In this document: one piece after another, positions 1 to 64,000 of the stretch
Position numbering within the stretch: the first letter of the stretch is position 1
Layout: each line of letters begins with the position of its first letter
The notes under the pieces: model-generated
Told to the model about the DNA's origin: nothing
The model's input: the letters and a program-made list of their open reading frames with translations, nothing else
Database searches by the model: none
Program-made: the position numbers and the translations under genes
Origin: an uncultured Pseudomonadales bacterium
GTDB taxonomy: Bacteria; Patescibacteriota; Microgenomatia; UBA1400; UBA12028
NCBI GenBank assembly: GCA_964509365.1
Contig: CAZDWN010000002.1
Coordinates: 3,701 to 67,700, forward strand
Direction: 5' to 3'
Length of the DNA stretch: 64,000 nt

Positions 1-197
1 AGTTACGCTTCTTTCGACACTACATTCTAAGAAATAACGTTGTGAATTGTCATCCTGAGTATTCAAGCGCGAAGCGCGTGAAGATCGAAGGACAGTTTTC
101 GTTTGTTTTGGTCTCTGAAAACTATCTTTCGACTACCAGGCTCGTTCCTCGCTTGGTCGCTCAAGATGACATGAAACACAGATTTGAATTACAATCT

Positions 198-3152
198 TTA
201 CCAATACACGAGGGTGCGCCAATACTCACCGTTGATCGTCGCTGAGTGGCGCATGACGTAGACATACTCTAGGCCGTCGGTCGTGCCCACTGTGACTAGT
301 CGCTGTCCGACGAGCGCAGCACCCATACCAAATGGCACGGTCGAGCTCGCAACAATCTTGTTTAGGACAATATCAAAATACATCAGACGACCGGTCGCGT
401 CCTTCGTGAAGTAAATGCGGTCGCCACCGTTGTAGTCAAACATCGACCCCGTGGTGAATGTCTCCATTTGTGGTGATACAGACATGTACTCCCAAATATC
501 GTTGCAAATGTCATATCGCTCGATCGTCGGAGTCGCGTTGCCACGGAAACTGTACATGTACCGCGTTCTGTTCCCTGAAGTATCTGATGTGCCATATGCG
601 CGGAAGAGACATGTCCCCGGACCTTTGGTGTTACCTCCCAGGATGGCATACATCGTGTTGGCATCGGAGATCGTCAAAGCACCGTACGTCAGTAAGTTAT
701 TCGTGTTCTGAGAAATAGCAGCTTCTCCTCCGGCTCCGGCAGCGGTGAGCAGTTTGATACGCTTACCGACCAAGATACCTGAGGTCGTATTTCCTTGCCA
801 GTTTTGCGTCGTATCCTGCAGTGTCGTCGTCGCAAATGTACCGGTGGCGAGTCCAAAGTTTTCCATGATTTGATAGACTGTCGTGTTATCTGGCGTAAAT
901 CCGTACCCAGCCGTGGTGATCGTGTTTGCATCATTCGAAGTGATCACGATCTCATTAGCGGTCACGTCGTATCCTGTACCTGCCATAATTTTTATTTTGC
1001 GTCCTGTCCAGAAGTTTGGTGGCCAGTTTTTGCTGCTGTCGACAAGTGTCGTCGATGTACCACCGGTGGCGATTCCCCAGGACCATCGTTCTGGCGCTCG
1101 TTTGGTCGATTCTGTACCTAAAGCTCTTGGATCCATGATGACGTACTTCGTCTGTCCGGAGACGGGTGCGCCCCCAAATGCCAGACCGACCGTGATCGTG
1201 GTCGCTGTGTTGTCGGTGATACGTCGCATATAGGTAGTCGTCGTATTGATACCTGGCGCTGCGATTTGGATGATCTTCCCGATCAATTCTTTTGCTGCCC
1301 AGTTCTTACACACATCGACCAAGAGTGTAGTCGATTGCGCGACAAGTGTCGCTGCCTGAGATGCAGACGTCGCGAATGCAAATGTGTTCGCAGCGGGGAC
1401 AGCGATGATCGTCACGCTGCCATTGAAGTTTGTCGCCCCAGCAGTATCTCCAGAGATGACGACGACGTCTCCAATCTGGAAATTATGGTTGACACCTGTC
1501 GTCGCCGTACCAATTGTCCCAGCAGTGATGTTGATGACTGCACCGGTACCAGCTCCACCCGCATTGATGGTCGTCGCTGAAGTGCCCGTGGAGTAGCCGC
1601 TCCCTGGAGTCTCGAGTGCGATACTTGTGATCGCGCCCGTCGATGGCGTCACTCCAGTGACGCGAACCGTCCCCAGTGTCCCGGTTGTGGTCAAGTTTAA
1701 GATCGCGCCGACGATGTATCCTGTACCTGCTGTATTGACTGAGACTGCCGTCACACCGGTGGTGACTCTCGCGATACCCGATAGACCAATGCCTTGCTGC
1801 CCACCCATCTGCGCACAGAGACCTCGAGCCACGCCATAGTCAAATTGGCGACACATCGTCATTTGGTCAGAATCATTACTAAACATATACATTGCAGATG
1901 CGGCCGATCCAATAGCATATAACTTATCGGAATCGCCCAAGACCTCATATGTGCTACTGGCGGCGACTGGAGTTGTGTCCCAAGCACGCGTCGGAAAGAA
2001 CGTCGTTGCATTATTCGCCAAGATTGTGCGCACTTGCCCGACGCCTGTCCCTCCAGTGATCCGGATCATATAGTTTGCATACCGGTTGATGGCCAGGGCT
2101 TGATTGCTATCGACAAGAGTACGAGCACTCTGCGTACCAGTCGCAGTTCCGGTGATGAGTGGTGTCTCTTGCTCACCAACTTCTTCGAAGGCAAGATCAG
2201 TACCCAAAGCAGCAATCATCAAGGAGTTTTGAGTCCCTCGGTAGTACCATGTATCCGCAACAATATCGTAGTATTGAAGCGTGTAAAACGGCGCTGCAGC
2301 GGCGGAAGACAGGAGCCAGAGACCTCCACTTTCGATCACGAATCGAGACGTGTGATCTGGCGCGGTGGTGAAAGCCGAATCGACGGTGATGATTGAGCTT
2401 TCGATCTGGAATGTACTGGCGTTTGCCGCCGGGACATACGCAGCGAGATACGGTGCGTTATACCATTTCTCGTTGTAGGCACCGACGTTTGGATCGGAGA
2501 TCGTGAGCGTGTTTCCCGTATTGGTGAGAATTTTTCGGATCTGAGATTGTCCAGTACCGTACACGATGCGGACCTGGTAGTCAGTCCATTGATTGTATTT
2601 CCATGTCTGCAAGACATATCCAGAAGCTTGCTGCACCGTCCCATCGGTGAGTGTATGTGCGACAGTCGCAGTGCCTGCAGTAATCGCGGTGATAAACCCA
2701 GAGTCTTGGACGACAGGTTCCGCGACAGACAAAATCGTACGCTCCTGTCCCGCACCTGTGCCAGATAAGATTCTGATCTTATATCCTTTCAGAGTTTGCC
2801 CTGTGAGTCCGGCAATCTGCAATTGGACTTTGGTACTCCCGGAGTCAGGACAAGAGATCACGCGCCCATAATATCCGTGTGTTGGATTTCGAGCAAAATT
2901 TGCTACCGTAAGTGGTGCAGTCGTCGGTGACATCAGCTGTTCCCATGAGTCTGAATACGTATCATAGCGATACATGGCTGGAACAGTGCCAAAAAGAGTG
3001 TAAATATACCGATTCTGTCCAGGATAACGTGAATATGTATCTGATGGACCTGCGGCCTGTACAGTCAGAGCGGTGACTGCAGCTGGGGTGAATCGCATCC
3101 ATTCCCAGACCGGGAGATCGACTTGGACTTTGAGATTATTTGTGAGTGCCAT
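198..3152 (-). CDS. Large repeat protein, no signal peptide. Kelch-like blade motifs at both termini and about five internal '[KR]I[KR]I..GTG.GQ.RTI' repeats. Phage tail-fibre/receptor-binding-like or hypothetical
   Basis: 984-aa ORF. Repeated motifs read directly from the translation (KIRILSGTGAGQERTI, MIRITGGTGVGQVRTI, KIKIMAGTGYDV, KRIKLLTAAGAGGE). Terminal 'RYDxxxDxW' Kelch-like strings. Product assignment is inference. Confidence 0.55.
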   Translation of the reverse strand: MALTNNLKVQVDLPVWEWMRFTPAAVTALTVQAAGPSDTYSRYPGQNRYIYTLFGTVPAMYRYDTYSDSWEQLMSPTTAPLTVANFARNPTHGYYGRVISCPDSGSTKVQLQIAGLTGQTLKGYKIRILSGTGAGQERTILSVAEPVVQDSGFITAITAGTATVAHTLTDGTVQQASGYVLQTWKYNQWTDYQVRIVYGTGQSQIRKILTNTGNTLTISDPNVGAYNEKWYNAPYLAAYVPAANASTFQIESSIITVDSAFTTAPDHTSRFVIESGGLWLLSSAAAAPFYTLQYYDIVADTWYYRGTQNSLMIAALGTDLAFEEVGEQETPLITGTATGTQSARTLVDSNQALAINRYANYMIRITGGTGVGQVRTILANNATTFFPTRAWDTTPVAASSTYEVLGDSDKLYAIGSAASAMYMFSNDSDQMTMCRQFDYGVARGLCAQMGGQQGIGLSGIARVTTGVTAVSVNTAGTGYIVGAILNLTTTGTLGTVRVTGVTPSTGAITSIALETPGSGYSTGTSATTINAGGAGTGAVINITAGTIGTATTGVNHNFQIGDVVVISGDTAGATNFNGSVTIIAVPAANTFAFATSASQAATLVAQSTTLLVDVCKNWAAKELIGKIIQIAAPGINTTTTYMRRITDNTATTITVGLAFGGAPVSGQTKYVIMDPRALGTESTKRAPERWSWGIATGGTSTTLVDSSKNWPPNFWTGRKIKIMAGTGYDVTANEIVITSNDANTITTAGYGFTPDNTTVYQIMENFGLATGTFATTTLQDTTQNWQGNTTSGILVGKRIKLLTAAGAGGEAAISQNTNNLLTYGALTISDANTMYAILGGNTKGPGTCLFRAYGTSDTSGNRTRYMYSFRGNATPTIERYDICNDIWEYMSVSPQMETFTTGSMFDYNGGDRIYFTKDATGRLMYFDIVLNKIVASSTVPFGMGAALVGQRLVTVGTTDGLEYVYVMRHSATINGEYWRTLVYW

Positions 3153-3524
3153 TTAACTCCAACTTAACTTACTACGGATACCGTTTGAATAGGTGTTTCT
3201 GGCGATGTCGATAAGCGAGAAGCGACTATCGATGATGTTTGCTGCGGCTGTCGCCTGTCCGCCAAAGCCGACCACGACTTGCCCCATGTTTACAGTCGAC
3301 GCCACAGCTGTCGAGTTTGCCGCGACTGTACCGGACGCTGTTACCAATAAGTTGGCTGCAGTCCCTTGCTCGACAATGACACGCTGGCGCTGACTCGAGT
3401 CTGTGACGGCGCTACTCTCCAATAATTTTGCGATGCGACGAAGTAAAATGATGGTTTCGTCTTGGACTGGATTGATTGCGGTGCCTGCAGCATTACTGAC
3501 ACGCGTTTGATCAAAATACGACAT
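3153..3524 (-). CDS. Hypothetical 123-aa protein, Ala/Thr/Val-rich, co-oriented with the large repeat protein
   Basis: ORF immediately upstream of (1-nt gap) the 198..3152 gene. No recognisable domain. Confidence 0.45.
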   Translation of the reverse strand: MSYFDQTRVSNAAGTAINPVQDETIILLRRIAKLLESSAVTDSSQRQRVIVEQGTAANLLVTASGTVAANSTAVASTVNMGQVVVGFGGQATAAANIIDSRFSLIDIARNTYSNGIRSKLSWS

Positions 3525-3562
3525 AACTCAACAATACAACATAATTGTTGAGCTTTTCAATC

Positions 3563-3934
3563 TCAAATAATAAACCAACTCGTTCCATTGGAGATGATAT
3601 CCATGGCTGAATACTGAAACGCGATGATGGCAGTCAGATCGCCATCGATCGTCTCACTGCCATTTCCATCGACAGTGACCGTATTGACTGAAGAATCTAT
3701 TTTCTTTATTTGGTAGATCTGATTGGGGTAACTTGCCGCTGCAGGAAGCGTGATCGTGATCGGTGCTGAAGCTGCGTTTACCAAAACAGTTGCGATCGAG
3801 CTGAGCGTAGTGTCTGTGCTGACCGTCGTGATGCTCGTAGTGACGAGGGTTCCGCCCCCAGGGAAAATAATGTCACTAGAAACGTGGGTATGCGAGAGGG
3901 GTTTCCCGAGGATTTTATCTATAGTCACGGCCAT
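3563..3934 (-). CDS. Hypothetical 123-aa Thr/Ser/Val-rich beta-rich protein, phage fibre-like
   Basis: ORF at the head of a three-gene minus-strand cluster. Motif 'ITITLPAAASYPNQIYQIKKIDSSVNTVTVDGNGSETIDGD' resembles small phage structural proteins. Inference only. Confidence 0.45.
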   Translation of the reverse strand: MAVTIDKILGKPLSHTHVSSDIIFPGGGTLVTTSITTVSTDTTLSSIATVLVNAASAPITITLPAAASYPNQIYQIKKIDSSVNTVTVDGNGSETIDGDLTAIIAFQYSAMDIISNGTSWFII

Positions 3935-3962
3935 ATACTGATCATATACTAAGCTCTACCAT

Positions 3963-4670
3963 ATGGAAAATGATGAGATTGGCGCCTTTATCGAAAAGTA
4001 TCAACCGTATTTTTATGAAGTCAGGATTCACTTGATTATCACCGTGATCTTGTTCGTGATCGGCTGTGTCGTTGGATTATTTTTCAGTCAAAATATTTTG
4101 GGATTTTTGCTATCGCTGTTTCATTTTGACGGGATTCATATCGTCACGACGTCGCCATATCAGTTTATCGATATTTCGTTGACGATTAGTTTCATCTTGG
4201 GAGTCATTTTCGCTACTCCCTATGCAGTCTTTCGCCTGTATCACTTTGTCCGACCTGCCCTGCGCACGCATGAACGACGATTTATACTCGCGTTCTTTCC
4301 GCTCGCGATCGGACTCTTTGCCGCTGGTTTTTACTTTGGTCTCTGGATCATGCAGCTCGTGATCAATCTGTATGTGCATATCAATAGCAGCTTCTCGATC
4401 AGCAGTTTTTGGGATGTGCAGCACTTTCTCTCGCAAATTTTGTTTACCTCTTTTTTGACTGGGATCGTGTTTGAGATTCCGATCGTCATTAGTGCACTGA
4501 TCAGACTTCACATCTTTTCTTATCATGATTTTGCCAAGCGGCGAAAAGTCGTGTACGCGATCCTCGTGGTCGTTGCGATCCTCTTGCCGACGACTGATTT
4601 TTTATCCCTTGTTCTTGAGACTTTGCCCCTTTTCTTTTTATTCGAGTTGGGGCTATTATTAAATAGATGA
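3963..4670 (+). CDS. tatC: Twin-arginine translocase subunit TatC
   Basis: 235-aa polytopic membrane protein with TatC-like helices and conserved 'ISFILGVIFATPY...FLTGIVFEIPIV' regions. Followed directly by tatA. Confidence 0.8.
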   Translation: MENDEIGAFIEKYQPYFYEVRIHLIITVILFVIGCVVGLFFSQNILGFLLSLFHFDGIHIVTTSPYQFIDISLTISFILGVIFATPYAVFRLYHFVRPALRTHERRFILAFFPLAIGLFAAGFYFGLWIMQLVINLYVHINSSFSISSFWDVQHFLSQILFTSFLTGIVFEIPIVISALIRLHIFSYHDFAKRRKVVYAILVVVAILLPTTDFLSLVLETLPLFFLFELGLLLNR

Positions 4671-4696
4671 GCTTATACTAAAAGAGAGGAAACCCT

Positions 4697-4879
4697 ATGG
4701 GATTTTTAGAAAATATTGGTACACCAGAAATAATTATTCTCGCAGTCGTTCTATTGATCTTGTTTGGACCAAAGAAGCTCCCAGAATTTGCCAAAGGTTT
4801 GGCTGATGCTGCTCGAGAGATCGTGAAAGCATTCAAAGGTGAAGGCGGATCAGACACCAAAGTCGCGAAAAAAGAATAA
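4697..4879 (+). CDS. tatA: Twin-arginine translocase TatA/E
   Basis: 60 aa, single TM then 'LLILFGPKKLPE' hinge/amphipathic helix hallmark of TatA. RBS-like AGAGAGG upstream. Confidence 0.85.
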   Translation: MGFLENIGTPEIIILAVVLLILFGPKKLPEFAKGLADAAREIVKAFKGEGGSDTKVAKKE

Positions 4880-4887
4880 AATCGACG

Positions 4888-7800
4888 ATGCCCTATAGTA
4901 GGTTGAAAAAAACTATCTGCGCTTGGATTGCGATCCTGGCCATCGTTTGTTCTACGCGCCCGTTTCAAGTATTGGCAGCTGGCACCAGCTACCAAGTTTG
5001 TAAAACAGCGGCCAATTGTACGGTGGGTGAGTATCTCTACGATGACTCCTACACCCCGATCACTTCTGCGACGTGCACGCTCACCAGTCGCAATACTGAT
5101 GGAACTCTGTATCACTCCAGTGTCGCGATGACGTCTGCGGCAGAAAATGATGGATGGTATTCGTACACGTTTGACACAACTGGAAAAGCTGAAGGCATCT
5201 ATCGCGCTCAAGTGTGTTGTACAAGTGGCAGTGACTACCTGTGCTTGGACAAGACATTTCAGATCAGTAGTACCAGTGCTCCGACGGCCGCCGAAGTGGC
5301 GTCGACAGTCTGGGATACGTCGGTCGCCTCTCATACTGTCGCGGGTTCGTTTGGCGCCAACCTCCAATCGCCAGCTCCTAGTGCCAGCGATATCTGGAAT
5401 TATTCCGGACGAAGTTTGACGACGTACGGCTCGCTCATCGCTGACATGTGGAGTTATTCGGGACGTTCTCTCACGAACTTCGGGACATTAATAGCTGATA
5501 TTTGGAGCAACGCGACCAGGACACTCACAGCGGGAATACTTTCCAATGGGACGCATATTGCGACGCAAGAAGACGTCCAGCTTGCGACTGACTCTGCCGT
5601 CGTCTCTATAAAGGGCGCTTCCAACAAAGATTTGACTCAAGTCGGTACGCAAGTGGCCGGAGTCCAATCGACCGCAGATACAATCAATGGCAAAGTAGAC
5701 ACATTGACGACGAGTGTCGGCACACTCAATACAAACATTTCTACCATCCTCACCAAGTGGGGATCCTATTCGGCTGCCGATATTTTGACCGCGGTCAATG
5801 GAGTCTCGACGACGATCGGGACCACCCTTGATACCTGTAGCAACAACACGGTATTTGGAAATGCCTACTGTGCGAAGTCAAAATGGGGAGTGGAGACTTC
5901 TTCCACACTTTTGACCGCGACGAACAATGTCGCGACGACGGCAGCTGCCCTACGAGCCGAACTTGCCTACAACGGCAAATCCACGACAGCGTATGAAGAC
6001 ATGCAGACACTGCTTACGAATTTGGGTACGGTATCTACTGGCGTCGGATCAGTGACTACCGCAATCAGTGGTGTCGATACCAAAGTCGATGCCGTCGCGC
6101 TCCAAGTCTTAGGCGTGCAAACGACTTCAAACACCATCAATGGGAAAGTCGATACTCTCATTTCGACGACAAATACGATCAATACGACGACGAGTACTGG
6201 TAGCGCTGCACTCGCGACTATCAATGCAAAGCTGGATTCCTTGGGGACAAAAGTCGATACACTGACGACCAATGTGACGACATTACTTGACAAGTGGGGA
6301 GCATACTCGGCAAGCGACATCTTCACGATTGTGTCGAGCCTCCAGACAAGTATTGGAACCAATAGCGACAGTTGTTTGTCGACGAGTTTATTTGGCTATG
6401 CGCGCTGTGCCAAAGAAAAATGGGGAACTGCGACGGCAGATGATTTGTTGACCGCCACGACTACTGTCGGTTCGACTGCCACTGCGCTACGAAATGAGCT
6501 TGCGTACAATGGCAAGTCGACGACCGCCTACGAAGATCTTCAAACGCTGTTGGCAAATTTAAGTTCGGTCTCGACGAATGTTAATACTGTTCACACGCAA
6601 GTGACCGGAATTGACACCAAGATGGATACGGTGACGGCCGACGTTCTCGGAATTAGTACGCAAGTCAGTACGGTCTCAGCGAAGATCGATGTGTTGACGA
6701 CCAAAGTCGACAACCTGGCGACGAGTGTGAGTGGCGTCGCCACCAATGTGACCTCGCTGCTCTCGCATTGGTCGACGTACACGATGAGTGATGTCATCAC
6801 AAAATTGACTTCGCTTGAGACGAGCCTCGGGACCTCATCGAACACTTGTGTCGATTTGACTGTCTTTGGTTATTTGACCTGCGTCGAAAACAATGGAGGT
6901 GGAGGTGGTGGAGGAAATGATGCCGCCATTCTCGCGGCTGCCACTGCTGCAGCGGCCGATGCTGCGGCTTTGCGTACGGAGCTTGATTACAATGGCAAGT
7001 CGACGACTGCATATGCCGATCTTCAAAATCTCAAGTCAAATATTACCACCATGCAGACGTTGATCGGTGGTAGTAGCGATGCCTCGAGTGCGACGACCTT
7101 ATTTGGGAGGATCAAAGATGTCCGTGAGACGATCGCCAATCTTGATACTTCTGGAGCGGGTCTTTCTGATCTGCTGGCCAAATGGGGGGATACCTCAGCC
7201 ACTGAGATCTACTCAAAAGTGAAAGATCTGTCAGAAAAAATTGATGCGGTGAATACGGTGTCTGATGTCTCGTCGATTCTAACGCTTTCCAAGGCAAATG
7301 CGGATGACATGCTCGTCCTCAAAAACAAAGTCTTAGAGCTTCGAGCGCTGACGCAACTCAATAAGACACTGCTGCAAGATGGCGCGACCAAGCCGGTTGT
7401 ACAGCTGTGGATGGAAGAAGGAAGTATCATCTTCAAAACTTTGATCACGAATCCTTCGAGCAGTAGTCAATCAGTCCCTGTGAAGTTTTACTTGCCGAAA
7501 GAAGCTGGCGAAAAAGACATCATGAAAATCGACACTGAGCTGACGGCGCATTATGATCCGGATCAAGACGCAGTCTACGTCGGCGGCAACTTCACCTTGG
7601 CGTCACATCAGACAAAGATCGTTTCGATTGAAGTGACTGATATCTGGAAAGTGACCGATGCCGAATTGTTGTCTTTACGTACGCAAGCAGACGAGTTGTT
7701 TAAACCTCTTGAAAAGACTTCGTACTTTGCGCAAGGGTCTACTCTCAAGTCTGATATCACTGCTGCCCTCGACACCGCCAAGCAAGTGCAAGCAGACGCC

Positions 7801-8826
7801 AAGACGCCAGAAGCGCGTATCAAAGCGTATAGAGATGCGACGTCCCAAGTGAAACGAGCGAAAGAAGATATGGCAAGTATGAAGACGTTGGTGACGCAAG
7901 CAGGTTCCGCAGGCTCCCTGCTCGGTTCGGTTGGCGGGATTCAAACCGTCGGGACTTGGGGTCTCATCATCATCTTGACGACCGGATTCGTCTTCTTAGC
8001 ACTCTACATGCGATTGTTGACGCAACAAATCCAAGCGCATCATGCGCAGCCAGTGAAAAAAACAGAAGCAGCATCCGCGGCACAATCTGCTCCTTCAAAT
8101 AAATTGGCATTCGTATTTCCAAATATTCCACCGGAAACGCGATTTATTGGGATGCTATTGATCGCGATTGTGGTCGCTGGTCTCGTGATCGCAATTGCTC
8201 TCAAGTCAAATTTCTTGCAGTCAAGTCGCATTGTACAGCCGACTCCGACACCGAAAGTACATGAGATCAGTGAGTCGCATCGCTCTCCTTCACCGAGTCC
8301 AAAGAGTACCGAACGTCTCGTCAAAGCACTTGAGAAGTATGGAGACTCCGTGAATTTGCGAGAAGGTCCTGGCAAGGAATTTGCTCTGGTCGGCACGATG
8401 AAAAAAGGCCAGTCCTATCCAGTCCTCGATACCTTGACCGACAAAACAAAGACGGTCTGGCTTGAGCTTTCGCAAGCTGCTACGAAAAAGGCATGGGTTT
8501 CCTCAGCATTTGTCGAAGACGTGGCTCAAATGTCGTCCACCTCAGGGTCAGGTGACGTCATGCTCAAAGACCAAAAACAGGTACTTGGCATCGCGACGGA
8601 ATCGAATCTTCCGAGCTACACGATCAATGAAGACAACGTAAAGCTTCGCATCCAACCAATTCCTGATTTTCGTTTTAAGATGATCTTAAGCAAAGGGATG
8701 AGAGTGACCAAGATCGGTGAAGAAAAAGAGTGGACCAATGTCGAGGTCTCGTATCAGGAAGGTCAATCGACCGTCGGGATCGATGGATGGGTGAAGACGG
8801 ATTATCTGGACAGGGCCGGCCTATGA
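4888..8826 (+). CDS. Giant secreted/membrane-anchored surface protein: signal peptide, ~1000-aa Thr/Ser-rich ectodomain with three tandem ~160-180-aa repeats, poly-Gly hinge, coiled-coil region, two TM helices, two C-terminal SH3b-like domains
   Basis: 1312-aa ORF. N-terminal hydrophobic signal. Repeats each contain 'KWGxYSxxDI...C...FGxxxC...ELAYNGKSTTAYEDxQTLL'. TM helices near aa 1020-1090. 'VNLREGPGKEFALVGTMKKGQSYPVLD' and 'MRVTKIGEEKEWTNVEVSYQEGQSTVGIDGWVKTDYL' look like bacterial SH3 domains. Confidence 0.8.
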   Translation: MPYSRLKKTICAWIAILAIVCSTRPFQVLAAGTSYQVCKTAANCTVGEYLYDDSYTPITSATCTLTSRNTDGTLYHSSVAMTSAAENDGWYSYTFDTTGKAEGIYRAQVCCTSGSDYLCLDKTFQISSTSAPTAAEVASTVWDTSVASHTVAGSFGANLQSPAPSASDIWNYSGRSLTTYGSLIADMWSYSGRSLTNFGTLIADIWSNATRTLTAGILSNGTHIATQEDVQLATDSAVVSIKGASNKDLTQVGTQVAGVQSTADTINGKVDTLTTSVGTLNTNISTILTKWGSYSAADILTAVNGVSTTIGTTLDTCSNNTVFGNAYCAKSKWGVETSSTLLTATNNVATTAAALRAELAYNGKSTTAYEDMQTLLTNLGTVSTGVGSVTTAISGVDTKVDAVALQVLGVQTTSNTINGKVDTLISTTNTINTTTSTGSAALATINAKLDSLGTKVDTLTTNVTTLLDKWGAYSASDIFTIVSSLQTSIGTNSDSCLSTSLFGYARCAKEKWGTATADDLLTATTTVGSTATALRNELAYNGKSTTAYEDLQTLLANLSSVSTNVNTVHTQVTGIDTKMDTVTADVLGISTQVSTVSAKIDVLTTKVDNLATSVSGVATNVTSLLSHWSTYTMSDVITKLTSLETSLGTSSNTCVDLTVFGYLTCVENNGGGGGGGNDAAILAAATAAAADAAALRTELDYNGKSTTAYADLQNLKSNITTMQTLIGGSSDASSATTLFGRIKDVRETIANLDTSGAGLSDLLAKWGDTSATEIYSKVKDLSEKIDAVNTVSDVSSILTLSKANADDMLVLKNKVLELRALTQLNKTLLQDGATKPVVQLWMEEGSIIFKTLITNPSSSSQSVPVKFYLPKEAGEKDIMKIDTELTAHYDPDQDAVYVGGNFTLASHQTKIVSIEVTDIWKVTDAELLSLRTQADELFKPLEKTSYFAQGSTLKSDITAALDTAKQVQADAKTPEARIKAYRDATSQVKRAKEDMASMKTLVTQAGSAGSLLGSVGGIQTVGTWGLIIILTTGFVFLALYMRLLTQQIQAHHAQPVKKTEAASAAQSAPSNKLAFVFPNIPPETRFIGMLLIAIVVAGLVIAIALKSNFLQSSRIVQPTPTPKVHEISESHRSPSPSPKSTERLVKALEKYGDSVNLREGPGKEFALVGTMKKGQSYPVLDTLTDKTKTVWLELSQAATKKAWVSSAFVEDVAQMSSTSGSGDVMLKDQKQVLGIATESNLPSYTINEDNVKLRIQPIPDFRFKMILSKGMRVTKIGEEKEWTNVEVSYQEGQSTVGIDGWVKTDYLDRAGL
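5386..5535 (+). repeat. Three short in-frame repeats 'SxSGRSLT(T/N)(Y/F)G(S/T)LIAD(M/I)WS' inside the giant protein
   Basis: Read directly in translation: SASDIWNYSGRSLTTYGSLIADMWSYSGRSLTNFGTLIADIWSNATRTLTAG. Confidence 0.7.
5755..7032 (+). repeat. Three tandem coding repeats (units starting near 5755, 6292, 6766) each with a conserved Cys pair and 'AYNGKSTTAYEDxQTLL' motif. Poly-Gly run encoded at 6895..6915
   Basis: Protein-level tandem repeat seen in the ORF translation. Unit boundaries approximate. Confidence 0.75.
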
Positions 8827-9221
8827 CGGAGACGATTCTCGCTCTCATGTTTGCGTTTGCACTTCCCTTACCGCTCCTCTTTCTTGAAGCGATTGCTCCT
8901 GTGCCATTCTTGATCGAAGAGATGGTTATGGCCATTTTGATACTATTTATTGTCCGCTCTTCGATTGAGGAGCGATGGAAGTTGCCTGCCGTGGTCCTTG
9001 CCGGATTCCTCTTTAGTATCTCTGAGACGATGTTTTACTTGATCAACTATTTGTCTATCGGACAATCGTATTTGGTATTCATCCGATTCTTATTCACTGG
9101 GAGCATGCATGTGCTGACGACCATCGTGATCTATCTCTTTGCGCGAAAGCGAGGCTATAGTGTCCTCATCGGACTCATTCTCGCGATCTTGATCCATTTT
9201 GTCTTCAATACCTTGATTTAA
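8823..9221 (+). CDS. Small polytopic membrane protein (about 4 TM), translationally coupled to the giant surface protein
   Basis: ATG at 8823 overlaps the TGA stop of 4888..8826 (ATGA). Hydrophobic helices throughout. The longer upstream extension from 8730 rejected. Confidence 0.55.
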   Translation: MTETILALMFAFALPLPLLFLEAIAPVPFLIEEMVMAILILFIVRSSIEERWKLPAVVLAGFLFSISETMFYLINYLSIGQSYLVFIRFLFTGSMHVLTTIVIYLFARKRGYSVLIGLILAILIHFVFNTLI

Positions 9222-9241
9222 AGTGTTAGAATCACGATTCT

Positions 9242-9751
9242 ATGAAAGAGCGACCACATCTCAAAGATTTTGTTATTCGATTGGCGAGCGCCGGAATTCT
9301 TATCGCGGTACTCGCTGACTGCTCTCCATCTCAAGTCATTCCGACGGCCGAAGCGACACAAATGACGCCTGAGCGTGTTCCGACGCCCGAGAAACTTATC
9401 GCTCGGTTCGTCCAAACAGAAGCTGGCCAACCTCCCTTGTTGGAACTGCCGGTTGATGCGGTCATGCGCGCTTCCTTTATCTCACCAGATCAAAGTTACA
9501 GCATTTCAGTAGTGAGCTATGCTGGCAAAGATTGGTTTTTGTTTACGAGCAGCAATCCCTTTGCATTGCAGGTCTCGAGCATTGGAGTGTCACCGATTGA
9601 TGTTTCGAGTGCTCCCGCCACGAGTAAGACACGGCCATTCACTTTTTTGTTTGACGCCACAGACGGTTCCAAATTTTTGTTTGATGCCAAGACCGGCGAA
9701 GTGACAGCGGTAGATCCAAGTGTGTTGACGCCTGTCGCTCCACATTTCTAG
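9242..9751 (+). CDS. Secreted/lipoprotein-like hypothetical protein
   Basis: 169 aa with N-terminal hydrophobic segment ending 'AVLADCS' (imperfect lipobox) and a mature Ser/Pro-rich region. Confidence 0.5.
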   Translation: MKERPHLKDFVIRLASAGILIAVLADCSPSQVIPTAEATQMTPERVPTPEKLIARFVQTEAGQPPLLELPVDAVMRASFISPDQSYSISVVSYAGKDWFLFTSSNPFALQVSSIGVSPIDVSSAPATSKTRPFTFLFDATDGSKFLFDAKTGEVTAVDPSVLTPVAPHF

Positions 9752-9766
9752 AGGATGAGGTTTCGC

Positions 9767-9795
9767 TGGAATCAAGCGCAGCTTCATTGTATAAT
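9767..9795 (+). promoter_or_regulatory. Candidate promoter for tRNA-Gly (TATAAT at 9790..9795, weak -35 TGGAAT about 17 bp upstream)
   Basis: Perfect -10 hexamer 18 nt upstream of the tRNA 5' end. The -35 is poor. Confidence 0.3.
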
Positions 9796-9813
9796 AGTGG
9801 TCCTGAGTGATTT

Positions 9814-9887
9814 GCGGCTATGGTTCAGTGGTAGAACACGTCCTTGCCAAGGACGAAATGCGGGTTCGATTCCCGCTAGCCGCTCCA
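9814..9887 (+). tRNA. tRNA-Gly (anticodon GCC), CCA encoded
   Basis: Manual fold: acceptor GCGGCTA/TAGCCGC, D-arm, anticodon stem CGTCC/GGACG with loop TTGCCAA (GCC), T-arm GCGGG-TTCGATT-CCCGC, discriminator T, CCA. Confidence 0.9.
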
Positions 9888-9999
9888 AATGTACACGACG
9901 TATGTACTAAAAAATACTTCTTCTGGTCGCCATTACATCGGATCGACCAACGATTTACCCCGGAGATTGAGTGAGCACAACCGAAGTTTGGTGAGAATA

Positions 10000-10317
10000 C
10001 TACTCTTGAGTATCTTCATTTCCCGATAGGCTTTCCTGCATGTAACGATAGACAATTGAAATAACTTCACGGATATCGTCATTCGCATTTTTGTATGCAA
10101 GCTTATCAAAAGCGACATCCCTGAGTTCTCGAATTGGATCACTAATTAACGCATGGATAAAAGACTGTGTGGCTCCACTTATACCCTTAAAATCTAGAAT
10201 AACTTCGTCACCACTTGATAAGGCTGGCATAATTTCTTCAATTCTCAACTTCTTTGCGATGTCTTTGTTTTCTGCGAATTCTCCAACTATTTTTTTCATT
10301 TTGATACTTTTCTTCAT
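10000..10317 (-). CDS. STAS-like (DUF4325-like) small protein, partner of the upstream GHKL ATPase
   Basis: 105 aa. 'EVILDFKGISGATQSFIHALI' resembles STAS/anti-sigma-antagonist-like DUF4325 as I recall it. ATGA start/stop overlap with the ATPase gene. A+T-rich. Confidence 0.55.
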   Translation of the reverse strand: MKKSIKMKKIVGEFAENKDIAKKLRIEEIMPALSSGDEVILDFKGISGATQSFIHALISDPIRELRDVAFDKLAYKNANDDIREVISIVYRYMQESLSGNEDTQE

Positions 10318-11282
10318 ATAAATCTTGGCTCTTTATAGGTTCCTTTTTTTCGTTCTCGAATGGCTTTATCATATACTTCACCAATGCTTGATAGCAGTTG
10401 ATTAAGTTCTGGTGTCTCATCGAGTGAAATATCTACTGCTACTAATGTTCCTTGAAAACTTGGAGCAGTGTTTGTCTTACTATGTAGATCGCGAGTTGGA
10501 TCTGCATACAATCTGGGTGCAACTTTGACTCGTTTATCATGTTTTAACAATGTATATTCTCCGGTACCGCTATAGATGACAAAATAGTTGCGTGTAGTCT
10601 TGGCAATAGATTTAATAAAGAATAAACCTGCTCCTGCATTTTCTGCAGTTCCTCCTTCTTTGCGAGTTGTCCCAGTAATCCCTGGAGTTAAAGCTAGTTT
10701 AATTGCTTCGATATCATTTTTAGGATGCCAGTACGTATTCATACTCTTCCAGATTCCTATACCTGTATCACAAATTCCTATGCTGACACGATTCGTTTTT
10801 TTGTAATACTGAGCAGCAACAATGGCTCCATTCTTTGCAAATGAATGTTCTAATACGTTTCTCACCAATTCGCCAATGATATATTTCACTACTACAGCAT
10901 TTTCTTCAGATAAATGGAGAAGTGGAATCATGTCAGTAATAAACGTAGACTGATCTTCGGCAGTTTTTATAACTTTAATCGGAACAAATCTACCCGCTTC
11001 CTCCTTTTTATGATATGAAAATGGAGAAGAAGTACTGGTGAGGTCATACAACCCCATCCTATCTAAGTAGAGGCCAGTATCAGGAACTTCTCCAATAATT
11101 TCAGAGTTTATCTTCCCCACCTGAATTGCTAAAGCAGCAGCCAAAACAAGATTTGCGGGATGAACTGTGACCCACTTATCATGTGTTGATATCTGGAGCT
11201 TTTCAGGCTCAGATAATTCAAGTGATTCAGCAAAACCTCTGAAATTTCTTAAATTGCCTTGATTTGACAAATGTATCTTCAT
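10314..11282 (-). CDS. GHKL-superfamily (histidine-kinase-like) ATPase with ~120-aa N-terminal domain of unknown function
   Basis: 322 aa. N-box 'ELVRNVLEHS', G1 'GICDTGIGI', G2 'GAGLFFIKS'. No HisKA/phospho-acceptor domain and no TM. Confidence 0.7.
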   Translation of the reverse strand: MKIHLSNQGNLRNFRGFAESLELSEPEKLQISTHDKWVTVHPANLVLAAALAIQVGKINSEIIGEVPDTGLYLDRMGLYDLTSTSSPFSYHKKEEAGRFVPIKVIKTAEDQSTFITDMIPLLHLSEENAVVVKYIIGELVRNVLEHSFAKNGAIVAAQYYKKTNRVSIGICDTGIGIWKSMNTYWHPKNDIEAIKLALTPGITGTTRKEGGTAENAGAGLFFIKSIAKTTRNYFVIYSGTGEYTLLKHDKRVKVAPRLYADPTRDLHSKTNTAPSFQGTLVAVDISLDETPELNQLLSSIGEVYDKAIRERKKGTYKEPRFI

Positions 11283-11292
11283 ACATGAATTC

Positions 11293-11379
11293 TACCCGTA
11301 GAGCGTGTTTATGTCAATACACGCTCTACGGGGTGATTTTTGCCCGTAGAGCGTGTTTTCTCGAGAAGACGTTCTACGG
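11293..11379. promoter_or_regulatory. Twin palindromes sharing arm CCCGTAGAGCGTGT in the divergent promoter region of the GHKL-STAS operon and the 11424 membrane gene
   Basis: Palindrome 1: CCCGTAGAGCGTGT-N10-ACACGCTCTACGGG (11293..11330), followed by TGATTTTTG. Palindrome 2: 39-nt imperfect palindrome 11341..11379 centred on CTCGAG. Read directly from the sequence. Confidence 0.5.
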
Positions 11380-11423
11380 GGAGAGATGCTGTCGTGGCGG
11401 GAAAATGAGAGTTTTTCCACCAA

Positions 11424-11993
11424 TTGAATGATTTTTGGAACTTCTTCCGACTATTGTCATGCATGGGAATTCGAATCGAAGCACGAAAGCGAATCGTATT
11501 TTTGACGGTACTTACACTACTGTGCATTGCTACTTGGCTGTACACATTTTTTGGTCCGATGTCGATGAACTCGATTTCGTCTGGATCGCTTTTGCCTTTT
11601 CTTTATCTTCGTCTTGGTGCGTTCCTCGTTGGATTTTCTTCTGGCATCCTTGCCCTCATTTCATTCATTTGGGACCAGCGCTACTCGGCACGAAGACTAT
11701 ATTTCTTCCAATTTCTATCAATTACTGCAGGTGTACTTAGCTTGCTGACATTGTTTACTTACATTCCAGTTACCAATTCTTTTCTGTACACCAAGGTTGT
11801 AGCCACTGAAGTTGTTGGAATACTTCTCGCTTTGCTTAGCTTGCTCATGCTTCCTTTCGGTCTCACTGTTGCTGCTCAGCGCAGACAGTCACTTATCCTC
11901 GCTATTTTGAATTGCCTCGTATTATCCCCATATATCTTTTGGGGAGCAATTCTGCTTTTTCTCCTAGGTATTGGATTTGGGCCACCATCGTGA
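11424..11993 (+). CDS. Hypothetical polytopic membrane protein
   Basis: 189 aa, 5-6 hydrophobic helices. No recognisable family. Confidence 0.55.
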   Translation: MNDFWNFFRLLSCMGIRIEARKRIVFLTVLTLLCIATWLYTFFGPMSMNSISSGSLLPFLYLRLGAFLVGFSSGILALISFIWDQRYSARRLYFFQFLSITAGVLSLLTLFTYIPVTNSFLYTKVVATEVVGILLALLSLLMLPFGLTVAAQRRQSLILAILNCLVLSPYIFWGAILLFLLGIGFGPPS

Positions 11994-12008
11994 TGCTATA
12001 CTTTCACC

Positions 12009-12734
12009 ATGTTTACCTACGACCAAGTATTTGCAAACAAACAAAAAATACTCATAGTCTCTGCGCATCCTGATGACTCGATCGTGTTTTTTGGCTCACT
12101 GATGGCAAGACTTACCAGCGAGAAAAAGGATGTGTACGTCCTCCTGGTGACCAATGGTGCCCGCGGCAGTCGCGACAATGAGATCTCCGAAGAGAAATTA
12201 GCCAAGCAACGTCTTGAAGAAGAGACCGCAGCGCTCGCCGCTGTCGGTGTATCAAAAGACCACATGTTTTGTTTGGGACATGCCGATGGCGAGGTGGAAA
12301 GTGATCTGCCATTTATCGGTGAGATCGCGAAATACATTCGCATGCTCAAGGTGGATATCGTTTGTACGCATGAGCCAAGTAATTTGTATCAGCAAAGTTA
12401 CGACAAGACTGGATACTTTGTCCAGCATCGAGATCACCGCAAAGTTGGCGAAGCAGTGATCGATGCGGTGTATCCATTCTCCCGTGATCGATCATTCTTC
12501 ACCGAGCACTATGCCGAAGGGCTTGAGCCACACTCGGTCTATGATATTTTGCTGACCGATGAAAAAGCGAGTAATTTTGATATGGATGTCACTGACCTTC
12601 AAGATGCGAAGCGTGCAGCACTTCGCGCTCACAAGAGTCAGTTTGATGAAAATTCTGTAGAGGAAGTGCTCAATTCGTTCAAAGACGGAGATCGTTTTTA
12701 CGAGAAGTTCAATTACTTACATTTAAACTGGTAG
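12009..12734 (+). CDS. PIG-L/LmbE-family N-acetylglucosaminyl deacetylase
   Basis: 'ILIVSAHPDDSIVFFG' zinc-binding motif near the N-terminus and 'HxDH' region typical of PIG-L family. Confidence 0.8.
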   Translation: MFTYDQVFANKQKILIVSAHPDDSIVFFGSLMARLTSEKKDVYVLLVTNGARGSRDNEISEEKLAKQRLEEETAALAAVGVSKDHMFCLGHADGEVESDLPFIGEIAKYIRMLKVDIVCTHEPSNLYQQSYDKTGYFVQHRDHRKVGEAVIDAVYPFSRDRSFFTEHYAEGLEPHSVYDILLTDEKASNFDMDVTDLQDAKRAALRAHKSQFDENSVEEVLNSFKDGDRFYEKFNYLHLNW

Positions 12735-13590
12735 ACAGGAAACCCAATACTTTTTCCTCAAACTCTTTCTTGTGAGCGGAGTAGACATCGTGAGGACTGT
12801 CCACCACCCAGAGCTCCTTTGGCTCGTTTGCTTTCTCATAGAGTAGCTTCGCATCCTTACGGTGGACTTCCGCATCTTGTGTCGCGCTGATCAGGAGGAT
12901 CGGCACATGCATTTTTCCGATGACGGCACTTGGGATCGCTTCACGATAGGCACTCCCGAGTTCTAGATATCCAGCGAGCTTCATCATCGGATGGATGATA
13001 GCGACCGGAAAACCTGCTGCTTGGATCTGAAAGTGATAGAGCGAATCCAGATCCGCGTATGGCACACTCGCGATCACAAAATCACCAGTGCCAGTCTTCC
13101 CTGCCGTCACGATAGACGTCGCTGCTCCCATCGAAATCCCTAGATATCCGATCTTTTTCCCAGCGTTTTCTGGCAATGATTTCATTTGCTCATAGACCGC
13201 TTCGACGTCTTGCCATTCTTTCGTCCCAAGTCCGATGTGATTCCCATCGCTCTCGCCAAAAGAGCGCAAATCCAAAATCGCTGTCGAGTACCCTGCTGCC
13301 TTCAGATATTCGACATGCCACAGCATCTGTGACTTCCCTCCTGGGTCACTATAGCCATGGACGAGGATGACGACTGCTTTCGGATCTGGCACCGGAAAAT
13401 ATTGATAGGCGATCTTGAAGCCATCTCTTGTCGTCACGTAGGCTGTGACTGCTCCTCGCGATGACTCAGTTTGGACGTCATCTTCTCGCGCATGAAGTGC
13501 CAATTTTGCGTGGAGTCGATACCAGGTGTAGAAAAACAGTACGATGATCGCAAGCAAGAAAATGGAGAAGATAAAGCCAAGTATTTTCAT
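12709..13590 (-). CDS. Membrane-anchored alpha/beta hydrolase
   Basis: N-terminal TM. 'VILVHGYSDPGG' and nucleophile elbow 'GISMGAATS'. Confidence 0.75.
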   Translation of the reverse strand: MKILGFIFSIFLLAIIVLFFYTWYRLHAKLALHAREDDVQTESSRGAVTAYVTTRDGFKIAYQYFPVPDPKAVVILVHGYSDPGGKSQMLWHVEYLKAAGYSTAILDLRSFGESDGNHIGLGTKEWQDVEAVYEQMKSLPENAGKKIGYLGISMGAATSIVTAGKTGTGDFVIASVPYADLDSLYHFQIQAAGFPVAIIHPMMKLAGYLELGSAYREAIPSAVIGKMHVPILLISATQDAEVHRKDAKLLYEKANEPKELWVVDSPHDVYSAHKKEFEEKVLGFLSTSLNVSN

Positions 13591-13635
13591 CTGAAAGATC
13601 AGTATAGCAAAGCGCTTGCTATACTATACGGACTA

Positions 13636-14412
13636 ATGACAAATTTCTCCCTTATACAAAAATATGTTGAGCTACAGACCGATATCATGTTTGATATCGT
13701 CACCGATCTTGACTACGCGATCTTGACGCACTCGACTGAAGATAAATCTCACTACTGGAACTATGCCCTGGTGAATGAAGTCCTCTCACCGTTGCAAATG
13801 AGCGGCGTCGAGCAACGGATGAACCAAAGCCAACGACCACCGGCTTTTTACTTTGAGAACACTGACAAGTTATCAGATCTTGCGATCGCACTCAAACAGC
13901 GTGGGTACAAACAAGCTGGTGAGGTCTCCTGGATGTTCTACACGAGCGCTCCGATCGACGAGTCAAAGTTTGGGATGGTCAAGAAAGTGGAAAATACTGG
14001 CGATCTGGAGGTCTATTTGCAGACATTTAATTTGTGCTATCAGAAAAATGATCCGACGAATCCATATGGTGAGCTAGGTGAATATCTTGAGGCAGCACGT
14101 CAAACGTGGATAAAGCATCATGCATCAAGTAGAGTGGAATATTTTTTGGTGTACAACGGATCTTCAGCTGTTGCAGTTAGTGCTCTGACAAACTATCAAG
14201 GAATTGGATATATTTCAAATGTTGGCTCGCTGATGAGCGTCCGTGGCCAAGGGTACGGCAAGCTGGCCACCATGTATGCCGTGAAGCAATCGCTACTTCA
14301 GAATAATAAGACGACATTTTTGTTGACCGAAGACGGCACAAACCCCAATCGCTTTTACACAGCACTTGGATTTGAGACGAAATTTACTGCCAGGCTCATG
14401 CTCAAACAATAA
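13636..14412 (+). CDS. GNAT-family N-acetyltransferase (C-terminal domain)
   Basis: 'VRGQGYGKLATMYAVKQSL...FYTALGFE' acetyl-CoA binding motif. Start moved to first ATG not overlapping the convergent hydrolase. The longer 13471 start is possible. Confidence 0.6.
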   Translation: MTNFSLIQKYVELQTDIMFDIVTDLDYAILTHSTEDKSHYWNYALVNEVLSPLQMSGVEQRMNQSQRPPAFYFENTDKLSDLAIALKQRGYKQAGEVSWMFYTSAPIDESKFGMVKKVENTGDLEVYLQTFNLCYQKNDPTNPYGELGEYLEAARQTWIKHHASSRVEYFLVYNGSSAVAVSALTNYQGIGYISNVGSLMSVRGQGYGKLATMYAVKQSLLQNNKTTFLLTEDGTNPNRFYTALGFETKFTARLMLKQ

Positions 14413-14416
14413 AAAT

Positions 14417-15325
14417 ATGAAAGACTCATCGAATACTATTAAGGGCACTTCGCTGATCTTAATTTCCGCGTTGATGTATGGCTTATATGGATTGTTTGCC
14501 AAATATCTCGAGCACTATGATATTTTGTTCCAGACGTACGTAAGATGCCTCTTCGTTGGGGGTATTCTCGCTGTGTACGGACTTTATACCCATAAGCTGA
14601 AAAGGATTCAACGAGCCGACTGGTACTGGTTTTGCGTCATCTTCGCTTTTACGTCATTTAGTATCGCGCCGATAATGTACTCATTCAGATTTTTGACATT
14701 AGGCACTTCATCGTTTATTTTTTATGCTTCACTCACGATCTTTTCTTATGTATTTGGATTTCTGTTTTTCAAAGAAAAAATGAGCATCGTAAAGATTGCA
14801 TCACTATTTTTTGCAATCATAGGAATGTTTCTCGTATTTTCACTGAACATCACATATCAGCTACTTTTTCCAGCGCTCATGGCAGTGCTAAACGGACTCG
14901 CCTCAAGTGGAGAAGTTGTTTTTTCGAAGAAAATTTCAGAAAAATACTCTAGCGTGCAGATAACCATGCTGGTTTTCTTCATCATTGCCGCATCACACTT
15001 TTTACTGTCATTGTATCTCGGCGAAAGGCAGGATTTAGCGCTTGTGACTACTTCACTTCCCACGCTACTTATGTTTGTGTTTGCCGCAATCATTGGCATG
15101 GTGGCGGTGGTGGAAGGTTATAAATATGTAGAGCCAAGTATAGGGTCGCTGATAGGTTTAATGGAAATTGTCTTTAGTGCAGTCATAGGAATCATAGTGT
15201 TTCATGAATCAATGACATTCACGAGCGCTCTAGGTGGTGTTTGCATTATATTTGCCGCAGGAATCCCAAGCCTGAGCAAAATTTTGCGAGAAAAATATGC
15301 CAAACGTACGTCAATGAATTCATGA
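14417..15325 (+). CDS. EamA/DMT-family transporter
   Basis: Ten predicted TM helices in two 5-TM halves. Start placed at ATG 14417 just after the GNAT stop. Confidence 0.7.
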   Translation: MKDSSNTIKGTSLILISALMYGLYGLFAKYLEHYDILFQTYVRCLFVGGILAVYGLYTHKLKRIQRADWYWFCVIFAFTSFSIAPIMYSFRFLTLGTSSFIFYASLTIFSYVFGFLFFKEKMSIVKIASLFFAIIGMFLVFSLNITYQLLFPALMAVLNGLASSGEVVFSKKISEKYSSVQITMLVFFIIAASHFLLSLYLGERQDLALVTTSLPTLLMFVFAAIIGMVAVVEGYKYVEPSIGSLIGLMEIVFSAVIGIIVFHESMTFTSALGGVCIIFAAGIPSLSKILREKYAKRTSMNS

Positions 15326-15338
15326 CCACTGCTCTGTG

Positions 15339-16565
15339 CTACTCCGTGTGCAATGCTTTGACGACTTTGTCGACAGCGACAGCATACGCTCCCATACGCA
15401 TGGTGACATTGAGCTTCGTCGTCTGTGCGTGACATTGATCAAAAGCGGCAGTGATCGTCTCCTGCAATTTTTTGAGCACATCCTCTTTGTTCCAATGTTC
15501 AACATGTTTATTTTGATACCACTCAAAGTACGAGACGGTGACGCCACCTGAGTTTGCCAAGACATCTGGGACGCTAGTGATCCCACGATTTTTGAGTATG
15601 ACATCTGCTTCCGGAGTGACTGGGCCATTCGCCATCTCGATGATCACTTTCGCTTGGATTTTCTCAGCATTCGCTTCCGTGATCACGGCTTCGAGCGCTG
15701 CCGGGACGAGGACGTCGACATCTAGCATGAGTAAGTCATCTGGCGAGATCTCACTGCATCCATAGCCGCTCAGACTTCCGTGCTCTTTTTTGTATGCGAA
15801 GACTGCTTGTGGATCAAGTCCTTTTGGCTCATACAATGCGACTTTCGAGTCTGACAACGCGACAATCGTATATCCATCTTCCTTTGCTTTCATCGCGAAA
15901 TACGAACCGACATTTCCGATGCCTTGGATCGCGATCGTCGTCCTCGCATGCTCTTTGCCTTGCGCTTCAAACAATCGATTGAGGACATATACTCCGCCAT
16001 ACCCAGTAGCTTCAGTGCGACCTTCACTGCCGCCCTCTTCGATCGCTTTCCCAGTAAAGGATGCAGGCGCTTTGCGTCCAATGGATTTTTCGTATGACTC
16101 ACGCATCCAGTTCATGATGCGGCCATCCGTATTGACGTCTGGAGCTGGTACGTCGATATCTTCACCGATGATGGCAGCAATTTTATCCCCAAATCCACGA
16201 GTGAGATTTTCAAGTTCTGTATTTGAGAGTTTTTTTGGATCGACGATGACGCCGGCCTTGCCTCCCCCAAATGGGATGTCAGCGATCGCACATTTCCAGG
16301 TCATCCACATGGACAGAGCTTTGACTTCAGAGAGACTGACATTTGGATGAAATCGAATCCCGCCTTTGTAGGGACCGCGGGCATTGTTGTGCTGCGAGCG
16401 GTAGCCGGTAAACATCTGTGTGTGGCCATCATCCATGCGCACGGGTATCTGGACAGTGAGGATTCGTTCTGGCTCGAGTAATCGATTGAGATCGTCGGCG
16501 GGAAGATTGATGAGAGAGGCGACTTCTTTGAGTTGGGCTTGCGAAGATGTGAATGGATCGTTCAT
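15339..16565 (-). CDS. gdhA: Glutamate dehydrogenase (Glu/Leu/Phe/Val dehydrogenase family)
   Basis: 408 aa. Catalytic 'KGGIRFHP' lysine motif, 'GGGKAGV', Rossmann 'GIGNVGSY'. Confidence 0.92.
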   Translation of the reverse strand: MNDPFTSSQAQLKEVASLINLPADDLNRLLEPERILTVQIPVRMDDGHTQMFTGYRSQHNNARGPYKGGIRFHPNVSLSEVKALSMWMTWKCAIADIPFGGGKAGVIVDPKKLSNTELENLTRGFGDKIAAIIGEDIDVPAPDVNTDGRIMNWMRESYEKSIGRKAPASFTGKAIEEGGSEGRTEATGYGGVYVLNRLFEAQGKEHARTTIAIQGIGNVGSYFAMKAKEDGYTIVALSDSKVALYEPKGLDPQAVFAYKKEHGSLSGYGCSEISPDDLLMLDVDVLVPAALEAVITEANAEKIQAKVIIEMANGPVTPEADVILKNRGITSVPDVLANSGGVTVSYFEWYQNKHVEHWNKEDVLKKLQETITAAFDQCHAQTTKLNVTMRMGAYAVAVDKVVKALHTE

Positions 16566-16700
16566 ACGAGATACCTCCTCAATAAGGGATCAAGCATACT
16601 CCTAGAGTGATGAATTGTGCAAGGAATTACTTCACGAAAACAAAGACTGCATGCAGACTTGAGGCGTAGCGTATGATGGATCCTACAGTACCCTACTTGT

Positions 16701-17057
16701 ATGATCAATGCCTTTCAAGAAACACGATACCTGGGATGGATGGGGATATTTGTGGTCGGCGACGCCCTCATCATTATCCCGTTTTGGATCCTCCTCACGT
16801 TGATCGCTGTGTTCTTTCATTCCTGGCGCATTTTTGAGCTTGGAGCATCGCTTTTTTGGGTAGTGAGAGGGTTTGGGGAGACGCAATATTGGATCCATGA
16901 GCAGTTTGCTGCCGATCATCGCAATGACCCAAAGAATTTGTTTGGGTATAGTCTAGTCAAGAGTGACGCAATTTGGTTCCTGTATCAGGTATTTTGGCAA
17001 TGTGTGACCGTCCTAGCGCTTCTGAGCTGTTTTCTGATTATTCATACGTATGGATAA
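16701..17057 (+). CDS. Small hypothetical membrane protein
   Basis: 118 aa, three hydrophobic helices. Confidence 0.45.
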   Translation: MINAFQETRYLGWMGIFVVGDALIIIPFWILLTLIAVFFHSWRIFELGASLFWVVRGFGETQYWIHEQFAADHRNDPKNLFGYSLVKSDAIWFLYQVFWQCVTVLALLSCFLIIHTYG

Positions 17058-17121
17058 TCTTATTGTGACTTTTAAATCGAACCAGTATGATTGATCTGAG
17101 AGTGATCAATGTTGTTCGATT

Positions 17122-17811
17122 ATGAAAACAGCTTTAAAAATACAAGCTATTTCCCTTCGACAAGATGGATTGTCCTACAGCGAAATCCTAGCGCAAGTTC
17201 CTGTGGCAAAGTCGACGCTGTCGGCGTGGCTACATTCAGTAGCGCTGGCAAAGCACCAACAACAGCGTTTGTCTGAGAAAAAGCGGCTCTCGGCTCTTCG
17301 AGGCGGAGCAGCTCGCAAAAATGAACGAATTTCAAGACAATCCATCATTATGGAAACAGCCCGAGCAGAAATAGGGCCAATTTCTACTCGTGAGCTTTGG
17401 CTCATGGGGGCTATGCTCTATTGGGCCGAGGGCTCAAAAGAAAAAAAATGGAAAACGGGACGACTCATATCTTTTACGAATTCCGATCCAGCGATGATTC
17501 GAGTTTACCTCGAGTGGGTTAGCATTTGTTTACATGTTCCACTTGAGGATATTGAGTTTGAACTTTATCTGCACGAGTCCCATTCGATTCAAACACATGA
17601 ACACCTTTCATTTTGGACTCAAATCGTAGGAATAGGGTATAATAGGATTGACAGAGTGTATCTGAAGAAAAATATACTCTCCACGAAGCGGAAAAATAGT
17701 AACTCAAATTATCATGGTCAGCTTCGAGTGACTGTAAAGAAAAGTGTTGATTTAAACAGAAAAATCGCTGGTTGGATTGAGGGGATCTGTGCACATTGCC
17801 CTGTCGTCTAA
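17122..17811 (+). CDS. HTH-domain protein with LAGLIDADG-like homing-endonuclease-type core (single motif)
   Basis: N-terminal resolvase-type HTH 'LSYSEILAQVPVAKSTLSAWL'. 'LWLMGAMLYWAEGSKEK...ISFTNSDPAMIRVYLEWV' matches the LAGLIDADG motif plus following beta-strands. A+T-rich. Stop codon lies within tRNA-Gln. Confidence 0.45.
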   Translation: MKTALKIQAISLRQDGLSYSEILAQVPVAKSTLSAWLHSVALAKHQQQRLSEKKRLSALRGGAARKNERISRQSIIMETARAEIGPISTRELWLMGAMLYWAEGSKEKKWKTGRLISFTNSDPAMIRVYLEWVSICLHVPLEDIEFELYLHESHSIQTHEHLSFWTQIVGIGYNRIDRVYLKKNILSTKRKNSNSNYHGQLRVTVKKSVDLNRKIAGWIEGICAHCPVV

Positions 17812-17867
17812 TGGTAGGACTTCAGATTTTGGATCTGAATATTTTGGTTCGAATCCAAGCGGGGCAA
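17797..17867 (+). tRNA. tRNA-Gln (anticodon TTG), no encoded CCA
   Basis: Manual fold: acceptor TGCCCTG/CGGGGCA (one G-U), D-arm GTCT-AATGGTA-GGAC, anticodon stem TCAGA/TCTGA with loop TTTTGGA (TTG), T-arm TTTGG-TTCGAAT-CCAAG. Confidence 0.75.
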
Positions 17868-17872
17868 CATCG

Positions 17873-18406
17873 TTAGTTTTCCATGAGTGCCAAGATTTTC
17901 TTGACCGTGGTGATATTTCGCATTGTCAGTTGCTTGTAAATCGGTTTGGAAATAAGTTTCTTAAACCCACTCTTCATCAAGCCCGCATTTTTGGTAGACA
18001 TGTAGAGCACATGCTCACCCATCTTCAAGAAATCGATATCTTTGGTCAGTTGCGTCTCCTCCCCCACTTGTTTGGGAGTGGCCGGTGGCCTCACAAATGC
18101 GACGTACACCCGATACTCTTTTTTTGGATCATCTTGATATGGACAGTCAGCGACGATTTTTTTGAGTCTCGCGTGAGGACAAAGCACGAGAGTGCCTTCG
18201 TACGAAAATCGTTTGGAGATGGCCGCTTCCAGTTTTTTCGCTAACGCAGTCTCGCTTTCTTGTGACGAAAAGATCACATTGCCACTATTGATGACCGTGA
18301 GCACATCTCTGCAACCGTGAGCCTCAAAGGTTTTTTTGAGCTCAGCCATGTTGACTTGCGTCTTGGTCCCGACATTGATCCCTCGTAAAAACGCAATGTA
18401 GTTCAT
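17873..18406 (-). CDS. DUF1697-family protein
   Basis: 'MNYIAFLRGINVG' N-terminal signature of DUF1697. Start placed at that Met. Confidence 0.65.
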   Translation of the reverse strand: MNYIAFLRGINVGTKTQVNMAELKKTFEAHGCRDVLTVINSGNVIFSSQESETALAKKLEAAISKRFSYEGTLVLCPHARLKKIVADCPYQDDPKKEYRVYVAFVRPPATPKQVGEETQLTKDIDFLKMGEHVLYMSTKNAGLMKSGFKKLISKPIYKQLTMRNITTVKKILALMEN

Positions 18407-18470
18407 CCATCTAGTATAACTCACTGGTTTTGCGTTTGAATGATCGAGTGATCCTTCGTATACTTGGCCA

Positions 18471-20438
18471 ATGGAAAAGACAGCCGACCGACGCATCTAC
18501 GCGCTGGATGGGATCCGTGGGATCGCCATTGTCATCGTCGTGCTCACACACGTGACCTCAAGCTTTATCCAAGCCATTCTGCCTCCATTTCTTGCTCGTG
18601 TCTTTTTCTCCAGTGGTGTCACCGGTGTCTCTCTGCTCTTTATCTTGTCAGGATTTTTCATGGCGCTCATGTATCCAGATCCGAAAGATCGAGCCGCTTT
18701 TATCCACAAGCGCTACACTCGCATCTTCCCGGTGTTTTTGATGATGTGCTTGCTCACGGTCATTGTGAGGATCATCGATCCTCACTGGTATACCGAGATC
18801 GCTCTCTATGTTGCTTTAGCCCTTTCATTTTATGTCGTATGGGTGCACATCGCTCAGCGCTATGCGAGTGCGCAAGTGAAACGCTGGGTGTTTTATGGAT
18901 TTGTCGCATTTCAGTTTCTCGTCGGCGGATTTTATTATTTCTATGTCATGCGCCAACCATCCAATGTCTTTGGCCAAGAGTGGTCCTTGCTCGCACGTGA
19001 ATCGATGACGGGGCTCGTGAATGGGACGCTGACACTGCCGCTTGGCAACTATATCCCCATGATTGATGGAGTGTATTGGAGTCTTGCTGCGGAAGTACTT
19101 TTTTATATTCTCTACGCGATTATTTGTGTCCCGCTGATCAAAAGTCTCATCCCGATCAAACGAGCCTACAAACTCTTTTTGTTGTTGATTTTGATTCCTT
19201 TTTTTGGGGGACTCCATATCCTCGCCACTCGCCTCTTGGGTTTGAGTCTCTTGCGACCGGAGTTTGGATATTACTTTGTGACGGGAATTGTCCTCGGATA
19301 TTTGTATCGGACGAAGAAATCCAGCTTCGAAACTATTCATCGATTCTTTCCAAGTATTCTTGGCCTCTTGCCACTCGCATTTTTCTTTGCGTGTGTCATG
19401 GTCAAAGATCAATCATTTCAATATGTCCCTCGCACGTTTGATCCATGGCTCCATATCTTGTGGGCGATCCCGATGACGCTAGCGATTGCACTGACATTGG
19501 ATCCCAAGATGTTGGTTTCCAAAGTCTTCCGTTGGCGCGGATGTGTCTATTTGGGCACGATCAGCTACTCCATGTATTTAAGTCACTCACTGACGCTGCA
19601 TTTACTCGAGCGAAATATGCCGATCACCAACGCCTCGCAGGATCTGGTGTATGTATTGCTCACACTCATCCTCACGATCGTCGGCTCGACGTTTTTGTAT
19701 ACGTTTTTGGAAAAGCCATATTTCAATCGGTCAGTACTCTCCCCAACGCAAACCGCTCCGACGCTGTTCCCATGGTTTCGGCGTCCCACGACCGTCGCGC
19801 TCATTTGCGGACTGCTCCTTTATGCGGGCATTTTGATCGCGTATCAATCAAATTTCAATTTCTTTTCGATGACGGTCCCAGTCACACATTTGACTATGGA
19901 GTCTCCGACTGTCCTCAAAGAAGGCAAAGCTGATATGTCTGCAAATCCGACGGTGAAGTTCTCATTTGTTTCACCTCACGATGACTTTGGAGTATTGACG
20001 CTCAAACTCGTGCACGTGTCGAAGCATGGCGAAGCGTTGAAAAAACAGCGACTCAATTTCTCCATCAAAGAAGACGGGCAATCTGATTGGTATGCTACCA
20101 ATTCCTACGCGCTTGAAGAGATCGGAGCGACCGATGGTGATCCGTACGGGTTCCCTGTGATCCGTGACGCGACGGGGAAAACATACGATGTAGAGTTCTC
20201 GCTGGAAGCGATCGACTCTCCCGATTCCGCAGTGCTGGATTTGTCATCGGTGAGTGGCGTGTACACGGTCAGTAAGAAAGATATCCTGACGCACCCGCTG
20301 ACACTGGTTCGCTATACGCTTGCGAGAGTCGAAGATGTCTTTGTGTTTGCCGATGCCAAGCGCATCCTCGTGTATGTCACCCCGACATTCTTGTTTTTTC
20401 TTGCTGTCTATCTTCACAAACGCGATCCAAATCGCTAG
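18471..20438 (+). CDS. Acyltransferase-3 family membrane O-acyltransferase with ~200-aa C-terminal extracytoplasmic domain
   Basis: 'RRIYALDGIRGIAIVIVVLTHV' start typical of PF01757 acyltransferases. About 10 TM, then a soluble non-SGNH domain. Confidence 0.8.
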   Translation: MEKTADRRIYALDGIRGIAIVIVVLTHVTSSFIQAILPPFLARVFFSSGVTGVSLLFILSGFFMALMYPDPKDRAAFIHKRYTRIFPVFLMMCLLTVIVRIIDPHWYTEIALYVALALSFYVVWVHIAQRYASAQVKRWVFYGFVAFQFLVGGFYYFYVMRQPSNVFGQEWSLLARESMTGLVNGTLTLPLGNYIPMIDGVYWSLAAEVLFYILYAIICVPLIKSLIPIKRAYKLFLLLILIPFFGGLHILATRLLGLSLLRPEFGYYFVTGIVLGYLYRTKKSSFETIHRFFPSILGLLPLAFFFACVMVKDQSFQYVPRTFDPWLHILWAIPMTLAIALTLDPKMLVSKVFRWRGCVYLGTISYSMYLSHSLTLHLLERNMPITNASQDLVYVLLTLILTIVGSTFLYTFLEKPYFNRSVLSPTQTAPTLFPWFRRPTTVALICGLLLYAGILIAYQSNFNFFSMTVPVTHLTMESPTVLKEGKADMSANPTVKFSFVSPHDDFGVLTLKLVHVSKHGEALKKQRLNFSIKEDGQSDWYATNSYALEEIGATDGDPYGFPVIRDATGKTYDVEFSLEAIDSPDSAVLDLSSVSGVYTVSKKDILTHPLTLVRYTLARVEDVFVFADAKRILVYVTPTFLFFLAVYLHKRDPNR

Positions 20439-20509
20439 CTATTTGCATGGAAGCTCAACTATTGATATGGTATCATTTGCGGTAGGTATCTTGAGTGAAG
20501 GAGAACGTT

Positions 20510-20914
20510 ATGATGAAAGGTTTTCGTGATTTTCTATTTCGGGGCAATGTCGTTGACCTCGCCGTCGCTGTCGTCATCGGTGGTGCATTCAGTGGAGTCG
20601 TGACGGCTCTGGTGAAAGATGTCGTCACTCCGATCATAGGTGCGATCGGTGGTCAGCCAGATTTCTCAGGCATTTTCTTTACAGTGAACAAAAGTAAGTT
20701 CATGGTCGGTGATTTCATGAATGCGATCGTCTCATTTGTGATCGTCGCGGCCGTGATTTATTTCTTCGTCGTCATTCCGATGAATCAATTGATGGCTCGC
20801 ATGAAGCGTGGAGAAAAAGTCGATCCAAGTGACAAAGTGTGTCCAGAATGCTTGAGCTTGATCCCAATCAAAGCCAAGCGCTGCAAATTCTGCACTGCAG
20901 TCCTCGCAAAATAA
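20510..20914 (+). CDS. mscL: Large-conductance mechanosensitive channel MscL with C-terminal CxxC...CxxC zinc-ribbon tail
   Basis: 'MMKGFRDFLFRGNVVDLAVAVVIGGAF' canonical MscL N-terminus. AAGGAG RBS 6 nt upstream of ATG 20510. Tail 'CPECLSLIPIKAKRCKFCTAV'. Confidence 0.85.
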   Translation: MMKGFRDFLFRGNVVDLAVAVVIGGAFSGVVTALVKDVVTPIIGAIGGQPDFSGIFFTVNKSKFMVGDFMNAIVSFVIVAAVIYFFVVIPMNQLMARMKRGEKVDPSDKVCPECLSLIPIKAKRCKFCTAVLAK

Positions 20915-20975
20915 GCTTGGAGTCAACGACTTCTTATTGATTCTTCGTTTCAAAGTGGTGTACGCTTAATCCACT

Positions 20976-22733
20976 ATGGCAAAAAAGAAACAGGTTCTCT
21001 GGGGTCGCGTGTTTGCATTTGTGGGTATCCTCCTCATGGTGTTCGTCGTCTTTATGATGAGCACAAACATGGTGCCGAGTACCACATTGATCAGATCGAT
21101 GTTGGCTCCAAAAGCTGCTGCTGGACAAAAGCAAGTCAAAGTCGTCTCTCTCGAATATTATCCTCGCTACACTGACGCGACCTCTCTCGCCGATCAAAAG
21201 ACAGCAGTAGGGTCTCTCATCAACAATACGTTGGCGGCACTGAGTACGGCCTCTATTCCAAAGGGATACAAGACAGCAGGCACTCCATATCTGCTGTTAT
21301 CAAATACTGCACGTATCCAGCGCAATGGGAACTCGCCGACCGTGACTGGTTCGCAAGGCACAGTCTTGCTTTCGATGAATGCGATGCTCAATTCGACGAG
21401 TGGCGTCCCTGGTGGAATCAGCTTATGTGATTACATCATCAACAACAAAATTGACGCAGTCTGGTTCTGGAAAGATGTCGGCAACGACAACGGAGGCTTC
21501 ACGCAAGAATACTTCAACGTGTGGTCAAATGCGCTGTGGCCGGGCCAGAATCCGTCATTCCTCTCCTGCGGTGGCAAGACCACGTTCATTTTCTACGGCC
21601 TTGATACGACACGTACCGAAGCCCAAGCCCTCCACAGCATGGGACATGCATTCGAAAATCGCATGTATGACTTGCAGGGAACAGATCTCTTCTGGACCAA
21701 GTGGGCTGGAGGGACTGACTGGATCTCACCATCGAAAATCTGTGGAAATATCCACTTCCCTCCAAATGGAAATATGGGTGCAGGAATGGGATATGACTAT
21801 GGAAACACGACCAACGTAACTACTGCCTGTCCAAACTGGAAGCCAGATGGGACGGGGACGAAAGTGACATTTAACTGTACGCTTTGGGGATGCTCTGAGG
21901 GCGGCTATATCAAGTGGTGGTTCCAGAATATTCCTGGTGCAGCAAATGGATTGACGTACTCGGGAAAACCAATACCAAACTGGTGGGACCTCTTCTTTGA
22001 TACTGAGAATGGAGTCTCCAATGCAAACAAAGCGGGACAATGGATTGCGCCGCAGTTTGCGACCTTTAAGATCGTGACGTCACCAACGCCGACACCGACC
22101 GTGACCCCTACTCCAACTCCGACACCGACGCCAAGTCCGACTCCAAATACAACAATTTCACTGCGACCAGTGGTCGATATCAAAATCAACAATGTCGATC
22201 GCTATGCATCAAATGTCATCGGGAAAGGTGGAGTAACGCTGACATGGACGACGAGCGGAGCGACGAGTTGCGTCGGACTTCGAGGGTGGAGTGGTACCAA
22301 AGCGTTGAACGGCTCGTTTGTAGTGACGCCAGTACCGACCGTAAATACATCCTATGTACTCCAATGCAAGACTGCGACAGGTGTGACGTGGTATGACGTA
22401 GCGACACTAGAGTATCCGCTCGTCAATGGGATTCAAATCCAGCGAGAAGGTAAATTGTTCGTCAATGGCTTTGATGATGCTCTGCAGCCTGCTGGGAGCG
22501 GAGTGGTTGGCGCTGGAGTCCAGCAAAAAGGATACATCAAGAGTGGCACCGCACCAAAATTGACGTGGTATCTCTGGAATGAGACGACGTGTGTCCCATC
22601 ATGGACTGCCGTCTTGCCAGCACAGCCAGTCACGATGCCTGCGATCACTGCAGCAAAGAATTACTCGTTGACCTGCCACTTTAAGACTGGTGACGCTGCG
22701 AATATCTATGCGGCGACCGCGAATGTGTACTAA
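20976..22733 (+). CDS. Secreted protein with N-terminal TM/signal anchor, Pro-Thr linker and C-terminal beta-rich domains
   Basis: 585 aa. Hydrophobic N-terminus. '[26 protein letters not shown]' linker. No catalytic motif recognised. Confidence 0.6.
   Translation: MAKKKQVLWGRVFAFVGILLMVFVVFMMSTNMVPSTTLIRSMLAPKAAAGQKQVKVVSLEYYPRYTDATSLADQKTAVGSLINNTLAALSTASIPKGYKTAGTPYLLLSNTARIQRNGNSPTVTGSQGTVLLSMNAMLNSTSGVPGGISLCDYIINNKIDAVWFWKDVGNDNGGFTQEYFNVWSNALWPGQNPSFLSCGGKTTFIFYGLDTTRTEAQALHSMGHAFENRMYDLQGTDLFWTKWAGGTDWISPSKICGNIHFPPNGNMGAGMGYDYGNTTNVTTACPNWKPDGTGTKVTFNCTLWGCSEGGYIKWWFQNIPGAANGLTYSGKPIPNWWDLFFDTENGVSNANKAGQWIAPQFATFKIVTSPTPTPTVTPTPTPTPTPSPTPNTTISLRPVVDIKINNVDRYASNVIGKGGVTLTWTTSGATSCVGLRGWSGTKALNGSFVVTPVPTVNTSYVLQCKTATGVTWYDVATLEYPLVNGIQIQREGKLFVNGFDDALQPAGSGVVGAGVQQKGYIKSGTAPKLTWYLWNETTCVPSWTAVLPAQPVTMPAITAAKNYSLTCHFKTGDAANIYAATANVY
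22078..22150 (+). repeat. Pro-Thr codon low-complexity repeat (ACNCCN tract)
   Basis: DNA-level near-periodic 6-nt repeats encoding the PT linker. Confidence 0.7.
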
Positions 22734-22754
22734 AGTGTGATCAAAGTAGCTTGT

Positions 22755-22818
22755 GAGCGAACCGTGTTTCACTGTACTACTAGAAGAGTATGGGAAAAAT
22801 GCGGTTCGCTTTTTTATT
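22755..22818 (+). terminator. Candidate rho-independent terminator downstream of 20976..22733
   Basis: Inverted repeat GAGCGAACCG ... CGGTTCGCT (long loop) followed by TTTTTTATTT. Confidence 0.4.
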
Positions 22819-22882
22819 TGTCAGCACGTTTGATACTGTCAGACCAAAATGAGTGTATAGTAGGAGCACAGGAGGTCACCGT

Positions 22883-23266
22883 ATGAAACCATTTGTCGCC
22901 AACATCGAGAAAAAGACGCGAGCCAATGAAAACTTCCGCGAAGTCTTACATACCGAGCAGCATTCGCAAGTCGTGGTGATGAGTTTGCTTCCCAAAGAAG
23001 ACATCGGGATGGAAGTGCACGAGATCGTGGATCAGTTTATTCGCATTGAAGTGGGTACTGGGAAAGCAATCATTGATGGTGTGGAGCATGCGATCTCTGA
23101 TGGATTCGCCGTCCTCGTTCCAGCCGGAGCCAAACATAATATCATCAATACTTCTGCAGATGAAAAAATGAAAATCTACACGGTCTATTGCCCTGCACAT
23201 CACAAAGATGGGACGGTACATAAGACCAAAGAAGACGCCAACAAAGACAAAGAAGATCACATCTAG
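22883..23266 (+). CDS. Cupin-domain protein
   Basis: Small beta-barrel protein with His/Glu-containing 'GMEVHEIVDQFIRIEVG' and 'GAKHNIIN' motifs typical of cupin_2. Confidence 0.6.
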   Translation: MKPFVANIEKKTRANENFREVLHTEQHSQVVVMSLLPKEDIGMEVHEIVDQFIRIEVGTGKAIIDGVEHAISDGFAVLVPAGAKHNIINTSADEKMKIYTVYCPAHHKDGTVHKTKEDANKDKEDHI

Positions 23267-23267
23267 T

Positions 23268-23738
23268 TCATTCACTTAGGAGTCGATGGCGCTTTTCGCG
23301 CTGCTTGTCCACGTATTGATTGGTGAAGAGGACGAAATATTTGGCGATCACGTTGCATTCTTGCTCTTGGTTGACGATATCTTTGAGCGTATCTTTGCTC
23401 ACCCAAGTATAGCTATCATGTTCGTCACTGAGCTTCACCTCCCCTGAGATGTAGGTGCAGGCATAGTACACATTGAATATCTTGCGTCCAGCGTTTTTGT
23501 TTTTTGAAGTGATCGGCAACTCAAAATATCCAGTCGCAAACGGATTCCCGACGGCTATCTCCAATCCCGTTTCTTCGCGCACTTCTCGCTTGAGTTCCTC
23601 GGTGAAATCAAGCTCACCTGCTTTGATCTTGCCACCCGGCAGATCACTTCCAAACTCAGGATCATGCATCACGAGAATTTTCCCGTCTTTGATGATCACT
23701 GCCTTTTGGCTCACGTAAAATTGCGCATCCTCTGACAT
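23268..23738 (-). CDS. Nudix hydrolase
   Basis: Nudix box 'GGKIKAGELDFTEELKREVREETGL' (GX5EX7REUXEEXGU). Confidence 0.85.
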   Translation of the reverse strand: MSEDAQFYVSQKAVIIKDGKILVMHDPEFGSDLPGGKIKAGELDFTEELKREVREETGLEIAVGNPFATGYFELPITSKNKNAGRKIFNVYYACTYISGEVKLSDEHDSYTWVSKDTLKDIVNQEQECNVIAKYFVLFTNQYVDKQREKRHRLLSE

Positions 23739-23776
23739 AGTGTGCCTAGTATATCAGGTGATAAAATGGATCGACT

Positions 23777-24352
23777 ATGGCGACACCCGAGCTTGAGATA
23801 CTCGCATTTACGGATTCCAAAAGTTATGAGAAGTGGATGGAGTCGCACTTTGATACGTCACCTGGCATTTGGATGCGACTGTACAATAAAGCGTCAACGC
23901 AAAAGACGATCTCCCATGCAGAAGCACTCGATATCGCGTTGTGTTTTGGCTGGATCGATAGTGCGGTGCAGAAATATCACGACCATTCTCATTTGCTCAA
24001 ATTTTCACCTCGTCGACCAAAGGGACTGTGGTCCAAGCGCAATCGAGAGCACATCGAACGATTGATTGCTGCTGGCAGGATGCGACCGAGCGGGCTGGCG
24101 CAAGTCGAATCTGCCAAAGCAGATGGACGCTGGGATGCCGCATATGATGCACCAAGTGAGATGGTGATCCCAGAAACATTCATGAAAGAGCTTGCGAAGA
24201 ATTCCAAAGCGCTTGCATTTTTCAAGACATTAAATAAAGCAAATACCTATGCAATTGGATGGAAGATCCAGACTGCAAAAAAAGAAGAGACGAAAGTGAG
24301 ACGTATCAATCAAATTATCGAGATGCTCTCTCGTGGCGAAAAATTTCACTAG
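23777..24352 (+). CDS. YdeI/OmpD-associated-family (DUF1905-like) protein
   Basis: Family resemblance recalled from 'bacteriocin-protection YdeI' proteins (ALDIALCFGWIDS... region). Moderate certainty. Confidence 0.5.
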   Translation: MATPELEILAFTDSKSYEKWMESHFDTSPGIWMRLYNKASTQKTISHAEALDIALCFGWIDSAVQKYHDHSHLLKFSPRRPKGLWSKRNREHIERLIAAGRMRPSGLAQVESAKADGRWDAAYDAPSEMVIPETFMKELAKNSKALAFFKTLNKANTYAIGWKIQTAKKEETKVRRINQIIEMLSRGEKFH

Positions 24353-24355
24353 ACT

Positions 24356-24799
24356 ATGATCACCATTTGTCCCGGGTGCGGTGTCGCACTGGAATCGACT
24401 ACATGTATTGCACTCATGGATGAAGTGAACGCGTGGACACTAGAGCTCCATGATCCTGAATTTATTCATCAGTTACTCGTCTGCACGTATGGAGCGAGTC
24501 ATTGGAAACCTGGCATGAAGCCCATCACACTGGCATTTGCACTCATCGGTTTGTATTTGGCCTGCGAGCGCGGCTACGACGGCAAGCAAATCCAGTCCAT
24601 GCACACAAAGCTTGCCAATGCTTCAAAGACATGGCCAGTATTTCCTGTGCCAGATACCAAAGCGACGCTCTCCATCAAAGACGTGATCGAAGTAGAACCA
24701 GAAAAACGCGCTGGGATGGTCTACGAGTGGGCACAATCAGTTTGGGGAGTTTGGCGCGATCAGTCAGATGACATCGCTCACCTCTTGGATGTACTATGA
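24356..24799 (+). CDS. Hypothetical protein with N-terminal CPGCG zinc-binding-like motif
   Basis: 147 aa, no recognised family. Confidence 0.5.
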   Translation: MITICPGCGVALESTTCIALMDEVNAWTLELHDPEFIHQLLVCTYGASHWKPGMKPITLAFALIGLYLACERGYDGKQIQSMHTKLANASKTWPVFPVPDTKATLSIKDVIEVEPEKRAGMVYEWAQSVWGVWRDQSDDIAHLLDVL

Positions 24800-25401
24800 A
24801 ACTGATGAAATCAAAAAAGCCACAACTCGCATCTCCGTTTTTCCGTACGCGGCGTGTGCTCATCGTTGCCGTCCTTGGCTTTGTAATCATCGCCGGAGGA
24901 TATCTCGCCTACTGGCGGATGAATCAAGATACCTACTGCTATCGCACTCATGCGACGACGAGCAAACCACCAGAACAACTCAAAGCTGCCTTTGATTGGT
25001 TTGAGCAAGGAAATTATGACTACGACACTGGAAATTGCGCCAAAGCTGTCGCTGACTATGGGATCGCCATTGGGATGTTCCCGCGATTCGCACAAGCTCT
25101 GAATAATCGAGCATATACCTATATGCGCATGCAAAATTATGAGATGGCATTGCCGGATTTGGATGCGGCGATCGAAGTCCGCCCACTGTATTTCAATGCG
25201 ATTCGCAATCGAGCAGATTTGCTGACGTTTTATCTGAAAAATTCTACTCGTTCGGGCGTACCTGATTACGACAAATTGGTAGAGCTTGGCCAGACCAAAG
25301 GCACGAGTGTCTGCGGTCATCGAGCGATTGCGATGCATCACAACATCGTTTTCTTTGCGTTTTGGAATTTCCTTACCAAGCCAAAAGGCTCTGGGTGCTA
25401 A
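24796..25401 (+). CDS. Membrane-anchored TPR-repeat protein
   Basis: N-terminal TM then TPR-like 'AxxxYxxAIxxxP' repeats (NNRAYTYMRMQNYEMALPDLDAAIEV...). Confidence 0.65.
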   Translation: MKLMKSKKPQLASPFFRTRRVLIVAVLGFVIIAGGYLAYWRMNQDTYCYRTHATTSKPPEQLKAAFDWFEQGNYDYDTGNCAKAVADYGIAIGMFPRFAQALNNRAYTYMRMQNYEMALPDLDAAIEVRPLYFNAIRNRADLLTFYLKNSTRSGVPDYDKLVELGQTKGTSVCGHRAIAMHHNIVFFAFWNFLTKPKGSGC

Positions 25402-25442
25402 GGTGCTGGAGCTCATGTTTACCCTATTCTATACTAATACCT

Positions 25443-26129
25443 ATGGCAGACAGTCCCAAAAATAAAGTCGGCGGTTTTATCGCTGCGCACCCATTCTTCA
25501 TTCAAATGCTCGCTGGTGCGAGTGTCGCTGCCTTTTCTTTTGCGTGCGTGTGGTACATCGCTGAAGATATTTTAGAGAAGCAAGTCATTACGTTTGATGT
25601 GAATCTCGTGAATATGATCTATGCGTTGCGCACGCCAAAGTTGACGTCCGTGATGCTTGCGATCACTTCCCTTGGGAGTGCGACCTCTTTCTTCATTTTG
25701 TCTATCTTGGTGTTTTTGTATTTGTATGCAAAAAAGCGGAAAGAAGCGATTTTGTTTACGTTTATTTTCATATCTGCGGCTGGGCTTAATTTTTTATTAA
25801 AAGTGGTATTTGCCAGACCGCGACCGACGCTGATGCCGCTGGTCATCGAGAAATCATTTAGTTTCCCATCAGGTCATTCGATGAACTCCATGGTGTTTTT
25901 TATGATGATGTCGTATTTTGTGTATCGCAATACCAAAGATGTCAAATTGACGGTAGCGATGTCAATCTTGTCGGTGATCATTGTGGGATTGATTGGATTT
26001 AGCCGGATTTATTTAGGAGCTCATTATCCCAGTGATGTCATCGCAGGATACGCGACGGGGGTCCTCTGGTGCACGATCATCATCATGATCGAAAAGTACA
26101 TCCACGCCCATCGAAACCCAGCTTTCTAG
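25443..26129 (+). CDS. PAP2-family phosphatase (undecaprenyl-diphosphatase/phosphatidate phosphatase-like)
   Basis: PAP2 motifs 'KVVFARPRP', 'PSGHS', 'SRIYLGAHYPSDV'. Start at MADSPK. Confidence 0.8.
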   Translation: MADSPKNKVGGFIAAHPFFIQMLAGASVAAFSFACVWYIAEDILEKQVITFDVNLVNMIYALRTPKLTSVMLAITSLGSATSFFILSILVFLYLYAKKRKEAILFTFIFISAAGLNFLLKVVFARPRPTLMPLVIEKSFSFPSGHSMNSMVFFMMMSYFVYRNTKDVKLTVAMSILSVIIVGLIGFSRIYLGAHYPSDVIAGYATGVLWCTIIIMIEKYIHAHRNPAF

Positions 26130-26809
26130 AGTTGTTTGCGCCGAACGTGTACGAACACATTTCCTTGGAAACTGACGTTCAAAAACAAGTAAATTTCCGT
26201 GATCACAGATTTGAGCAAAAGCAAACCAATTTTCGTAGTTCCTGGCTCGACATGTTTCGTTGCCCAGTCCACAAGTAGTTGCATGACAACAAATGGCACA
26301 AAGATTACTAGTGCGTAGGTAAAGACTTGCCATTTCGCGCCGTCCATAAGAATTCGACTCTCAATAAGCGCGTCCAAGTAGTTGCGTTTGCTAGTGAGCA
26401 AAACAAAATCTTTTACTAAAAATGCAAAGTAGAAAATGATACCAGGAATGACCAATAAAATTGATGCAGCGCCAACCAATGTTGCAGCGAGCAGAGTTGT
26501 CAGCACAAATGGCACAACTGCACTCCTCAAAGTTCTCAAGTGTCCTTCCGGAGCGGCTCCAACATTGATCAGTAGCCAGCGGGCGAGAAATAGTTGTGAG
26601 AAGAAAGTCAATACAAAGCTAGCAATGGAGACAAGTACACTAAAAAGTAGCATGCCCTCAGATTCAGGAATTGCCGCAATAGGAAATGCTAATTTGACTA
26701 CATAGAGCACGATTATACTTATCAGAAGCACTTTGTTTTCCGAGATCATCAGCTCACATGAGCGTACGAGATCACCGAAAAATTCCGAGAATGCTGGCAA
26801 CGATTTCAT
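26126..26809 (-). CDS. Hypothetical polytopic membrane protein
   Basis: Six hydrophobic helices. Start trimmed to Met 26809 to avoid overlap with the divergent DUF2207 gene. The longer start at 26905 is possible. Confidence 0.45.
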   Translation of the reverse strand: MKSLPAFSEFFGDLVRSCELMISENKVLLISIIVLYVVKLAFPIAAIPESEGMLLFSVLVSIASFVLTFFSQLFLARWLLINVGAAPEGHLRTLRSAVVPFVLTTLLAATLVGAASILLVIPGIIFYFAFLVKDFVLLTSKRNYLDALIESRILMDGAKWQVFTYALVIFVPFVVMQLLVDWATKHVEPGTTKIGLLLLKSVITEIYLFLNVSFQGNVFVHVRRKQL

Positions 26810-26855
26810 ATGAGTAGTATAACACTCGAGTATATCGTGGTGATACACTAAGACT

Positions 26856-28538
26856 ATGCCATACACAGATGATGTCGTTTCCTTCGCAAGCGACTTGACG
26901 CTCAATCAAGACACCACGCTGACGATCCATGAGACGATCGCCTACGAGACGACCATGACGAAGCATGGCATCTATCGGTATATTCCCTATCGCTACGAGA
27001 TCGGTGGCAAGAATATCACCACGAAGATCTCTCATGTGACGATCACGGATACTGAACATCACTCGATCCCCTACTCGACTTCCTACCAAAGCAATTCGAT
27101 GATTCTCAAAATTGGCGACAAAGATATCACGTTTTCGGGAGCAAAGACGTACCAGATTGAGTACACTGTCTCGCACGCGCTCCTCCTCGATGGTGAGTCG
27201 CCACGGCTTGTGTGGGACATCGTCGGCGAAGGTTGGCAAATTCCGGTGCATACGACCCATGCGACTTTCCATAGTCCATATGCTGCGCTGACGTCTGTCG
27301 CCTGCAAATCTGGCGCGATTGGTGGCGATGATGGCAAATGTACCGTCATCAAAAAAGATGCGAATACGGTGACGTTGGATTACAACCAAATGATCGAATC
27401 TGGAAGCAATGTGACGTTGGAGACGATGCTCGCATCTGCACATACGCTGGCGCTCCCTACGGCAACGCAGCAAAAGATCACACTCATCCAAGACAACTTG
27501 TGGGTGTCACTTTTTCTCGTCCCACCGATCGTGGCGCTCTACTTGTGGAACCGATTTGGAAGAGACTACGAGTATGTGCGCTACAATTTGTTTGACGACT
27601 CGGATCGGCCATTCCAAAAAAAGCCGCTCTTCGCTCGCGATCCAATTCCGATGGTCTATGAGCCGTTGAAGATCTCACCAGGGATGGCTGGAGCGATGCT
27701 GCATGAATCATATAGTGGAGTAGATTTGACAGCGGATTTGATCGACCTTGCGCGTCAAAAATACCTGAGCATCACGCAGACCAAAGAAAAGACCTGGATC
27801 CAAAATGCAGAGTATGAGTTCAAACGATTAGCAAAATCTGATACCACTCTTCCCAAACATCAATCATTGTTACTTCGTGAACTTTTTGCCACCAGTGACA
27901 CAGTGGCTCTCTCGAGTCTGAAGAAATCGTTTTATACCAGTTTTGCAAAAGTGAAGACAGTACTGTTTGATGAGTTGACACAGCAGCAGTACTTTACGCG
28001 CAAACCTGACGCTGCAAGAGCATGGGGTGCAGTGGCAGTGCTCGCTGTGACTGCAGTGTTGTTCCTCTTCTTAAAAATAGTTGATCTGTTGCCAATTACC
28101 AATGATTCGACGATGCTCATATTGATTCCGTCAGGCATCCTTGCCGGAATCATTTGCTTTCTCTGCTTCATGAACATGGTGCAAAAGACCGCCAAAGGGA
28201 GAAATAGCATGCTTCGTGCCAAAGGATTGCAAGAGACGATCAAACGTGGAGCGTGGCGAGAAAAAATCATGGAAAAGCATTTGTTCTTTGAAGAGATGCT
28301 TCCCTTCGCGATCGCGCTCGGAGTTGTCGATCAACTCGCAAAAAATATGAAAGGCTTAGATGTAGCGCCTCCTTCCTATATGCATGGAGTAAATAGCCAA
28401 GTCCTCTATTCCGGTGGCTTCTACAATGGATTTGCATCGGATGTCGGATCGAATATGACCGTCAGTCCGAGCTCCTCATCTGGTGGAGGTGGTGGCTCTG
28501 GTGGTGGTGGCGGCGGAGGAGGAGGTGGAAGTTGGTAA
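26856..28538 (+). CDS. DUF2207-family membrane protein with C-terminal poly-Gly tail
   Basis: N-terminal 'HGIYRYIPYRY' region, 2-3 TM in the C-terminal third, tail 'SSSSGGGGGSGGGGGGGGGGSW' typical of DUF2207. No N-terminal signal peptide seen. Confidence 0.65.
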   Translation: MPYTDDVVSFASDLTLNQDTTLTIHETIAYETTMTKHGIYRYIPYRYEIGGKNITTKISHVTITDTEHHSIPYSTSYQSNSMILKIGDKDITFSGAKTYQIEYTVSHALLLDGESPRLVWDIVGEGWQIPVHTTHATFHSPYAALTSVACKSGAIGGDDGKCTVIKKDANTVTLDYNQMIESGSNVTLETMLASAHTLALPTATQQKITLIQDNLWVSLFLVPPIVALYLWNRFGRDYEYVRYNLFDDSDRPFQKKPLFARDPIPMVYEPLKISPGMAGAMLHESYSGVDLTADLIDLARQKYLSITQTKEKTWIQNAEYEFKRLAKSDTTLPKHQSLLLRELFATSDTVALSSLKKSFYTSFAKVKTVLFDELTQQQYFTRKPDAARAWGAVAVLAVTAVLFLFLKIVDLLPITNDSTMLILIPSGILAGIICFLCFMNMVQKTAKGRNSMLRAKGLQETIKRGAWREKIMEKHLFFEEMLPFAIALGVVDQLAKNMKGLDVAPPSYMHGVNSQVLYSGGFYNGFASDVGSNMTVSPSSSSGGGGGSGGGGGGGGGGSW

Positions 28539-28834
28539 AAGCACTCATTGGGATCACGTTGATTTTGGCAGTTATACTTTTTGTACTCCATCGAAGTGGA
28601 GCGGAGTTTCAATGGTGTGATGAGCAAGCAAATGTGACTCGATGCTATCTTGGTATTCGTACCTCAATTCCAGTGACGAACGGATCGTTTGGGCTCGATG
28701 CAGTCGCATCACAGTACGGTTGTGGCAAATTGACCACGTGTTGGTGTGACAATGCAAATCTTGGCTGTTTCAAAGGAGTGAAACTTCTACTTACGAATGA
28801 ACGATTTTTATTTGCTCCGGGCGTCAATCCGTAG
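28532..28834 (+). CDS. Small secreted Cys-rich protein (TTG start)
   Basis: 100 aa. Hydrophobic N-terminal signal-like helix, six Cys in 'QWCDEQANVTRCY...GCGKLTTCWCDNANLGC'. Only a TTG start is available. Confidence 0.4.
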   Translation: MVKALIGITLILAVILFVLHRSGAEFQWCDEQANVTRCYLGIRTSIPVTNGSFGLDAVASQYGCGKLTTCWCDNANLGCFKGVKLLLTNERFLFAPGVNP

Positions 28835-28836
28835 TG

Positions 28837-29313
28837 TTACGGTGTGGGTGTTGGCGTGGGACTCGGTGTCGGACTTGGAGTCGGCGTCGCCGTCGGTGTG
28901 ACCGTTGGCGTCGGAGTAGGAGTCGCAGTTGGTGTTGGGCTTGGAGTCGGTGATGACGTCGGACTTGGAGTCGGAGAAGCAGTCGGTGTCGGTGTGGCGG
29001 TCGCGACTGGCTTCGGAGTTGGTGATGCAGTTGGTTTTGGTGTCACTGTTGCCGTCGGCTCTGGAGTCGGGATATCAGTGATCGGCAGATTTGAAGTTGG
29101 TTCTGGTGTGGTTAGGGGTTCAGGCGATGCAGACGGTGCTGGTCCAGCTCCCGCAGCGAGCAGCTTATTGATTCCAAACAAGAGCATTCCAGTAAAGAGG
29201 ACAGTCCCGACCGCAATTGCCGCGATCATTTTGGTTGACAATTTTTTGAGTGGTTGATCTTCATTTGATTGGCTCGGAAGTGGCGCAAAGGTATTCGTTT
29301 CCATAGTGGGCAT
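28837..29313 (-). CDS. Membrane-anchored Pro-Thr-rich low-complexity protein
   Basis: 158 aa. Short cytoplasmic N-terminus, one TM, then ~75 aa of PT(S/A) repeats to the C-terminus. Confidence 0.55.
28840..29070 (-). repeat. Pro-Thr codon low-complexity repeat
   Basis: Periodic CCN/ACN codons. Antisense gives a spurious G/V-rich ORF (28844..29257). Confidence 0.7.
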
Positions 29314-29350
29314 TAGGATACCAGATTTGCTACAATGACGCTAGCTCACT

Positions 29351-29686
29351 ATGAACAAATCAAAACATTTTTATCTTCTCGTTGTATTGAGCATCATTTC
29401 ATTTACTTTAGCGATTGTGATCGGCTACCGCGTCTTCAATCGTGTCGAAGACAAACCACGACCGCATCCGCGACAAACTGATGTCAGCACGATGCAAACA
29501 TGGATGACACTTCCCTACGTCTCCAAAGTCTATGGAGTGCCGCTTCCGGAATTTGATCGAGCATTTGGCCTTGATGCATCGACTCACAACAAAAGCATTG
29601 CGACGATCGCGAAACGTCTCAATAAAGATCCACAAGTCTTTCTCACGGAAATCCAGACTGTAATCACTACGTTCAAGAGACCATGA
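29351..29686 (+). CDS. Small membrane-anchored hypothetical protein
   Basis: 111 aa with one N-terminal TM. 4-nt overlap with DedA gene. Confidence 0.5.
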   Translation: MNKSKHFYLLVVLSIISFTLAIVIGYRVFNRVEDKPRPHPRQTDVSTMQTWMTLPYVSKVYGVPLPEFDRAFGLDASTHNKSIATIAKRLNKDPQVFLTEIQTVITTFKRP

Positions 29687-30300
29687 CCCAGCTCCTCAGT
29701 CTGTTCCTCACATTGCTTGTCACGTACGGCTATCCCACCGTCGCCTTTGTGATTTTAGTGAGTGGATTTGGTGCGCCGCTGCCCGCTTCGACAATTATCT
29801 TAGCTGCGGGATCATTTACAGTTGATGGACCCTTAAATTTTTGGGTACTCGTCGCAGTGGTGACCGTGATGGCGATCATTGGAGATCTCATCGGATATTT
29901 TATCGCTCATCGATTTGGGAACAATGTCGCGCGATTGACGCGGCGCTATGGGATTTCCGAAGCGCAACTGACATCTATTGATCGATTTTTACTGCGATGG
30001 GGTGTGTGGTGTATTTTCTTCACTCGCTGGTTGATCACTCCGCTCGGATTCCCGGTGAATCTCGGAGCGGGCTTACGCAAATATCCTCTCAAAAAATTTA
30101 TTCTCTTCATCTCACTTGGTGAATTTTTGTGGGCGCTCATTTACTCGTATCTTGGACACTTGTTTGGAGCGAGTTGGTCGACGCTCGTCGATTATTTGAA
30201 CGGTGCACCAGAAGTCCTCGCATTTCTGGCGATTGGAATTCTGACATCAGTCGTCGCTTGGCGCATGTGGAAACGACGCTCGTACAGTTCACGTGCGTAG
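29683..30300 (+). CDS. DedA/SNARE-associated family membrane protein
   Basis: 'VTYGYPTVAFVILVSGFGAPLPASTIILAAG' DedA signature and hydropathy. Confidence 0.8.
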   Translation: MTQLLSLFLTLLVTYGYPTVAFVILVSGFGAPLPASTIILAAGSFTVDGPLNFWVLVAVVTVMAIIGDLIGYFIAHRFGNNVARLTRRYGISEAQLTSIDRFLLRWGVWCIFFTRWLITPLGFPVNLGAGLRKYPLKKFILFISLGEFLWALIYSYLGHLFGASWSTLVDYLNGAPEVLAFLAIGILTSVVAWRMWKRRSYSSRA

Positions 30301-30333
30301 TACCCTGGTTTGAAGATAGAGTAAAATAGTGAA

Positions 30334-31077
30334 ATGGAAGCTCCCAGAGATATTCTCCAAAATGCGGAACAGGCAAGAGAGCGTGGCAACACCGACACTG
30401 CTTTCGAGCTCTATGAATTGGCGTTGTCACTCGCCCTCTCACAGCATGACATCGCTGTGGCGTCTGAGATCTGTGCCGCAAAATCGATCTTAAGTCGCAG
30501 ACTTGCCACCGAGGCGACCACGACCGAAGAGCGCCATCGCATGATTGAGCGAGCGACTGCTGAAGTGAAATCATCGCTTCTTCATGCCCGTCACGCCGAA
30601 TTCATGAGAGATCTGACTGCTCTGCCACTTGCGTTGTTGGCGCAAGCGAAGTTGCGAGCTCTGAAAGGCGATATTGAAGGAGCGATCCAGTCACTCTCTG
30701 ATGCACCAACCTATTCGCTCGATAGTTTGCCAGAAGCTCATCGGTTTGAATCAAGATTGCTGTATCTGCAATTGGAGCGTGCGATCCTGAGACTAAAAAA
30801 TAATGAAGACGCAGAAGCAGATGTGCTTCGATTGGTAGATCTCCTTATCAAGGACACGGGCCCAGACTCACACTACAATATTCCAGTCTGGGTATCCGGC
30901 GCGTATCTCGCGCTCGCGGAATACTGGATCGACACATCGCATGCGACCATAGATATTCAAAAAGCAAAGCAGTATCTGGAACTTTGCGAAGACATATTAA
31001 AATTTGATAACAGGATGCTCTTGCGACAAAAAGATTTTGATCGCGTCCAAGCGAAAGTACTTGCCACTGCACCATGA
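30334..31077 (+). CDS. Hypothetical helical protein (TPR-like)
   Basis: 247 aa, Ala/Leu-rich helical. ATGA overlap with the ABC-F gene. Confidence 0.5.
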   Translation: MEAPRDILQNAEQARERGNTDTAFELYELALSLALSQHDIAVASEICAAKSILSRRLATEATTTEERHRMIERATAEVKSSLLHARHAEFMRDLTALPLALLAQAKLRALKGDIEGAIQSLSDAPTYSLDSLPEAHRFESRLLYLQLERAILRLKNNEDAEADVLRLVDLLIKDTGPDSHYNIPVWVSGAYLALAEYWIDTSHATIDIQKAKQYLELCEDILKFDNRMLLRQKDFDRVQAKVLATAP

Positions 31078-32555
31078 TCCGAGCCAAACACATTTCATTT
31101 TCTTACGGGTATGATCCAGTCTTTGTCGACTGTAGTTTTTCAGTAGTTCGCGGCGACAAAGTCGGAGTCGTTGGTCCAAATGGCGCTGGGAAATCGACGT
31201 TGTTTAAGATGCTTTCAAAGAAAGAGTTTCCGAGTGATGGCAGGATCGAGCTTGATGGCGCGCTATCGCTCGTCCCGCAAGAAGTGAAATATGATCCAGC
31301 GCTACGAGTAGCCAAGTCGATCTATGAGTACGTGGATCCGACCCATACGCACACTGAGAGTGAGATACATACCATCTTTGCAGGGCTCGAACTCCCATGG
31401 CAAACGCTCGGGCAAGATCTGTTGGCCCTAAGTGGTGGGCAAAAAACCAAACTTGCATTGACCCGTGCATTTTTGCAGCAGCCAGATATTTTATTGTTGG
31501 ATGAGCCAACAAACTTTTTGGATGATGCAGGCAAAAAATGGGTGATGGAATTTTTAGGAAAATATCCAAAGACTTTGGTGATCGTCTCGCATGATCTTGC
31601 GCTACTGGATCGCCATATAAAAAAAGTCCTGTATTTGAATAGTCAGACACACGGCATTGATACCTATCCAGGGAACTACAGCAAGTTTGTGAAGTTAAAA
31701 CAAATCAAGGAAGATGTGCTGACCAAACAGATCCACGCGGAGTCTCAGCACATCAAACAAATGGAGTTGGGATTGGCGAGGCTTCGCAAGAATACGTCCA
31801 AAAAAGGCGTCAGACAACGAGTGATCTTGGAGCGGCGTATCGACCGCATGAAAGACAAGCTGCCAGCGATGCCTGCCATCTTAAAAAGCTTTACTGCGAA
31901 ATTTATTGAACCAGTTTCTGTCGGCGCAGTTCCGTTGCGAGCCGAGCATTTGACCAAGTCATTTGGGGCCAATACGATCATCGATGATTTGACGATTGAG
32001 ATCTTTCGGGGTGAGACCCTAGCACTCATTGGTCCAAATGGTGTTGGGAAGACGACGCTGATTAAGATGCTCACGGGGACACTCGCTCCTGATGTGGGAA
32101 AAGTGATCGCCAGTGAGTCACTGCATCTTGGATATTACTCCCAAGAAAGTGTGATGCTTGATGATCGTCAGACGGTGTACGAAGCGGTCGAAGCGACAGG
32201 ACGGGTACCGCGAGAAAAAGTGTACGGGTTTCTCATGCGATTTTTATTTTCCAAAGAGCGACTCGGTCAACACATCGGCACACTGTCTGGAGGTGAAAAG
32301 ACGCGATTGTCGATCGCGCTGCTGATGACGCATCCTTACAATGTATTGGTCTTGGATGAGCCAACGACGTATTTGGATGTCATGAGCCAGCGCGTGATCT
32401 TGGAGGCGCTCAAAGCGTATGAAGGGGCGATGGTGCTCGTCAGTCATACCGAGGAATTTGTGACAGAACTCGCTCCCGAGCGCGTGCTCCTCCTCCCTTC
32501 TCAAAAAATCCGTGTCTGGTCGGATGAGTTCAAAGATGAAGTGAGCAAAATCTAA
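31074..32555 (+). CDS. ABC-F family ATPase (tandem ABC domains, no TMD)
   Basis: Two Walker A motifs (GPNGAGKST, GPNGVGKTT), two signatures (LSGGQKTKLAL, LSGGEKTRLSI), charged inter-domain linker. Confidence 0.85.
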   Translation: MIRAKHISFSYGYDPVFVDCSFSVVRGDKVGVVGPNGAGKSTLFKMLSKKEFPSDGRIELDGALSLVPQEVKYDPALRVAKSIYEYVDPTHTHTESEIHTIFAGLELPWQTLGQDLLALSGGQKTKLALTRAFLQQPDILLLDEPTNFLDDAGKKWVMEFLGKYPKTLVIVSHDLALLDRHIKKVLYLNSQTHGIDTYPGNYSKFVKLKQIKEDVLTKQIHAESQHIKQMELGLARLRKNTSKKGVRQRVILERRIDRMKDKLPAMPAILKSFTAKFIEPVSVGAVPLRAEHLTKSFGANTIIDDLTIEIFRGETLALIGPNGVGKTTLIKMLTGTLAPDVGKVIASESLHLGYYSQESVMLDDRQTVYEAVEATGRVPREKVYGFLMRFLFSKERLGQHIGTLSGGEKTRLSIALLMTHPYNVLVLDEPTTYLDVMSQRVILEALKAYEGAMVLVSHTEEFVTELAPERVLLLPSQKIRVWSDEFKDEVSKI

Positions 32556-32557
32556 AT

Positions 32558-33325
32558 ATGGCACAACTCAAAGACAAAATCGTACTATATCTACTTCAAC
32601 ACAAAGGTAAAACATTTTCTGCATCCGAAATTGCAAACGGTTTATTTGGCGATGAACGCAATTCAGTTATCATCCAAAATTATTTGAGGGAGCTTATCGA
32701 GAGCACTGCCGCTGAACTTTTCTATTCTGTGGCACGAGAAGTAGATCTAACCGATGGCACTGAAAAGTACTCGATACCTGGTGATTTTCAGGATTGGTTA
32801 GCTTCTCTAACAGTGAAGTTACTTGAACGTGTGAATGTGTCTGAGAAGTATGAGTCTAGCCAGATGGACTTAAGCAGAAAAGACCATGTATTGTTAAACG
32901 AACTTATTAAACATTCTGGAAAAATCGTAACTTACTCATATTTAAGCAATTTGTTGTATGGTCGAGAGGATGAAATTGGAAAAACAAGGGAAATATTCAG
33001 TTATTTAAAAGACTCTGGCCAATTGGATTCAGCGGACGTGTACGTTGTAAATGATTTGGGAATTGGATTGGGCATTCGAAAGTTCGGTGTGTCTTTTGCT
33101 CAGTTCGAGATTTTAAAACTATTGTGGCTGAACCCAAATGGCTTAACAGCTTTTGAACTCTATGAGCATTTGTACGATTCAAAGAAGTCGTTAGATAGAA
33201 CAGAGCAACTGAAGCTACAATCAGTGATCAGTCGAACTAGAGTAGCGCTGAGTTCAAGTTCTTGTGACATAGAGCTGGTTCGTGGCGAGAGTAGCCGTCG
33301 CTATGTGCTGACAGTTAGAGATTAA
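32558..33325 (+). CDS. Winged-helix protein with OmpR/PhoB-type Trans_reg_C-like domain(s), no receiver domain
   Basis: C-terminal 'FAQFEILKLLWLNPNGLTAFELYEHLY...LQSVISRTRVAL...IELVRGESSRRYVL' matches Trans_reg_C. A weaker second copy in the middle. A+T-rich relative to the flanking ABC-F gene. Confidence 0.55.
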   Translation: MAQLKDKIVLYLLQHKGKTFSASEIANGLFGDERNSVIIQNYLRELIESTAAELFYSVAREVDLTDGTEKYSIPGDFQDWLASLTVKLLERVNVSEKYESSQMDLSRKDHVLLNELIKHSGKIVTYSYLSNLLYGREDEIGKTREIFSYLKDSGQLDSADVYVVNDLGIGLGIRKFGVSFAQFEILKLLWLNPNGLTAFELYEHLYDSKKSLDRTEQLKLQSVISRTRVALSSSSCDIELVRGESSRRYVLTVRD

Positions 33326-33361
33326 GCCAGACTTGCCTAGGTTTGACTGCACTTTGATACA

Positions 33362-34414
33362 ATGGATCTCATGAAGACCGCTCTTGTCAGTGTTGGAAGT
33401 GCCATTCTTTTTTTTGCAATTGGATTTTTTGTAGCGACTCGTCTGCAAGTGCCTGCAACTTCTCTGCCGATGATGCTGCAGCCTACTCCGATTCCGACTC
33501 CGCTCGCGGTCTACTCTTTTGACCATCTTTCGCAAACGAAATTCACTGCTTCTCCGATCGTATTGGGAGACGTGATCAGTGAGACGAAGACATCCATCAT
33601 GCAATCGTTTTCATACTCATTTGCACCAAGACCAGGTGATCAGTCACAGAAAAAAGTGACTGGTGTCATCAACGTCCCAAAGGCCCCAGGCACGTATCCG
33701 TTGATCGTCATGATGCGCGGATATATCCCACTTGCGAGTTATAAACCTGGAGCAGGCACGCAGCCATCTGCATCGGTATTTGTGAATCATGGATACATCA
33801 CCATCGCACCAGATTTCTTGGGCTATGGAGGATCAGATGCTCGTAGTGATGATCCGTACGAAGCACGGTTTCAAACCTACACGACAGCCCTGTCTCTCAT
33901 CTCTAGTCTCTCGTCTCTCAACTCTAGTTTCGATGCGAGTTACTCAGGGACGATTCGTATTGATCCTTCGAAGATTAGTATTTGGGGCCATAGTAATGGT
34001 GGTCACATCGCACTGGCGACGCTGGCCAGTAGTGGGGTCACCTATCCGACGGTCCTGTGGGCACCAGTCTCAAAGTCATTTCCCTATTCAGTGCTCGCAT
34101 ATACCGATGAAGATGATGATGGAGGACGAGCGGAGCGAAAAGATCTCGCGAGATTTGAGTCGCTCTATGACACCACGCAATTTGACCCTGCGGCAAATTA
34201 TCAAAACATCAAGGCACCACTCTCGATTTACCAAGGCACTGCTGATATTGAAGTCCCCTTTTGGTGGTCAGATGATCTCGTGAAATCACTGAAGAAAAAC
34301 GACATTACGGTCGAGTATCACGTCTTTCCCGGCAGCGACCACAACTTGCGTCCTGCATGGAACGATGTCGTGAACACCAGTATCGAGTTCTACGACAAAC
34401 AATTTTCAAAATAA
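33362..34414 (+). CDS. Membrane-anchored alpha/beta hydrolase (S9 peptidase/esterase-like)
   Basis: N-terminal TM. Nucleophile elbow 'IWGHSNGGHIA'. Acidic and His residues downstream. Confidence 0.7.
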   Translation: MDLMKTALVSVGSAILFFAIGFFVATRLQVPATSLPMMLQPTPIPTPLAVYSFDHLSQTKFTASPIVLGDVISETKTSIMQSFSYSFAPRPGDQSQKKVTGVINVPKAPGTYPLIVMMRGYIPLASYKPGAGTQPSASVFVNHGYITIAPDFLGYGGSDARSDDPYEARFQTYTTALSLISSLSSLNSSFDASYSGTIRIDPSKISIWGHSNGGHIALATLASSGVTYPTVLWAPVSKSFPYSVLAYTDEDDDGGRAERKDLARFESLYDTTQFDPAANYQNIKAPLSIYQGTADIEVPFWWSDDLVKSLKKNDITVEYHVFPGSDHNLRPAWNDVVNTSIEFYDKQFSK

Positions 34415-34424
34415 TCTCATTCTA

Positions 34425-34958
34425 TTAAAATGGATAGCCTTTGGAGCCGTGGACGCCTTTGATGGCACTGATCTCGCCTGCGAGACTGTAGGTATGCCCG
34501 ATGACAAATCCAGCGAGCAAACTCCCAAGCTTCTTTTTGCCCCAATCGCCCATATCGATCTCGGTATCCATATCAGTTTCACTGAGTGTCGCGACATATG
34601 CATCAGTGGCGGCATAGACGGCTTTGGCATATGCCTGCAGCGCAGCGAGATCAATAGTGACAGATTTTGACCATGATTCATTGTTTGCTGACCAGTTCGC
34701 ATCCATGGCAGGCATGGGACTACTGGCGCCAGTTTTATTTGCCCATTCGCCAGTGAAAAGAGGAGCTTTCTTTTGGATCATGCCGTTCACGATCGCATCT
34801 TCAGAGAAGACGAGATGCGCATAGAGACTTCCCGGTGGAAATGCTTTTCCACCCGGATCTTTATTGAGATCCGCTGGCTTGATATCGACGACAACTGATT
34901 CCAGCATGTCATGGGCATTTTTGATCTCTTCTTTGATGAGTGATAGTGTGGTGTACAT
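34425..34958 (-). CDS. DinB/YfiT-like (DinB_2) four-helix-bundle protein
   Basis: Family resemblance (His-containing helices, 'LYAHLVFSED', 'GHTYSLAGEI'). Moderate certainty. Confidence 0.55.
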   Translation of the reverse strand: MYTTLSLIKEEIKNAHDMLESVVVDIKPADLNKDPGGKAFPPGSLYAHLVFSEDAIVNGMIQKKAPLFTGEWANKTGASSPMPAMDANWSANNESWSKSVTIDLAALQAYAKAVYAATDAYVATLSETDMDTEIDMGDWGKKKLGSLLAGFVIGHTYSLAGEISAIKGVHGSKGYPF

Positions 34959-34998
34959 AGCTCCTCCTAACGTATGTTATCTAGTATACTTGGGTGAG

Positions 34999-35730
34999 AT
35001 GAAAAAAACACTCGCGATTGTGATACTGAGCACACTTTTATTTGCAGGTTGCAAGGAAAAGAATACTGAGCCACTGTTTGTGCAGCCAGATCAAATGCAA
35101 TCCCCTGTCATCTCACCGGAACCGACGTCCGGATCGGCGACGCCATCCGCGAGTCCGACTGGCAAACCGGGGACGAAGTCGTCACCGACACCAAAAGTCC
35201 AAGCAAGTGCGATTCCATTGACGATCATTCAGCTCCCTTCGACGAATAAAAGTGACAATGAGCGTGACCTGCAATCTATCGATACCATCATCGTCCATAC
35301 GCTCTACAATCCAAATGCACATGGGGATTTGTCGATCACAACTGCAAAGGAAGTCTTGGATGACGCGGCCGTGTCTTCACATTACGTGATCGCTCGTGAT
35401 GGCAAAGTCTATCAATTGGTAGCAGAAAAGTACCAAGCGTGGCATGCAGGCGAAAGCAAAATGCCGGGAGCCGATGGACGCACTGGCGTCAATGTCTTTA
35501 GTCTAGGGATTGAACTCATTGCCACGGAGACAAGCGGGATCACTACGGCGCAATACAACTCGCTTACCTCGCTCGTGCTTGATGTCTCCAGCAGACTACC
35601 GATCAAGAATATTTTAGGTCATGCTGACATCGCTCCAGGCAGAAAAACCGACCCGTGGAAGTTTGACTGGAAGAAGTGGCAGGCTTCCCTGCAGGCCAAA
35701 AGCTCCAAGACATTTACCTTCTTTCACTAG
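34999..35730 (+). CDS. N-acetylmuramoyl-L-alanine amidase (Amidase_2/PGRP fold) lipoprotein
   Basis: Lipobox 'LLFAGC'. Amidase_2 motifs 'IIVHTLYNP', 'SSHYVIARDGKVYQLV', 'AWHAG', 'ILGHADIAPGRKTDP'. Confidence 0.8.
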   Translation: MKKTLAIVILSTLLFAGCKEKNTEPLFVQPDQMQSPVISPEPTSGSATPSASPTGKPGTKSSPTPKVQASAIPLTIIQLPSTNKSDNERDLQSIDTIIVHTLYNPNAHGDLSITTAKEVLDDAAVSSHYVIARDGKVYQLVAEKYQAWHAGESKMPGADGRTGVNVFSLGIELIATETSGITTAQYNSLTSLVLDVSSRLPIKNILGHADIAPGRKTDPWKFDWKKWQASLQAKSSKTFTFFH

Positions 35731-35733
35731 AAA

Positions 35734-36357
35734 CTACTTCTTTTGAATTCCGTAGACAGTGGCGGCGAGGAAAGCACCGACCAATGGTCCGACGATGTAA
35801 AGGACGAGTGCGCCGAGTTTCATCGGGGCGCCAGTCAAATAGCCGACGATGTAGGCACCAAGGCCAATCGCAGGATTGAGCACTGCTCCCGAGATCGGTC
35901 CAGCGACAGTCGCTGCGATGAGGAGCGCCGCGCCAATAGCGAGACCGTAGTAACTATTTCCTTTGGTCTCTTTTGAGATTGCGGTGTGCAAGACGACGTA
36001 CGAGAGTACAAACGTAAACAGTATTTCAGCGATCAGTGGAGCGAAGAAGATCGAAGTGGTTGGAGCTGGAGCGAACGATGTCCCGGTCATGCCTTTGGCG
36101 ATCAGCAGTGCAGACATACTCCCTACCAGTTGGGAGATGAAATAGGCTCGAATTTTGCCTTTGCCAAAATTGCGAGTGAGTGCGACTGCGGTACTCACTG
36201 CGGGATTGTAATGCCCTCCCGAGATATATCCGCCAGCATAGACCATAATCATGAGTATCGCTCCGATCGCGAGTGGTGCGAGTGCATTGCCTGCAGACAA
36301 TGCGACCACGAGCGTCAAGAAAAAGGTGCCAATGAGTTCGGTGGTATACATTTTCAT
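35734..36357 (-). CDS. MIP-family aquaporin/glycerol facilitator
   Basis: Two NPA boxes ('SGGHYNPAVS', 'SGAVLNPAIGL'), six TM. Confidence 0.88.
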   Translation of the reverse strand: MKMYTTELIGTFFLTLVVALSAGNALAPLAIGAILMIMVYAGGYISGGHYNPAVSTAVALTRNFGKGKIRAYFISQLVGSMSALLIAKGMTGTSFAPAPTTSIFFAPLIAEILFTFVLSYVVLHTAISKETKGNSYYGLAIGAALLIAATVAGPISGAVLNPAIGLGAYIVGYLTGAPMKLGALVLYIVGPLVGAFLAATVYGIQKK

Positions 36358-36402
36358 AAATATTTCTCCAGTACTAGCCAGAGCCTACAATGCACAGAGA
36401 TT

Positions 36403-36828
36403 TTATGCAAGCACTTGCCCCATGCCACCAATCTTTTTTGCTTTGAGTAAGATCTCTTTGATGACTGCAAGATCGACATCTTCAAGGTGTCTAATACGGA
36501 TACAACTTTTGCCGATATTCGTTTTGGGAAGTTGATCTTTGAATTGTTCTGCAAGATATCCATGTTCATCGATGGAGCAGATATACGGTGAGATATAGTT
36601 TTTTTGACTAGCAAGGGCGATAAGTGCCCAATCACCTTCTCGTCCACTCGGGTATTTATAATGATACTTGCCGTATCCGATCATGCCGGTTTGGATAAAA
36701 GGCCGTTCATCGGGAAGCGTTCGGAGGATCAACTCATGAAGCGTTCGAAATTCAATGCGCCGTGGCTCTGGGATAAGCTCGATATATTCATTGACTGTTT
36801 TGGCTGCAGTCGGTTTAAACATGTTCAT
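36403..36828 (-). CDS. DUF1801-family protein
   Basis: 'VNEYIELIPEPRR...GMIGYGKYHYKYPSGREGDW...GKSCIRI' pattern recalled for DUF1801/YdhG-like proteins. Confidence 0.55.
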   Translation of the reverse strand: MNMFKPTAAKTVNEYIELIPEPRRIEFRTLHELILRTLPDERPFIQTGMIGYGKYHYKYPSGREGDWALIALASQKNYISPYICSIDEHGYLAEQFKDQLPKTNIGKSCIRIRHLEDVDLAVIKEILLKAKKIGGMGQVLA

Positions 36829-36919
36829 GCGTGTATGTTACCAAAAAATAGCACCCAGTGGAGAAAACTGGGTGCAATATGATTACTATACTAAATTGAA
36901 CTAAGAAACAGCTGAATGA

Positions 36920-37435
36920 TTAATATGCGTTTGGTTTCGTCGTTGCCGATGGAGTCGCTCCACCGCGGATCATCATTCCCATCTGTACGGGATCGAGCTG
37001 GATTGATGTCGCAGTCACACTCCCATCTGAGTTTTCACTACCGAATACCGCAACTTGTTTCCCGCTCACGAGATCGGAGACCGATCCCTTGTCAGCTTTG
37101 TTGATCGTCGTACTTTTGGACAATAAGATGATTTTGCTACTGCCGTCAGCGAGTTTGACTGTGATCGATGTGTCATCTGCTGAGATGATCTCACCGGAAA
37201 CAGGTCGGAAGCCACCACGAGCTCCGCCCATCATGCCAGTGCGGTATTGGCCATTGCCCATCATCCCTCCTGCTCCAGTACGACCGGCGAAACTATTCCC
37301 ACCAAAATTATTCGCTGTCAGGAATGTGGATGTTTTTTGTTGTTGCCATTTCATCCCCGCGCCAAATGCCAATACTCCGACGATCACTGCAATCACGACG
37401 ATTTTCAGGTATTCATTCTGCGCTGTCTTTTCCAT
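36920..37435 (-). CDS. Membrane-anchored Gly-rich secreted protein, last gene of the efflux operon
   Basis: N-terminal TM, Gly/Met-rich low-complexity region, then a beta-rich domain. 50 nt downstream of the MacB-type permease. Confidence 0.5.
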   Translation of the reverse strand: MEKTAQNEYLKIVVIAVIVGVLAFGAGMKWQQQKTSTFLTANNFGGNSFAGRTGAGGMMGNGQYRTGMMGGARGGFRPVSGEIISADDTSITVKLADGSSKIILLSKSTTINKADKGSVSDLVSGKQVAVFGSENSDGSVTATSIQLDPVQMGMMIRGGATPSATTKPNAY

Positions 37436-37485
37436 AAAAACTCCTTTGTATAGGTGTATTACACTCTTGGCGGCTGAGAATGAGC

Positions 37486-38709
37486 TTATTCGTAACGCAA
37501 AGCCTCAATCGGTTGAAGGCCTGCTGCCGTTCTGGCGGGATACCAGCCAAACAATATCCCTATGCCACCAGAGACGCCGATGGACAGTGCAATGGAAGCC
37601 GGAGAAAGTGTAAAGGGCAGAGACATGATCTTGGAGAGCGTAAATGAAATGGCGACTCCCAGGAGTATCCCGAAGATGCCGCCGACAAACGTGAGGATGA
37701 CCGCTTCTGTCAAAAATTGCGTGACGATCGTATTCTTCTTTGCTCCAAGTGCCTTGCGAAGTCCGATTTCTCGAGTGCGCTCAGTCACTGTGACGAGCAT
37801 GATGTTCATAATCCCAATGCCACCGACGAGCAGTGAGATCGCGGCGATACCGGAAAGGAGTGTCGTGAAGATTCCGGTGACTGACGATGCAGTGTTGAGG
37901 ATATCGTTTTGCGAAAAGATCGAAAAGTCAGCACTGGCAGGATCTGCGATCTTGTGACGAGCGAGTAAAAAATAGCCGACTTGATTTTGAGCATCGGTCA
38001 TCGTGTCTGCGCTTTTGGCTTCGACCGCTATGGTGGACAGATGTGTCGCTCCAAACAATATTTTCATGGCAGTTTGCAGCGGCACGTAGATCGCATCATC
38101 TGGATTCTGAAATCCAGTCCCCCCTTTTGCACTTGTTACTCCGACGACCGTGAGCAGTTGTCCGCTCATGCGAATTTGCTGACCGAGAGGATCGTTCGCT
38201 CCAAAGAGATTGCTGGCAGCGGTGGGTCCAAGCACCGCGACTTTGCGAAGCGTTGTATTGTCTGCATCAGCGATAAAGACGCCACTTGCCATCGTGACCT
38301 TGTGGATGTCGGCGTACACTGCAGTGACTCCGCTGATCGACGTATTGGTGTTGTTCGCTCCTGCCGTCACTTGCGATCGGCCCAAATATTCAGGGGATAC
38401 TTTCGAGACTTCGGTGAGCGTCGTATCCTTACTCATCGCGACAGCATCGTCGATGGTGAGTGTCGTTCCCCCTCCGGCTGCTCCACGGATCCCGCCACTA
38501 CTTTGACCTCCTGGGATGACGGTCAACAGATTACTTCCAAGTGATTGGATCGAGTTCTCAATCGATTTTTGACTTGACTGACCAAGCGACACTAGCGCGA
38601 TCACACTGCCGATGCCAATGACGATCCCAAGGACCGCCAAGCCCGTACGCAGCTTGTTGAGCGTCAGCGATCTAAATGATTCTCTAATTAATTCCACAAA
38701 GTCTTTCAC
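37486..38709 (-). CDS. MacB/FtsX-type ABC permease (GTG start)
   Basis: 'MKDFVELIRESFRSLTLNKLRT' canonical MacB N-terminus obtained from a GTG 2 nt after the ATPase stop. Periplasmic domain plus four TM (FtsX). Confidence 0.8.
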   Translation of the reverse strand: MKDFVELIRESFRSLTLNKLRTGLAVLGIVIGIGSVIALVSLGQSSQKSIENSIQSLGSNLLTVIPGGQSSGGIRGAAGGGTTLTIDDAVAMSKDTTLTEVSKVSPEYLGRSQVTAGANNTNTSISGVTAVYADIHKVTMASGVFIADADNTTLRKVAVLGPTAASNLFGANDPLGQQIRMSGQLLTVVGVTSAKGGTGFQNPDDAIYVPLQTAMKILFGATHLSTIAVEAKSADTMTDAQNQVGYFLLARHKIADPASADFSIFSQNDILNTASSVTGIFTTLLSGIAAISLLVGGIGIMNIMLVTVTERTREIGLRKALGAKKNTIVTQFLTEAVILTFVGGIFGILLGVAISFTLSKIMSLPFTLSPASIALSIGVSGGIGILFGWYPARTAAGLQPIEALRYE

Positions 38710-38710
38710 G

Positions 38711-39436
38711 TCATTTGTCCTGATTTGATATAAATTTCGCTTTCGTTTGTTTTGTATTGAGTTTGTCTTCGACCAAGTTGCCGTCTTTGATGACGATGAT
38801 GCGTTTGGCATGCGCGGCAATATCTGGTTCGTGCGTGATCATCACGACCGTGTGTCCATCGTCATTGAGTTTCTGAAATATCCCCATCACTTCCGATGCT
38901 TGATTCGAAGCGATGTTTCCCGTCGGTTCATCTGCCAGCAAGATCGCTGGATTCATGACGAGCCCTCGCGCGATAGCGACCCGTTGTTGCTGACCACCAG
39001 ACAGTTGATTTGAGGTGTGGTACATCCGATGTCCCAGTCCGACCATCTCCAAAAATTTCTTTGCTTTTGCTTCACGCTCAGCTTGCGGGATCCTTGCATA
39101 GCGCATCGGGAGACTGACATTTTTAATGGAGCTGGTACGTGGCAACAAATTAAATGCTTGGAAAATAAAGCCAATTTTCTGATTTCGCACCGTCGCCAGT
39201 TCATCGTCCGAAAGTTTGGAGACATTCTGGCCATCAAGAATATACTCACCTGACGTTGGAGTGTCCAGCGCTCCGAGGATATGCATGAGTGTGGATTTTC
39301 CACTGCCGGAGGGCCCCATAATCGCCACAAATTCTCCACGGGAAACTTCAAACGAGACATCAGCGAGTGCGACAGTTTCGACGTCGCCGACCGTATAGAC
39401 TTTGCGGATATGAGAAGCGGAAATAATTGGTTTCAT
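38711..39436 (-). CDS. ABC transporter ATP-binding protein (MacB/LolD-type)
   Basis: Walker A 'GPSGSGKST', signature 'LSGGQQQRVAIARGL', Walker B 'ILLADEPTGN'. Start at 'MKPIISASHIRKVY'. Confidence 0.85.
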   Translation of the reverse strand: MKPIISASHIRKVYTVGDVETVALADVSFEVSRGEFVAIMGPSGSGKSTLMHILGALDTPTSGEYILDGQNVSKLSDDELATVRNQKIGFIFQAFNLLPRTSSIKNVSLPMRYARIPQAEREAKAKKFLEMVGLGHRMYHTSNQLSGGQQQRVAIARGLVMNPAILLADEPTGNIASNQASEVMGIFQKLNDDGHTVVMITHEPDIAAHAKRIIVIKDGNLVEDKLNTKQTKAKFISNQDK

Positions 39437-39437
39437 G

Positions 39438-40691
39438 TTATCTCGTCGTTGTCTGTACACGCACGGCATTGCCACCAGTGCGTCCTCCACCAAAGGCACT
39501 AAAGGGCGATGTGGAAGTAGTACTTGCCGTCGATTTGGTGACTACGGCGGTGACGACAGTGTCCCCTTCGGACACTCCTGAGACGATCTCCGTCTCACTA
39601 TCAGACGAGAGACCTGTTGTCACAGTGACCGATGTCGGTGTCCCGTTTTTCATGATACGGACTGATTTTTCTCCATTGCTCGTTTGGATAGCAGTGGTCG
39701 GGACCATAAGTGCATCGGTTTTGCTATCGATGAGTATCGTCGCTTGGGAGGACATGTTCGGAAGCACATCACTGTTGCGCTCATCCAACGCGATGACTGC
39801 GGGATAGCTGGTCACTCCACTGCTGACAGATCCGACGGTATCGATGCTGACGATTTTTCCAGTGAATGTCTTCTCTGCATATGCGTCCAAGGTGATCGTC
39901 GCTTTTTGTCCGACTTTGATTTTTGGCACATCGATTTGCGTGAGATTGACGGAAATAGTTGGGATTGCATTGGTCGTCACGCTCGCAATTTTTTGCGACG
40001 AGGTCGAACCGGTCGTCGTCGTTTGTGCGGTGATCACTGAGCCTTCTTGCAGTGAGAATCCGGTCAACGTACCTGAGAGTGGAGCGTAAATCGCTGGCGA
40101 TGATTGCTGATAGGTGATCCACGCGGCAGACAGTGCATTTTGTGATTGCTTGATCACGGCTTGCTGACGGATGTAATCCGCCTCACTCGCTTTCCAATCG
40201 GCATTCTGTTGGATATACGTAGGATCGGATTCGGCAAGATCGTGCTGGGCCGCATCATTGATAAACTTTTGATTTGCAGCAAACATTTTACTTTGTGCGC
40301 TGTAGAGTCCACTCTTCGCAGCCGCGACTGCATTTTGCGCACTTTGATAGGATGAGAGTGCACTACTGTAGCGCTGTTGGCCAGTTTGATCGATTTCAAT
40401 ATCGGCGATCTTTTGTCCGACTTTGACACTGTCGCCATTTTTGACATAGATTTTTTTGATCACACCTGATGATTGCGTCGTCACTTGGACACTATTGGCA
40501 GTGGAAACTGTCCCTGATCCAGTGACCGAGACGATCAGCGTCCCTTTTGTAGCCGTAGCTGTTTGGTAGGTTGGCGAAGAGGATGAACTTGCATTCTTGG
40601 AATAAAAATAATACCCCAAACCCGCAACAATGATGAGGACAATGAGAGTGCGGATCCAATGAGTGCGAATCGATGCAAGGAAAGATTTCAT
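39438..40691 (-). CDS. HlyD-family periplasmic adaptor (membrane fusion) protein
   Basis: N-terminal TM, lipoyl-like 'VKNGDSVKVGQKIADIE', coiled-coil, beta-barrel region. Confidence 0.8.
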   Translation of the reverse strand: MKSFLASIRTHWIRTLIVLIIVAGLGYYFYSKNASSSSSPTYQTATATKGTLIVSVTGSGTVSTANSVQVTTQSSGVIKKIYVKNGDSVKVGQKIADIEIDQTGQQRYSSALSSYQSAQNAVAAAKSGLYSAQSKMFAANQKFINDAAQHDLAESDPTYIQQNADWKASEADYIRQQAVIKQSQNALSAAWITYQQSSPAIYAPLSGTLTGFSLQEGSVITAQTTTTGSTSSQKIASVTTNAIPTISVNLTQIDVPKIKVGQKATITLDAYAEKTFTGKIVSIDTVGSVSSGVTSYPAVIALDERNSDVLPNMSSQATILIDSKTDALMVPTTAIQTSNGEKSVRIMKNGTPTSVTVTTGLSSDSETEIVSGVSEGDTVVTAVVTKSTASTTSTSPFSAFGGGRTGGNAVRVQTTTR

Positions 40692-40731
40692 ACATGTATT
40701 GTCTCTCTGGATTCTGAGAGCACTCTGAGCA

Positions 40732-41757
40732 TTAGGTATTCAGTGTAACTTTGAAGATGGTTCCAGTGTTGACTTCACTCGCGACGCTGATCCTGCCCGC
40801 ATTCTGGACCACGATGGTCTTCGCGATCGCCAGACCCAAGCCAAACCCGTCCACTTTCTTTTTGTTGCGTGAGGAATCTGCACGATAGAATCGATTGAAA
40901 ATATACGGGAGCTCACTCGCGCGAATGCCGATGCCGTGATCGATGACTTCGACCAGGATATGTTTTTTGCTGGGATGTAGCGCGACCTCTATGGATCCGT
41001 GCTCATGACTATATTTGATGGCGTTATCAAGCAGGATGGTGAACAGTTCAATCAGTGAGACTTTGTTCCCGATGACACTTTGCGTCGCCAGGAGCTCGCT
41101 GCTATCGACAGTGATCTGTTTTTCTCTGGCTAAATGATCAGTGTGTTTCACTGCCGTTTCCAAGATCGTAGTCAAATTCACGTGTTCGAGTTTGAGGGCG
41201 TGATCGGCGGTATCCAGTGACGTGAGTTTGAGCAAATAATCAGACAGTGCGCGCATCTTGTCGATTTCTTCCAAATTGCTTTCTAGGATTTTGCGAGCGT
41301 CAGCGGTTTCGATTTTTTTTTCCCGGAGCATCACTTCGATCTCCGTGCGCATGGCTGTCAGCGGCGTGCGCAGCTCATGGCTTGCGTCAGAGACAAATTG
41401 TTTTTGCTTCTCCATGGCGTCTTGGATCGGTTTGAGCGTGCGCCCAGCGAGGATATAAGAAGCGGCAGTGGAAAATGCAAAGATCGCAGTATCAATTCCA
41501 ATTAATTGGATGAGGAGTCTGGTGCGAGCCGCTTCGAAGACTTCTTCATCTGGTTCATTGACGATCGACATAGGGACGAGACGATCATAGCGAGGGACAA
41601 AACGCAGTGCCTGCGTACGCAAACTTCGCTGCAGCTCGCCGACGGCGCCGCGGTACAAGACAAAACTAAACAACAATATGATGAGAAGCAAGATGAGGAC
41701 GTAGGAAGCAGTGAGCTTGATACGCGCCGAATCCAAGATGTTCATCCTGACAGTCAT
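40732..41757 (-). CDS. Sensor histidine kinase
   Basis: Two TM. H-box 'SHELRTPLTAM'. N, G1, G2 boxes ('GFGLGLAIAKTIV'). Confidence 0.85.
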   Translation of the reverse strand: MTVRMNILDSARIKLTASYVLILLLIILLFSFVLYRGAVGELQRSLRTQALRFVPRYDRLVPMSIVNEPDEEVFEAARTRLLIQLIGIDTAIFAFSTAASYILAGRTLKPIQDAMEKQKQFVSDASHELRTPLTAMRTEIEVMLREKKIETADARKILESNLEEIDKMRALSDYLLKLTSLDTADHALKLEHVNLTTILETAVKHTDHLAREKQITVDSSELLATQSVIGNKVSLIELFTILLDNAIKYSHEHGSIEVALHPSKKHILVEVIDHGIGIRASELPYIFNRFYRADSSRNKKKVDGFGLGLAIAKTIVVQNAGRISVASEVNTGTIFKVTLNT

Positions 41758-41758
41758 A

Positions 41759-42430
41759 TCATCCTATCTTATATCCAAAACCTCTGACGGTTTGAATCAG
41801 ATTTGGTTTATCCGGGAATGGCTTATCGATCTTCGTGCGCAAATAGCCGATGTACACTTCGATCGTATTTGGGAGGACATCACTATCATATTCCCATACA
41901 CTTTGGATGATTTGATCTTTGGTCATCGTCTTGCCACTGTGGCGCAAAAGGTAGACGAGAAGGTCAAATTCTTTGCGTGAGAGTGTGATGTTTTTCCCGC
42001 CTCGAGTGATCGTGAAGTTGGTGGTATCGACATGGAGGTCATCAAAATCGATGACATCGGCGATCCCTTCTTTACGACGTTTGGTGAGTGCGCGTACGCG
42101 AGCGATCAGCTCTGCAAAGGCAAAAGGCTTGACGAGATAGTCATCACTGCCGACGCGGAAGCCTTCGATCTTGTCATCAAGCTCTCCTTTTGCAGTAAGC
42201 ATGAGGATCGGAGTCTCGATCCCTTCTTGGCGAAGATCTTTGCAGATGGTCAGTCCACTCATGCCTGGCAGCATCAAATCCAAGATAATCGTGTCATAGC
42301 CGTTGCTGGCTGCCATGTCATACCCAGTAGTCCCGTCGTACGCGACGTCAGCAGTAAAGCGTTCTTGTTCGAGACCTCGTTTGATGGAGTCAGCGATCTT
42401 TTGTTCGTCTTCGATGATCAGTACTTTCAT
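41759..42430 (-). CDS. OmpR-family response regulator
   Basis: Receiver 'MKVLIIEDE...DTIILDLMLPGMSG' and winged-helix 'TIEVYIGYLRTKI...TVRGFGYKI'. Start at MKVLIIEDE. Confidence 0.85.
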   Translation of the reverse strand: MKVLIIEDEQKIADSIKRGLEQERFTADVAYDGTTGYDMAASNGYDTIILDLMLPGMSGLTICKDLRQEGIETPILMLTAKGELDDKIEGFRVGSDDYLVKPFAFAELIARVRALTKRRKEGIADVIDFDDLHVDTTNFTITRGGKNITLSRKEFDLLVYLLRHSGKTMTKDQIIQSVWEYDSDVLPNTIEVYIGYLRTKIDKPFPDKPNLIQTVRGFGYKIG

Positions 42431-42438
42431 GAGGATTA

Positions 42439-44214
42439 TTATATCCCTTTGCCTGAAGTTCTGCTGAAATGGAGGGTGTTCGTATTCATGATGTTTGCTT
42501 TGGTCGCCCATCCTCGTCGTGCATTCCATACGCCATACTGCATGAGCGGAAGTTGTGATTCGTGGTGTGCGTCGGTGTTGATGATCAGTGAGACGCCGGC
42601 ATCGATCGCTCGTTTAATGAGATGCGAGGAGAGATCGGTGCGACTTGGGGCGCTGTTGATCTCCATGTACTTTCCATGCTCTTTGGCGGCCGCGAACACT
42701 TCATCCCAATCGGCATCGATTCCTGCGCGTGACTGCAATACTTGCCCAGATGGATGCCCCATAAAAGTCACCAGGGGATGCGTGATCGCTTTGAGGACCC
42801 GAGCAGTGGCGGTCTTCTTGTCTTGCGTAAATGACGAGTGGACGGACGCGATGACATAATCAAGTTCAGCCAGTGCTTCATCTTCGAGCGCGAGTGTGCC
42901 ATCAGGCAGGATGTCGACTTCCATGCCGCAGTAGACATGGATGCTCGGCGTCTTTCCTTTGAAAAATTGTGACGCACGTTCACGGATATACACATTGCGG
43001 TCTTTGACGATTTTGATTTTTTCTTTCAGAGTGAGTCCAAGTCGTTTTGGATTGTGGTCGGAGAGTCCGATGGCAGTGTAGCCAAGTTCCTTCGCATGTA
43101 GCAGGATATTATCGACGCTGCTTTGCCCGAGATCATGACTGGTTGGAAACTGATAATTGGTGTGGATGTGAAAGTCCCCTTTGATATCTGAGAGTTCCAC
43201 TAACGTTGGGAGTGCATTCTTTTTGGCAAGCTCGATCTCGCCCATATCTTCGCGCAGTTCCGGTGGCACCCATTGCAGTCCCAGTTTTGCGTAGAATTTT
43301 TCTTCAGTTTCAAATGACTCTCGTATTCCTTCGTGCTCGATCCCAAACTCGTTGAGTGATAGGCCTTTTTTGAGTGCTTCCGTCCGCAGATGGATGTTGT
43401 GAAGTTTACTTCCAGTGAAATGCTGGAGGATCGATCCCCATTGGCTCGGATCGACCGTCTTGACGTCGACTTGCCAACCGGCACTATGGATCACTGACAT
43501 CGATTTTTCGCCACTCCCGACGATGCGCTTTTGGTGAGGAAATTCTTTGAGCCTCGCAAACACTGCTTGCGTGTTTGTTGTGGAGACAGCGATATCGATA
43601 TCTCCAGTGGTTGGTGAGCGTCTTCGCAGACTTCCGAGTGTTTCCGCTTTGATGACGTCTCCGCCTTTTTCAAGATAGGAGATGACTTCAGCGGCGATAG
43701 CGAGCGCATCTGGCAGAGGCAGTCTCTCTGCAGGTTTGTCTCGCATAGCTGCGATGGCATCAAGGATGCGCTTTTCCCCGACCGCAGTAAAGCCTTCGAT
43801 CTCGGAGATCTCACCTGCTTGGGCAGCAGCTGCGAGTTTTTTGATTGCTTCACTCGCTTTATCGAGTTTGAAATATGTCGCCAGTTTGAGCGCATTCTTT
43901 GGGCCGATCCCGGGGATGTCCATGAGCGCAAACATGCCAGCCGGCACTGTACTCATGATTTCTTCATAGTGAATGACTTTTCCGGTGGTGAGGAGCTCCT
44001 CGATATCAGCACGCAAGGCCTTTCCCAGCCCTGGGATGTCATCGAGCTTCCCTTCTTTATAGACATCGATGATTTGCGTCGGATAATTCTCTATACTCCC
44101 CGCAGCATTTTGAAAGGCTCGGATACTAAATATGTTCTCGCCATTGAGCTGTTTCACCGCCGCGACATTGCTGAGAAGTTTGGCGACTTGGGCATTGGTG
44201 AAAAGTTCGTTCAT
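42439..44214 (-). CDS. polX: DNA polymerase X family protein with C-terminal PHP domain
   Basis: HhH 'GIGPKNA', nucleotidyltransferase 'GSLRRRSPTTGDIDIAV', PHP 'DFHIHTNYQ...GLSDHN'. Confidence 0.85.
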   Translation of the reverse strand: MNELFTNAQVAKLLSNVAAVKQLNGENIFSIRAFQNAAGSIENYPTQIIDVYKEGKLDDIPGLGKALRADIEELLTTGKVIHYEEIMSTVPAGMFALMDIPGIGPKNALKLATYFKLDKASEAIKKLAAAAQAGEISEIEGFTAVGEKRILDAIAAMRDKPAERLPLPDALAIAAEVISYLEKGGDVIKAETLGSLRRRSPTTGDIDIAVSTTNTQAVFARLKEFPHQKRIVGSGEKSMSVIHSAGWQVDVKTVDPSQWGSILQHFTGSKLHNIHLRTEALKKGLSLNEFGIEHEGIRESFETEEKFYAKLGLQWVPPELREDMGEIELAKKNALPTLVELSDIKGDFHIHTNYQFPTSHDLGQSSVDNILLHAKELGYTAIGLSDHNPKRLGLTLKEKIKIVKDRNVYIRERASQFFKGKTPSIHVYCGMEVDILPDGTLALEDEALAELDYVIASVHSSFTQDKKTATARVLKAITHPLVTFMGHPSGQVLQSRAGIDADWDEVFAAAKEHGKYMEINSAPSRTDLSSHLIKRAIDAGVSLIINTDAHHESQLPLMQYGVWNARRGWATKANIMNTNTLHFSRTSGKGI

Positions 44215-44229
44215 GTGTAGTAGTATACT

Positions 44230-45099
44230 GTGACTATGGCTGCTGATAAATACTCCGCTGTGTGGTTATCGCATTCTTCGATCGCTGACTTCAAGAAATG
44301 TCCTCGTCTGTATTATTTGCGCAACATGTACAAAGATCCGAAGACCAAGCGCAAAGTGCAGCTCGTCTCCCCGTCACTCTCGCTCGGTATGGCAGTACAT
44401 GATGTGCTCGAATCGCTCTCCACGATTCCGACAGAACGACGATTTAAAGATGACCTCTTAGAACAATTTGCGAAAGTGTGGACTGCCTACGAAGGCAAAA
44501 AAGGTGGCTTTTTGGATCCAGAGACTGAGAGTCGATATCGCGAGCGCGGTGAAGATATGCTCCGTCGGGTACAGACGCATCCGGGGGTTTTAAAAAACAA
44601 AGCCGTGAAGTTAAAGCAAGAGCTTCCCTATTATTTCCTTTCTGAAGACGACAACATTATCTTGTGTGGCAAAATCGACTGGCTGGAGTATCTCCCTGAG
44701 ACCGACTCAGTCCATATCATCGACTTTAAGACGAGTAAGTCAGAAGAAGATCCAAATTCGCTTCAGCTCCCGATCTATACGCTTCTCGTCGCCAATACCC
44801 AGAAGCGCAAGACGACAAAAGCAAGTTACTGGTATCTCAATTTCTCCGATGAACTGCAGGAAAAAGAACTCCCAGATCTTGAAAAAAGCACTGAAGAGAT
44901 CTTGAAAATTGCCAAACGCATCGCTCTGGCACGAAAACTCAACAAACTAGAATGTGAGACTGGCGGTTGCCGCTACTGCGAGCCCATGGAGAAATTACTT
45001 CGTGGTGAAGCTGAGTATATTGGCGTCGATCCCAAGATGGGCAAAGACAACTATATCTTTAGTAAAGTCATCGAAGAGGATGACAGCGTGATTATTTAA
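44230..45099 (+). CDS. PD-(D/E)XK-superfamily nuclease with C-terminal Cys cluster (Cas4/AddB-like)
   Basis: 'DFKKCPRLYYL' N-terminal motif, 'IIDFKTSK' (D...EXK) core, C-terminal 'CETGGCRYCEP'. Confidence 0.6.
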   Translation: MTMAADKYSAVWLSHSSIADFKKCPRLYYLRNMYKDPKTKRKVQLVSPSLSLGMAVHDVLESLSTIPTERRFKDDLLEQFAKVWTAYEGKKGGFLDPETESRYRERGEDMLRRVQTHPGVLKNKAVKLKQELPYYFLSEDDNIILCGKIDWLEYLPETDSVHIIDFKTSKSEEDPNSLQLPIYTLLVANTQKRKTTKASYWYLNFSDELQEKELPDLEKSTEEILKIAKRIALARKLNKLECETGGCRYCEPMEKLLRGEAEYIGVDPKMGKDNYIFSKVIEEDDSVII

Positions 45100-45294
45100 T
45101 ATGAATCTTGAAGCTCCGTATCGTGGTGGTAGAAATGACTGTAGTATGAGAAAAGATGGCAGGTGCAAAATGACCGGAAAGAAATATCCATGTATGCCCT
45201 CGGAGCTCACAGTAGGACAAGCAATTGCGATAGTAGAAGAATGCACAAAAAAATTTACTGGTAGTACTCTTGGACAAGTAAAGCCAAAACGACT

Positions 45295-45552
45295 ATGAAT
45301 AAACTATGGTTTCGACGAAAGAAGTATGGTTATGGGTGGTATCCCGCCAGTTGGGAAGGATGGACAGTTTTAGTCGCGTTTGTGATTTTCCAAGTGTGGA
45401 ATTTCTTGAGACTTGATAGTACCAGTCATTCCAATAGCGACACGATTCGCCCATTTGTCATCGAGACATTTCTCGCTGTCCTCGTCTTGATCGCAATTTG
45501 CAGATTCACCGGTGAGCCGGCTCGCTGGCAGTGGGGAGAAAAAAAGAAGTAG
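45295..45552 (+). CDS. Small membrane protein
   Basis: 85 aa, two hydrophobic helices. Confidence 0.4.
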   Translation: MNKLWFRRKKYGYGWYPASWEGWTVLVAFVIFQVWNFLRLDSTSHSNSDTIRPFVIETFLAVLVLIAICRFTGEPARWQWGEKKK

Positions 45553-45559
45553 GGAGAAA

Positions 45560-45922
45560 TTATTCCTTCGAATTGTCACTCGTTAGGCTAAGTACTGCCT
45601 GTCGGATAACTGCGTAATAGAACGGTCCGACACGAGGAAAGGTCTCATCTTGTTGTTCTACACTGTACAAGATATTTTGGACTGCAGTCTGAGGAATGTC
45701 CTGTGCATCTCGGTATTTATTTTTGACAATAGCAGATATTCTTGTCACGACAGATCTGATATCTTGATTTCCATGAGAGATATTTTGATCTCTCACGATT
45801 GCAGCCACGGCTTGTTCGAAGTCTGGAAACGAAATTGGACGAGCGACTTTCGCGAGTGCATCCTCGGGAAGGTGTCGTTCGCCTCTGCGCGGTGACCATT
45901 GGTATTCATCTTTCCTCGACAT
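45560..45922 (-). CDS. Hypothetical protein
   Basis: 120-aa ORF. No family recognised. Confidence 0.45.
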   Translation of the reverse strand: MSRKDEYQWSPRRGERHLPEDALAKVARPISFPDFEQAVAAIVRDQNISHGNQDIRSVVTRISAIVKNKYRDAQDIPQTAVQNILYSVEQQDETFPRVGPFYYAVIRQAVLSLTSDNSKE

Positions 45923-45978
45923 CAGTGCATTGTACCAAATGTACTTAGCTAAGAGGCTTTGGCTTTACGATTGGCACC

Positions 45979-46377
45979 ATGCGTTACAATACCCGTATGA
46001 CCTCACTCACTCAAACCTACCACATCGATGCATCAGTAGAAAACGTCTGGGATGCTCTCGTCAATCCCGATACGATCGAAGCTTGGGGTGGCGTTCCGGC
46101 GAATATGTCTGACCGACTCGTAGCGTTTACACTGTGGGATGGCGAGATTCATGGGAAAAATCTCAAAGTCGTCAAGGAAAAAGAACTTGTACAAGAATGG
46201 TACGCCTGGGATCAGTCGCTTGGTGCGTCCACTGTGACCTTTAGGCTATCTACTGAAGGAAAAGAAACAGTGGTGGAGCTCACGCAGACGAATATCCCAG
46301 AGTCGGAGTACGAAGATGTCGAAGCTGGATGGAGGAACTTCTACATGGAGCCACTGATCGAATTGGTGGAAGCGTAG
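45979..46377 (+). CDS. SRPBCC (AHSA1/polyketide-cyclase-like) domain protein
   Basis: 'YHIDASVENVWDALVNPDTIEAWGG' typical SRPBCC N-terminus. Confidence 0.65.
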   Translation: MRYNTRMTSLTQTYHIDASVENVWDALVNPDTIEAWGGVPANMSDRLVAFTLWDGEIHGKNLKVVKEKELVQEWYAWDQSLGASTVTFRLSTEGKETVVELTQTNIPESEYEDVEAGWRNFYMEPLIELVEA

Positions 46378-47141
46378 ATTGACTGCAGTTCGGTCAAGAA
46401 ATGCTCAATGGCAGGGTTGATTGTCGAAGTTAACCCTCGTTTTTCTTCAATTGGCCAGCTTGTATACGTATACAAATCACGTCCATGATACCGAAATTGC
46501 GCGTGAAGATCGTCGATCAACGATTTGATTTTGAGCGCACGCGGATCACTGTGAGGAGTCTTATCGATCATCGTGCTGATTCCATGAAACAGGCCATACA
46601 TGGCATAGTTTGTATTGCCTCGGATCTTTGACTTATCCAAGAAAGCTCTGACGATCGTCCCCAGGACTTCGTAGACCGCATCTCTATCTTCTCGGCGACT
46701 CTTATGATTGATGTCATGCTCATCAGTGATGATTGGCGAGTTGTAGTACTCGACAAGTACTTCGCACAGCTCGCTGATACGCGTCTGCGTCTTTGCTGGC
46801 AACCAGTCGACGGAATGAGGCAGTTGAATCTCTTGGAGCATGATCGGTGGATACAGTGCTCTCACTCTATGCTCTGGGCGTAAAAGTTTCTCAAGCAGTC
46901 CGAGAACCATTCGGTCAGCTTGCATCTCGGGACTATTTTGAGGGTCGACGACAAACGTAGGATCATCCAGCTGTTCATTCAGCAACTGAATCTGTTGTTC
47001 GAGATCGAGCAGAAGCGACTCGATCACTTGCGGATCACTCTCCGTAAAAATAGATGTCTTCTCAGGACTTTTAGTTTCCGATTCATCAGGTACAAAATTA
47101 CGTGTATCCATACCGTTAGCTACGTCGTTGTCGATAAATGT
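46341..47141 (-). CDS. Hypothetical protein
   Basis: Long ORF. Start ambiguous (47141, 47171 or 47273). Confidence 0.4.
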   Translation of the reverse strand, partial: TFIDNDVANGMDTRNFVPDESETKSPEKTSIFTESDPQVIESLLLDLEQQIQLLNEQLDDPTFVVDPQNSPEMQADRMVLGLLEKLLRPEHRVRALYPPIMLQEIQLPHSVDWLPAKTQTRISELCEVLVEYYNSPIITDEHDINHKSRREDRDAVYEVLGTIVRAFLDKSKIRGNTNYAMYGLFHGISTMIDKTPHSDPRALKIKSLIDDLHAQFRYHGRDLYTYTSWPIEEKRGLTSTINPAIEHFLTELQSIYASTNSISGSM

Positions 47142-47496
47142 TGCGGATGACGGCGATGCGATCAAACGCATGATCAGTTTTACTGACAAATTGTGAGTTG
47201 TCGAGATCAGAAGCGTCATCGAGCTGATCAGCATAGACGATGACTCGATCTGTGGGAATGCCTTGAGAAGCAATTTTCTCGACGTCTTGAGCTGCCTGTA
47301 TCCCAGTACTCGTCAAGATAATCATTTTGTCATTAGACCACGTCTTCGCCTGTTCTTGCAAAGCATCTTCAATCGAGTCAAATCGTTCGATGACTGCTCG
47401 AGTATTCTGAGCGGTGGCTTGCAGTTGGAGGATAAGGCTTAATGCACTGAGAGGCTTGTCGATGATGACCCAATGCTCGCGGTATTCTTCTGACAT
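47116..47496 (-). CDS. Hypothetical protein
   Basis: 126-aa ORF downstream of the GT2 gene. Confidence 0.4.
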   Translation of the reverse strand: MSEEYREHWVIIDKPLSALSLILQLQATAQNTRAVIERFDSIEDALQEQAKTWSNDKMIILTSTGIQAAQDVEKIASQGIPTDRVIVYADQLDDASDLDNSQFVSKTDHAFDRIAVIRNIYRQRRS

Positions 47497-47538
47497 AGCT
47501 GTTATGGTACCAGAATTTTACTTTCTGTGGTCGGATGT

Positions 47539-49143
47539 TTACGAGCTCGCAAATTGACTCAGTCGGATTTTTCCGAACGACTGACGCATTGTCGAACTTG
47601 CGTGCAAACGATCGATGGTATTCTCCATCAAAATCATTCCAAAGAATCCGTACATGAGAGTCGTGTTGAGCGCCGCGAGGATGAGCAGATGTGGTGCTTG
47701 ATGACCTGTCCAATTCGAGATGATGATTCCTGCTAGAGTAATACTCCCGAGGATAGCATGAGGGTAAAACAAGTGGAGTGGAGTGCTTTGACGTTGCGCT
47801 TTTCCTTTTGGCGTCACTTTGTACTGAAGTGACTTGCCGGTTATGACTTTGAAAAACGCGAGCATATAGATTGGCCAGACAGCGAGATTGAGTAGTCGTC
47901 CTCGCACGAGATAACTTGCCTCGTTCACGGGATCGATAAAGTATTGCTCGAGCCAAAGCGAGATGCCGAGTTGATACAGGAGGACGCTGCCATACAAGAT
48001 GACCATCGGGAGGACTTGGGCACTCATGGCTTCGATGCCAAACACAAAATACAAAGTAAGTAAGACGATTGCGATTCCTTGAGCGATCCCATCAAAATAG
48101 TATTGCTGCAAAAAGAAAAAGTGCAGCGCGTGTTTGAGACGCATTTTGGGGAGTATTTTTGGACTTTGCGTAAAGTAAATATGCATCAAGCCATATGCCC
48201 ATCGCATCTGCTGACTAAAGTACCCACCCCATGTAGATGGTCCCTCACCGATTGCTAAAATCTGAGGGACGTAGACGCTCTTCCATGCTTTGGTATACAA
48301 GTGCATACCGGTGAGATGGTCTTCGACGATATGGCCAGCGTAGCCACCGATGTGAGCGTGTGCTTGGGTACGCATGATGTGATTGGCTCCAATAAGGAGT
48401 AACATGTCATGCCCAAACAATCCACGTTGGATATGTCCGTAAAAATTAAATGCTTGTTCGGCTGCTCCTCTCGCAATCCAAGATTCGCTATGATTTCCAT
48501 AGATTTGGGGTGTCCCCACAAACGCTACTTTTGGATCTCGAAAGTATCCGAGTGTGCTCGTCAAGAAATGCTTGACGGGGATAAAATCAACATCATGTTG
48601 GGCTACGATATCGTACTGATGTGAGTGTGCATGGTACCAAGAGTTGAAATTCCCGCCCTTGGTTTTCGCTTTAAACTTTCCTTCAACTTGATTGTACTCC
48701 GCACGTTCTTTTCTGCTGAAGTGATAGACGCCATACCGAGCACAGATCTCTTTCGCTAATGGATCATTCCCCTCATCCAGTAGCCATGTATCATGGGGAT
48801 ACTCACAAGATACCATAGCACTCAATGCTTTCTCCAAGACTTCATATGGTTCTTTTCCAGGTACAAATGCGGTGATCATCGCGACGCGAAGACCAGCCTG
48901 CGCTTTGAGCGGGATGACTTCCTTCATCCCAGCTGCCAGATACCAAATGAAGATCTCGTTCACGATTTGATGCCAGATGATAAAACTCAAGAGCACGTAC
49001 ATGGATACTTCGATCAAGTGTCTCCAATCATTGTAGAGATGCGGGACGTGAGACGGGGCAAACCACCAGAGGGCAAAAATGAGCACTCCTAGATACCCAA
49101 AGAAGAGTATGAGTGCATATGCCATCCGAGAAGATCGGGACAT
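47539..49143 (-). CDS. Processive family-2 glycosyltransferase (cellulose/chitin-synthase-like)
   Basis: TM-GT2-TM architecture. 'LDEGND' DxD, 'VEDHL' ED, 'QQMRWAYG' QxxRW. Confidence 0.8.
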   Translation of the reverse strand: MSRSSRMAYALILFFGYLGVLIFALWWFAPSHVPHLYNDWRHLIEVSMYVLLSFIIWHQIVNEIFIWYLAAGMKEVIPLKAQAGLRVAMITAFVPGKEPYEVLEKALSAMVSCEYPHDTWLLDEGNDPLAKEICARYGVYHFSRKERAEYNQVEGKFKAKTKGGNFNSWYHAHSHQYDIVAQHDVDFIPVKHFLTSTLGYFRDPKVAFVGTPQIYGNHSESWIARGAAEQAFNFYGHIQRGLFGHDMLLLIGANHIMRTQAHAHIGGYAGHIVEDHLTGMHLYTKAWKSVYVPQILAIGEGPSTWGGYFSQQMRWAYGLMHIYFTQSPKILPKMRLKHALHFFFLQQYYFDGIAQGIAIVLLTLYFVFGIEAMSAQVLPMVILYGSVLLYQLGISLWLEQYFIDPVNEASYLVRGRLLNLAVWPIYMLAFFKVITGKSLQYKVTPKGKAQRQSTPLHLFYPHAILGSITLAGIIISNWTGHQAPHLLILAALNTTLMYGFFGMILMENTIDRLHASSTMRQSFGKIRLSQFASS

Positions 49144-49206
49144 GGTCGGTGCTTTTTGGATTGTCAGATAGCGGTATTATACCGACTGTAGGCCTGCAAA
49201 GCAATA

Positions 49207-50745
49207 CTATGGGACTAATAGCTTGATGTCTGTGGATGGAAGTGCAGATCCGGTCGCAAGCTTCGTGATGACAAAGGCATCCGAGACATGTGCCGTCTCT
49301 TTGATCTTGGCGATGGCCCTTGGGTCAATATGGTCAGCGAGAATGATCATGGTCGCGGATGTCGTCGCGTTCTTCATGACGAGCTGCCCGGCTTTACTTG
49401 GGAATCCAGCAGCATTGAGCGTATCTCTCATCCCGGCAGATGCCGAGGAGTTTCGCCAATTGCCATCGACCTCGATAAGCGGATGCTCGATGGTCTTTGT
49501 CGAGTCAATAGTCCGTGCCACCCATGCTTTGATCGGATCGTAACTTTGGACACCGGTAAGCGGGAACAGTTGAAATTGCCCATCAGCCGTATATCCTTGT
49601 CCAAGATAATTATCAGTGGAGAGTGTCAGACTCGTGATCTGAAAGCCGCGATACTCCTGCGCTTTGGGAAGCATCGAGATGATCTCAGCGGTCGAGAGAT
49701 CCGTATCCAGATGCGAGCGAAGCGTCGAGAAAAAAGTCGGAATCTTGGTGATGGCCCCGATCGAAAACAATCGATCTGCCACTGCCTGCAAGAGTATTTT
49801 TTGACGGCGCGAGCGAGAGAAATCATTTCCATCTTCATTGGAATGGCGTGAGCGCACATATTTGAGCGCTGTCGGACCATCCAAATGTTGTTTTCCAGCG
49901 TCAAAATGCAGAAGTTCATAGCGGCACGGATATGCTTTCGGGAGCTCAGGCAATGTGTTCACATCGAGCTTTCCATTGGCTGCCAGATCAGCTTCAGAAA
50001 TTGTCCCACTTGGGCTGGCGTTGGCAGTGTACGTCGCACAGTCGAGATCTTCCCGCCCTGCGATCGGATATTCAAAATCAGTAAACGCTTTGTCGACGGT
50101 CAGATCGACGCCACCGATACTACTCACCGCTTGCTCAAATCCAGAAAAGTCGACGGTGACATATTTATCGATCGAAAGACCAGTGATACTCCCGACCACA
50201 TCTTTGGCCAGCGTGCCGCCACCATTTGCTCCGGTATACTTGTCTGCTTTTCCTGCGTAGTTGTGAGCGTCGATACCGATGGCATACGCGCTATTTATTT
50301 TCCCCATCACTCCATCGGTCCCTTTGTAGGGGATATTGACCCAGAGATCACGAGGTAATGAAAGCAAAATAATTCGTTTTTGTGTTTCGAGTATTCGCGC
50401 GACCACGATCGTATCCGAGAGAGCTCCACCGTCATGCCCAGCACCGCCTCGGCCCATCATCAAGACAGTGAGTCCAGGCTCAGGAGTCGCTGATGGCGTC
50501 GGAGTTGCATTCCGGCTATTCGATGCAGGTTGCACAAAAAAAGGAACTGATGTGCCATGCGCCATTGCGTAGCGGCGCACATAGATCACTGCGCACACCA
50601 GAAGGAGGCTTCCGATGAGCCACCAGCGATTGCGTTGGTTGTGTGTAGCATCTGGAGGCAGTTCCATCTCTTCGTGGTCGTCAAGTGGTTGGGGAATCGC
50701 TGTCATGAGCACACTAGTATACCGAAAGTTGCTTCCGATTTCCAC
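49207..50745 (-). CDS. LytR-CpsA-Psr (LCP) family wall-polymer ligase
   Basis: N-terminal TM. LCP core 'DTIVVARI...IILLSLPRDLWVNIP'. C-terminal LytR_C-like domain. Confidence 0.8.
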   Translation of the reverse strand: MEIGSNFRYTSVLMTAIPQPLDDHEEMELPPDATHNQRNRWWLIGSLLLVCAVIYVRRYAMAHGTSVPFFVQPASNSRNATPTPSATPEPGLTVLMMGRGGAGHDGGALSDTIVVARILETQKRIILLSLPRDLWVNIPYKGTDGVMGKINSAYAIGIDAHNYAGKADKYTGANGGGTLAKDVVGSITGLSIDKYVTVDFSGFEQAVSSIGGVDLTVDKAFTDFEYPIAGREDLDCATYTANASPSGTISEADLAANGKLDVNTLPELPKAYPCRYELLHFDAGKQHLDGPTALKYVRSRHSNEDGNDFSRSRRQKILLQAVADRLFSIGAITKIPTFFSTLRSHLDTDLSTAEIISMLPKAQEYRGFQITSLTLSTDNYLGQGYTADGQFQLFPLTGVQSYDPIKAWVARTIDSTKTIEHPLIEVDGNWRNSSASAGMRDTLNAAGFPSKAGQLVMKNATTSATMIILADHIDPRAIAKIKETAHVSDAFVITKLATGSALPSTDIKLLVP

Positions 50746-50828
50746 ACTTGAGGATTGTGCTATGGATCACTGCAATTTCACGCAGTGATGGTAGTCTGCG
50801 GGTAGTATCTTATCTACGGAGTTTACGT

Positions 50829-51179
50829 ATGACAGAACGAATTCAAGAGAGAGTGTCCGAACCAAGTGCGGAAGTGCCAGTTACCCCATATACGATTATG
50901 CGAGCACATGGTGTGATCGTCGGCCTGATGGTCGATGTGCAAGGCATCGTGTTATCTCACGATTTAATTGATGCATATATGAAACAACGATACACTGATC
51001 AAGACATGAAAAATAAAAAAATGTTTTTGTGTCAGTGGCATGATGGAGATGCAGAGCTGAACTTTCAAGTTGTTGGAGCCGAAAATACGGATGCGGATAT
51101 GAAAGTGGCGGCAGAATACATCCGATCATGTACTTTGGTTCGAGCGTTAGCTGAAGCGGAAGCTCGATCTACCAAATAA
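50829..51179 (+). CDS. Hypothetical protein
   Basis: Start placed at ATG 50829 (the 50748 start would overlap the divergent LCP gene). Confidence 0.45.
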   Translation: MTERIQERVSEPSAEVPVTPYTIMRAHGVIVGLMVDVQGIVLSHDLIDAYMKQRYTDQDMKNKKMFLCQWHDGDAELNFQVVGAENTDADMKVAAEYIRSCTLVRALAEAEARSTK

Positions 51180-51211
51180 TTCTCCATTTTCAACGTCTGC
51201 GTTTGCGTGGA

Positions 51212-51451
51212 TCAATCTCTTTGCGGTGTTTTTTTCTTGATGTGTTCCCGGATTGCCCCACGCTTCTCGTAGCGTTCTTGTTGAGTTTGACTGGGTTTAA
51301 GATCTAGGTACAACGCTTGTAATGTTGCAAGACTCAACGTGCTCAGTTGTTCTCTCGTGAAGATTGGCTTTCCAGCGACGTCGACATGGCGTAAAAAAAT
51401 CGAGATAACAAATGCCTGGCGTGTCTTCGGCATGTACGGATGTTCTTTCAT
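51212..51451 (-). CDS. Small hypothetical protein (downstream gene of a two-gene overlapping cassette)
   Basis: 79 aa. 4-nt overlap with the upstream 89-aa ORF. Confidence 0.3.
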   Translation of the reverse strand: MKEHPYMPKTRQAFVISIFLRHVDVAGKPIFTREQLSTLSLATLQALYLDLKPSQTQQERYEKRGAIREHIKKKTPQRD

Positions 51452-51717
51452 ACGTTTGAAGTTTGTAATGCATTGAGTATCATGGCAACTCGTGCTCGTT
51501 CGGATGCGATGAATGCAGTTTCGTGTGCATCCTGCCCCCCACTTCTCGCTTCACGGGCAGTGAGTACAGCAAGATACGTATTCCAAATCGCAATTTCATT
51601 AAGCAGATGATAGTCAATCAGTGGACGCCGAATTCGTTCGATCATTTTCCGATTGTACACCACAGTGATGATCTTCGTTTTGCAGTTTAATTTTGAAAGG
51701 AGTAGGATTGTGGCCAA
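51448..51717 (-). CDS. Small hypothetical protein (upstream gene of a two-gene overlapping cassette)
   Basis: 89 aa. Divergent from the dinD-like pseudogene. Confidence 0.3.
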   Translation of the reverse strand: MATILLLSKLNCKTKIITVVYNRKMIERIRRPLIDYHLLNEIAIWNTYLAVLTAREARSGGQDAHETAFIASERARVAMILNALQTSNV

Positions 51718-52550
51718 ATGGATACCGCTCTAATTCAAATTCAAAAAAATCTAGACATGATTAAAAAAACTCAAGATGAACTTGAGTATTGGTCTGCTCG
51801 AGAACTGATGGTATTTTTGGGATATTCAAAATGGCAAACTTTTGAAGATGTACTTAAGAGAGCGAAAATTGCTTGTCAAAACAGCGACCAACCAATTAAA
51901 AACCATTTTATTGGCGCCAGTAAAATGGTCAAAACGGGATCGGGTGCTAAAAGAAATATCGAAGATGTTCTCCTCACTCGCTTCGCTTGTTATCTAGTTG
52001 CCCAAAATGGTGATCCTAGAAAGCCTCAGATTGCTTTGGCTCAGACCTATTTTGCCACACAAACTCGCAAACAAGAATTAATGCAGCAAAGAGATGAAGA
52101 AAACAAAAGACTGGATTCTCGCCTAAAATTAAAGGAAACCGAGCAAAAGATCGAGTCAACTGTCTATGAGAGAGGGATTCGATTGTCCATTGAATTTGAA
52201 CATTTAAAGATAAACATATTCGAGCTCTTTACGGTGGTATTTCGACCAAAGAACTCAAAGAGAAGCGAGGTATTCCGCTAACTCGCGCATTGGCCGATTT
52301 TGATACCGACGTTGAGTTACGAGCAAAAGATTCTGCTTTGGCAATGTCTGATCACAATATTAGACAAAAGAATCTCGCAGGGTCATTCAAATTAAATCAA
52401 GAAGTAGTTAAGAGCAGTAAAGCGACTAGACAGACTCTGCTTTCTCGTGGAATTCTGCCAGAAAAACTCAATGCACAAGAAGATTTGAGAAAAATTGAAG
52501 CGCGAAGAGTAAAAGAACTGCAAGTAGCGATTGATAAACGGATCAAGTAG
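51718..52550 (+). pseudogene. DinD/RhuM-family (DNA-damage-inducible protein D-like) gene interrupted by a frameshift near 52197..52212
   Basis: First ORF strongly resembles the DinD N-terminal/central part ('WSARELMVFLGYSKWQTFEDVLKRAKIAC...SGAKRNIEDVLLTRFACYLVAQNGDPRKPQIALAQTYFATQTRKQEL'). After a 1-nt frame change the 'LYGGISTKELKEKRG' continuation is read in the frame of ORF 52290..52550. A+T-rich. Confidence 0.6.
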
Positions 52551-52551
52551 T

Positions 52552-54015
52552 TTACTTTTCCAGATCGAGGATGCGATCGATGCGGATCTGACTGACAAAG
52601 TCAGGCACGTGCGAGATGAGGATCATCGCTCCTTGATAGTCATGGAGAGCTTTCGCGATGACTGGGAGGTGACGGAAATTGATGTGGTTGGTTGGTTCAT
52701 CCAGGATCAGGAGTCCTGGTTTTTGCAGCACGAGTCGTGCAAACGAGACCAATCCTTTTTGCCCTTCCGAGACATAGCCGATCCGAGTCTTCATCAGCTC
52801 TCCAGTGAGCAAGAATCCTGCTCCGACTGATCGTAGTTGCTGCTCATGCACCGGTTGCCCTGAAGTCTCCAGTGCTTCGACCAGTGACTCATAGATCGTA
52901 TGCTCGTAGTTGAGGGTTGAGAAATCTTGGCGGTAGTAGCCGACTGAGACTCCACTGGCGATTTTGGCTCCCGGAGATGCCCCCATTGCGATGGACTCGA
53001 TCAACGTACTCTTGCCGATCCCATTTGGACCAGCGATGAGCAAATGCTCTTTTTTCCCGAGGACGACGTGAGTTTCCTTCGTGATCTGTCGATGATCTTT
53101 CATGATCGTATAGGAGTCGATTGTGAGCACAGGACCGATGAGATCTTCTTGATAAGGGATCGTAAATGGGCGGATGGTTTTATCTTCTCGTCTGACATCG
53201 ACCATATTTTCTTCCAGCTCATCTGCTTTCTCGCGCATTTTTTTCGCTACGTTGCGCAATCGTCCGCCTTTGTGAGCGAAGTAGTTTGCTTTTTCTTTGT
53301 TCTCGATGGCTTCTTTGGTCAGTCGCGCGTTCTGGCGATTTTCCTTTTCGATTCGCGCTGCGATTTGCTCGATCACGTCAAAGTAATTGCCGACATATTG
53401 CTCTACTTTGTGAGAAAACGTATCGACGTAGAGCACTCCTTCGGTAAATGCATTCAAAAAGTCAGCGTCGTGAGAGATGATGAGCACCGATTTCTCATAA
53501 GTGATCAAAAAATTCATCAGATGAATAATTCCTGCCGGATCGAGATTGTTGGTCGGTTCATCGAGTAATAGCAGATCTGGATTCTGGATGAGTGCGGCAG
53601 CGAGCAAGAGTCTGGCTTGTTGACCACCCGAGAAGTCTTTGATTTTCTTATCGACAGGCGCGTGGAGATTGACGACTTCGAGGACCGCGAGGATCGCTCG
53701 ACGAAGTGGTGAGTCACGGAGGCCCGAGTATTTTTGAAAATACGCTTCGACCGAAAGTTCGAGATCATCGAGCGCCATCACTTGCCTAGCGGTCGCGACT
53801 TTCATGCTTTTATCGATGGAGATCTCGCCGGATTCTGGGCGGATCTCACGAGTCATGAGCTTGAAGATTGTGGACTTCCCAGCTCCATTTTGTCCCATGA
53901 GCGCGATTTTCATGTTTTGGCGCATGGAAAAATTCACCTCATCCAAGATGATTTTATTGAATTCAAACCGATGGGTCACGTTTGTGAAACGGACGATTGT
54001 GTCGTTTGCAGCCAT
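52552..54015 (-). CDS. ABC-F family ATPase (second paralog)
   Basis: Walker A 'GQNGAGKST' and 'GPNGIGKST', signatures 'FSGGQQARLLLAAAL'/'VSEGQKGLVSFARLVL', charged linker. Start at 'MAANDTIVRF'. The longer start at 54105 is possible. Confidence 0.8.
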   Translation of the reverse strand: MAANDTIVRFTNVTHRFEFNKIILDEVNFSMRQNMKIALMGQNGAGKSTIFKLMTREIRPESGEISIDKSMKVATARQVMALDDLELSVEAYFQKYSGLRDSPLRRAILAVLEVVNLHAPVDKKIKDFSGGQQARLLLAAALIQNPDLLLLDEPTNNLDPAGIIHLMNFLITYEKSVLIISHDADFLNAFTEGVLYVDTFSHKVEQYVGNYFDVIEQIAARIEKENRQNARLTKEAIENKEKANYFAHKGGRLRNVAKKMREKADELEENMVDVRREDKTIRPFTIPYQEDLIGPVLTIDSYTIMKDHRQITKETHVVLGKKEHLLIAGPNGIGKSTLIESIAMGASPGAKIASGVSVGYYRQDFSTLNYEHTIYESLVEALETSGQPVHEQQLRSVGAGFLLTGELMKTRIGYVSEGQKGLVSFARLVLQKPGLLILDEPTNHINFRHLPVIAKALHDYQGAMILISHVPDFVSQIRIDRILDLEK

Positions 54016-54079
54016 AACTCTTTCTTGAGGGAAAAAATAAGCACACAGGTGAGCTGTTATTTTACCACACGTAGCGATG

Positions 54080-54292
54080 TCACTTGTCTTCCATGTGATT
54101 GACAATTGCTTGGCCGAGCGAGGATCCTGATTTTTTCAGATTCTTGAGTGCCCAGTGATAGTCCGCTCTAGCATCTTGAATGATAGCCTGATCGGAACCT
54201 AATAGAATCACCTCCAGGAGACGTTGGACACTTAAGGCCAGAGCTGCTTCTGCTTCGAGCGCCTTTGTACTTGGATCCTTTTCATGTGACAT
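54080..54292 (-). CDS. Small hypothetical protein between the 659-aa gene and ABC-F
   Basis: 70-aa ORF, helical. Co-oriented in an apparent operon. Confidence 0.35.
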   Translation of the reverse strand: MSHEKDPSTKALEAEAALALSVQRLLEVILLGSDQAIIQDARADYHWALKNLKKSGSSLGQAIVNHMEDK

Positions 54293-54325
54293 AATGCACC
54301 AATTCTATCACTTTGATTGACCTTT

Positions 54326-56305
54326 TCATTTCTTCATATACAAGGCTTCAAGCTCACGATGCGATACGATTGCAAACACAGAAGCATTTCCTTCTAAGCC
54401 GTTTTCTTGCGCCAAAATTCGAAAGTTCTTGTCATATCGAATTGCCCACACTGGGTTACCCGGGTTGGGTCCGGCGATGCGCGAGTAGACTTTGACGACA
54501 CAGCCACCTCTATTTGCACGGTCGAGTGTCGCTTTGAGTCGCGACGGACTCACTTCCGCTTTACTACTCACAAAATTCAATGGAAATTCAAACTGCGGTC
54601 GATAGCGCGACTGCAGGATTTGTTCCTCAAAAGAATGAGGAGCGTTCTCAAGTGCATGTGCATTTTTGTCGCGCTGCGACCTTGCCGTTTTTGGTGACTT
54701 CATCTGCTCTGGCCCTTTTGGCTTAATTTTATGGACCGAAATTGGGTTGGTGTATTCTTTGGACTGCGTTTTTGATTCTTGACGATTCGACGTGATTTTT
54801 TTGGCGTTGAGTTTGAGGATGTTGGCGACGATCCCTGCGAAGCAATTTTCCAAGAATTCATCTTCTCGCTCGTCGTCAATGACACGAAGATAGATTTTTG
54901 GAGGGTCCATGAAGAGGTCAAGTGCGACCGTCATTTCGGTAAAACCCGCGGCTTTGAGAGGCTCGGATGGCGAATAATTCTCTACTGCGTTGCTATCATG
55001 TACGAAGAATATTTGAAAATAGATTACGTCATCTATTTTCTTTGCCTGAGTCGTCAAACGCTCCGTGGGTATTTTTAATCCGGAGACGCCGACGTCGAGC
55101 AGCTGCGTCGATTTATGTGATAATTTGAGTTTTTCGACATTGGTGCGCACTTCATCCCAATCGACGGGATCTTCCTTGTCTTCAGGATCAAAGTATTTCC
55201 GCATTGCGTCTTTCGTAATGACGATCATATCGGTCTGGTTTTCAAAAAACACTCTGATGTGAGCCGCAATGTTTGAATAGAGAGGGTTTGGACTGTCGGC
55301 TGCAATTATCGTCACTGATCGATACAGCGAGGCAATATCCAAATCAAGGTGAACTCCTCGAAGTGCGGCTCCTCTGGCGATAAATTCATACCATTCATCT
55401 TCATTGAGAGTAAGTGACGTTGTATGGACAAGGGAATTCAGAAGTTTGACTGCATCTTCATGGCGAGGATCATCGTCGTCCATCAATGAGCCATAGGTTT
55501 GCATGATGATGTTTTCAAAGAGCAAATAGAGTTGTGTGGCCAGAGATTTCTCTTTTGACTCTGCGGAATGTCGTTTCAATACACTGAGTGCTTCATTTTT
55601 TGGCGCGAGTAAAAAGGTTTTCAAGAAGTTTGTGAGTGTTGGTGAAGCATTTGTTTGCAGGAGGTGTGTGAGGAGTTCGGCAACTCGTTTGTATTGATCG
55701 ACGGACTCAGTGTCATCGCCAATTTTTTTTCGTGCTTCACTCGATAGTATGTCGTATACCCCAAATATTTCAGAGAGTTTCTTCGGTTGGCCAAGTTCAT
55801 GCGAAAGTTCACGAACAGGGATCTTCGTCCACTTTGGCATTTGATAGATGATGGCGTCATCTAGTGCATTCTCAAATTGTTGATGCAATTGAGACAGGAG
55901 TGCAATTCCGCTTTCGGCAAATGACACTGAAGATGCGAACGATTGCATTTCCCATTCAAAGGTCTGATAGTCTTGCTCAATGGCTGGCTTATCATCAAGA
56001 TTGAGAGTGTGGCGCCTGGCTGTAACTTTTTGAAACGATAAATAGGATTTGCAAAATGCTGTAGCGAGATTGTTGACGTTGAGGATGTTTCGTTTTCGCA
56101 CTGCTTCCATGAATAGCGCATTCACATTTGTCGCCGATTGGATCTCAGCATCTGCTTTTGCTTTCTGATTTGATGCAAATTGTATGGCAGCTTCTTCTTT
56201 CGTTGTCTGGTCAGTGAGTGTGAGCACTCGGTTCTCAGATTTGCCACCGAGATTTTGCTCGGGAAAAGATTTAGAAGGATCGAAGTGTAACCGTTCGTTT
56301 GCCAT
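54326..56305 (-). CDS. Large hypothetical protein with RelE/YoeB-like C-terminal ~60 aa
   Basis: 659-aa ORF. C-terminal 'VWAIRYDKNFRILAQ...ASVFAIVSHRELEALY' resembles the YoeB 'FWSRRITEEHRLVYAV...LLIAACRYHY' core. The rest is unassigned. Confidence 0.6.
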   Translation of the reverse strand: MANERLHFDPSKSFPEQNLGGKSENRVLTLTDQTTKEEAAIQFASNQKAKADAEIQSATNVNALFMEAVRKRNILNVNNLATAFCKSYLSFQKVTARRHTLNLDDKPAIEQDYQTFEWEMQSFASSVSFAESGIALLSQLHQQFENALDDAIIYQMPKWTKIPVRELSHELGQPKKLSEIFGVYDILSSEARKKIGDDTESVDQYKRVAELLTHLLQTNASPTLTNFLKTFLLAPKNEALSVLKRHSAESKEKSLATQLYLLFENIIMQTYGSLMDDDDPRHEDAVKLLNSLVHTTSLTLNEDEWYEFIARGAALRGVHLDLDIASLYRSVTIIAADSPNPLYSNIAAHIRVFFENQTDMIVITKDAMRKYFDPEDKEDPVDWDEVRTNVEKLKLSHKSTQLLDVGVSGLKIPTERLTTQAKKIDDVIYFQIFFVHDSNAVENYSPSEPLKAAGFTEMTVALDLFMDPPKIYLRVIDDEREDEFLENCFAGIVANILKLNAKKITSNRQESKTQSKEYTNPISVHKIKPKGPEQMKSPKTARSQRDKNAHALENAPHSFEEQILQSRYRPQFEFPLNFVSSKAEVSPSRLKATLDRANRGGCVVKVYSRIAGPNPGNPVWAIRYDKNFRILAQENGLEGNASVFAIVSHRELEALYMKK

Positions 56306-56406
56306 AGAAAGCCAATAACTAAATGACAGCAGATTATATCACGCCTCGAGTGAATGGAGTGTATTCTTCGATGGCCATGCCCTCTAGTTTCAGCTAGAAT
56401 AGCCAA

Positions 56407-57627
56407 ATGAAGCGAAGTGAGAGTGACCAGTTGGCATTTGATTTGGAGCCTGAGTTCTCAGTCTCAGAGTTTTTAGATCTCCTCAATGGGACATTTGGTG
56501 CTCGTGAGTTTACGGTCATCGGTGAGATCGCGGAGGTGAATGTCCGCGGCAAAGCAGTGTACATCAAGCTCAAAGACAAAGCCGATGGTTCGACGCTGGA
56601 GACGATCCTATGGACGTACAATGCGCGTCGACTGGGTTTTGATCCGACGGAAGGACAAGAAGTCAAAGTCGTCGGCAAAGTACAGATCTACAAGCCGTAT
56701 GGCAAACTCTCGCTGATCATCTCGCATATCTCACCACTGGGTGAAGGTGCTCTCAAAGCTGCTTTTGAAAAACTCAAAAAAGATTTGGAAGCTCGAGGAT
56801 ATTTTGATGAAGCTCGCAAACGCGAACTTCCAGCATATCCCTCACATATTGGATTGATCACCTCGCGGATGGGTGATGCGCGCAAAGATTTCCTCACGCA
56901 TTTAGCTCCATATTGGATTCGAGTATCGTTTTTGGATGCACGAGTAGAAGGAGTGAGTGCCATCGATAGTATCGTGAGTGCACTACATGAGTTCAATCGT
57001 CTTCCCGCGTCAGTTGATTTGATTGTCCTCACACGTGGTGGCGGCAGTATCGAGAGTCTCCAAGCTTTCAATTCCTACGAAGTAGCTCAAGCTATTTTTA
57101 GTTCTCGGATCCCTGTCGTCTCAGCGGTCGGGCATGAAAATGATATTACGATCGCGGACCTCGTCGCTGATGTGCGAGCCTCCACACCGACGCACGCGGG
57201 TCAGCTGGTCAGTCGTGGCTATGTGGATGCTGCGAGTGAGTTATCTTTGCTGCACGCTCGTCTGATCAACAACTTCGCATCACTGCTCTCCAATTTCCGA
57301 TTGACGACAGAGATGTTTACGCGCAATAGCACGGCCATTCTTCGCACGGTCCGTGACAAACAGCAGCAGTTGCTCACTCTCTCTACTCGGCTTGATTCAG
57401 ATATTCGCATGACATTGACTCGGTCGTTAGAAAGACTAGAGGCCCAAGCGACCTTACTTGATTCCAATGATCCCGAGAAGAAAATATCGCAAGGATATTC
57501 GATCGTCCGTGACAGTTCTGGCCATGTGGTCAAAGATCCGACACAGCTTCGAGCCGATGATATACTCATGCTTCGCATGAAACAGGCAGTGGTCAGTACA
57601 CAAGTATCCGAGGTAACGCCGCTATGA
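56407..57627 (+). CDS. xseA: Exodeoxyribonuclease VII large subunit
   Basis: N-terminal OB-fold 'REFTVIGEIAEVNVRGKAVYIKLKD', central catalytic region, C-terminal coiled-coil. Confidence 0.85.
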   Translation: MKRSESDQLAFDLEPEFSVSEFLDLLNGTFGAREFTVIGEIAEVNVRGKAVYIKLKDKADGSTLETILWTYNARRLGFDPTEGQEVKVVGKVQIYKPYGKLSLIISHISPLGEGALKAAFEKLKKDLEARGYFDEARKRELPAYPSHIGLITSRMGDARKDFLTHLAPYWIRVSFLDARVEGVSAIDSIVSALHEFNRLPASVDLIVLTRGGGSIESLQAFNSYEVAQAIFSSRIPVVSAVGHENDITIADLVADVRASTPTHAGQLVSRGYVDAASELSLLHARLINNFASLLSNFRLTTEMFTRNSTAILRTVRDKQQQLLTLSTRLDSDIRMTLTRSLERLEAQATLLDSNDPEKKISQGYSIVRDSSGHVVKDPTQLRADDILMLRMKQAVVSTQVSEVTPL

Positions 57628-57917
57628 AAAATATGCACGTCAATTTCACCGATGCGATGAAAGAGCTTGCTGAGATCAATGCGTGGTTCGCCCGCTCCGA
57701 TATCGATTTGGATGAAGCGATGGAGAAACTCAAGCGAGGTAATTTTCTCATCAAAGAATGTAGGAAGAAACTTGTCCAAGTGGAAAATGAGTTTGAAGAG
57801 ATTCAAAAAGACTCAGTGGATGAGTCTGAAAGTACCGTGGACGCCACCATCGTCATTGCCGCAGAGTCGGATACCAGTGATGTTACTGCTGATTCCGCGG
57901 ACGACATGCCGTTTTAG
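57624..57917 (+). CDS. xseB: Exodeoxyribonuclease VII small subunit
   Basis: 97-aa helical protein with ATGA overlap to xseA. 'FEDAMKELAEI...LDEAMEKLKRGNFLIKECRKKL'. Confidence 0.8.
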   Translation: MKNMHVNFTDAMKELAEINAWFARSDIDLDEAMEKLKRGNFLIKECRKKLVQVENEFEEIQKDSVDESESTVDATIVIAAESDTSDVTADSADDMPF

Positions 57918-58378
57918 CGACTCAAAATTGCAATTCTTCGCAAGTGTTCTTGTAAGAACGGGTCAAGATACGTTGAAAGCGTGCCATCCTCATTTGTAGT
58001 TACACCACTTTTGAGATGTGTTCCCTTCATATCTTCATTGAGAAGTTGTGCCCGCATGATGCAGAGTTGGTCATAACAGTCTTGGTGAAACCTTAATTTA
58101 TCTTCAGGCGACATGCCATTCGCATTGAATTCAGGGTGTAGTTTGCTGATGCGGCTCTCCAAATATGCTATTCGCGCGTCAGTGTGTGCGATCAAGACTC
58201 CATTTTGAGCTTTGTGAAGGAGCATGTTGGCATTTGGATTCGGAAGAGCTGAGAGTTTTTCATCCAAGTCTTTTGCGACCATGCTGATTTTTAAGAGTCC
58301 AGAAAGTTCTTGCAACATTGATTCCATTTCATCAGATTGAGCGTGTTCATGGTTTGTCATATCTTCGGATTGTATCAC
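57914..58378 (-). CDS. Hypothetical protein, distal gene downstream of hsdR
   Basis: 154-aa ORF. 4-nt convergent overlap with xseB. Confidence 0.45.
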   Translation of the reverse strand: MIQSEDMTNHEHAQSDEMESMLQELSGLLKISMVAKDLDEKLSALPNPNANMLLHKAQNGVLIAHTDARIAYLESRISKLHPEFNANGMSPEDKLRFHQDCYDQLCIMRAQLLNEDMKGTHLKSGVTTNEDGTLSTYLDPFLQEHLRRIAILSR

Positions 58379-58384
58379 CAGTCA

Positions 58385-58633
58385 CTAGCTTTGATCCGCG
58401 GTTTCCAAGATTGCCAATCCTTTCGCGACGATCTCAGCGAGCGCGATCGTCTCGGTGCGCTCCACATCCGTGAGCAGATCCAGTTTCGGCCAGAGTTTCT
58501 CGACTTTGTCTCTGATCTTGTAGATATCATCACGAAATTCATCCCGAAGTTCTTTCGAGTCTTGGAGCTTTTTCATGAACTTCACGACATCCTTTTTGTC
58601 GCTCGTGCTCAGATCCACATTTTTTTTTGGCAT
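58385..58633 (-). CDS. Small hypothetical protein 23 nt downstream of hsdR
   Basis: 82-aa charged helical ORF. Confidence 0.45.
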   Translation of the reverse strand: MPKKNVDLSTSDKKDVVKFMKKLQDSKELRDEFRDDIYKIRDKVEKLWPKLDLLTDVERTETIALAEIVAKGLAILETADQS

Positions 58634-58656
58634 AGTTCAAAGCGAAGACGTTACCT

Positions 58657-61569
58657 TTACTTAAATTTCTTAATAACTACATCAACTAGTCTGTTTAGTA
58701 ATTTTGGAAATACCGTAGCATCAACCGAATCTTTGTAATTTTTAAGGAGCACTTCCTGAATTGTCTGCTTTATTGATTTTATGAACTCTTCTCTCTTTGA
58801 AGAATTTTGCCAGTTCGTATCAAGATTTGCGTTCAACTCATACGTTAGTGTATGAGTAATATCACCAAGTTTTTCGTCTTTCTGATCTGTAATGAACTCT
58901 TGTAAAAGTCTAAAAATACCCATCTCTTGCAGAGAAAAACCTAATGCCTTGGCCTCCTCATGTTTAGTTTTCATGTCGTCGAGCAGGTGATAGTATCGTT
59001 TAATCCGTTCAGATAAATCGATTTGCTGTTTTTCAAACTCTTCCTTAATCACTGCCAGCCGTTCACTAAATTTTAAGAAGCTTGGATCAGAATCTATCTG
59101 TATACGAAGTTCATGTTGAATAATTCTTTCTAATTGGATTGCTTTCTCTTCCTGAGAATCATTGGTCAATTTGTTTAAGACATAAATATCGTTGACCGTA
59201 AGTTCTCTGAAATTGCGTGTAATTCCTTCATAATCAATCTTATCCTGAATGATTTTCTTCACTTTTTCTCCATATTCAGCGAGTATTTCGTTATCATTTT
59301 CTGGAGATCTGTAGGTTTTCACAAACGCAAGATAAAAGGATGTGATCCACTCGAAACGTCGCAAATACGGAAGTAAAAAAGGGTCAGGAGACAAAATCTC
59401 ATAATACATGCGCAAGGAACTATAACGGTCAACAAAGTAATTTTGTTTTTGCTCATTATCCGAAAAGATCTTGAGCGCTCGACGAAGATTTTCCATCGAA
59501 GGATCTTCTATCGAGATAGTAATAAAGAGCTCCATTACTTGATCAATAGTTTCTGAAAATTGATCCTTTATTTTGGCAATGTTGACCAATGCAGCATCGA
59601 CGATACTCTCATCAAAGTTTAATGAGTCGTATAGGTTTTTTGTTATTCCATAATAATCAATTATTCTTCCACAACCTTTATTGGGGTAAACTCTGTTTGT
59701 TCTTGCTATCGCCTGAAGCAGATTATGATCGCGTAATGGTTTATCGAGGTACATCACTTGTTCAATAGGGGCATCAAAGCCAGTCAGTAACATATCGCAC
59801 ACAATCAAAAATCGAATTGAGCCTTGTGCATCTTTAAATCTGGAGATGATATCCTCACGCTCTTGTTTGCTTGTGTGATGCAGCTTGAGGTCTTCATTTT
59901 CAGTATTGGGATCACCCGGGGAGTAGACTACTACTGACCACTCTGTGGGGATCAATGTATCGAGGAGTGATTTATACTTTGCTGCAGATTCGCGATCGTA
60001 GCATACGAGCTGCGCTTTAAATCCATTTGGCTCCACATAGAGTCTAAAGTGCTCGACAAGATCTTTCGCAATTGTTTCCATCCGCTTGTCAAGTTTTATT
60101 AGCGCTGCTTTCTTGCCATATTTTCGCATGAGTATGTCTTTTTGCTCTGAGGACAGATCAGTTGTCAGTGAATCGAACTGCTCGTCTACTTTTTGCTCAT
60201 CAATCGAAAACTTCGAAAGCCTGGCTTCATATGTCACAGGTAATGTTGCTCCATCGTCAATCGCCTGCTGGATGGAGTAATAATCTAAGTATCTTTCTCC
60301 GACCTCTCCAAAATTTCTATGAGTATTGAGTGTTGTTTTGTCTATTGGAGTACCCGTAAATCCAAAGAAAAATGCATTGTGCATGGAAGATCTCAAATGG
60401 ATGGCTGACACTCCTTCGTTGTCACGATGTGCTTCATCAGACAGTACAATAATATTTTCATTGTGATTCACTATAGTGCTGCTCAATTCACTAAATTTCT
60501 GAACAGTTGAGATAAATATTCCACGCTGCGGACTTTGAATCTTTTGTTCCAGGTCTTTCCTAGAGGTCACGCGAATTACATTTTCGCCACCGCAATGAAT
60601 GAACGTGTCGTGTATCTGATCGTCGAGATCAATGCGGTCGACAAGGACGAACACTTTTGGATTTTTAAGCTTTGGGTCAAAACGCAGTTTCCACGCTGAA
60701 AAAAACATAGTGAGGCTTTTTCCTGATCCCTGAGTGTGCCAGATTAGTCCTTTTCTTTTCTCGCCATTTTGAACTCGTTCCACGATTTTGTTGGTTGCTC
60801 GTACCTGCTGATATCTAGCGATCTTCTTCTCTTTTCCAGTCTTGGTTTTCTCAAAGACAATGAAGTTATCGATGAGATCAAGCACATTTTTCGGATCCAA
60901 TAACGAAAAGAGTGTCATCTCCAAAGATCCTCCAAGGTCGGTCTCGAGTTTCTCATCTTTCCACTGTAAAAACGACTGAAGTGGAGCGTATGTAGCGCCA
61001 TACATTGTTTGCAGTCCATCTGTGGCAATGTTGAAACAATTTGGCAGAAAGAGGCGTGGAGCATTTTTTTCATATCTCTTCAGTTGACCGACAGCGAGTG
61101 AGTAGTCGACGACTATACTGGCTGTCGGACTTTTCGCTTCGATATCGACGACAGGTATGCCATTGATGAAGACGAGAATATCTGGGCGTATGTTTTCTAG
61201 CGTCCCTTCAAAATAGAACTGGTTGGTGATCACAAACCGATTGTTGCCTTGCTTTGCCACGTCGATGACACGGTAGTCTTGCATCTTCCCCGTTTGCTGA
61301 TTCTTGATATTAATGCCATCACGAAACAATTTGAGAAAAGACTCGTTGCTGTCGATCTTTCGAATTTCTCGCAGCACACTGGCTGCCTCATCGTCATCGA
61401 TGGCATTGATTTTTTTGATTGCGTCAGTCAAATGAGAGGTTATGAGTAATTCATTCTCAAATTCACGAAGTTTTGAGAACTGTTCTGGTGGAATATACTC
61501 ATACCCCAGCGTCTTTGTGAGGAACTTGATGATATGTCTCTCCACTGTATATTCTTCGTTAAATTTCAT
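58657..61569 (-). CDS. hsdR: Type I restriction enzyme R (endonuclease/helicase) subunit
   Basis: 970 aa. N-terminal nuclease region. SF2 helicase Walker A 'HTQGSGKSLTM', 'LSDEAHR' DEAH box, helicase C-terminal motifs. A+T-rich. Confidence 0.9.
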   Translation of the reverse strand: MKFNEEYTVERHIIKFLTKTLGYEYIPPEQFSKLREFENELLITSHLTDAIKKINAIDDDEAASVLREIRKIDSNESFLKLFRDGINIKNQQTGKMQDYRVIDVAKQGNNRFVITNQFYFEGTLENIRPDILVFINGIPVVDIEAKSPTASIVVDYSLAVGQLKRYEKNAPRLFLPNCFNIATDGLQTMYGATYAPLQSFLQWKDEKLETDLGGSLEMTLFSLLDPKNVLDLIDNFIVFEKTKTGKEKKIARYQQVRATNKIVERVQNGEKRKGLIWHTQGSGKSLTMFFSAWKLRFDPKLKNPKVFVLVDRIDLDDQIHDTFIHCGGENVIRVTSRKDLEQKIQSPQRGIFISTVQKFSELSSTIVNHNENIIVLSDEAHRDNEGVSAIHLRSSMHNAFFFGFTGTPIDKTTLNTHRNFGEVGERYLDYYSIQQAIDDGATLPVTYEARLSKFSIDEQKVDEQFDSLTTDLSSEQKDILMRKYGKKAALIKLDKRMETIAKDLVEHFRLYVEPNGFKAQLVCYDRESAAKYKSLLDTLIPTEWSVVVYSPGDPNTENEDLKLHHTSKQEREDIISRFKDAQGSIRFLIVCDMLLTGFDAPIEQVMYLDKPLRDHNLLQAIARTNRVYPNKGCGRIIDYYGITKNLYDSLNFDESIVDAALVNIAKIKDQFSETIDQVMELFITISIEDPSMENLRRALKIFSDNEQKQNYFVDRYSSLRMYYEILSPDPFLLPYLRRFEWITSFYLAFVKTYRSPENDNEILAEYGEKVKKIIQDKIDYEGITRNFRELTVNDIYVLNKLTNDSQEEKAIQLERIIQHELRIQIDSDPSFLKFSERLAVIKEEFEKQQIDLSERIKRYYHLLDDMKTKHEEAKALGFSLQEMGIFRLLQEFITDQKDEKLGDITHTLTYELNANLDTNWQNSSKREEFIKSIKQTIQEVLLKNYKDSVDATVFPKLLNRLVDVVIKKFK

Positions 61570-61571
61570 AG

Positions 61572-62420
61572 TTACTTCTTTTTCTCAAGTAGCTTCTTCA
61601 TCTTATCAGTAAACGTCTTGGCCTTACTTTTTCTAGTTTGAATTTCCTCTACGAGATAGATCAAAATATTTTTAATATTATCTGCTGACTCCAAACATTC
61701 TTCGTCTGTTCTATTATGGAGCCCATCGCTCAATGATGAATGTAGGAGCTTTAGCGGATTGTTGCCATTAGGCTGTAAGGATGTTGGAAGAAGATCTTGG
61801 ACTAGTTCGATCTTTTGTTCGGCAACTCGAGTTTTTTTGACTTGATCCAGTGCATCTTTATATTTTCCTTTGTCTTCCTCATCAATAAGATCCTCGACGG
61901 ATATTAGAAGTTCGTCTATTATCTTTTCGGTAATTTGTCGGAAGTATGCATACGCACCGATTCCATAACTCTCTGATTCGCAAACGAGCCCTTTCTTGTA
62001 AAGGTCGGCATGCTCACCGAGCGTCTTTTCTAGTTTTGGGTCCATGTCTATTTCCCACTGAGGTGTTTGCCCAATTTTTTGAACGCTGCCACTGTAATAA
62101 ATGGTGCCATTCTTTTCAGCTTTAGTCTTTAGTGAAAATAATACGTAGAAGTGATAAAAATAGGAATTACAGGCCGAACACAAATACCTCATTCGTATAG
62201 GAACTCCCCAAACATCAATAGTTTTAGCTCCATATTCATTTGATGCAAGGATCTCCCAGATTTCGTTACTTATATTAAACGTTTGGACGGAACCACAACT
62301 CTTGCAGTACATATTAATTGCAGGGGTGGATATGTCATCGAGCTGCGTATTGTAGTAAGGCTCATCGACTTTTAGCTTTCGATAAAGTGGATACGTTTCT
62401 AAAAACTCTTTTGTGATCAT
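61572..62420 (-). CDS. Hypothetical protein embedded between hsdS and hsdR, with N-terminal CxxC...CxxC zinc-finger-like motif (possibly DUF4145-like)
   Basis: 282-aa ORF overlapping hsdS by 4 nt and 2 nt from hsdR. 'CKSCGS...CSACNS'. C-terminal region reminiscent of DUF4145 accessory proteins of R-M loci (recollection, uncertain). Confidence 0.55.
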   Translation of the reverse strand: MITKEFLETYPLYRKLKVDEPYYNTQLDDISTPAINMYCKSCGSVQTFNISNEIWEILASNEYGAKTIDVWGVPIRMRYLCSACNSYFYHFYVLFSLKTKAEKNGTIYYSGSVQKIGQTPQWEIDMDPKLEKTLGEHADLYKKGLVCESESYGIGAYAYFRQITEKIIDELLISVEDLIDEEDKGKYKDALDQVKKTRVAEQKIELVQDLLPTSLQPNGNNPLKLLHSSLSDGLHNRTDEECLESADNIKNILIYLVEEIQTRKSKAKTFTDKMKKLLEKKK

Positions 62421-63559
62421 ATGTCTGCCTTTCTCCCAAATATCTCTTTCATAATTCCTGATTTTGTATTCCTCAGTGTAAATTGAGCTTTCCTTTCCAA
62501 CTCGATCTTTTGATCCAATGTATATAAAAGGTCGGCGATTTTCTTCTGTTCCTCAATGGGTGGAAGTGGAATTTTGATCTTCTTAAAAAATGATAAGCCA
62601 ATGGTTTTTATCGTGGAACCCGATGCTATTTGCTCAAAAACTGGCTTCCTGTGCTGAAGAATGTAATAAAGGAATAGGTTGTTTAACCTTTCTCCACACC
62701 TCCAGGCAATGAAATGCTGGCTAACTGCCATTGGTTCAGTTGTTATTGCACTTTTTCCAATACCGGCATCCCTAGATAAGACGACAACCCCTTCGGGATG
62801 CATAACTGCAGAAGAATGCTCAATCCCTTCCTGAGAAATCTGCTTTGATGTCTGTGAAATGTATACCCGGTCGAGTCTAAAGGTGTCTGAAAGAGATATC
62901 CACTTAATTCCTCCATTCCAATAATTTGGAAATGTTTTATTTGGAGTATGACCACTCCCTCTTTTGGCAACGTGATCTAATAATTCAACTTCCCAATTTT
63001 CAGGAATACTGCCAATCTCAGTTTTCTTAAAATCTGTATGCCCAATGCCTTTGGTCAAAAGTTCCTGCATCAAGCCTTGCTTTAGTTCTTCTGTCTTTTG
63101 AATAGTTTGATCTGTGATGCTAATGGCGTTATCAACGATTTCTAATTCACTCGCGATTTTCTTCTGTACACTACGTGCGGGGAGTGAAATCTCTAATTTA
63201 TAAACATCATCCCTGTTAAGTCCAGGTACACCTGTCCCTCGATTCATCTTGCCTAGCTCGAGTGTTTGGAGCATGAAATAAATCCATTTAAGATCCACCA
63301 TATCACTTTCAGTAATGTAGTAGGTGGTATCAATCGGCCAAAAAGGTTCGTCAGACCATTCAAGCTTTCCTATACTCCCTTTTCTACCGACAATTATTCC
63401 TTTTGTGTTTACAAGACTATTTCCATTCGTCCCTACGATTCCATTAGAGCCATATACAGGAATATCTCCAGGAGTCCTTTTTTGGGAAGGCAAATTCTTA
63501 CCATATTCAAGTTTTAAGATGTCTCCAATTTTTATCTTTTTCAAATTTTGAGTTGACAT
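62417..63559 (-). CDS. hsdS: Type I restriction-modification specificity subunit
   Basis: 380 aa with two target-recognition domains separated by a conserved helical spacer ('LKQGLMQELLTKG') and a C-terminal conserved helix. Confidence 0.85.
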   Translation of the reverse strand: MSTQNLKKIKIGDILKLEYGKNLPSQKRTPGDIPVYGSNGIVGTNGNSLVNTKGIIVGRKGSIGKLEWSDEPFWPIDTTYYITESDMVDLKWIYFMLQTLELGKMNRGTGVPGLNRDDVYKLEISLPARSVQKKIASELEIVDNAISITDQTIQKTEELKQGLMQELLTKGIGHTDFKKTEIGSIPENWEVELLDHVAKRGSGHTPNKTFPNYWNGGIKWISLSDTFRLDRVYISQTSKQISQEGIEHSSAVMHPEGVVVLSRDAGIGKSAITTEPMAVSQHFIAWRCGERLNNLFLYYILQHRKPVFEQIASGSTIKTIGLSFFKKIKIPLPPIEEQKKIADLLYTLDQKIELERKAQFTLRNTKSGIMKEIFGRKADI

Positions 63560-63563
63560 AGGT

Positions 63564-64000
63564 TTAAGTTTCTTCGCCGGAATAGAGTTCGACTGTTTCG
63601 TGCAACTTCTTCACTCTACTTTTTGCGCCTGAAATACCATCAAATGCTGGGAGTTTCTCAGGCATGGTGCCACCGATCTCTTGGATGGCTTTGCGCACTT
63701 GCCTCCCGACTTCAAAGTGCGTTTGATTTGCTCTCGCCTCACCCTTGATGTTTTCTCGTTTAAGCTTGGCATCTGCTTGTGTTGCGCGAAACAAATTGGC
63801 AGCAAGTTCTTCGCTGCCCATGTGGTCGAGTATGCCTTGACTCTTTTTCAAACCTTTTAATGTATGGATATCCTGCGATGTGAGCCCTGCATACAATCCT
63901 TTGTATCCGTAATTGGTAAAAACACCGTAGTTTTTGACACCTGCTCTGCTGGCAGTCTCCGCAAGATGTTTGTTGTGTGCGGTAATCTCATCGCGAAGCA
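63564..64000 (-). CDS. DinD/RhuM-family protein, 3' part. The gene continues beyond the window end
   Basis: Translation upstream of the tabulated ORF stays open to the window edge. 'LRDEITAHNKHLAETASRAGVKNYGVFTNYGYKGLYAGLTSQDIHTLKGLKKSQGILDHMGSEELAANLFRATQ...THFEVGRQVRKAIQEIGGTMPEKLP' closely parallels the E. coli DinD C-terminal half as I recall it. Confidence 0.7.
   Translation of the reverse strand, partial: LRDEITAHNKHLAETASRAGVKNYGVFTNYGYKGLYAGLTSQDIHTLKGLKKSQGILDHMGSEELAANLFRATQADAKLKRENIKGEARANQTHFEVGRQVRKAIQEIGGTMPEKLPAFDGISGAKSRVKKLHETVELYSGEET

Follow-up and report, generated by a model that had tools for sequence, protein, structure and literature searches.

Introduction

Patescibacteria account for a large share of bacterial diversity, and the construction of their surface and their contacts with other cells are almost unknown. 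The locus described here raises the question of what a very large predicted surface protein does on such a cell, how it is held there, and what links it to the small membrane protein and the Tat genes encoded beside it. The locus lies in the window (the whole stretch of 64,000 nucleotides that was analysed), within which no rRNA was found.

The Giant Protein and Its Family

4888..8826, + strand: gene of the giant surface protein (1312 aa plus stop; open for 1312 codons)

The 1312-aa reading frame reported in a preliminary description of this DNA (4888..8826, plus strand) is open throughout, and the window holds one copy of it. The unusual layout ascribed to the product was also confirmed by prediction: a signal peptide, a long ectodomain, a two-helix membrane hairpin and then extracellular SH3b domains. 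The giant is predicted to be a real, unnamed surface fibre protein of ultra-small bacteria (Patescibacteria), seated in the membrane and binding the wall.

A total of 72 homologues was collected, and the unnamed family is large, with approximately 770 clusters at 50% identity (E <= 1e-30). By the taxonomy given in the homologues' records every relative belongs to Patescibacteria lineages, to which the family is confined; members with the neighbourhood discussed below come from Microgenomates, WWE3 and Dojkabacteria. No paper describing the family, or connecting CPR bacteria with PrsW, was found among the papers searched. The search of PDB sequences gave nothing useful and no solved relative, and the matches of Foldseek in PDB and BFVD were confined to SH3b and to generic folds of the Ig or beta-sandwich type. 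A phage or prophage origin was rejected, since PHROGs matches were confined to the SH3b domains, a tblastn search with aa 130-270 returned nothing from 50,697 phage records and no relative occurs in IMG/VR; the family is judged to be cellular, without viral copies.

The protein had been proposed to be an adhesin or an S-layer-anchoring device. Neither an SLH or other S-layer anchoring domain nor any adhesin family was matched in Pfam and NCBIfam, and LPXTG is absent: the sequence ends in ...KTDYLDRAGL after an SH3b domain, with no sortase signal.

Membrane Hairpin and SH3b Domains

7228..7962, + strand: constant juxtamembrane module, aa 781-1025 (helices, seven-strand beta-sandwich, helices)
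7918..8025, + strand: conserved Gly-rich motif and TM1, aa 1011-1046, GSLLGSVGGIQTVGTWGLIIILTTGFVFLALYMR (hydropathy)
8146..8202, + strand: TM2, aa 1087-1105 (hydropathy 3.08; 1.49 bits)
8317..8520, + strand: SH3b domain 1, aa 1144-1211 (Pfam SH3_3 at aa 1153-1210; AlphaFold beta-barrel, pLDDT > 90)
8614..8814, + strand: SH3b domain 2, aa 1243-1309 (second Pfam SH3_3 stretch)

The two membrane helices noted earlier were recovered by hydropathy at aa 1026-1044 and 1087-1105. The loop ahead of TM2 (aa 1047-1086) is basic, predicted to be cytoplasmic and poorly conserved (1.17 bits). The Gly-rich motif and TM1 reach 2.77 bits, a conservation equal to that of folded domains, with G1013, G1016, G1017, W1024, G1033 and Y1040 near-invariant. 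The juxtamembrane module is full-length in 71 of the 72 homologues and is modelled by AlphaFold with pLDDT > 90; no convincing fold match was obtained for it in PDB or BFVD. Its seven-strand beta-sandwich spans aa 837-916 (nt 7396-7635). In the AlphaFold model of aa 691-1312 the mean pLDDT is 83.7, and the constant module and both SH3b domains exceed 90.

The assignment of two SH3b domains stood up to an HMM check, Pfam SH3_3 scoring 51.9 bits (cut-off 27) over two stretches, and the predicted folds agree. Foldseek retrieved the tandem SH3b proteins 9a7d (E 2e-9), 3npf, 4krt and 6ilu, as well as 2krs (TM 0.73) and 9ovi (TM 0.75, rmsd 2.3). Profile and modelled fold thus place both domains in PF08239, and peptidoglycan binding is predicted for them. 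They resemble the SH3b modules of endolysins and NlpC/P60 proteins (Psm 4krt, LysPBC5 6ilu, YrvJ 9a7d, BT_1314 4r0k) in tandem fold and sequence family, but differ from them in following a membrane hairpin and in having no catalytic domain attached. Domain 1 occurs in only ~13% of the aligned homologues, most members having one SH3b domain and not two.

A Predicted Stalk of Variable Length

5692..6063, + strand: repeat 1 (R1) core, aa 269-392 (HMM 151 bits)
6229..6600, + strand: repeat 2 (R2) core, aa 448-571 (HMM 143 bits)
6703..7083, + strand: repeat 3 (R3) core, aa 606-732, a variant with a G7 run (HMM 131 bits)
7117..7293, + strand: partial fourth unit, aa 744-802, KWGDTSATEIYSKV (HMM positions 8-53 only)

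The three tandem repeats of ~160-180 aa described before are well supported by pairwise BLASTP (E 4e-52 to 7e-26): R1 and R2 share 59% identity (E 4e-52), R1 and R3 41% (E 7e-26), and R2 and R3 43% (E 9e-28). Each carries the Cys pair assigned to it (317/328, 496/507 and 654/665). Other details required correction. The motif KWGxYSxxDI, said to occur in every repeat, is replaced in R3 by HWSTYTMSDV as the first motif, and the supposedly invariant block ELAYNGKSTTAYEDxQTLL is identical in R1 and R2 but reads ELDYNGKSTTAYADLQNLK in R3. The G7 run (aa 670-676, nt 6895-6915), placed earlier as a hinge after the third repeat, sits inside it, after the second Cys and ahead of the YNGK block, in place of the second KWG segment. 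A TGGAGG hexanucleotide repeat was noticed at 6894-6908, also within repeat 3. The partial fourth unit is found as well in family members of 730-760 aa without any full repeat.

That the repeats belong to no named family was borne out in Pfam, NCBIfam, PHROGs and PDB sequences; the ~124-aa Cys-pair unit matched only low-complexity coiled-coil entries such as NPV_P10 and HSBP1, and its best match among PDB sequences had an E of 0.55. Length polymorphism of the array, for which a search had been recommended, is present: members of the family have from 0 to 6 full units per protein. At the DNA level identity between the copies is only 71-76%; they are spaced at 537 and 483 nt, and Tandem Repeats Finder saw no array across them. 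Recent slippage expansion was rejected because of this limited identity and the missing array, and the repeats are taken to have duplicated long ago and to be maintained by selection at the protein level.

Among 143 non-redundant units, 79 have both Cys residues, 64 have neither and none has a single one. From this perfect co-occurrence the pair behaves as a disulfide. Both this signature and the length of the predicted surface fibre, which changes in steps of one whole unit, offer concrete handles on the family. The AlphaFold monomer of the repeat region is helical with moderate confidence (pLDDT 50-80), and the segments that separate the Cys knobs show significant heptad periodicity.

The Conserved Head and the Signal Peptide

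4888..4980, + strand: Sec-type signal peptide, aa 1-31 (cleavage predicted between VLA and AG, read from the sequence)
4993..5268, + strand: N-terminal Ig-like beta-sandwich, aa 36-127, six Cys (AlphaFold pLDDT ~95)
5290..5367, + strand: motif AEVASTVWD..SH..GSFGANLQ, aa 135-160, read in the head
5389..5532, + strand: three 18-aa repeats IWxYSGRSLTxFGxLIAD, aa 168-215 (regex hits at aa 170, 188 and 206)

The preliminary description overlooked the Ig-like domain and the IWxYSGRSLT repeats, as it did the beta-sandwich at aa 837-916. The Ig-like domain finds generic Ig, filamin and macroglobulin-type folds with Foldseek; four of its Cys are at least 90% conserved and its mean information is 2.79 bits. 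The IWxYSGRSLT repeats have no Pfam match and are the most conserved segment of the family (3.05 bits). Head and TM1 together range over 2.8-3.05 bits, in contrast to 1.49 for TM2 and 1.17 for the loop. Some homologues carry extra N-terminal DUF2341 and Laminin_G_3 (lectin-like) modules. The same ~30-aa VWD..H..G.FG motif closes ~432-aa Beta_helix proteins that neighbour the giant in other genomes.

The N-termini of the family are Lys-rich, with AxA-type sites and without a conserved twin arginine. The motif S/T-R-R-x-F-L-K is missing from the giant's signal peptide, which has SRLKK in the window, and RR occurs in few of the 72 homologues. Sec/Tat dual targeting by means of an internal RR before a late membrane helix is exemplified by the Rieske protein Sco2149; of 102 sequences of the giant family, 7 have RR within 10 residues of TM2, and no consensus emerges. 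The giant was therefore rejected as a Tat substrate, the twin-arginine consensus being lacking both in the N-terminal signal peptides and before TM2.

A Putative Miniature PrsW-Type Protease

8823..9221, + strand: putative miniature intramembrane protease of the PrsW family, 132 aa (Pfam PrsW, E 2e-4)

The next gene had been said to start inside the giant's stop codon, and it does so: its ATG at 8823 overlaps the TGA as ATGA. A start at another ATG, at 8787, would yield 144 aa, as in the NCBI-derived record; the alignment of orthologues favours 8823. Its product had been left as an anonymous small membrane protein with four TM helices. Four to five hydrophobic segments were found, and motifs, orthologue profile matches and orthologue annotations assign it instead to the PrsW family. 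In Bacillus subtilis PrsW is the site-1 protease that cleaves the anti-sigma factor RsiW, and the family is classified as MEROPS M82 and Pfam PF13367.

The four PrsW motifs (EExxK, FxxxE, xxxH and HxxxN) are all present in the small protease, and P15, E32, E33, E68, H96, H125 and N129 do not vary among 72 orthologues, so that the motifs and catalytic-type residues are those of the PrsW/CPBP group, myxosortase included. Pfam PrsW is matched by 14 of 22 orthologues (E <= 0.01; best E 3.7e-8), and orthologues carry the PrsW name at NCBI and JGI. The window copy scores 21.4 bits, just under the Pfam cut-off of 23.5, over profile positions 52-173 of 196, and it has Met (EExxM) at the Lys of EExxK, a residue (K36) conserved in 94% of orthologues; both observations count against the protease reading. 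The profile of the family gave nothing useful against PDB sequences.

The protein differs from typical PrsW in size and topology, the orthologues having 115-160 aa and four to five hydrophobic segments, against eight helices in the latter (PMC3482391). It differs from PrsW and CPBP systems also in having no anti-sigma partner and no invariant-Cys C-terminal sorting tag, and in the EExxM of the window. For peptidases of the PrsW type, processing of large surface or toxin proteins has been established or proposed (PMC3482391), and sorting of surface proteins is carried out by an intramembrane protease of the CPBP family (PMC11980579). The small neighbour is predicted to be a PrsW-type intramembrane protease of minimal core; as a candidate dedicated enzyme cut down to its catalytic core, this 132-aa protein would be a useful minimal model for the protease class.

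A Neighbourhood Shared With Tat Genes

3963..4670, + strand: tatC, 235 aa, first of the conserved four-gene neighbourhood (Pfam TatC, E 1.1e-37, 130.3 bits)
4697..4879, + strand: tatA, 60 aa (Pfam TatA_B_E, E 1.7e-12, 46.8 bits)

TatA and TatC of the window both score above the Pfam cut-off and below the stricter NCBIfam equivalog cut-offs. TatA is single in the window, whereas 3-4 paralogues are found at most other loci. Linkage was counted in 57 well-flanked loci, drawn from Microgenomates, WWE3 and Dojkabacteria. Of these, 55 have the small protease gene close to the giant, 56 have TatA and 52 TatC; all three partners adjoin the giant in 50, despite rearrangements. The median gap between protease gene and giant is 1 nt, and the small gene is missing nearby in two loci (L006 and L080). 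The four genes occur in 19 distinct arrangements, every pairing being found in some operon, and gene order and orientation vary by lineage while adjacency persists. Conservation is absent from the other flanking genes.

Obligate co-expression, which had been deduced from the ATGA overlap, would hold for the clade of the window only; in most family members the small gene still adjoins the giant, but is convergent to it or lies in the tatC/tatA operon. The link between giant and protease is one of conserved neighbourhood and not of universal translational coupling. A reciprocal test from four independent protease hits returned a large neighbour (789-920 aa), TatA and TatC each time. SH3 hits are on record for three of the four large neighbours, of which one is split into two adjacent gene calls (420 + 500 aa); the fourth, of 789 aa, carries no Pfam hit on record and is a candidate member of the giant family.

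Three further genes upstream in the window, of 984 aa and twice 123 aa, were rejected as part of the core module, recurring only in 3-4 close relatives; their products show no homology with the Beta_helix or 660-aa neighbours of other lineages. The near-constant company of giant, protease and Tat genes suggests an envelope system not described before. As the giant lacks a twin-arginine motif, no mechanism offers itself for its tight link with the Tat genes, which are themselves expanded in many relatives.

A Tentative Model of the Fibre and Its Alternatives

The best explanation, tentative and somewhat short of probable, is that the giant is a core envelope fibre of Microgenomates, WWE3 and Dojkabacteria, with an anchored stalk, a conserved head and an adjacent protease acting on TM1. 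The Sec-type signal peptide would export the N-terminal part, and the hairpin (N-out, a short basic loop inside, C-out) would hold the protein in the membrane and put the C-terminal SH3b domains outside, where they may bind peptidoglycan. By prediction, a mainly alpha-helical, heptad-periodic stalk rises from this base, starting with the helix/beta-sandwich module, continuing as a variable number (three here) of ~160-180-aa Cys-pair units and ending in the strongly conserved head with its IWxYSGRSLT repeats, VWD..H..GSFG motif and Ig-like domain. The number of units would set the distance of the head from the membrane, and the head would be a conserved platform for docking or binding, not a variable, host-specific adhesin. 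The miniature protease may act on the conserved glycine-rich TM1, in maturation of the fibre or its release from a precursor anchor, and the most likely role of TatA/TatC would be to export partners of the fibre as folded proteins. Cleavage of the giant we infer from the neighbourhood and the conservation of TM1 only; a cut at TM1 would separate the fibre from its SH3b anchor, which counts against this step of the model.

The same head-stalk-anchor layout with an Ig-like tip would suit a host-attachment adhesin of an epibiont, whose head binds the host and whose repeat number tunes the reach. The variable stalk, the DUF2341 and Laminin_G_3 modules of some homologues and the restriction of all relatives to Patescibacteria agree with this proposal. 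In adhesins that face different hosts the tip is usually variable, whereas the head of the giant is among its most conserved parts across class-level diversity (2.8-3.05 bits) and therefore fits a host-specific adhesin poorly. The single copy in the window, next to housekeeping Tat genes, and the lack of any adhesin family match also argue against such a role, which we consider unlikely.

The Tat genes suggest by analogy another function, that of a wall-spanning accessory of a specialised Tat translocase which guides or docks folded cargo through the wall. EsaA/YueB of type VIIb secretion is a membrane-anchored protein with an elongated, largely helical ectodomain that passes through the wall; the giant likewise has a predicted anchored, elongated helical ectodomain and is encoded with a protein-export machine. 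In B. subtilis phoD adjoins its dedicated tatAd/tatCd. In ~90% or more of loci the giant has TatA and TatC next to it, in changing arrangements, and most loci carry an expanded set of 3-8 TatA paralogues. The candidate cargo would be the Beta_helix and phage-tail-like proteins encoded nearby, of which the Beta_helix neighbours in other genomes lack signal peptides and have the VWD..H..G.FG motif in common with the giant. However, neither the giant nor the example N-termini read from neighbours showed a twin-arginine motif, and in the window TatA is single and a Beta_helix neighbour is lacking. Pfam, NCBIfam and fold searches revealed no similarity of the giant to EsaA/YueB or other secretion components, and the topology and the exporter (Tat, not T7SS) are different, so that the comparison is one of functional analogy only and the accessory role appears quite improbable. 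A broader proposal, also a long shot, would unite the four genes, the expanded TatA and the signal-less Beta_helix or phage-tail-like neighbours of other genomes in a new envelope-assembly system of Patescibacteria, in which Tat exports folded fibre or spike proteins that dock on the stalk via VWD..H..G.FG, and the PrsW protease matures or releases them.

Inherited synteny without functional coupling, with the giant simply wall-bound and the protease and Tat acting on other substrates, would agree with the lack of direct evidence of interaction, the relatedness of the lineages sampled and the absence of a Tat signal in the giant. It is very improbable, as adjacency outlasts many inversions and reorderings (19 distinct arrangements), other flanking genes are not conserved and the reciprocal protease-based search returns the same neighbourhood. 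Least probable of all is an envelope-stress sensor in which damage or contact triggers site-1 cleavage of the giant and a downstream response, by analogy with PrsW-RsiW: the partner is of the PrsW family and TM1 is conserved and Gly-rich, as is typical of intramembrane protease substrates, but the sole cytoplasmic part is a loop of ~17-60 residues (1.17 bits) without an anti-sigma or signalling domain, and neighbourhood clustering gave no sigma-factor family among recurrent neighbours.

Resemblance to Known Fibres

The fibre model has parallels in well-known surface structures. Fibrils of the streptococcal M protein type combine a signal peptide, a coiled-coil stalk, variable repeats, C-terminal wall attachment and a hypervariable tip. 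The giant resembles them in its signal peptide, long coiled-coil stalk, variable repeat number and C-terminal wall attachment (all predicted), but it differs in lacking LPXTG, its predicted anchor being a membrane hairpin with non-covalent SH3b binding, and in its conserved tip; searches brought up no relationship in sequence or fold. The head-stalk-anchor plan is also that of phage tail fibres and trimeric autotransporter adhesins. Although the giant departs from phage tail fibres in having no PHROG match beyond SH3b and no relative in phage records or IMG/VR, it shares with both groups a heptad stalk rich in Thr, Ser and Asn, small knobs and short Trp-containing motifs.

Domain Organization of the Giant Surface Protein

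The ORF scan and translation of the window showed an open frame of 1312 aa without interruption at 4888..8826 (+), whose product is referred to here as the giant. The layout proposed in the preliminary description, a signal peptide, a two-helix membrane hairpin and SH3b domains, is supported by sequence, hydropathy, Pfam, AlphaFold and Foldseek, the last three bearing on the SH3b domains. The features of the protein are the following:

aa 1-31, predicted Sec-type signal peptide, twin arginine absent
aa 36-127, predicted Ig-like beta-sandwich with six Cys, pLDDT about 95
aa 135-160, 'VWD..SH..GSFGANLQ' motif
aa 168-215, three 18-aa 'IWxYSGRSLT' repeats
between head and constant module, predicted stalk, mostly helical, heptad periodicity significant between the Cys-containing knobs
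constant module, helices, seven-strand beta-sandwich (aa 837-916) and further helices, pLDDT above 90
aa 1026-1044, TM1
between TM1 and TM2, basic loop
aa 1087-1105, TM2
C-terminal part, after TM2, Pro/Ser/Thr-rich linker followed by two SH3b domains

With the basic loop inside, as the positive-inside rule implies, the SH3b domains, like the long N-terminal part, would lie outside the cell. Outside SH3b, the Pfam, NCBIfam and PHROG matches amounted to coiled-coil noise, in agreement with the earlier view that the repeats have no obvious named family. The PDB sequence search returned no relative of the giant and Foldseek no analogue of its constant module. For the Ig-like domain, the Foldseek matches were unspecific, to filamin, macroglobulin and S-layer Ig domains.

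Repeat Units and the Cysteine Pair

The three tandem repeats noticed initially are real, with BLASTP comparisons between units giving 59% (E 4e-52), 41% (E 7e-26) and 43% (E 9e-28) identity. An HMM built from these units located full copies at aa 269-392, 448-571 and 606-732 and a partial fourth copy at aa 744-802, and the Cys pair of each repeat was placed at 317/328, 496/507 and 654/665. Two details were revised: repeat 3 departs from the block described as invariant, and the G7 run (aa 670-676), previously placed after the third repeat, sits within it in place of the second KWG segment. The DNA copies, spaced 537 and 483 nt, are just 71-76% identical, and no array was detected by Tandem Repeats Finder; the repeats are old duplications maintained by protein-level selection. 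Within each unit there is also a half-duplication ('KWG...ILTAVNGVSTT' and 'KWG...LLTATNNVATT', window 5783-5814 and 5909-5940), the halves being 42 aa apart with 75% DNA identity. The poly-Gly run is partly encoded by 2.5 copies of a TGGAGG hexanucleotide repeat (window 6894-6908), in which slippage could alter its length in frame; the Gly runs of relatives at this site are shorter.

The disulfide idea was probed by covariation in 143 non-redundant repeat units from the giant family. Both Cys were present in 79 units and both absent in 64, with no single-Cys unit among the 143; where Cys were missing, the two positions were most often Ser/Gln/Asp and Trp/Phe/Tyr. Cys that occur only as a pair are expected if the two form a disulfide, or at least touch directly.

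Distribution and Conservation of the Family

A word-indexed search retrieved 72 relatives (730-1780 aa), none of them named beyond 'SH3 domain-containing', and the constant module was full-length in 71 of them. An exhaustive profile search (E <= 1e-30) gave 770 clusters at 50% identity, the longest protein having 2763 aa. The length polymorphism of the repeat array, which the preliminary description proposed to look for in related genomes, is present, with 0 to 6 full units per protein; most proteins carry one or none, and the three units of the window fall in the upper tail. DUF2341 and lectin-like Laminin_G_3 modules precede the Ig domain in some members, and others reach 2176-2763 aa (P0023, P0025, P0027; P0203, P0208).

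With each GTDB species represented by one genome, a scan found 98 genomes encoding the family, the informative titles being Shapiro-, Collier-, Woese-, Davies-, Roizman-, Levy-, Gottesman-, Ames- and Beckwithbacteria, WWE3 and Dojkabacteria. Many MAG records with this Patescibacteria-type module bear the title 'uncultured Gammaproteobacteria' or 'Pseudomonadales bacterium' (L003, L004, L007 and many other loci); since gene content at those loci is the same, these titles are taken as unreliable and seem to be misassigned or placeholder names. No relatives were found in IMG/VR, nor in phage genomes searched with the head region.

Mean information across aligned relatives was highest for the IW repeats, at 3.05 bits, followed by 2.86 for the beta-sandwich, 2.79 for the Ig domain and 2.77 for TM1 together with the Gly-rich motif before it, a segment that includes four near-invariant glycines. 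TM2 (1.49 bits) and the cytoplasmic loop (1.17 bits) are poorly conserved, and the first SH3b domain occurs in only about 13% of aligned relatives.

A Putative Miniature PrsW-Type Protease and Tat Genes Adjoin the Giant

The giant is accompanied in the window by three genes:

3963-4670, tatC, upstream of the giant, TatC by Pfam
4697-4879, tatA, upstream of the giant, TatA by Pfam
8823..9221 (+), small gene, 132 aa

As described previously, the ATG of the small gene at 8823 overlaps the TGA stop of the giant (ATGA). Its product is indeed a small membrane protein, with four to five hydrophobic segments in place of the four first counted. The window copy matches Pfam PrsW slightly under the cut-off (E 2e-4), 14 of 22 orthologues match individually (best E 3.7e-8), and several are named PrsW by NCBI and JGI. 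Among 72 orthologues from related loci, P15, E32, E33, E68, H96, H125 and N129 are invariant and K36, F64, R88 and T92 at least 94% conserved, forming the motifs EExxK, FxxxE, TxxxH and HxxxN. The small neighbour is a putative miniature PrsW protease, catalytically equipped. PrsW is described as typically having eight helices and four motifs (PMC3482391); the small proteins (115-160 aa) correspond to the catalytic core alone. Codon 36 of the window copy (8928-8930) encodes Met, in contrast to the Lys of EExxK in 94% of the 72 orthologues, and this enzyme may be altered or compensated.

The order tatC-tatA-giant-small was also found around giant homologues of 39-49% identity. Within 6 kb of the giant, 82 loci contained the small gene in 74 cases, TatA in 75 and TatC in 62; where both flanks reached at least 2.5 kb (57 loci), the counts were 55, 56 and 52, with all three in 50 and a median gap of 1 nt between giant and small gene. 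Gene arrangement is not fixed: giant> <small <tatA <tatC occurred at 19 loci, tatA> giant> <small <tatC at 15, tatC tatA giant small at eight and tatA tatC giant small at five, with several more beyond these, and other flanking genes were conserved to a lesser degree. That adjacency outlasts repeated rearrangement argues for functional coupling of the giant, the small gene and the Tat genes, and makes pure synteny an unlikely explanation.

In a reciprocal test, four protease homologues on long contigs were selected independently of the giant; TatA, TatC and a large neighbour protein (789-920 aa) were present at all four. Three large neighbours had recorded SH3 matches, one of them present as a pair of neighbouring gene calls (420 + 500 aa), and the fourth (789 aa) had no recorded Pfam match. 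Most loci carry 3-4 TatA paralogues, and up to eight, while the window has one (4697-4879); such multiplication is unusual for Tat systems. Multiplied TatA-like genes lie beside the giant at L086 (308-2148 and 5927-6073), L015, L053, L055, L072 and L076.

Proposed Function and Alternative Readings

The giant would form a fibre anchored in membrane and wall, with wall-binding-type SH3b domains probably at its base and a helical stalk of variable unit number that would keep the conserved head a defined distance away from the cell. That the PrsW-type protease acts on the giant is suggested by their adjacency and by the conserved sequence of TM1 with its four near-invariant glycines. A plain anchor is not usually conserved in this way, whereas segments recognised inside the membrane typically are. 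There are precedents for surface proteins processed by intramembrane proteases of the same superfamily (PMC3482391, PMC11980579). Cleavage at TM1 would part the fibre from its SH3b anchor.

Three observations suggest a Tat-associated wall-spanning scaffold: the Tat genes are linked to the giant, TatA is expanded, and a ~30-aa motif is common to the giant's head and the C-terminus of signal-less Beta_helix neighbours in other genomes; however, these neighbours are unrepresented in the window, whose upstream genes differ and are lineage-specific, and a recognisable targeting signal is absent. A twin-arginine consensus is missing from the signal peptide and from the pre-TM2 loop of the family alike, which leaves a Tat role without a mechanism. 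A host adhesin is possible, in view of the Ig tip, the lectin-type additions of some members and the variable reach, although the tip has been conserved in lineages that are very diverse. A stress sensor of the PrsW type is unlikely, its cytoplasmic part being a short, unconserved loop.

As a general kind, to which the giant would belong, wall-anchored coiled-coil surface fibres carrying sequence repeats are already known. The giant family, its membrane-hairpin-plus-SH3b anchoring, putative disulfide-knob repeat, minimal PrsW partner and Tat neighbourhood appear undescribed, the literature search having found no description of them. The higher-risk reading, a dedicated system for surface assembly linked to Tat and PrsW, is improbable.

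Additional Genes Around the Module

The ~432-aa right-handed Beta_helix protein without signal peptide adjoins Tat genes in many other genomes (L011 2404-3702, L012 2470-3774, L084 612-1910, L085 606-1904 and about 40 other loci), usually with a ~660-aa unmatched protein upstream; its C-terminus, 'SEIADAVWDE...GH...G.TGKTLKDAK', carries the motif of giant aa 135-160. In the window, the minus strand at 198-3934 encodes three signal-less ORFs divergent from tatC and without Pfam match, 198-3152 (984 aa), 3153-3524 (123 aa) and 3563-3934 (123 aa), the third with weak PHROG matches to baseplate and tail proteins (E about 3e-4). These genes recur only beside the giant's closest relatives (L001, L005, L006). 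Directly past the protease gene, a 169-aa ORF (9242-9751), which matches no family and starts with a signal resembling that of lipoproteins (VLADC), is followed by a tRNA gene (9814-9884); neither is conserved with the module. The only twin-arginine-like N-terminus among window ORFs, TRRVLIV followed by a hydrophobic stretch, belongs to a 201-aa ORF (24796 onward, +) and may represent either a Tat signal or an ordinary membrane anchor.

What the first reader, a model, noticed from the sequence alone, without database searches (positions are those of the whole stretch)
9814..11423. A+T-rich GHKL-ATPase plus STAS(DUF4325-like) two-gene module inserted beside tRNA-Gly
Immediately downstream of tRNA-Gly(GCC) lies a minus-strand operon of a 322-aa GHKL ATPase (N/G1/G2 boxes, no HisKA, no TM, unknown N-terminal 120 aa) and an ATGA-coupled 105-aa STAS-like protein. 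The segment is visibly more A+T-rich than the flanking lipoprotein and PIG-L genes. There is no sigma factor or phosphatase partner, as a canonical RsbW/RsbV partner-switch would have. A GHKL plus STAS pair at a tRNA-adjacent, compositionally atypical locus looks like a small horizontally acquired sensing/abortive-infection-type module rather than housekeeping regulation. I do not recognise it as a named defence system.
Basis: partly seen in the sequence, partly recalled or inferred. Interest (0 to 1): 0.7.

Follow-up and report, generated by a model that had tools for sequence, protein, structure and literature searches.

The report
Effector-less VapK/VapS-like kinase–STAS sensor cassette
A small mobile two-gene cassette in a candidate-phyla-radiation bacterium encodes a sensor kinase and its STAS-domain substrate, related to the CapK/CapS and VapK/VapS anti-phage regulators described in 2026, but it has no attached toxin or DNA-binding domain, so what it switches is still unknown.

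Summary
A 322-aa GHKL protein (K) and a 105-aa DUF4325/STAS protein (S) are joined by an ATGA overlap next to tRNA-Gly, in a GC trough (0.373 vs 0.468, z = -2.8).

It is not an unknown kind of system. K aligns over both its domains to VapK (hhalign 98%, E 3e-13) and to CapK. S and VapS both belong to Pfam DUF4325. S52 lines up with the proven CapS phospho-site S54. These proteins are ssDNA-activated Ser kinases and their STAS substrates (Chambers et al., EMBO J 2026).

The window version is a distinct, undescribed variant:
- K has no HTH, S has no wHTH, and no VapC toxin or conserved third gene is present.
- A conserved 38-nt palindromic operator wraps a consensus promoter placed for a leaderless mRNA. 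It is present in every related locus with enough upstream sequence.
- The 1.35-kb cassette sits in many contexts: a phage moron between head and tail genes, between hsdS and hsdR, and beside AbiE, Fic/DGR and zeta-toxin genes.
- Single-chain K-S fusions occur in proteobacterial defence islands and on a conjugative element.
- Synonymous sites are saturated, yet dN/dS is below 0.05.

The output and the operator-binding factor remain unknown.

The parts
10314..11282 (-). K gene: 322-aa VapK/CapK-like Ser/Thr protein kinase. Residues 1-105 form the N-terminal STAS-like sensor domain, about 108-290 the GHKL (SpoIIAB-type) kinase domain, and 293-315 a C-terminal helix followed by a conserved basic tail ending ..K-x-P-R-F.
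10000..10317 (-). S gene: 105-aa DUF4325 (STAS-like) protein, a VapS-type kinase substrate. It is translationally coupled to K through a 4-nt ATGA overlap.
   Evidence: Pfam PF14213 E 8.9e-11. VapS is in the same Pfam family, E 2.7e-17. Profile vs PDB 9z7o VapS E 5e-5. hhalign vs VapS 88%, E 3e-6. BLASTP vs VapS 37% identity, E 1.7e-5. ATGA overlap in 33 of 33 loci.
10162..10170 (-). Codons for T50-Q51-S52 of S. S52 is the predicted phospho-acceptor.
   Evidence: S52 and F53 are invariant in 18 diverse DUF4325 sequences, including fusions and the phage copy. A gapless alignment puts S52-F53 on CapS S54-F55, the proven phospho-site (sequences; PMC13373217). In the fusion model this block lies at the N-terminus of the helix that follows the beta-strand and Gly loop.
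11295..11332 (.). Proximal operator: a 38-nt palindrome, CCCGTAGAGCGTGT-N10-ACACGCTCTACGGG, ending 12 nt before the ATG.
   Evidence: Found by the repeat scan. Present at the same position in every related locus with enough upstream sequence and in the 61%-identical phage copy. 87% of cells are paired, against 30-45% when the pairing is slid, with compensatory changes at 5 pairs. Absent elsewhere in the window.
11289..11317 (-). Sigma-70-type promoter: -35 TTGACA (11312-11317) in the centre of the palindrome, a 17-nt spacer that is the right arm, then -10 TAGAAT (11289-11294). The ATG follows 6 nt later, predicting a leaderless mRNA.
   Evidence: Promoter scan 11 of 12 matches. The same geometry holds in all loci.
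11343..11380 (.). Distal, more degenerate second copy of the palindrome, in tandem with a 48-nt period and without a -35 box.
   Evidence: A second copy is also seen in L002/3, L007, L008, L012, L013, L015 and L020.
9814..9887 (+). tRNA-Gly(GCC): a flanking landmark convergent with the S gene (112-bp gap), not part of the cassette.
   Evidence: ARAGORN. No repeat of its 3' end in the window. Other loci have different tRNAs within about 300 bp: Phe, Lys, Met and Ser.

Best explanation
The locus is a minimal two-gene member of the CapK/CapS-VapK/VapS family of kinase-substrate sensor pairs.

K is a STAS-plus-GHKL Ser/Thr protein kinase of the SpoIIAB type. S is its small STAS-only (DUF4325) substrate.

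By homology (inferred), K is held inactive until it binds single-stranded DNA produced by phage replication or DNA damage. It then phosphorylates S on the invariant Ser52. That changes the oligomeric state of S or releases whatever S holds.

The pair is transcribed from its own consensus promoter as a probably leaderless, translationally coupled bicistron. The promoter is buried in a conserved palindromic operator, so the cassette is most likely autorepressed and de-repressed on activation. This parallels capS autoregulation.

The 1.35-kb cassette (operator, K and S) is an old, strongly constrained accessory unit. It is carried as a moron by phages and by variable or defence regions of Patescibacteria. 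In Proteobacteria the same two parts occur fused into one protein in defence islands and on a conjugative element.

Shown here: the homology, architecture, catalytic motifs, conservation of the phospho-site, conservation of the operator and promoter, the contexts, and the absence of VapC.

Inferred: ssDNA activation, phosphorylation of S52, autorepression, leaderless translation, and a defence-related role.

Unknown: the output, and which protein binds the operator.
For: Family and fold:
- K family profile vs VapK: 98%, E 3e-13, 245 columns covering both domains. Vs CapK: 97%, E 2e-11. Pairwise BLASTP E 1.6e-6.
- The ATP-binding motifs are intact.
- S and VapS are both Pfam DUF4325. The S profile hits the VapS crystal structure 9z7o at E 5e-5.
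- S52 and F53 are invariant and align to CapS S54-F55.

Functional link between K and S:
- Gene order K then S with an ATGA overlap in 33 of 33 loci.
- About 300 clusters of natural single-chain K-S fusions.
- The fusion model hits both SpoIIAB and the STAS protein RsbS.

Operator and promoter:
- Conserved in every locus while synonymous sites are saturated (pS 0.79, dN/dS < 0.05).
- Retained in a 61%-identical phage copy.
- Found in IMG/VR only in the three K-carrying contigs.

Contexts:
- Siphophage moron between the head and tail modules.
- Between hsdS and hsdR.
- Beside AbiEii, Fic, DGR, zeta-toxin, resolvase and Cas1 genes.
- Fusions beside TIR, HEPN_AbiU2, RES, GmrSD, integrases and a TrwC relaxase.
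- PHROG families exist for both forms.

Experimental mechanism for CapK/CapS and genetic, structural and phage-protection data for VapKSC: PMC13373217.
Against: - No effector is present. tblastn with VapC finds nothing in the window or in 51 loci, and no third gene is conserved.
- S lacks the wHTH that CapS uses to bind DNA, and K lacks CapK's HTH. The operator therefore has no identified binding protein.
- The S profile is not significantly similar to CapS. K is only about 21% identical to VapK.
- The ssDNA-contacting aromatic residue (CapK W68, VapK F54) could not be mapped.
- Extreme purifying selection and zero indels are unusual for defence genes.
- In this window the neighbours are ordinary genes.
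- The neighbourhood survey has no matched background, so enrichment is not formally shown.
- The K-S docking geometry could not be computed here.
Confidence: 0.6

Rival explanations
1. Self-contained toxin-antitoxin or abortive-infection pair. K itself is the effector: either a toxic kinase, or an anti-sigma-like binder of a conserved host protein such as RNA polymerase sigma. S is its pseudo-substrate antitoxin. Loss or phosphorylation of S frees K to arrest growth.
For: - K has the SpoIIAB anti-sigma kinase fold.
- The bicistron is promoter/operator-autoregulated and translationally coupled, as in type II TA loci.
- The cassette is carried by a phage, a conjugative element and islands.
- Strong constraint would fit a conserved cellular target.
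- No other effector is encoded.
Against: - Covalent K-S fusions are common, which is odd for a toxin and a labile antitoxin.
- In the characterised relatives the kinase is the sensor and not the toxin (PMC13373217).
- No toxicity data exist.
Confidence: 0.2
2. CapKS-like 'controller of adjacent pathway'. The pair is a transcriptional regulator of whatever operon lies next to it, for example hsdR in L001 or a TIR effector in Pseudomonas.
For: - CapK/CapS regulate downstream immune operons, and 88 of 443 lie just downstream of an R-M system.
- In L001 the pair lies 13 bp upstream of hsdR and downstream of hsdS.
- The fusion in Pseudomonas follows a CAP12/PCTIR TIR gene.
- A palindromic operator overlaps the promoter.
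Against: - S has no DNA-binding domain.
- The downstream genes are unrelated between loci.
- In the window nothing lies downstream except a convergent tRNA.
- The operator occurs only upstream of K, never in front of a neighbouring gene.
Confidence: 0.12
3. Ordinary partner-switching stress regulator (RsbW/RsbV or SpoIIAB/SpoIIAA type) that controls a sigma factor encoded elsewhere, meaning housekeeping regulation in CPR bacteria.
For: - Fold and closest solved structures.
- JGI labels homologs 'anti-sigma regulatory factor'.
- Very strong purifying selection.
Against: - No sigma factor or PP2C appears among the annotated neighbours listed.
- K has the extra VapK/CapK sensor domain.
- The genomic position differs in almost every genome, and a phage carries the pair.
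- Only 19 hits were found among 185,579 GTDB species representatives with exact-peptide seeds.
Confidence: 0.08

Closest known systems
VapK/VapS of the vapKSC anti-phage toxin-antitoxin system (Chambers et al., EMBO J 2026, PMC13373217; PDB 9Z7O)
   Same: - K has the same two-domain build (STAS-like domain plus GHKL kinase, no HTH) and aligns to VapK over about 245 columns.
- S and VapS are both Pfam DUF4325 and about 37% identical over the core.
- The gene order is K then S.
- There is an invariant Ser/Thr at the start of the second STAS helix.
- Both associate with phage and defence contexts.
   Different: - No VapC/PIN gene anywhere nearby.
- S is shorter (105 vs 116 aa), and its alignment to VapS stops before the VapC-inhibiting C-terminal helix.
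- K is only about 21% identical to VapK and carries a conserved basic C-terminal ..KxPRF tail.
- The cassette has its own palindromic operator and leaderless promoter, which are not described for vapKSC.
- The host range is Patescibacteria and their phages.
CapK/CapS, the DNA-damage-responsive controllers of CBASS, Bub and Thoeris operons (same paper)
   Same: - The kinase core and STAS sensor domain are homologous.
- S52-F53 aligns without gaps to the proven phospho-site S54-F55.
- Palindromes overlapping the promoter suggest autoregulation, as shown for capS.
   Different: - K lacks the N-terminal HTH.
- S lacks the wHTH DNA-binding domain and is not significantly similar to CapS by profile.
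- There is no conserved downstream immune operon.
- The operator sequence and geometry differ (14-nt arms around the -35 box, vs TTAA half-sites).
SpoIIAB/SpoIIAA, RsbW/RsbV and UsfX/RsfB partner-switching modules
   Same: - The substrate has a STAS fold, with the phosphorylatable Ser at the equivalent position.
   Different: - No sigma factor and no PP2C phosphatase.
- The kinase has an extra N-terminal sensor domain.
- The cassette is mobile and phage-borne.
SiaB/SiaC (Pseudomonas aeruginosa SiaABCD)
   Different: No SiaA phosphatase or SiaD cyclase partner is present. There is no sequence-level relationship beyond the fold.

Membership tests
VapK/CapK-type sensor kinase | STAS-like domain followed by a GHKL kinase domain in one polypeptide | tested here: met
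   hhalign of the K family profile covers VapK 29-286 and CapK 89-258, spanning both domains. The AF2 model shows an alpha/beta N-terminal domain followed by a Bergerat fold.
VapK/CapK-type sensor kinase | Intact kinase active site (N-box Asn equivalent to CapK N218, plus G1 and G2 boxes) | tested here: met
   N142, D172, G174, G176, G217 and G219 are invariant in 28 diverse homologs.
VapK/CapK-type sensor kinase | Immediately followed by a gene for a STAS protein with an invariant Ser/Thr | tested here: met
   33 of 33 loci have an ATGA overlap. S52 is invariant.
VapK/CapK-type sensor kinase | Activation by ssDNA through a conserved aromatic residue (CapK W68, VapK F54) in the groove between the STAS and GHKL domains | not testable with these tools
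   The residue could not be mapped reliably from the OCR'd sequences, and no protein-DNA modelling was available. Biochemistry is needed.
CapK (strict sense) | N-terminal HTH domain | tested here: not met
   K starts directly with the STAS-like domain. The alignment to CapK begins at CapK residue 89.
CapS | [quoted passage not shown] | tested here: not met
   S is 105 aa and consists of DUF4325 only. hhalign vs CapS gives probability 0.2%.
VapS / Pfam DUF4325 | Membership of PF14213 with a conserved phosphorylatable Ser/Thr | tested here: met
   S scores 41.8 bits and VapS 62.7 bits against a cutoff of 23. The profile hits 9z7o at E 5e-5.
VapS / Pfam DUF4325 | C-terminal helix (VapS 94-116) that inhibits VapC | tested here: inconclusive
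   The alignment to VapS covers only residues 19-77. S ends at residue 105 with a short acidic tail.
vapKSC toxin-antitoxin system | Third gene encoding a VapC-like PIN nuclease | tested here: not met
   tblastn with VapC gives no hit at E <= 0.01 in the window or in 51 loci. No PIN domain appears in the annotated contexts.
RsbW/RsbV or SpoIIAB/SpoIIAA partner switch | Anti-sigma-type GHKL Ser kinase plus a STAS antagonist | tested here: met
   [not shown]
RsbW/RsbV or SpoIIAB/SpoIIAA partner switch | Cognate sigma factor and PP2C phosphatase in the locus | tested here: not met
   None appears among the annotated neighbours listed for the window or for about 25 related contexts.
DISARM DrmA | Large DEAD/H helicase protein | tested here: not met
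   Only positions 43-225 of the 1750-position PADLOC model match. K has no helicase domain.

The most novel reading that the evidence does not exclude
The K-S-only cassette is a complete, self-sufficient ssDNA-triggered switch in which the kinase itself is the output. After phosphorylating and releasing S, K would bind or phosphorylate a conserved host protein (for example sigma or RNA polymerase, in SpoIIAB fashion) to arrest the cell. The conserved palindrome would do double duty. As duplex it would be the autorepression operator. As a stable hairpin (dG about -17 kcal/mol), once the region becomes single-stranded, it would be a built-in ssDNA ligand for K. This would be a new effector logic for the CapK/VapK family, and one of the few immune or addiction modules described for Patescibacteria and their phages.
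Probability: 0.2. Interest if true: 0.8.

Novelty: new variant of a known kind. Interest (0 to 1): 0.55.

Why it matters
The CapK/CapS and VapK/VapS pairs were described only in 2026, and only where they are attached to an obvious output: a wHTH repressor domain or a VapC toxin.

This locus shows a much larger, undescribed branch of the same sensor pair, with about 2,000 clusters at 50% identity for the kinase. That branch has no attached output. It is spread through Patescibacteria and their phages, and it is fused into single proteins in proteobacterial defence islands.

This raises a concrete, testable question: what does a DNA-damage or ssDNA sensor kinase and its STAS substrate control when nothing is attached?

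The locus also supplies ready experimental handles:
- an invariant Ser52;
- a sharply defined 38-nt operator with natural compensatory variants;
- a candidate specificity residue, K249.

It also assigns a probable function to Pfam DUF4325 and to PHROGs 3364 and 5816, and it adds to the very sparse knowledge of phage-host conflict systems in CPR bacteria.

Tried and rejected
1. tRNA-directed integration. No repeat of the tRNA-Gly 3' end (25-mer or 16-mer, up to 3 mismatches) occurs in the window. No terminal repeats flank the cassette. DNA homology between loci ends at the S stop codon.

2. N-terminal domain as a DUF4325 duplicate. hhalign probability is 0.6%. My earlier reading of the Foldseek hit 6m36_C as RsbV was wrong, because chains of that size in 6m36 are RsbW.

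3. Modelling the K-S complex. A natural fusion was modelled instead, but coordinates are not exposed, so no interface distances could be measured.

4. P0258 as a fusion. It is probably a frameshift artefact. P0349, P0352 and about 300 other proteins are genuine fusions.

5. Operator upstream of the proteobacterial fusions. No equivalent conserved palindrome was found.

6. Operator as part of a regulon. There is no second copy in the window, in the loci or in the phage contigs, and it occurs in IMG/VR only in the K-carrying contigs.

7. PADLOC membership. The only hit is a partial one to the N-terminus of a DrmA model.

8. Close relatives in the GenBank phage and PLSDB plasmid collections. Only distant hits (19-35% identity) were found.

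9. Recent-sweep explanation for the 77-93% identity. Rejected, because synonymous sites are saturated.

10. Literature searches for PF14213 and for 'STAS-like' plus phage defence returned nothing. The key paper was reached only through the PDB hit to 'VapS'.
Full report
**Observation.** The features are all present.
- tRNA-Gly(GCC) lies at 9814-9887 on the + strand.
- Convergent with it are two minus-strand ORFs: 10314-11282 (322 aa, 'K') and 10000-10317 (105 aa, 'S'). They overlap by ATGA.
- S is DUF4325 above Pfam's cutoff. K hits HATPase_c and HATPase_c_2 only weakly.
- K's N-box, G1 and G2 residues are invariant or nearly so across 28 homologs of 28-52% identity.
- The GC trough is significant: 0.373 against 0.468, z = -2.8, lowest 0.64% of windows.
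- No att-like repeat of the tRNA 3' end exists.
- The flanking genes are ordinary: an SH3 surface protein, a PrsW-like protein, PIG-L, a hydrolase, GNAT, EamA and GDH.

Directly upstream of K lie two tandem palindromes.
- The proximal one (11295-11332) is CCCGTAG-N24-CTACGGG with 14-nt arms.
- The -35 TTGACA sits in its centre. The right arm forms the 17-nt spacer. The -10 TAGAAT abuts it. The ATG follows 6 nt later (11 of 12 consensus matches). This geometry predicts a leaderless mRNA, which is an inference.
- The same element, in the same register, precedes K in every related locus with enough upstream sequence.
- 87% of pair cells are complementary, against 30-45% when the pairing is slid. 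Five pairs show compensatory changes.
- It is absent elsewhere in the 64-kb window.
- Synonymous sites between copies are saturated (pS 0.79), so this non-coding conservation reflects selection.
- There are two operator 'alleles': inner arm TGC-type and CGT-type. These track K residue 249 in a basic surface loop. Residue 249 is Asp in 8 of 8 CGT-type loci and never Asp in 15 TGC-type loci (p = 2e-6). The divergent phage copy also has a CGT-type operator with D249. The two classes behave as weak clades, so this link is only suggestive.
- As ssDNA the element folds into a stable hairpin (-17 kcal/mol, z about -8 to -10).

**Distribution and evolution.**
- Both proteins have hundreds of homologs at 77-93% identity in metagenomes and MAGs labelled Pace-, Moran-, Woese-, Gottesman-, Levy-, Shapiro-, Sacchari- and Gracilibacteria.
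- All K genes are exactly 966 nt. dN/dS is below 0.05.
- Module GC is below flank GC in 22 of 24 loci, but it correlates with host GC (r = 0.79). The clade is therefore old and tightly constrained, not a recent sweep.
- Homology between loci covers only the operator, K and S, about 1.35 kb in all.
- Beyond this clade the K family is large: 1,962 clusters at 50% identity, mostly about 320 aa.

**Contexts.**
- In an IMG/VR siphophage contig a 61%-identical pair, with the same operator, sits between the head genes (TerL, portal, protease/major head protein) and the tail genes (tape measure, minor tail). That makes it a moron.
- PHROGs holds families for K (phrog_3364) and for a fused K-S form (phrog_5816).
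- In L001 the pair lies between hsdS and hsdR.
- Elsewhere it adjoins FokI R-M genes with a serine recombinase, a zeta toxin with GIY-YIG, DUF6922/AbiEii with an integrase, or DUF3768 with a resolvase, Fic and a DGR.
- Some sites look ordinary: the contig carrying P0028 and this window.
- A bulk scan of 124 neighbours in 21 loci shows a mix of accessory and housekeeping families. No sigma factor, PP2C or PIN appears among the recurrent families. There was no matched background, so enrichment is not formally shown.
- tRNAs of five different kinds lie within about 300 bp in 5 of 24 distinct loci.

**Fusions.** About 300 clusters of roughly 420-aa proteins in Proteobacteria combine K and DUF4325 in one chain.
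- Pseudomonas: next to a CAP12/PCTIR TIR protein, a giant kinase-helicase, HEPN_AbiU2 and RES.
- Castellaniella: on a conjugative element, between TrwC/AbiEii and RES/TraG.
- Burkholderia: next to a resolvase, GmrSD, integrases and a KAP NTPase.
- Paraburkholderia: alone among metabolic genes.

This is Rosetta-stone evidence that K and S act together. The fusion model (pLDDT 80) places the invariant T-Q-S-F block at the N-terminus of the helix that follows a beta-strand and a Gly loop. That model also hits SpoIIAB and the STAS protein RsbS.

**Identification.**
- The DUF4325 profile hit PDB 9z7o, 'Escherichia VapS' (E 5e-5). That led to Chambers et al., EMBO J 2026 (PMC13373217).
- In that paper CapK (HTH-STAS-GHKL) is activated by ssDNA and phosphorylates CapS (STAS-wHTH) on S54. 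This dissociates the CapS dimer from promoter-overlapping palindromes and de-represses capS and a downstream immune operon.
- In vapKSC, VapK (STAS-GHKL) is proposed to phosphorylate VapS (a STAS domain plus a short C-terminal region, at S48) and so release the PIN toxin VapC. The operon protects against phage Bas42.
- Tests here:
  - K profile vs VapK: 98%, E 3e-13, both domains.
  - K profile vs CapK: 97%, E 2e-11.
  - S profile vs VapS: 88%, E 3e-6.
  - Pairwise BLASTP is significant for K-VapK and for S-VapS.
  - VapS is itself Pfam DUF4325 (E 2.7e-17) and VapC is PIN. This also explains the 2017 note that a VapC clade is 'transcriptionally coupled to DUF4325 genes'.
  - The S profile vs CapS is not significant. 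Even so...ILDFKGISGATQS52F... aligns without gaps to CapS ...EISLEGIVATDSS54F...
  - S52 and F53 are the only strictly invariant residues in 18 diverse DUF4325 sequences.

**What differs.**
- K has no HTH and S has no wHTH.
- No VapC is detectable in the window or in 51 loci, and no third gene is conserved.
- K carries a conserved basic C-terminal ..KxPRF tail.
- The operator and leaderless promoter are specific to this clade. The proteobacterial fusions have no equivalent.
- The paper does not mention DUF4325, K-S-only pairs, fusions or Patescibacteria.

**Mechanism.** The best-supported model is an autoregulated kinase-substrate switch that responds to ssDNA or DNA damage. It travels as a phage- and island-borne accessory cassette.
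- Shown: the homology, motifs, coupling, operator conservation and contexts.
- Inferred by homology: the activation signal, phosphorylation of S52 and autorepression.
- Open: the output and the operator-binding factor (notebook, 'unexplained').

Rival explanations are a self-contained toxin-antitoxin pair with K as the effector, a CapKS-like controller of adjacent genes, and a housekeeping partner switch. They are weighed in the Rival explanations section.

**Verdict.** The module is a new variant of a very recently described kind. Interest is moderate, at 0.55.

Noticed in passing
window 58657-63559 (- strand): The window's other low-GC patch is a type I R-M locus, with hsdS at 62417-63559 and hsdR at 58657-61569. 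A 282-aa ORF (61572-62420) is wedged between them, the position used by PrrC-type embedded defence genes. It has no Pfam or PADLOC match.
   Followed up: partly
window 10314-11282 (K residues 37-220) vs PADLOC model PDLC02567: The N-terminal positions 43-225 of a 1750-position DISARM DrmA model match K (E 2.9e-14). This suggests that some DrmA helicases carry a CapK/VapK-like STAS+GHKL sensor module at their N-terminus.
   Followed up: no
L036 7011-9257 (Pseudomonas canadensis CP159257.1): A single-chain K-S fusion follows a CAP12/PCTIR TIR-domain gene by 166 bp on the same strand, inside an island with a 2103-aa kinase-helicase, HEPN_AbiU2 and RES. It could be a TIR effector under K-S control.
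   Followed up: partly
L001 2-5023: The K-S pair is inserted between hsdS (Methylase_S) and hsdR (13-bp gap) of a type I R-M operon.
   Followed up: yes
L002/L003 3168-3479 and L033-L035 (e.g. L033 7368-7691): A DUF3768 gene recurs near the cassette in two otherwise unrelated contexts, both with a serine recombinase. L033-35 also carry Fic and a diversity-generating retroelement (bAvd + RT). This may be a shared mobile element.
   Followed up: no
L007, L009, L013 (GTDB representative contigs): Contigs carrying the CPR-clade cassette are labelled 'uncultured Pseudomonadales'. These are probably mis-binned or mislabelled MAGs.
   Followed up: no
L029 1-534: An FtsH gene interrupted by an intein with a LAGLIDADG endonuclease, in a Pacebacteria-type contig.
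   Followed up: no
window 4888-8826 (+): A 1312-aa protein with a signal peptide. It is highly repetitive and rich in Thr, Ser and Ala, has coiled-coil-like repeats and a C-terminal SH3_3 domain, and looks like a large surface protein.
   Followed up: no
L010 5264-5471; L013 96-341; L018 423-705; L029 5569-5851: A pair of adjacent tRNA-Met genes, one of them unusually short (70 nt), recurs 0.3-3.5 kb upstream of the cassette in several loci. The two genes are divergent in three loci and on the same strand in L010.
   Followed up: no

What the first reader, a model, noticed from the sequence alone, without database searches (positions are those of the whole stretch)
17122..17867. HTH plus LAGLIDADG-like protein whose stop codon lies inside tRNA-Gln(TTG)
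The 229-aa ORF has a resolvase-type HTH and a single LAGLIDADG-like motif ('LWLMGAMLYWAEGSK' plus beta strands), is A+T-rich, and ends 15 nt into the 5' acceptor stem of an apparently intact tRNA-Gln. LAGLIDADG enzymes are classic homing endonucleases of tRNA/rRNA introns. A free-standing, HTH-fused copy abutting a tRNA could be a domesticated endonuclease or regulator, or the footprint of an intron/homing event at this tRNA.
Basis: partly seen in the sequence, partly recalled or inferred. Interest (0 to 1): 0.6.

Follow-up and report, generated by a model that had tools for sequence, protein, structure and literature searches.

The report
Endonuclease-like gene riding on tRNA-Gln
The ORF belongs to a very large, unnamed protein family (a DNA-binding helix-turn-helix plus a distant LAGLIDADG-like domain) that almost always sits directly against a tRNA gene, which is the behaviour of a selfish homing-endonuclease-type gene rather than an ordinary regulator.

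Summary
A 229-aa ORF (17122-17811, +) ends 15 nt inside an intact, intron-free tRNA-Gln(UUG) (17797-17868).

The ORF is a real gene from a large family with no name in any library searched:
- The family has at least 5,810 clusters at 50% identity.
- It has no Pfam, NCBIfam, PHROGs, PADLOC or PDB-sequence match beyond the N-terminal HTH.

The link to a tRNA gene is family-wide:
- 79 of 80 Patescibacteria genomes carry tRNA-Gln(UUG) on the same strand, 16 nt of overlap to 27 nt of gap from the ORF stop in 68 of the 71 measured (3 read through the tRNA).
- All 12 loci from Actinomadura and similar high-GC organisms carry it too, in either orientation.
- All 16 distant relatives in large-phage contigs lie in or beside tRNA gene runs of many specificities.

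The gene is accessory. The same dnaX|tRNA-Gln junction occurs with and without it in closely related lineages. Two loci keep a tRNA-Gln 5' half just upstream of the ORF.

LAGLIDADG profile models do not match. However, tandem-duplicated actinobacterial forms give a model that weakly resembles I-DmoI and phage LAGLIDADG proteins, and the motif glutamate (E103) is invariant in the two alignments made.

A hairpin with a promoter-like box inside it abuts the start codon, as described for phage T4 homing endonuclease genes.

Best reading (0.55): a resident, free-standing homing-endonuclease-like gene, co-transcribed with the tRNA. Nuclease activity is untested.

The parts
17063..17091 (+). Promoter-like site, TTGTGA - 17 nt - TATGAT. 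Its -10 box lies in the inner part of the 5' arm of the hairpin.
   Evidence: Consensus scan, 9 of 12 matches. This is a pattern match only. In relatives a TATAAT-like box sits in the same place.
17075..17121 (+). Inverted repeat, arms 17075-17091 and 17105-17121 (AATCGAACCAGTATGAT / ATCAATGTTGTTCGATT), ending at the base before the ATG. It is a candidate hairpin that masks the start codon, or an operator.
   Evidence: Found as pair I8. RNA fold of 17070-17127: -14.6 kcal/mol, z -2.68. A GAAC...GTTC(GA) repeat abutting the ATG recurs across the family: arms of 9 or more pairs in 26.5% of 83 loci against 0.7% of control positions. It is also seen in phage relatives.
17122..17811 (+). ORF of 229 aa: HTH, a long basic helix, and a C-terminal alpha/beta domain.
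   Evidence: 835 homologs by word-indexed search and 5,810 clusters by exhaustive profile search. AlphaFold2 mean pLDDT 88. Non-synonymous divergence from the closest relative is far below synonymous divergence (dN 0.27; dS about 3, saturated), which indicates purifying selection.
17131..17235 (+). N-terminal helix-turn-helix, residues 4-38. The recognition region VPVAKSTLSxWL is nearly invariant.
   Evidence: HTH_23 at E 0.004. HTH_23 matches 24 of 32 members, HTH_SB 6 and HTH_7 6. Predicted helices 2-14, 19-25 and 30-39.
17377..17808 (+). C-terminal domain, residues 86-229. It has no family in any library searched and is a candidate divergent LAGLIDADG-like nuclease core.
   Evidence: Secondary structure: helix 89-103, strand 117-120, helix 123-136, strand 144-151, helix 158-169, strands 176-182 and 200-205, helix 209-225. 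Invariant residues: G96 L99 W101 A102 E103 G104 K106 K108 F118 N120 D122 H151 K182 R190 N192 Y197 G199 S208 N212 R213. Weak structural link to I-DmoI and DOD proteins, seen only with the tandem model.
17416..17439 (+). Motif LYWAEGSK, residues 99-106, at the C-terminal end of helix 89-103. E103 is encoded at 17428-17430.
   Evidence: The core WAEG is invariant among the 32 CPR relatives. It appears as YWCEG in the actinobacterial forms and as LYWAEG in the phage relatives.
17797..17868 (+). tRNA-Gln(UUG): intact, no intron, no encoded CCA.
   Evidence: ARAGORN. Rfam tRNA 61 bits, full length.
17797..17811 (+). 15-nt overlap. The last four codons and the stop (TGC CCT GTC GTC TAA) are tRNA positions 1-15.
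   Evidence: Read directly from the sequence. The same 15-nt overlap occurs in 29 of 71 measured loci, with 2 more at 16 nt. It also occurs for dnaX at sites that lack the ORF.

Best explanation
**What it is.** The ORF is a resident copy of a free-standing, homing-endonuclease-like selfish gene that specialises in tRNA genes. Its protein has an N-terminal HTH and a C-terminal domain that is probably a very divergent LAGLIDADG-type nuclease core. That core would work as a dimer; some Actinomycetota carry it as a tandem-duplicated single chain.

**Proposed mechanism (shown steps and inferred steps are marked):**
1. The gene sits immediately 5' of tRNA-Gln(UUG) with no room for a separate tRNA promoter (shown). 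The tRNA would therefore be made from the ORF's transcript and released by RNase P (inferred). The insertion costs the host little, much as splicing makes an intron-borne endonuclease gene harmless.
2. A hairpin abuts the start codon and carries a -10-like box inside it (shown). Read-through transcripts would mask the start and stay untranslated, while transcripts that start inside the hairpin would be translated (inferred, by analogy with T4 I-TevI, segB and mobE). The HTH may also bind this palindrome and repress its own promoter (inferred).
3. The protein recognises tRNA-gene DNA in genomes that lack the ORF and cuts it. Repair then copies the ORF next to the tRNA (inferred). This would explain the patchy distribution at one fixed site and the reappearance of the family next to native tRNA-Gln(UUG) genes in a distant phylum and inside phage tRNA arrays.

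**The window copy.** It has been inherited vertically with its flanks since the split from its closest known relative. It is intact and under purifying selection.
For: **Linkage to tRNA genes**
- tRNA-Gln(UUG) follows the ORF on the same strand in 79 of 80 Patescibacteria genomes. Of the 71 loci where the spacing could be measured, 68 lie between a 16-nt overlap and a 27-nt gap.
- It also follows in the three closest relatives of the window protein examined and in 3 metagenome loci.
- In 12 of 12 high-GC loci the tRNA lies within about 120 nt of the ORF's 3' end (in two it overlaps the called ORF end). It is on the same strand in 5 and the opposite strand in 7. The acceptor stems are of the actinobacterial type, so these are native tRNAs.
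- 16 relatives on IMG/VR viral contigs (E 1e-20 to 1e-48 against the family profile) lie in or beside tRNA gene runs. Their 3' ends abut tRNA-Leu, -His, -Cys, -Lys or -Ile within 15 nt in 6 of them.

**Accessory and mobile behaviour**
- ORF-less dnaX|tRNA-Gln junctions exist (L132, L145, L169, L163, L139, L208). They interleave with filled ones when ranked by DnaX similarity.
- tRNA-Gln 5' halves (positions 1-34 and 1-37) lie directly upstream of the ORF in L005 and L003 (nhmmer E 3.8e-6 and 1.6e-7).
- ORF divergence is decoupled from host divergence at short range. DnaX differs by 8% between L030 and L063, but the ORF differs by 38%. The ORF is also mosaic there: its 5' 330 nt are 82% identical and the C-terminal domain cannot be aligned.

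**Nuclease-like protein**
- E103 and G104 are invariant at the end of a helix that also carries the invariant glycine G96.
- Tandem-duplicated forms exist.
- The tandem model has pTM 0.77 and matches I-DmoI with a target-normalised TM-score of 0.61 and prob 0.98. DOD/LAGLIDADG proteins recur in the viral library hits.

**Regulatory anatomy**
- A hairpin with an internal -10-like box abuts the ATG. This is the arrangement described for T4 homing endonuclease genes, including segB (PMC2988022).

**Precedent**
- T4 SegB sits in a tRNA cluster, recognises the T-psi-C motif and drives its own inheritance (PMC2330249).
- HNH endonuclease genes lie next to bacterial tRNA arrays (PMC8421152).
Against: - No nuclease family is recognised by any profile library searched, and no PDB chain matches by sequence.
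- All structural matches have non-significant E-values (0.006 to 0.6).
- The predicted topology has an extra strand-helix unit compared with the canonical LAGLIDADG core (alpha-beta-beta-alpha-beta-beta-alpha).
- The single-domain model matches only IspF-like folds, and those weakly.
- No decayed copies were seen, although the searches favoured intact genes.
- No systematic sequence difference separates ORF-linked tRNA-Gln genes from ORF-less ones. This leaves unexplained how a resident copy would avoid cutting its own tRNA gene.
- The window copy has no flanking tRNA fragment. It is syntenic with its closest relative, so nothing shows it is mobile now.
- The distance correlation with DnaX is positive (Mantel r 0.53), so much of the inheritance is vertical.
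- Only two loci carry 5'-half remnants.
Confidence: 0.55

Rival explanations
1. A domesticated, catalytically inactive DNA-binding regulator, similar in spirit to WhiA. The HTH dimer binds the palindrome over its own promoter and thereby sets transcription of itself and of the co-transcribed tRNA-Gln(UUG).
For: - The HTH is nearly invariant.
- A palindrome overlaps a -10-like box directly upstream of the ATG in many loci.
- There is no separate promoter space before the tRNA.
- The gene is under purifying selection and has kept its neighbours in the window's lineage.
- T4 I-TevI is itself an autorepressor (PMC2988022), so regulation and a nuclease origin can coexist.
Against: - About 20 invariant polar residues in the C-terminal domain, including the motif glutamate, are not needed for a plain repressor.
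- The gene is absent from many close relatives that have the same tRNA locus.
- In 7 of 12 high-GC loci the tRNA is on the opposite strand, so co-transcription cannot be the reason for the linkage.
- Phage relatives sit next to tRNAs of many specificities.
- No WhiA profile matches.
Confidence: 0.2
2. A new kind of site-specific recombinase or transposase belonging to a minimal integrative element. The element would insert at the anticodon loop of tRNA-Gln(UUG) and carry its own tRNA 5' half, or a whole tRNA, to restore the gene.
For: - tRNA-Gln 5' halves ending at positions 34-37 lie directly upstream of the ORF in L003 and L005.
- The dnaX C-terminus of L040 looks like a decayed copy of the first 15 nt of the tRNA.
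- The HTH resembles transposase and resolvase HTH domains.
- The tRNA is found in either orientation in the high-GC loci.
Against: - No recombinase or transposase catalytic domain is detected.
- The old 5' halves do not pair with the 3' half of the current tRNA in L005 (read), so a simple crossover model fails.
- No terminal repeats or target duplications were found around the window copy.
- There are only two remnants.
- L058 has an intact tRNA-Gln(CUG) upstream of the ORF, so the remnants may be decayed neighbouring tRNA-Gln genes.
Confidence: 0.1
3. An RNA-binding factor for tRNA-Gln(UUG), or for tRNAs in general in the phage relatives. It would be kept next to its substrate gene and act in processing, modification or sensing.
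For: - The tight and specific linkage to tRNA genes.
- The core topology (strand-helix-strand-helix-strand-strand) and the weak IspF-type matches. From my own knowledge, this topology is shared by some RNA-binding folds.
- A long basic helix at residues 52-83.
Against: - The gene is accessory: many close relatives with the same tRNA lack it.
- The N-terminal domain is a DNA-type HTH.
- The tandem-duplicated forms and the I-DmoI/DOD matches point to a two-fold-symmetric DNA enzyme.
- No RNA-binding family is detected.
Confidence: 0.1
4. The adjacency and overlap are an accident of genome compaction and have no biological meaning.
For: - In ORF-less sites, dnaX overlaps the same tRNA by the same 15 nt. 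The exact overlap is therefore a by-product of the tRNA's 5' sequence, TGC GGG GTC GTC TAA.
Against: - The adjacency itself holds in 79 of 80 species genomes, in a second phylum and in phage tRNA arrays.
Confidence: 0.03

Closest known systems
Free-standing homing endonuclease genes in tRNA gene clusters ('intronless homing'): T4 SegB, and the HNH genes beside bacterial tRNA arrays
   Same: - The gene is lodged between or against tRNA genes.
- Distribution among relatives is patchy at a fixed site.
- A hairpin abuts the start codon and has a promoter-like box inside it, as described for segB, I-TevI/II/III and mobE (PMC2988022).
- SegB recognises the T-psi-C motif of tRNA genes (PMC2330249). 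The palindrome arms here often read GGTTCGA(A/T), which resembles that motif.
   Different: - The catalytic domain is neither GIY-YIG nor HNH.
- The hosts are mainly cellular chromosomes (Patescibacteria, Actinomycetota), with one preferred tRNA, Gln(UUG).
- No cleavage or inheritance data exist.
LAGLIDADG (DOD) homing endonucleases, such as I-CreI (homodimer) and I-DmoI (tandem monomer)
   Same: - A helix with a conserved glycine (G96), ending in an invariant acidic residue followed by Gly (AEG).
- Both single-domain and tandem-duplicated forms exist.
- The tandem model matches I-DmoI (target-normalised TM-score 0.61) and viral DOD proteins.
   Different: - No LAGLIDADG profile matches.
- The two conserved glycines are 8 residues apart, rather than about 6 as I recall for LAGLIDADG (from my own knowledge).
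- The model has an extra strand-helix unit between the second helix and the last hairpin.
- An N-terminal HTH and a long basic helix are added.
WhiA (two degenerate LAGLIDADG domains plus a C-terminal HTH; a transcription factor of Gram-positive bacteria). The description is from my own knowledge.
   Same: - It combines a LAGLIDADG-type scaffold with an HTH.
- It is chromosomal.
- Its own promoter is a possible target.
   Different: - The domain order is reversed.
- This protein has a single C-terminal domain.
- The motif acid is kept here.
- The gene is accessory rather than core.
- No WhiA profile matches.
LAGLIDADG endonucleases encoded in rRNA insertion sequences and introns of CPR bacteria (PMC11270868)
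   Same: - Same host group.
- The same strategy of targeting a highly conserved RNA gene.
   Different: - Those lie inside the RNA gene and are removed from the RNA. This one lies outside an uninterrupted tRNA.
- That paper does not mention tRNA.

Membership tests
LAGLIDADG/DOD homing endonucleases | Match to LAGLIDADG profile models (Pfam LAGLIDADG_1, _2, _3 and relatives) | tested here: not met
   No hit for the window protein at E up to 10. Only 1 of 32 relatives touches LAGLIDADG_3, at E 0.13. The family profile finds nothing among PDB sequences.
LAGLIDADG/DOD homing endonucleases | Core fold alpha-beta-beta-alpha-beta-beta-alpha, paired through the motif helices | tested here: inconclusive
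LAGLIDADG/DOD homing endonucleases | Conserved acidic residue at the C-terminal end of the interface helix | tested here: met
   E103-G104 is invariant in 32 CPR relatives. The equivalent residues are invariant in both repeats of the actinobacterial forms and present in the phage relatives. This is sequence-level evidence only.
LAGLIDADG/DOD homing endonucleases | Works as a homodimer or as a tandem-repeat monomer | tested here: met
   Proteins of 424-591 aa carry two full copies of the unit. Dimerisation of the 229-aa form is inferred, not shown.
LAGLIDADG/DOD homing endonucleases | Site-specific DNA cleavage | not testable with these tools
   This needs biochemistry.
Free-standing homing endonuclease genes of tRNA clusters (SegB type) | Gene lies within or against tRNA genes, with presence/absence among relatives at the same site | tested here: met
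   Adjacency. Empty and filled dnaX|tRNA-Gln sites.
Free-standing homing endonuclease genes of tRNA clusters (SegB type) | GIY-YIG or HNH catalytic domain | tested here: not met
   No such domain in the Pfam, NCBIfam or PHROGs scans.
Free-standing homing endonuclease genes of tRNA clusters (SegB type) | Hairpin that masks the translation start, with a promoter placed inside it | tested here: inconclusive
   The pattern is clear in many CPR and phage loci. In the window the hairpin is modest (z -2.68) and the promoter is a 9-of-12 consensus match. No transcript data exist.
Free-standing homing endonuclease genes of tRNA clusters (SegB type) | Preferential inheritance in crosses | not testable with these tools
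   This needs genetics.
Intron-encoded endonuclease of a tRNA intron | ORF lies inside an intron that interrupts the tRNA | tested here: not met
   The tRNA is continuous and full length. Rfam finds only the tRNA in 16000-19000, with no intron family.
WhiA | Two LAGLIDADG-like domains followed by a C-terminal HTH, and a match to WhiA profiles | tested here: not met
   The HTH is N-terminal, there is one C-terminal domain, and no WhiA family appears in the Pfam or NCBIfam results.
Serine recombinase / resolvase | N-terminal resolvase catalytic domain together with an HTH_7 domain | tested here: not met
   Only the HTH matches, and weakly, in 6 of 32 members. No resolvase domain is found.
IS630/Tc1 or IS3 transposases | DDE catalytic domain after the HTH | tested here: not met
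   The IS3 model matches only residues 5-69 (14.8 bits against a cut-off of 160). No DDE family is found in Pfam.

The most novel reading that the evidence does not exclude
This is a previously undescribed family of homing endonucleases: an HTH plus a remote LAGLIDADG-like core. It parasitises tRNA genes from the outside. It would insert exactly at the 5' edge of a tRNA gene and rely on RNase P processing, instead of splicing, to remain harmless. A hairpin with an internal promoter would keep read-through transcripts untranslated. Because its stop codon lies inside the tRNA, RNase P cleavage and translation termination would compete on the same transcript. The family would be active across Patescibacteria, some Actinomycetota and large phages, with different members aimed at different tRNA genes.
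Probability: 0.35. Interest if true: 0.8.

Novelty: new variant of a known kind. Interest (0 to 1): 0.66.

Why it matters
- **A large unknown gets a hypothesis.** If correct, this assigns a function to a very large family of 'hypothetical' proteins. The family has at least 5,810 clusters at 50% identity and is found in at least 585 species genomes.
- **A new class of selfish gene in small genomes.** It would add a class of selfish gene to the small genomes of Patescibacteria, where endonucleases borne on rRNA insertions are already known.
- **A different way to stay harmless.** It would show a route to phenotypic neutrality other than introns and inteins, namely sitting in the leader of a tRNA that is cut out by RNase P.
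- **Possible tools.** It would offer a natural panel of compact, DNA-sequence-specific enzymes aimed at different tRNA genes. Both dimeric and single-chain versions exist, which is of interest for enzyme engineering.
- **Annotation.** Gene callers sometimes read the ORF through the tRNA and produce false C-terminal tails.

Tried and rejected
- **Wasted search.** A homolog search with an 82-aa fragment returned one hit and cost one capped search.
- **tRNA fragments around the window ORF.** None were found. No meaningful direct repeats flank it either.
- **'Immune' tRNA alleles.** No consistent difference in the anticodon arm or elsewhere separates ORF-linked from ORF-less tRNA-Gln genes.
- **HTH sequence against palindrome type.** GKTY in the first HTH helix tracks the AGGTAGG-type palindromes. 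However, the recognition helix is identical in both types, so the correlation is probably phylogenetic. I rejected it as evidence.
- **Similarity of palindrome arms to the locus's own tRNA.** There is only modest enrichment: matches of 8 nt or more in 14.8% against 6% of controls. I kept this as a lead, not a result.
- **Vehicles.** There are no relatives in the deposited phage genomes (INPHARED) or in plasmids (PLSDB). They appear only in IMG/VR contigs.
- **Defence-system models (PADLOC).** Nothing was found.
- **RecR replacement after dnaX.** I considered this because of the dnaX neighbourhood. I rejected it because no RecR or Toprim model matches, and in the actinobacterial loci the family lies beside glmU-prs, not dnaX.
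- **Literature.** The paper searches turned up no description of this family or of an ORF-tRNA-Gln pairing.
Full report
**1. The observation**

The ORF at 17122-17811 (+, ATG, 229 aa) and tRNA-Gln(UUG) at 17797-17868 (+) are both present. The Rfam tRNA model matches at 61 bits over its full length, and no other RNA family appears in 16000-19000. The tRNA is therefore intact and has no intron.

The ORF's last four codons and its stop (TGC CCT GTC GTC TAA) are tRNA positions 1-15. The stop lies in the D-arm, not the acceptor stem. ORF GC is 43.5% against 46.8% for the window, so the gene is hardly A+T-rich.

**2. The protein is real, widespread and unnamed**

- A word-indexed search finds 835 relatives. 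Those listed are about 225-257 aa and about 50% identical, and the few that carry a name are mostly called 'hypothetical protein', from Parcubacteria, Wolfebacteria, Liptonbacteria and Yanofskybacteria.
- A profile search of 1.84 billion representatives finds 5,810 clusters at E of 1e-3 or better, and 638 at 1e-30 or better.
The 80 kept loci are almost all labelled as Patescibacteria lineages, or carry uninformative or doubtful labels.
- Pfam sees only a weak HTH, which matches in 24 of 32 relatives. NCBIfam, PHROGs and PADLOC also see only the HTH or nothing, and the PDB sequence searches find nothing.
- AlphaFold2 gives a confident model (pLDDT 88) with three parts: a three-helix HTH, a long helix at 52-83, and a C-terminal alpha/beta domain.
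- About 20 polar residues of the C-terminal domain are invariant, including E103-G104 at the end of helix 89-103.
- Against the closest relative, dN is 0.27 and dS is saturated, which indicates purifying selection.

**3. The link to a tRNA gene is the defining property of the family**

*Patescibacteria.* In 79 of 80 species genomes, tRNA-Gln(UUG) follows the ORF on the same strand. The spacing was measured in 71 loci:

| Position of tRNA start relative to ORF stop | Loci |
|---|---|
| 15-nt overlap | 29 |
| 16-nt overlap | 2 |
| gap of 0 to 27 nt | 37 |
| ORF call reads through the tRNA | 3 |

The conserved protein tails C-G/P/R-V/I-V are simply the translated 5' end of the tRNA.

*High-GC bacteria.* The family also occurs in Actinomadura and Allonocardiopsis and in uncultured lineages. 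There it takes the form of 285-300-aa proteins with an extra HTH, or 424-591-aa proteins with two full copies of the unit.

In all 12 such loci tRNA-Gln(UUG) lies next to the ORF's 3' end, 39-118 nt away in ten and overlapping the called ORF end in two. It is on the same strand in 5 and on the opposite strand in 7. I checked the strand by eye in L091. These tRNAs have actinobacterial-type acceptor stems, so they are native genes and not imports.

*Viral contigs.* Sixteen relatives on IMG/VR viral contigs of 12-500 kb match the family profile at E 1e-20 to 1e-48. They lie in or beside tRNA gene runs. Examples:

| Locus | tRNA upstream | tRNA downstream | Distance from ORF stop to downstream tRNA |
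|---|---|---|---|
| L216 | Leu | Leu | 15-nt overlap |
| L220 | Met | His | 12-nt gap |
| L222 | not adjacent | Cys | 1-nt gap |
| L229 | Ile | Lys | 1-nt overlap |
| L226 | none | Ile, opposite strand | 4-nt gap |

**4. The gene is accessory and behaves like an insertion at one site**

- In 51 of 81 CPR loci, dnaX lies upstream of the ORF on the same strand, within 100 nt in about half of those measured.
- An unbiased scan for the tRNA-Gln D-arm found CPR contigs where dnaX is followed directly by tRNA-Gln(UUG) with no ORF (L132, L145, L169; L163, L139 and L208 have short spacers). Only 3 of the sampled tRNA-Gln(UUG) loci carried the ORF.
- Ranked by DnaX identity to one filled locus, empty and filled sites interleave: EMPTY 70%, filled 69% and 68%, EMPTY 64%.
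- In the empty sites L145 and L169, dnaX itself ends '...SCGVV*' in the same D-loop TAA. The exact 15-nt overlap is therefore a by-product of the tRNA sequence. The adjacency is the part that carries meaning.
- Two filled loci keep a tRNA-Gln 5' half directly upstream of the ORF's hairpin. These are L003 (positions 1-37, E 1.6e-7) and L005 (positions 1-34, E 3.8e-6), and both stop at the anticodon.
- ORF divergence is poorly coupled to host divergence at short range. Pairs with DnaX distance below 0.2 already have ORF distance 0.34-0.37. L030 and L063 differ by 8% in DnaX and 38% in the ORF, with a mosaic break inside the gene. Overall the Mantel r is 0.53.
- The window copy is an old resident. 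Its closest relative keeps the order gdh / 118-aa gene / ORF / tRNA, with amino-acid identities of 83%, 77% and 66%. No tRNA fragments flank the window copy.

**5. Is it LAGLIDADG-like?**

Profile models say no. The single-domain model finds only weak IspF-type matches.

The natural tandem-duplicated forms argue for a two-fold-symmetric assembly:
- Their model has pTM 0.77.
- It places I-DmoI at rank 2 in the PDB, with target-normalised TM-score 0.61, prob 0.98 and E 0.085.
- It repeatedly hits proteins named DOD-type or LAGLIDADG homing endonuclease in the viral library (E 0.055-0.6). Other top hits (E from 0.006) are large ribonucleotide reductases, a helicase and a portal protein, hosts in which inteins are common (my inference).

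With the invariant glutamate at the end of the helix, I read this as a remote, unproven relationship. It is not membership.

**6. Regulatory anatomy**

An inverted repeat ends at the base before the ATG. In the window the arms are 17075-17091 and 17105-17121, with a fold z-score of -2.68. A -10-like box lies within it.

Across 83 loci, arms of 9 or more pairs occur in 26.5% against 0.7% of control positions. Of the 22 such loci, 16 have a TAnnAT box in the loop. The outer bases GAAC...GTTC(GA) are conserved and the inner bases vary while staying complementary.

Phage relatives show the same layout, often with GGAG in the 3' arm.

This is the arrangement described for T4 I-TevI, I-TevII, I-TevIII, segB and mobE. 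There, read-through transcripts fold and hide the ribosome-binding site, while transcripts that start inside the hairpin are translated. I-TevI also represses its own promoter through an operator that resembles its homing site. The same review notes that an endonuclease ORF running into structured RNA can disturb folding if it is translated (PMC2988022). The ORF here runs into the tRNA in the same way.

**7. Most likely mechanism**

*Shown:*
- the gene, its conservation and its family-wide adjacency to tRNA genes;
- the presence/absence polymorphism at a fixed site, and the two tRNA half-remnants;
- the tandem forms;
- the hairpin pattern.

*Inferred:*
- The tRNA is transcribed through the ORF and released by RNase P.
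- The hairpin limits translation.
- The HTH binds the palindrome.
- The C-terminal domain is a nuclease that cuts ORF-less tRNA loci and so drives copying of the gene.

SegB gives a direct precedent. It sits in a tRNA cluster, recognises the T-psi-C motif and is inherited at nearly 100% in crosses (PMC2330249). HNH endonuclease genes also lie beside bacterial tRNA arrays (PMC8421152).

*Unexplained:*
- how a resident copy spares its own tRNA gene, since no allele difference was found;
- how the 5'-half duplications arose.

**8. Verdict**

The finding is best filed as a new variant of a known kind: a free-standing homing-endonuclease-type gene at tRNA genes, with an uncharacterised catalytic domain and an unusual outside-the-gene position. 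Confidence in that reading is 0.55. The main rival is a domesticated regulator, at 0.2.

Noticed in passing
L001-L080 (for example L008 4855-6177, minus strand); L043 1193-1220 and 1284-1311: The 3' side of tRNA-Gln(UUG) is an integration hot spot in CPR genomes. In 10 of 81 loci a serine recombinase of about 440 aa follows the tRNA on the opposite strand. In 10 of 81 a 91-aa GIY-YIG protein follows it. L043 has a 28-nt direct repeat of the tRNA 3' end 62 nt downstream, which looks like an attachment-site scar.
   Followed up: partly
L145 2217-2231; L169 1610-1624: Where the ORF is absent, the dnaX gene ends in the same TAA of the tRNA-Gln D-loop, with a 15-nt overlap and the tail ...SCGVV*. 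Any gene entering this tRNA in that frame stops there.
   Followed up: yes
L003 2590-2661; also L014, L041, L044, L132: Several CPR tRNA-Gln genes have the anticodon loop CCUUGGA. This puts C where the almost universal U33 is expected.
   Followed up: no
Proteins P0106, P0077, P0087 (alignment A1, columns 240-262): Some database gene calls read the ORF through the tRNA. They carry false C-terminal tails such as SSNGRTSPFGGEYF, which are translated tRNA sequence.
   Followed up: yes
window 17075-17121; L019, L037, L063, L079 just upstream of the ATG: The arms of the upstream palindrome often read like the tRNA T-arm (GGTTCGAAT) or D-arm (GGTAGGAC). Matches of 8 nt or more to the locus's own tRNA occur in 14.8% of loci against 6% of control positions. 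This may hint at a shared recognition motif, as for SegB.
   Followed up: partly
L058 3838-3911 and 4675-4747: In one locus the ORF is flanked by two intact tRNA-Gln genes, CUG upstream and UUG downstream. This offers another origin for the 5'-half remnants seen in L003 and L005.
   Followed up: no
L054 4001-4690: This is the only one of the 80 CPR loci in which no tRNA-Gln follows the ORF. A tRNA-Lys lies upstream on the opposite strand. I did not examine the locus further.
   Followed up: no
L216-L231 (IMG/VR contigs of about 12-500 kb): Many of these viral contigs carry dense tRNA gene runs. Up to 23 tRNA genes lie within 5 kb in L225, with family members nested between them.
   Followed up: partly
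window 15339-16565 (minus strand) and 16701-17057 (plus strand): The neighbours of the ORF are a glutamate dehydrogenase and a 118-aa hydrophobic protein. Both are kept in the same order in the closest relative, L213.
   Followed up: partly
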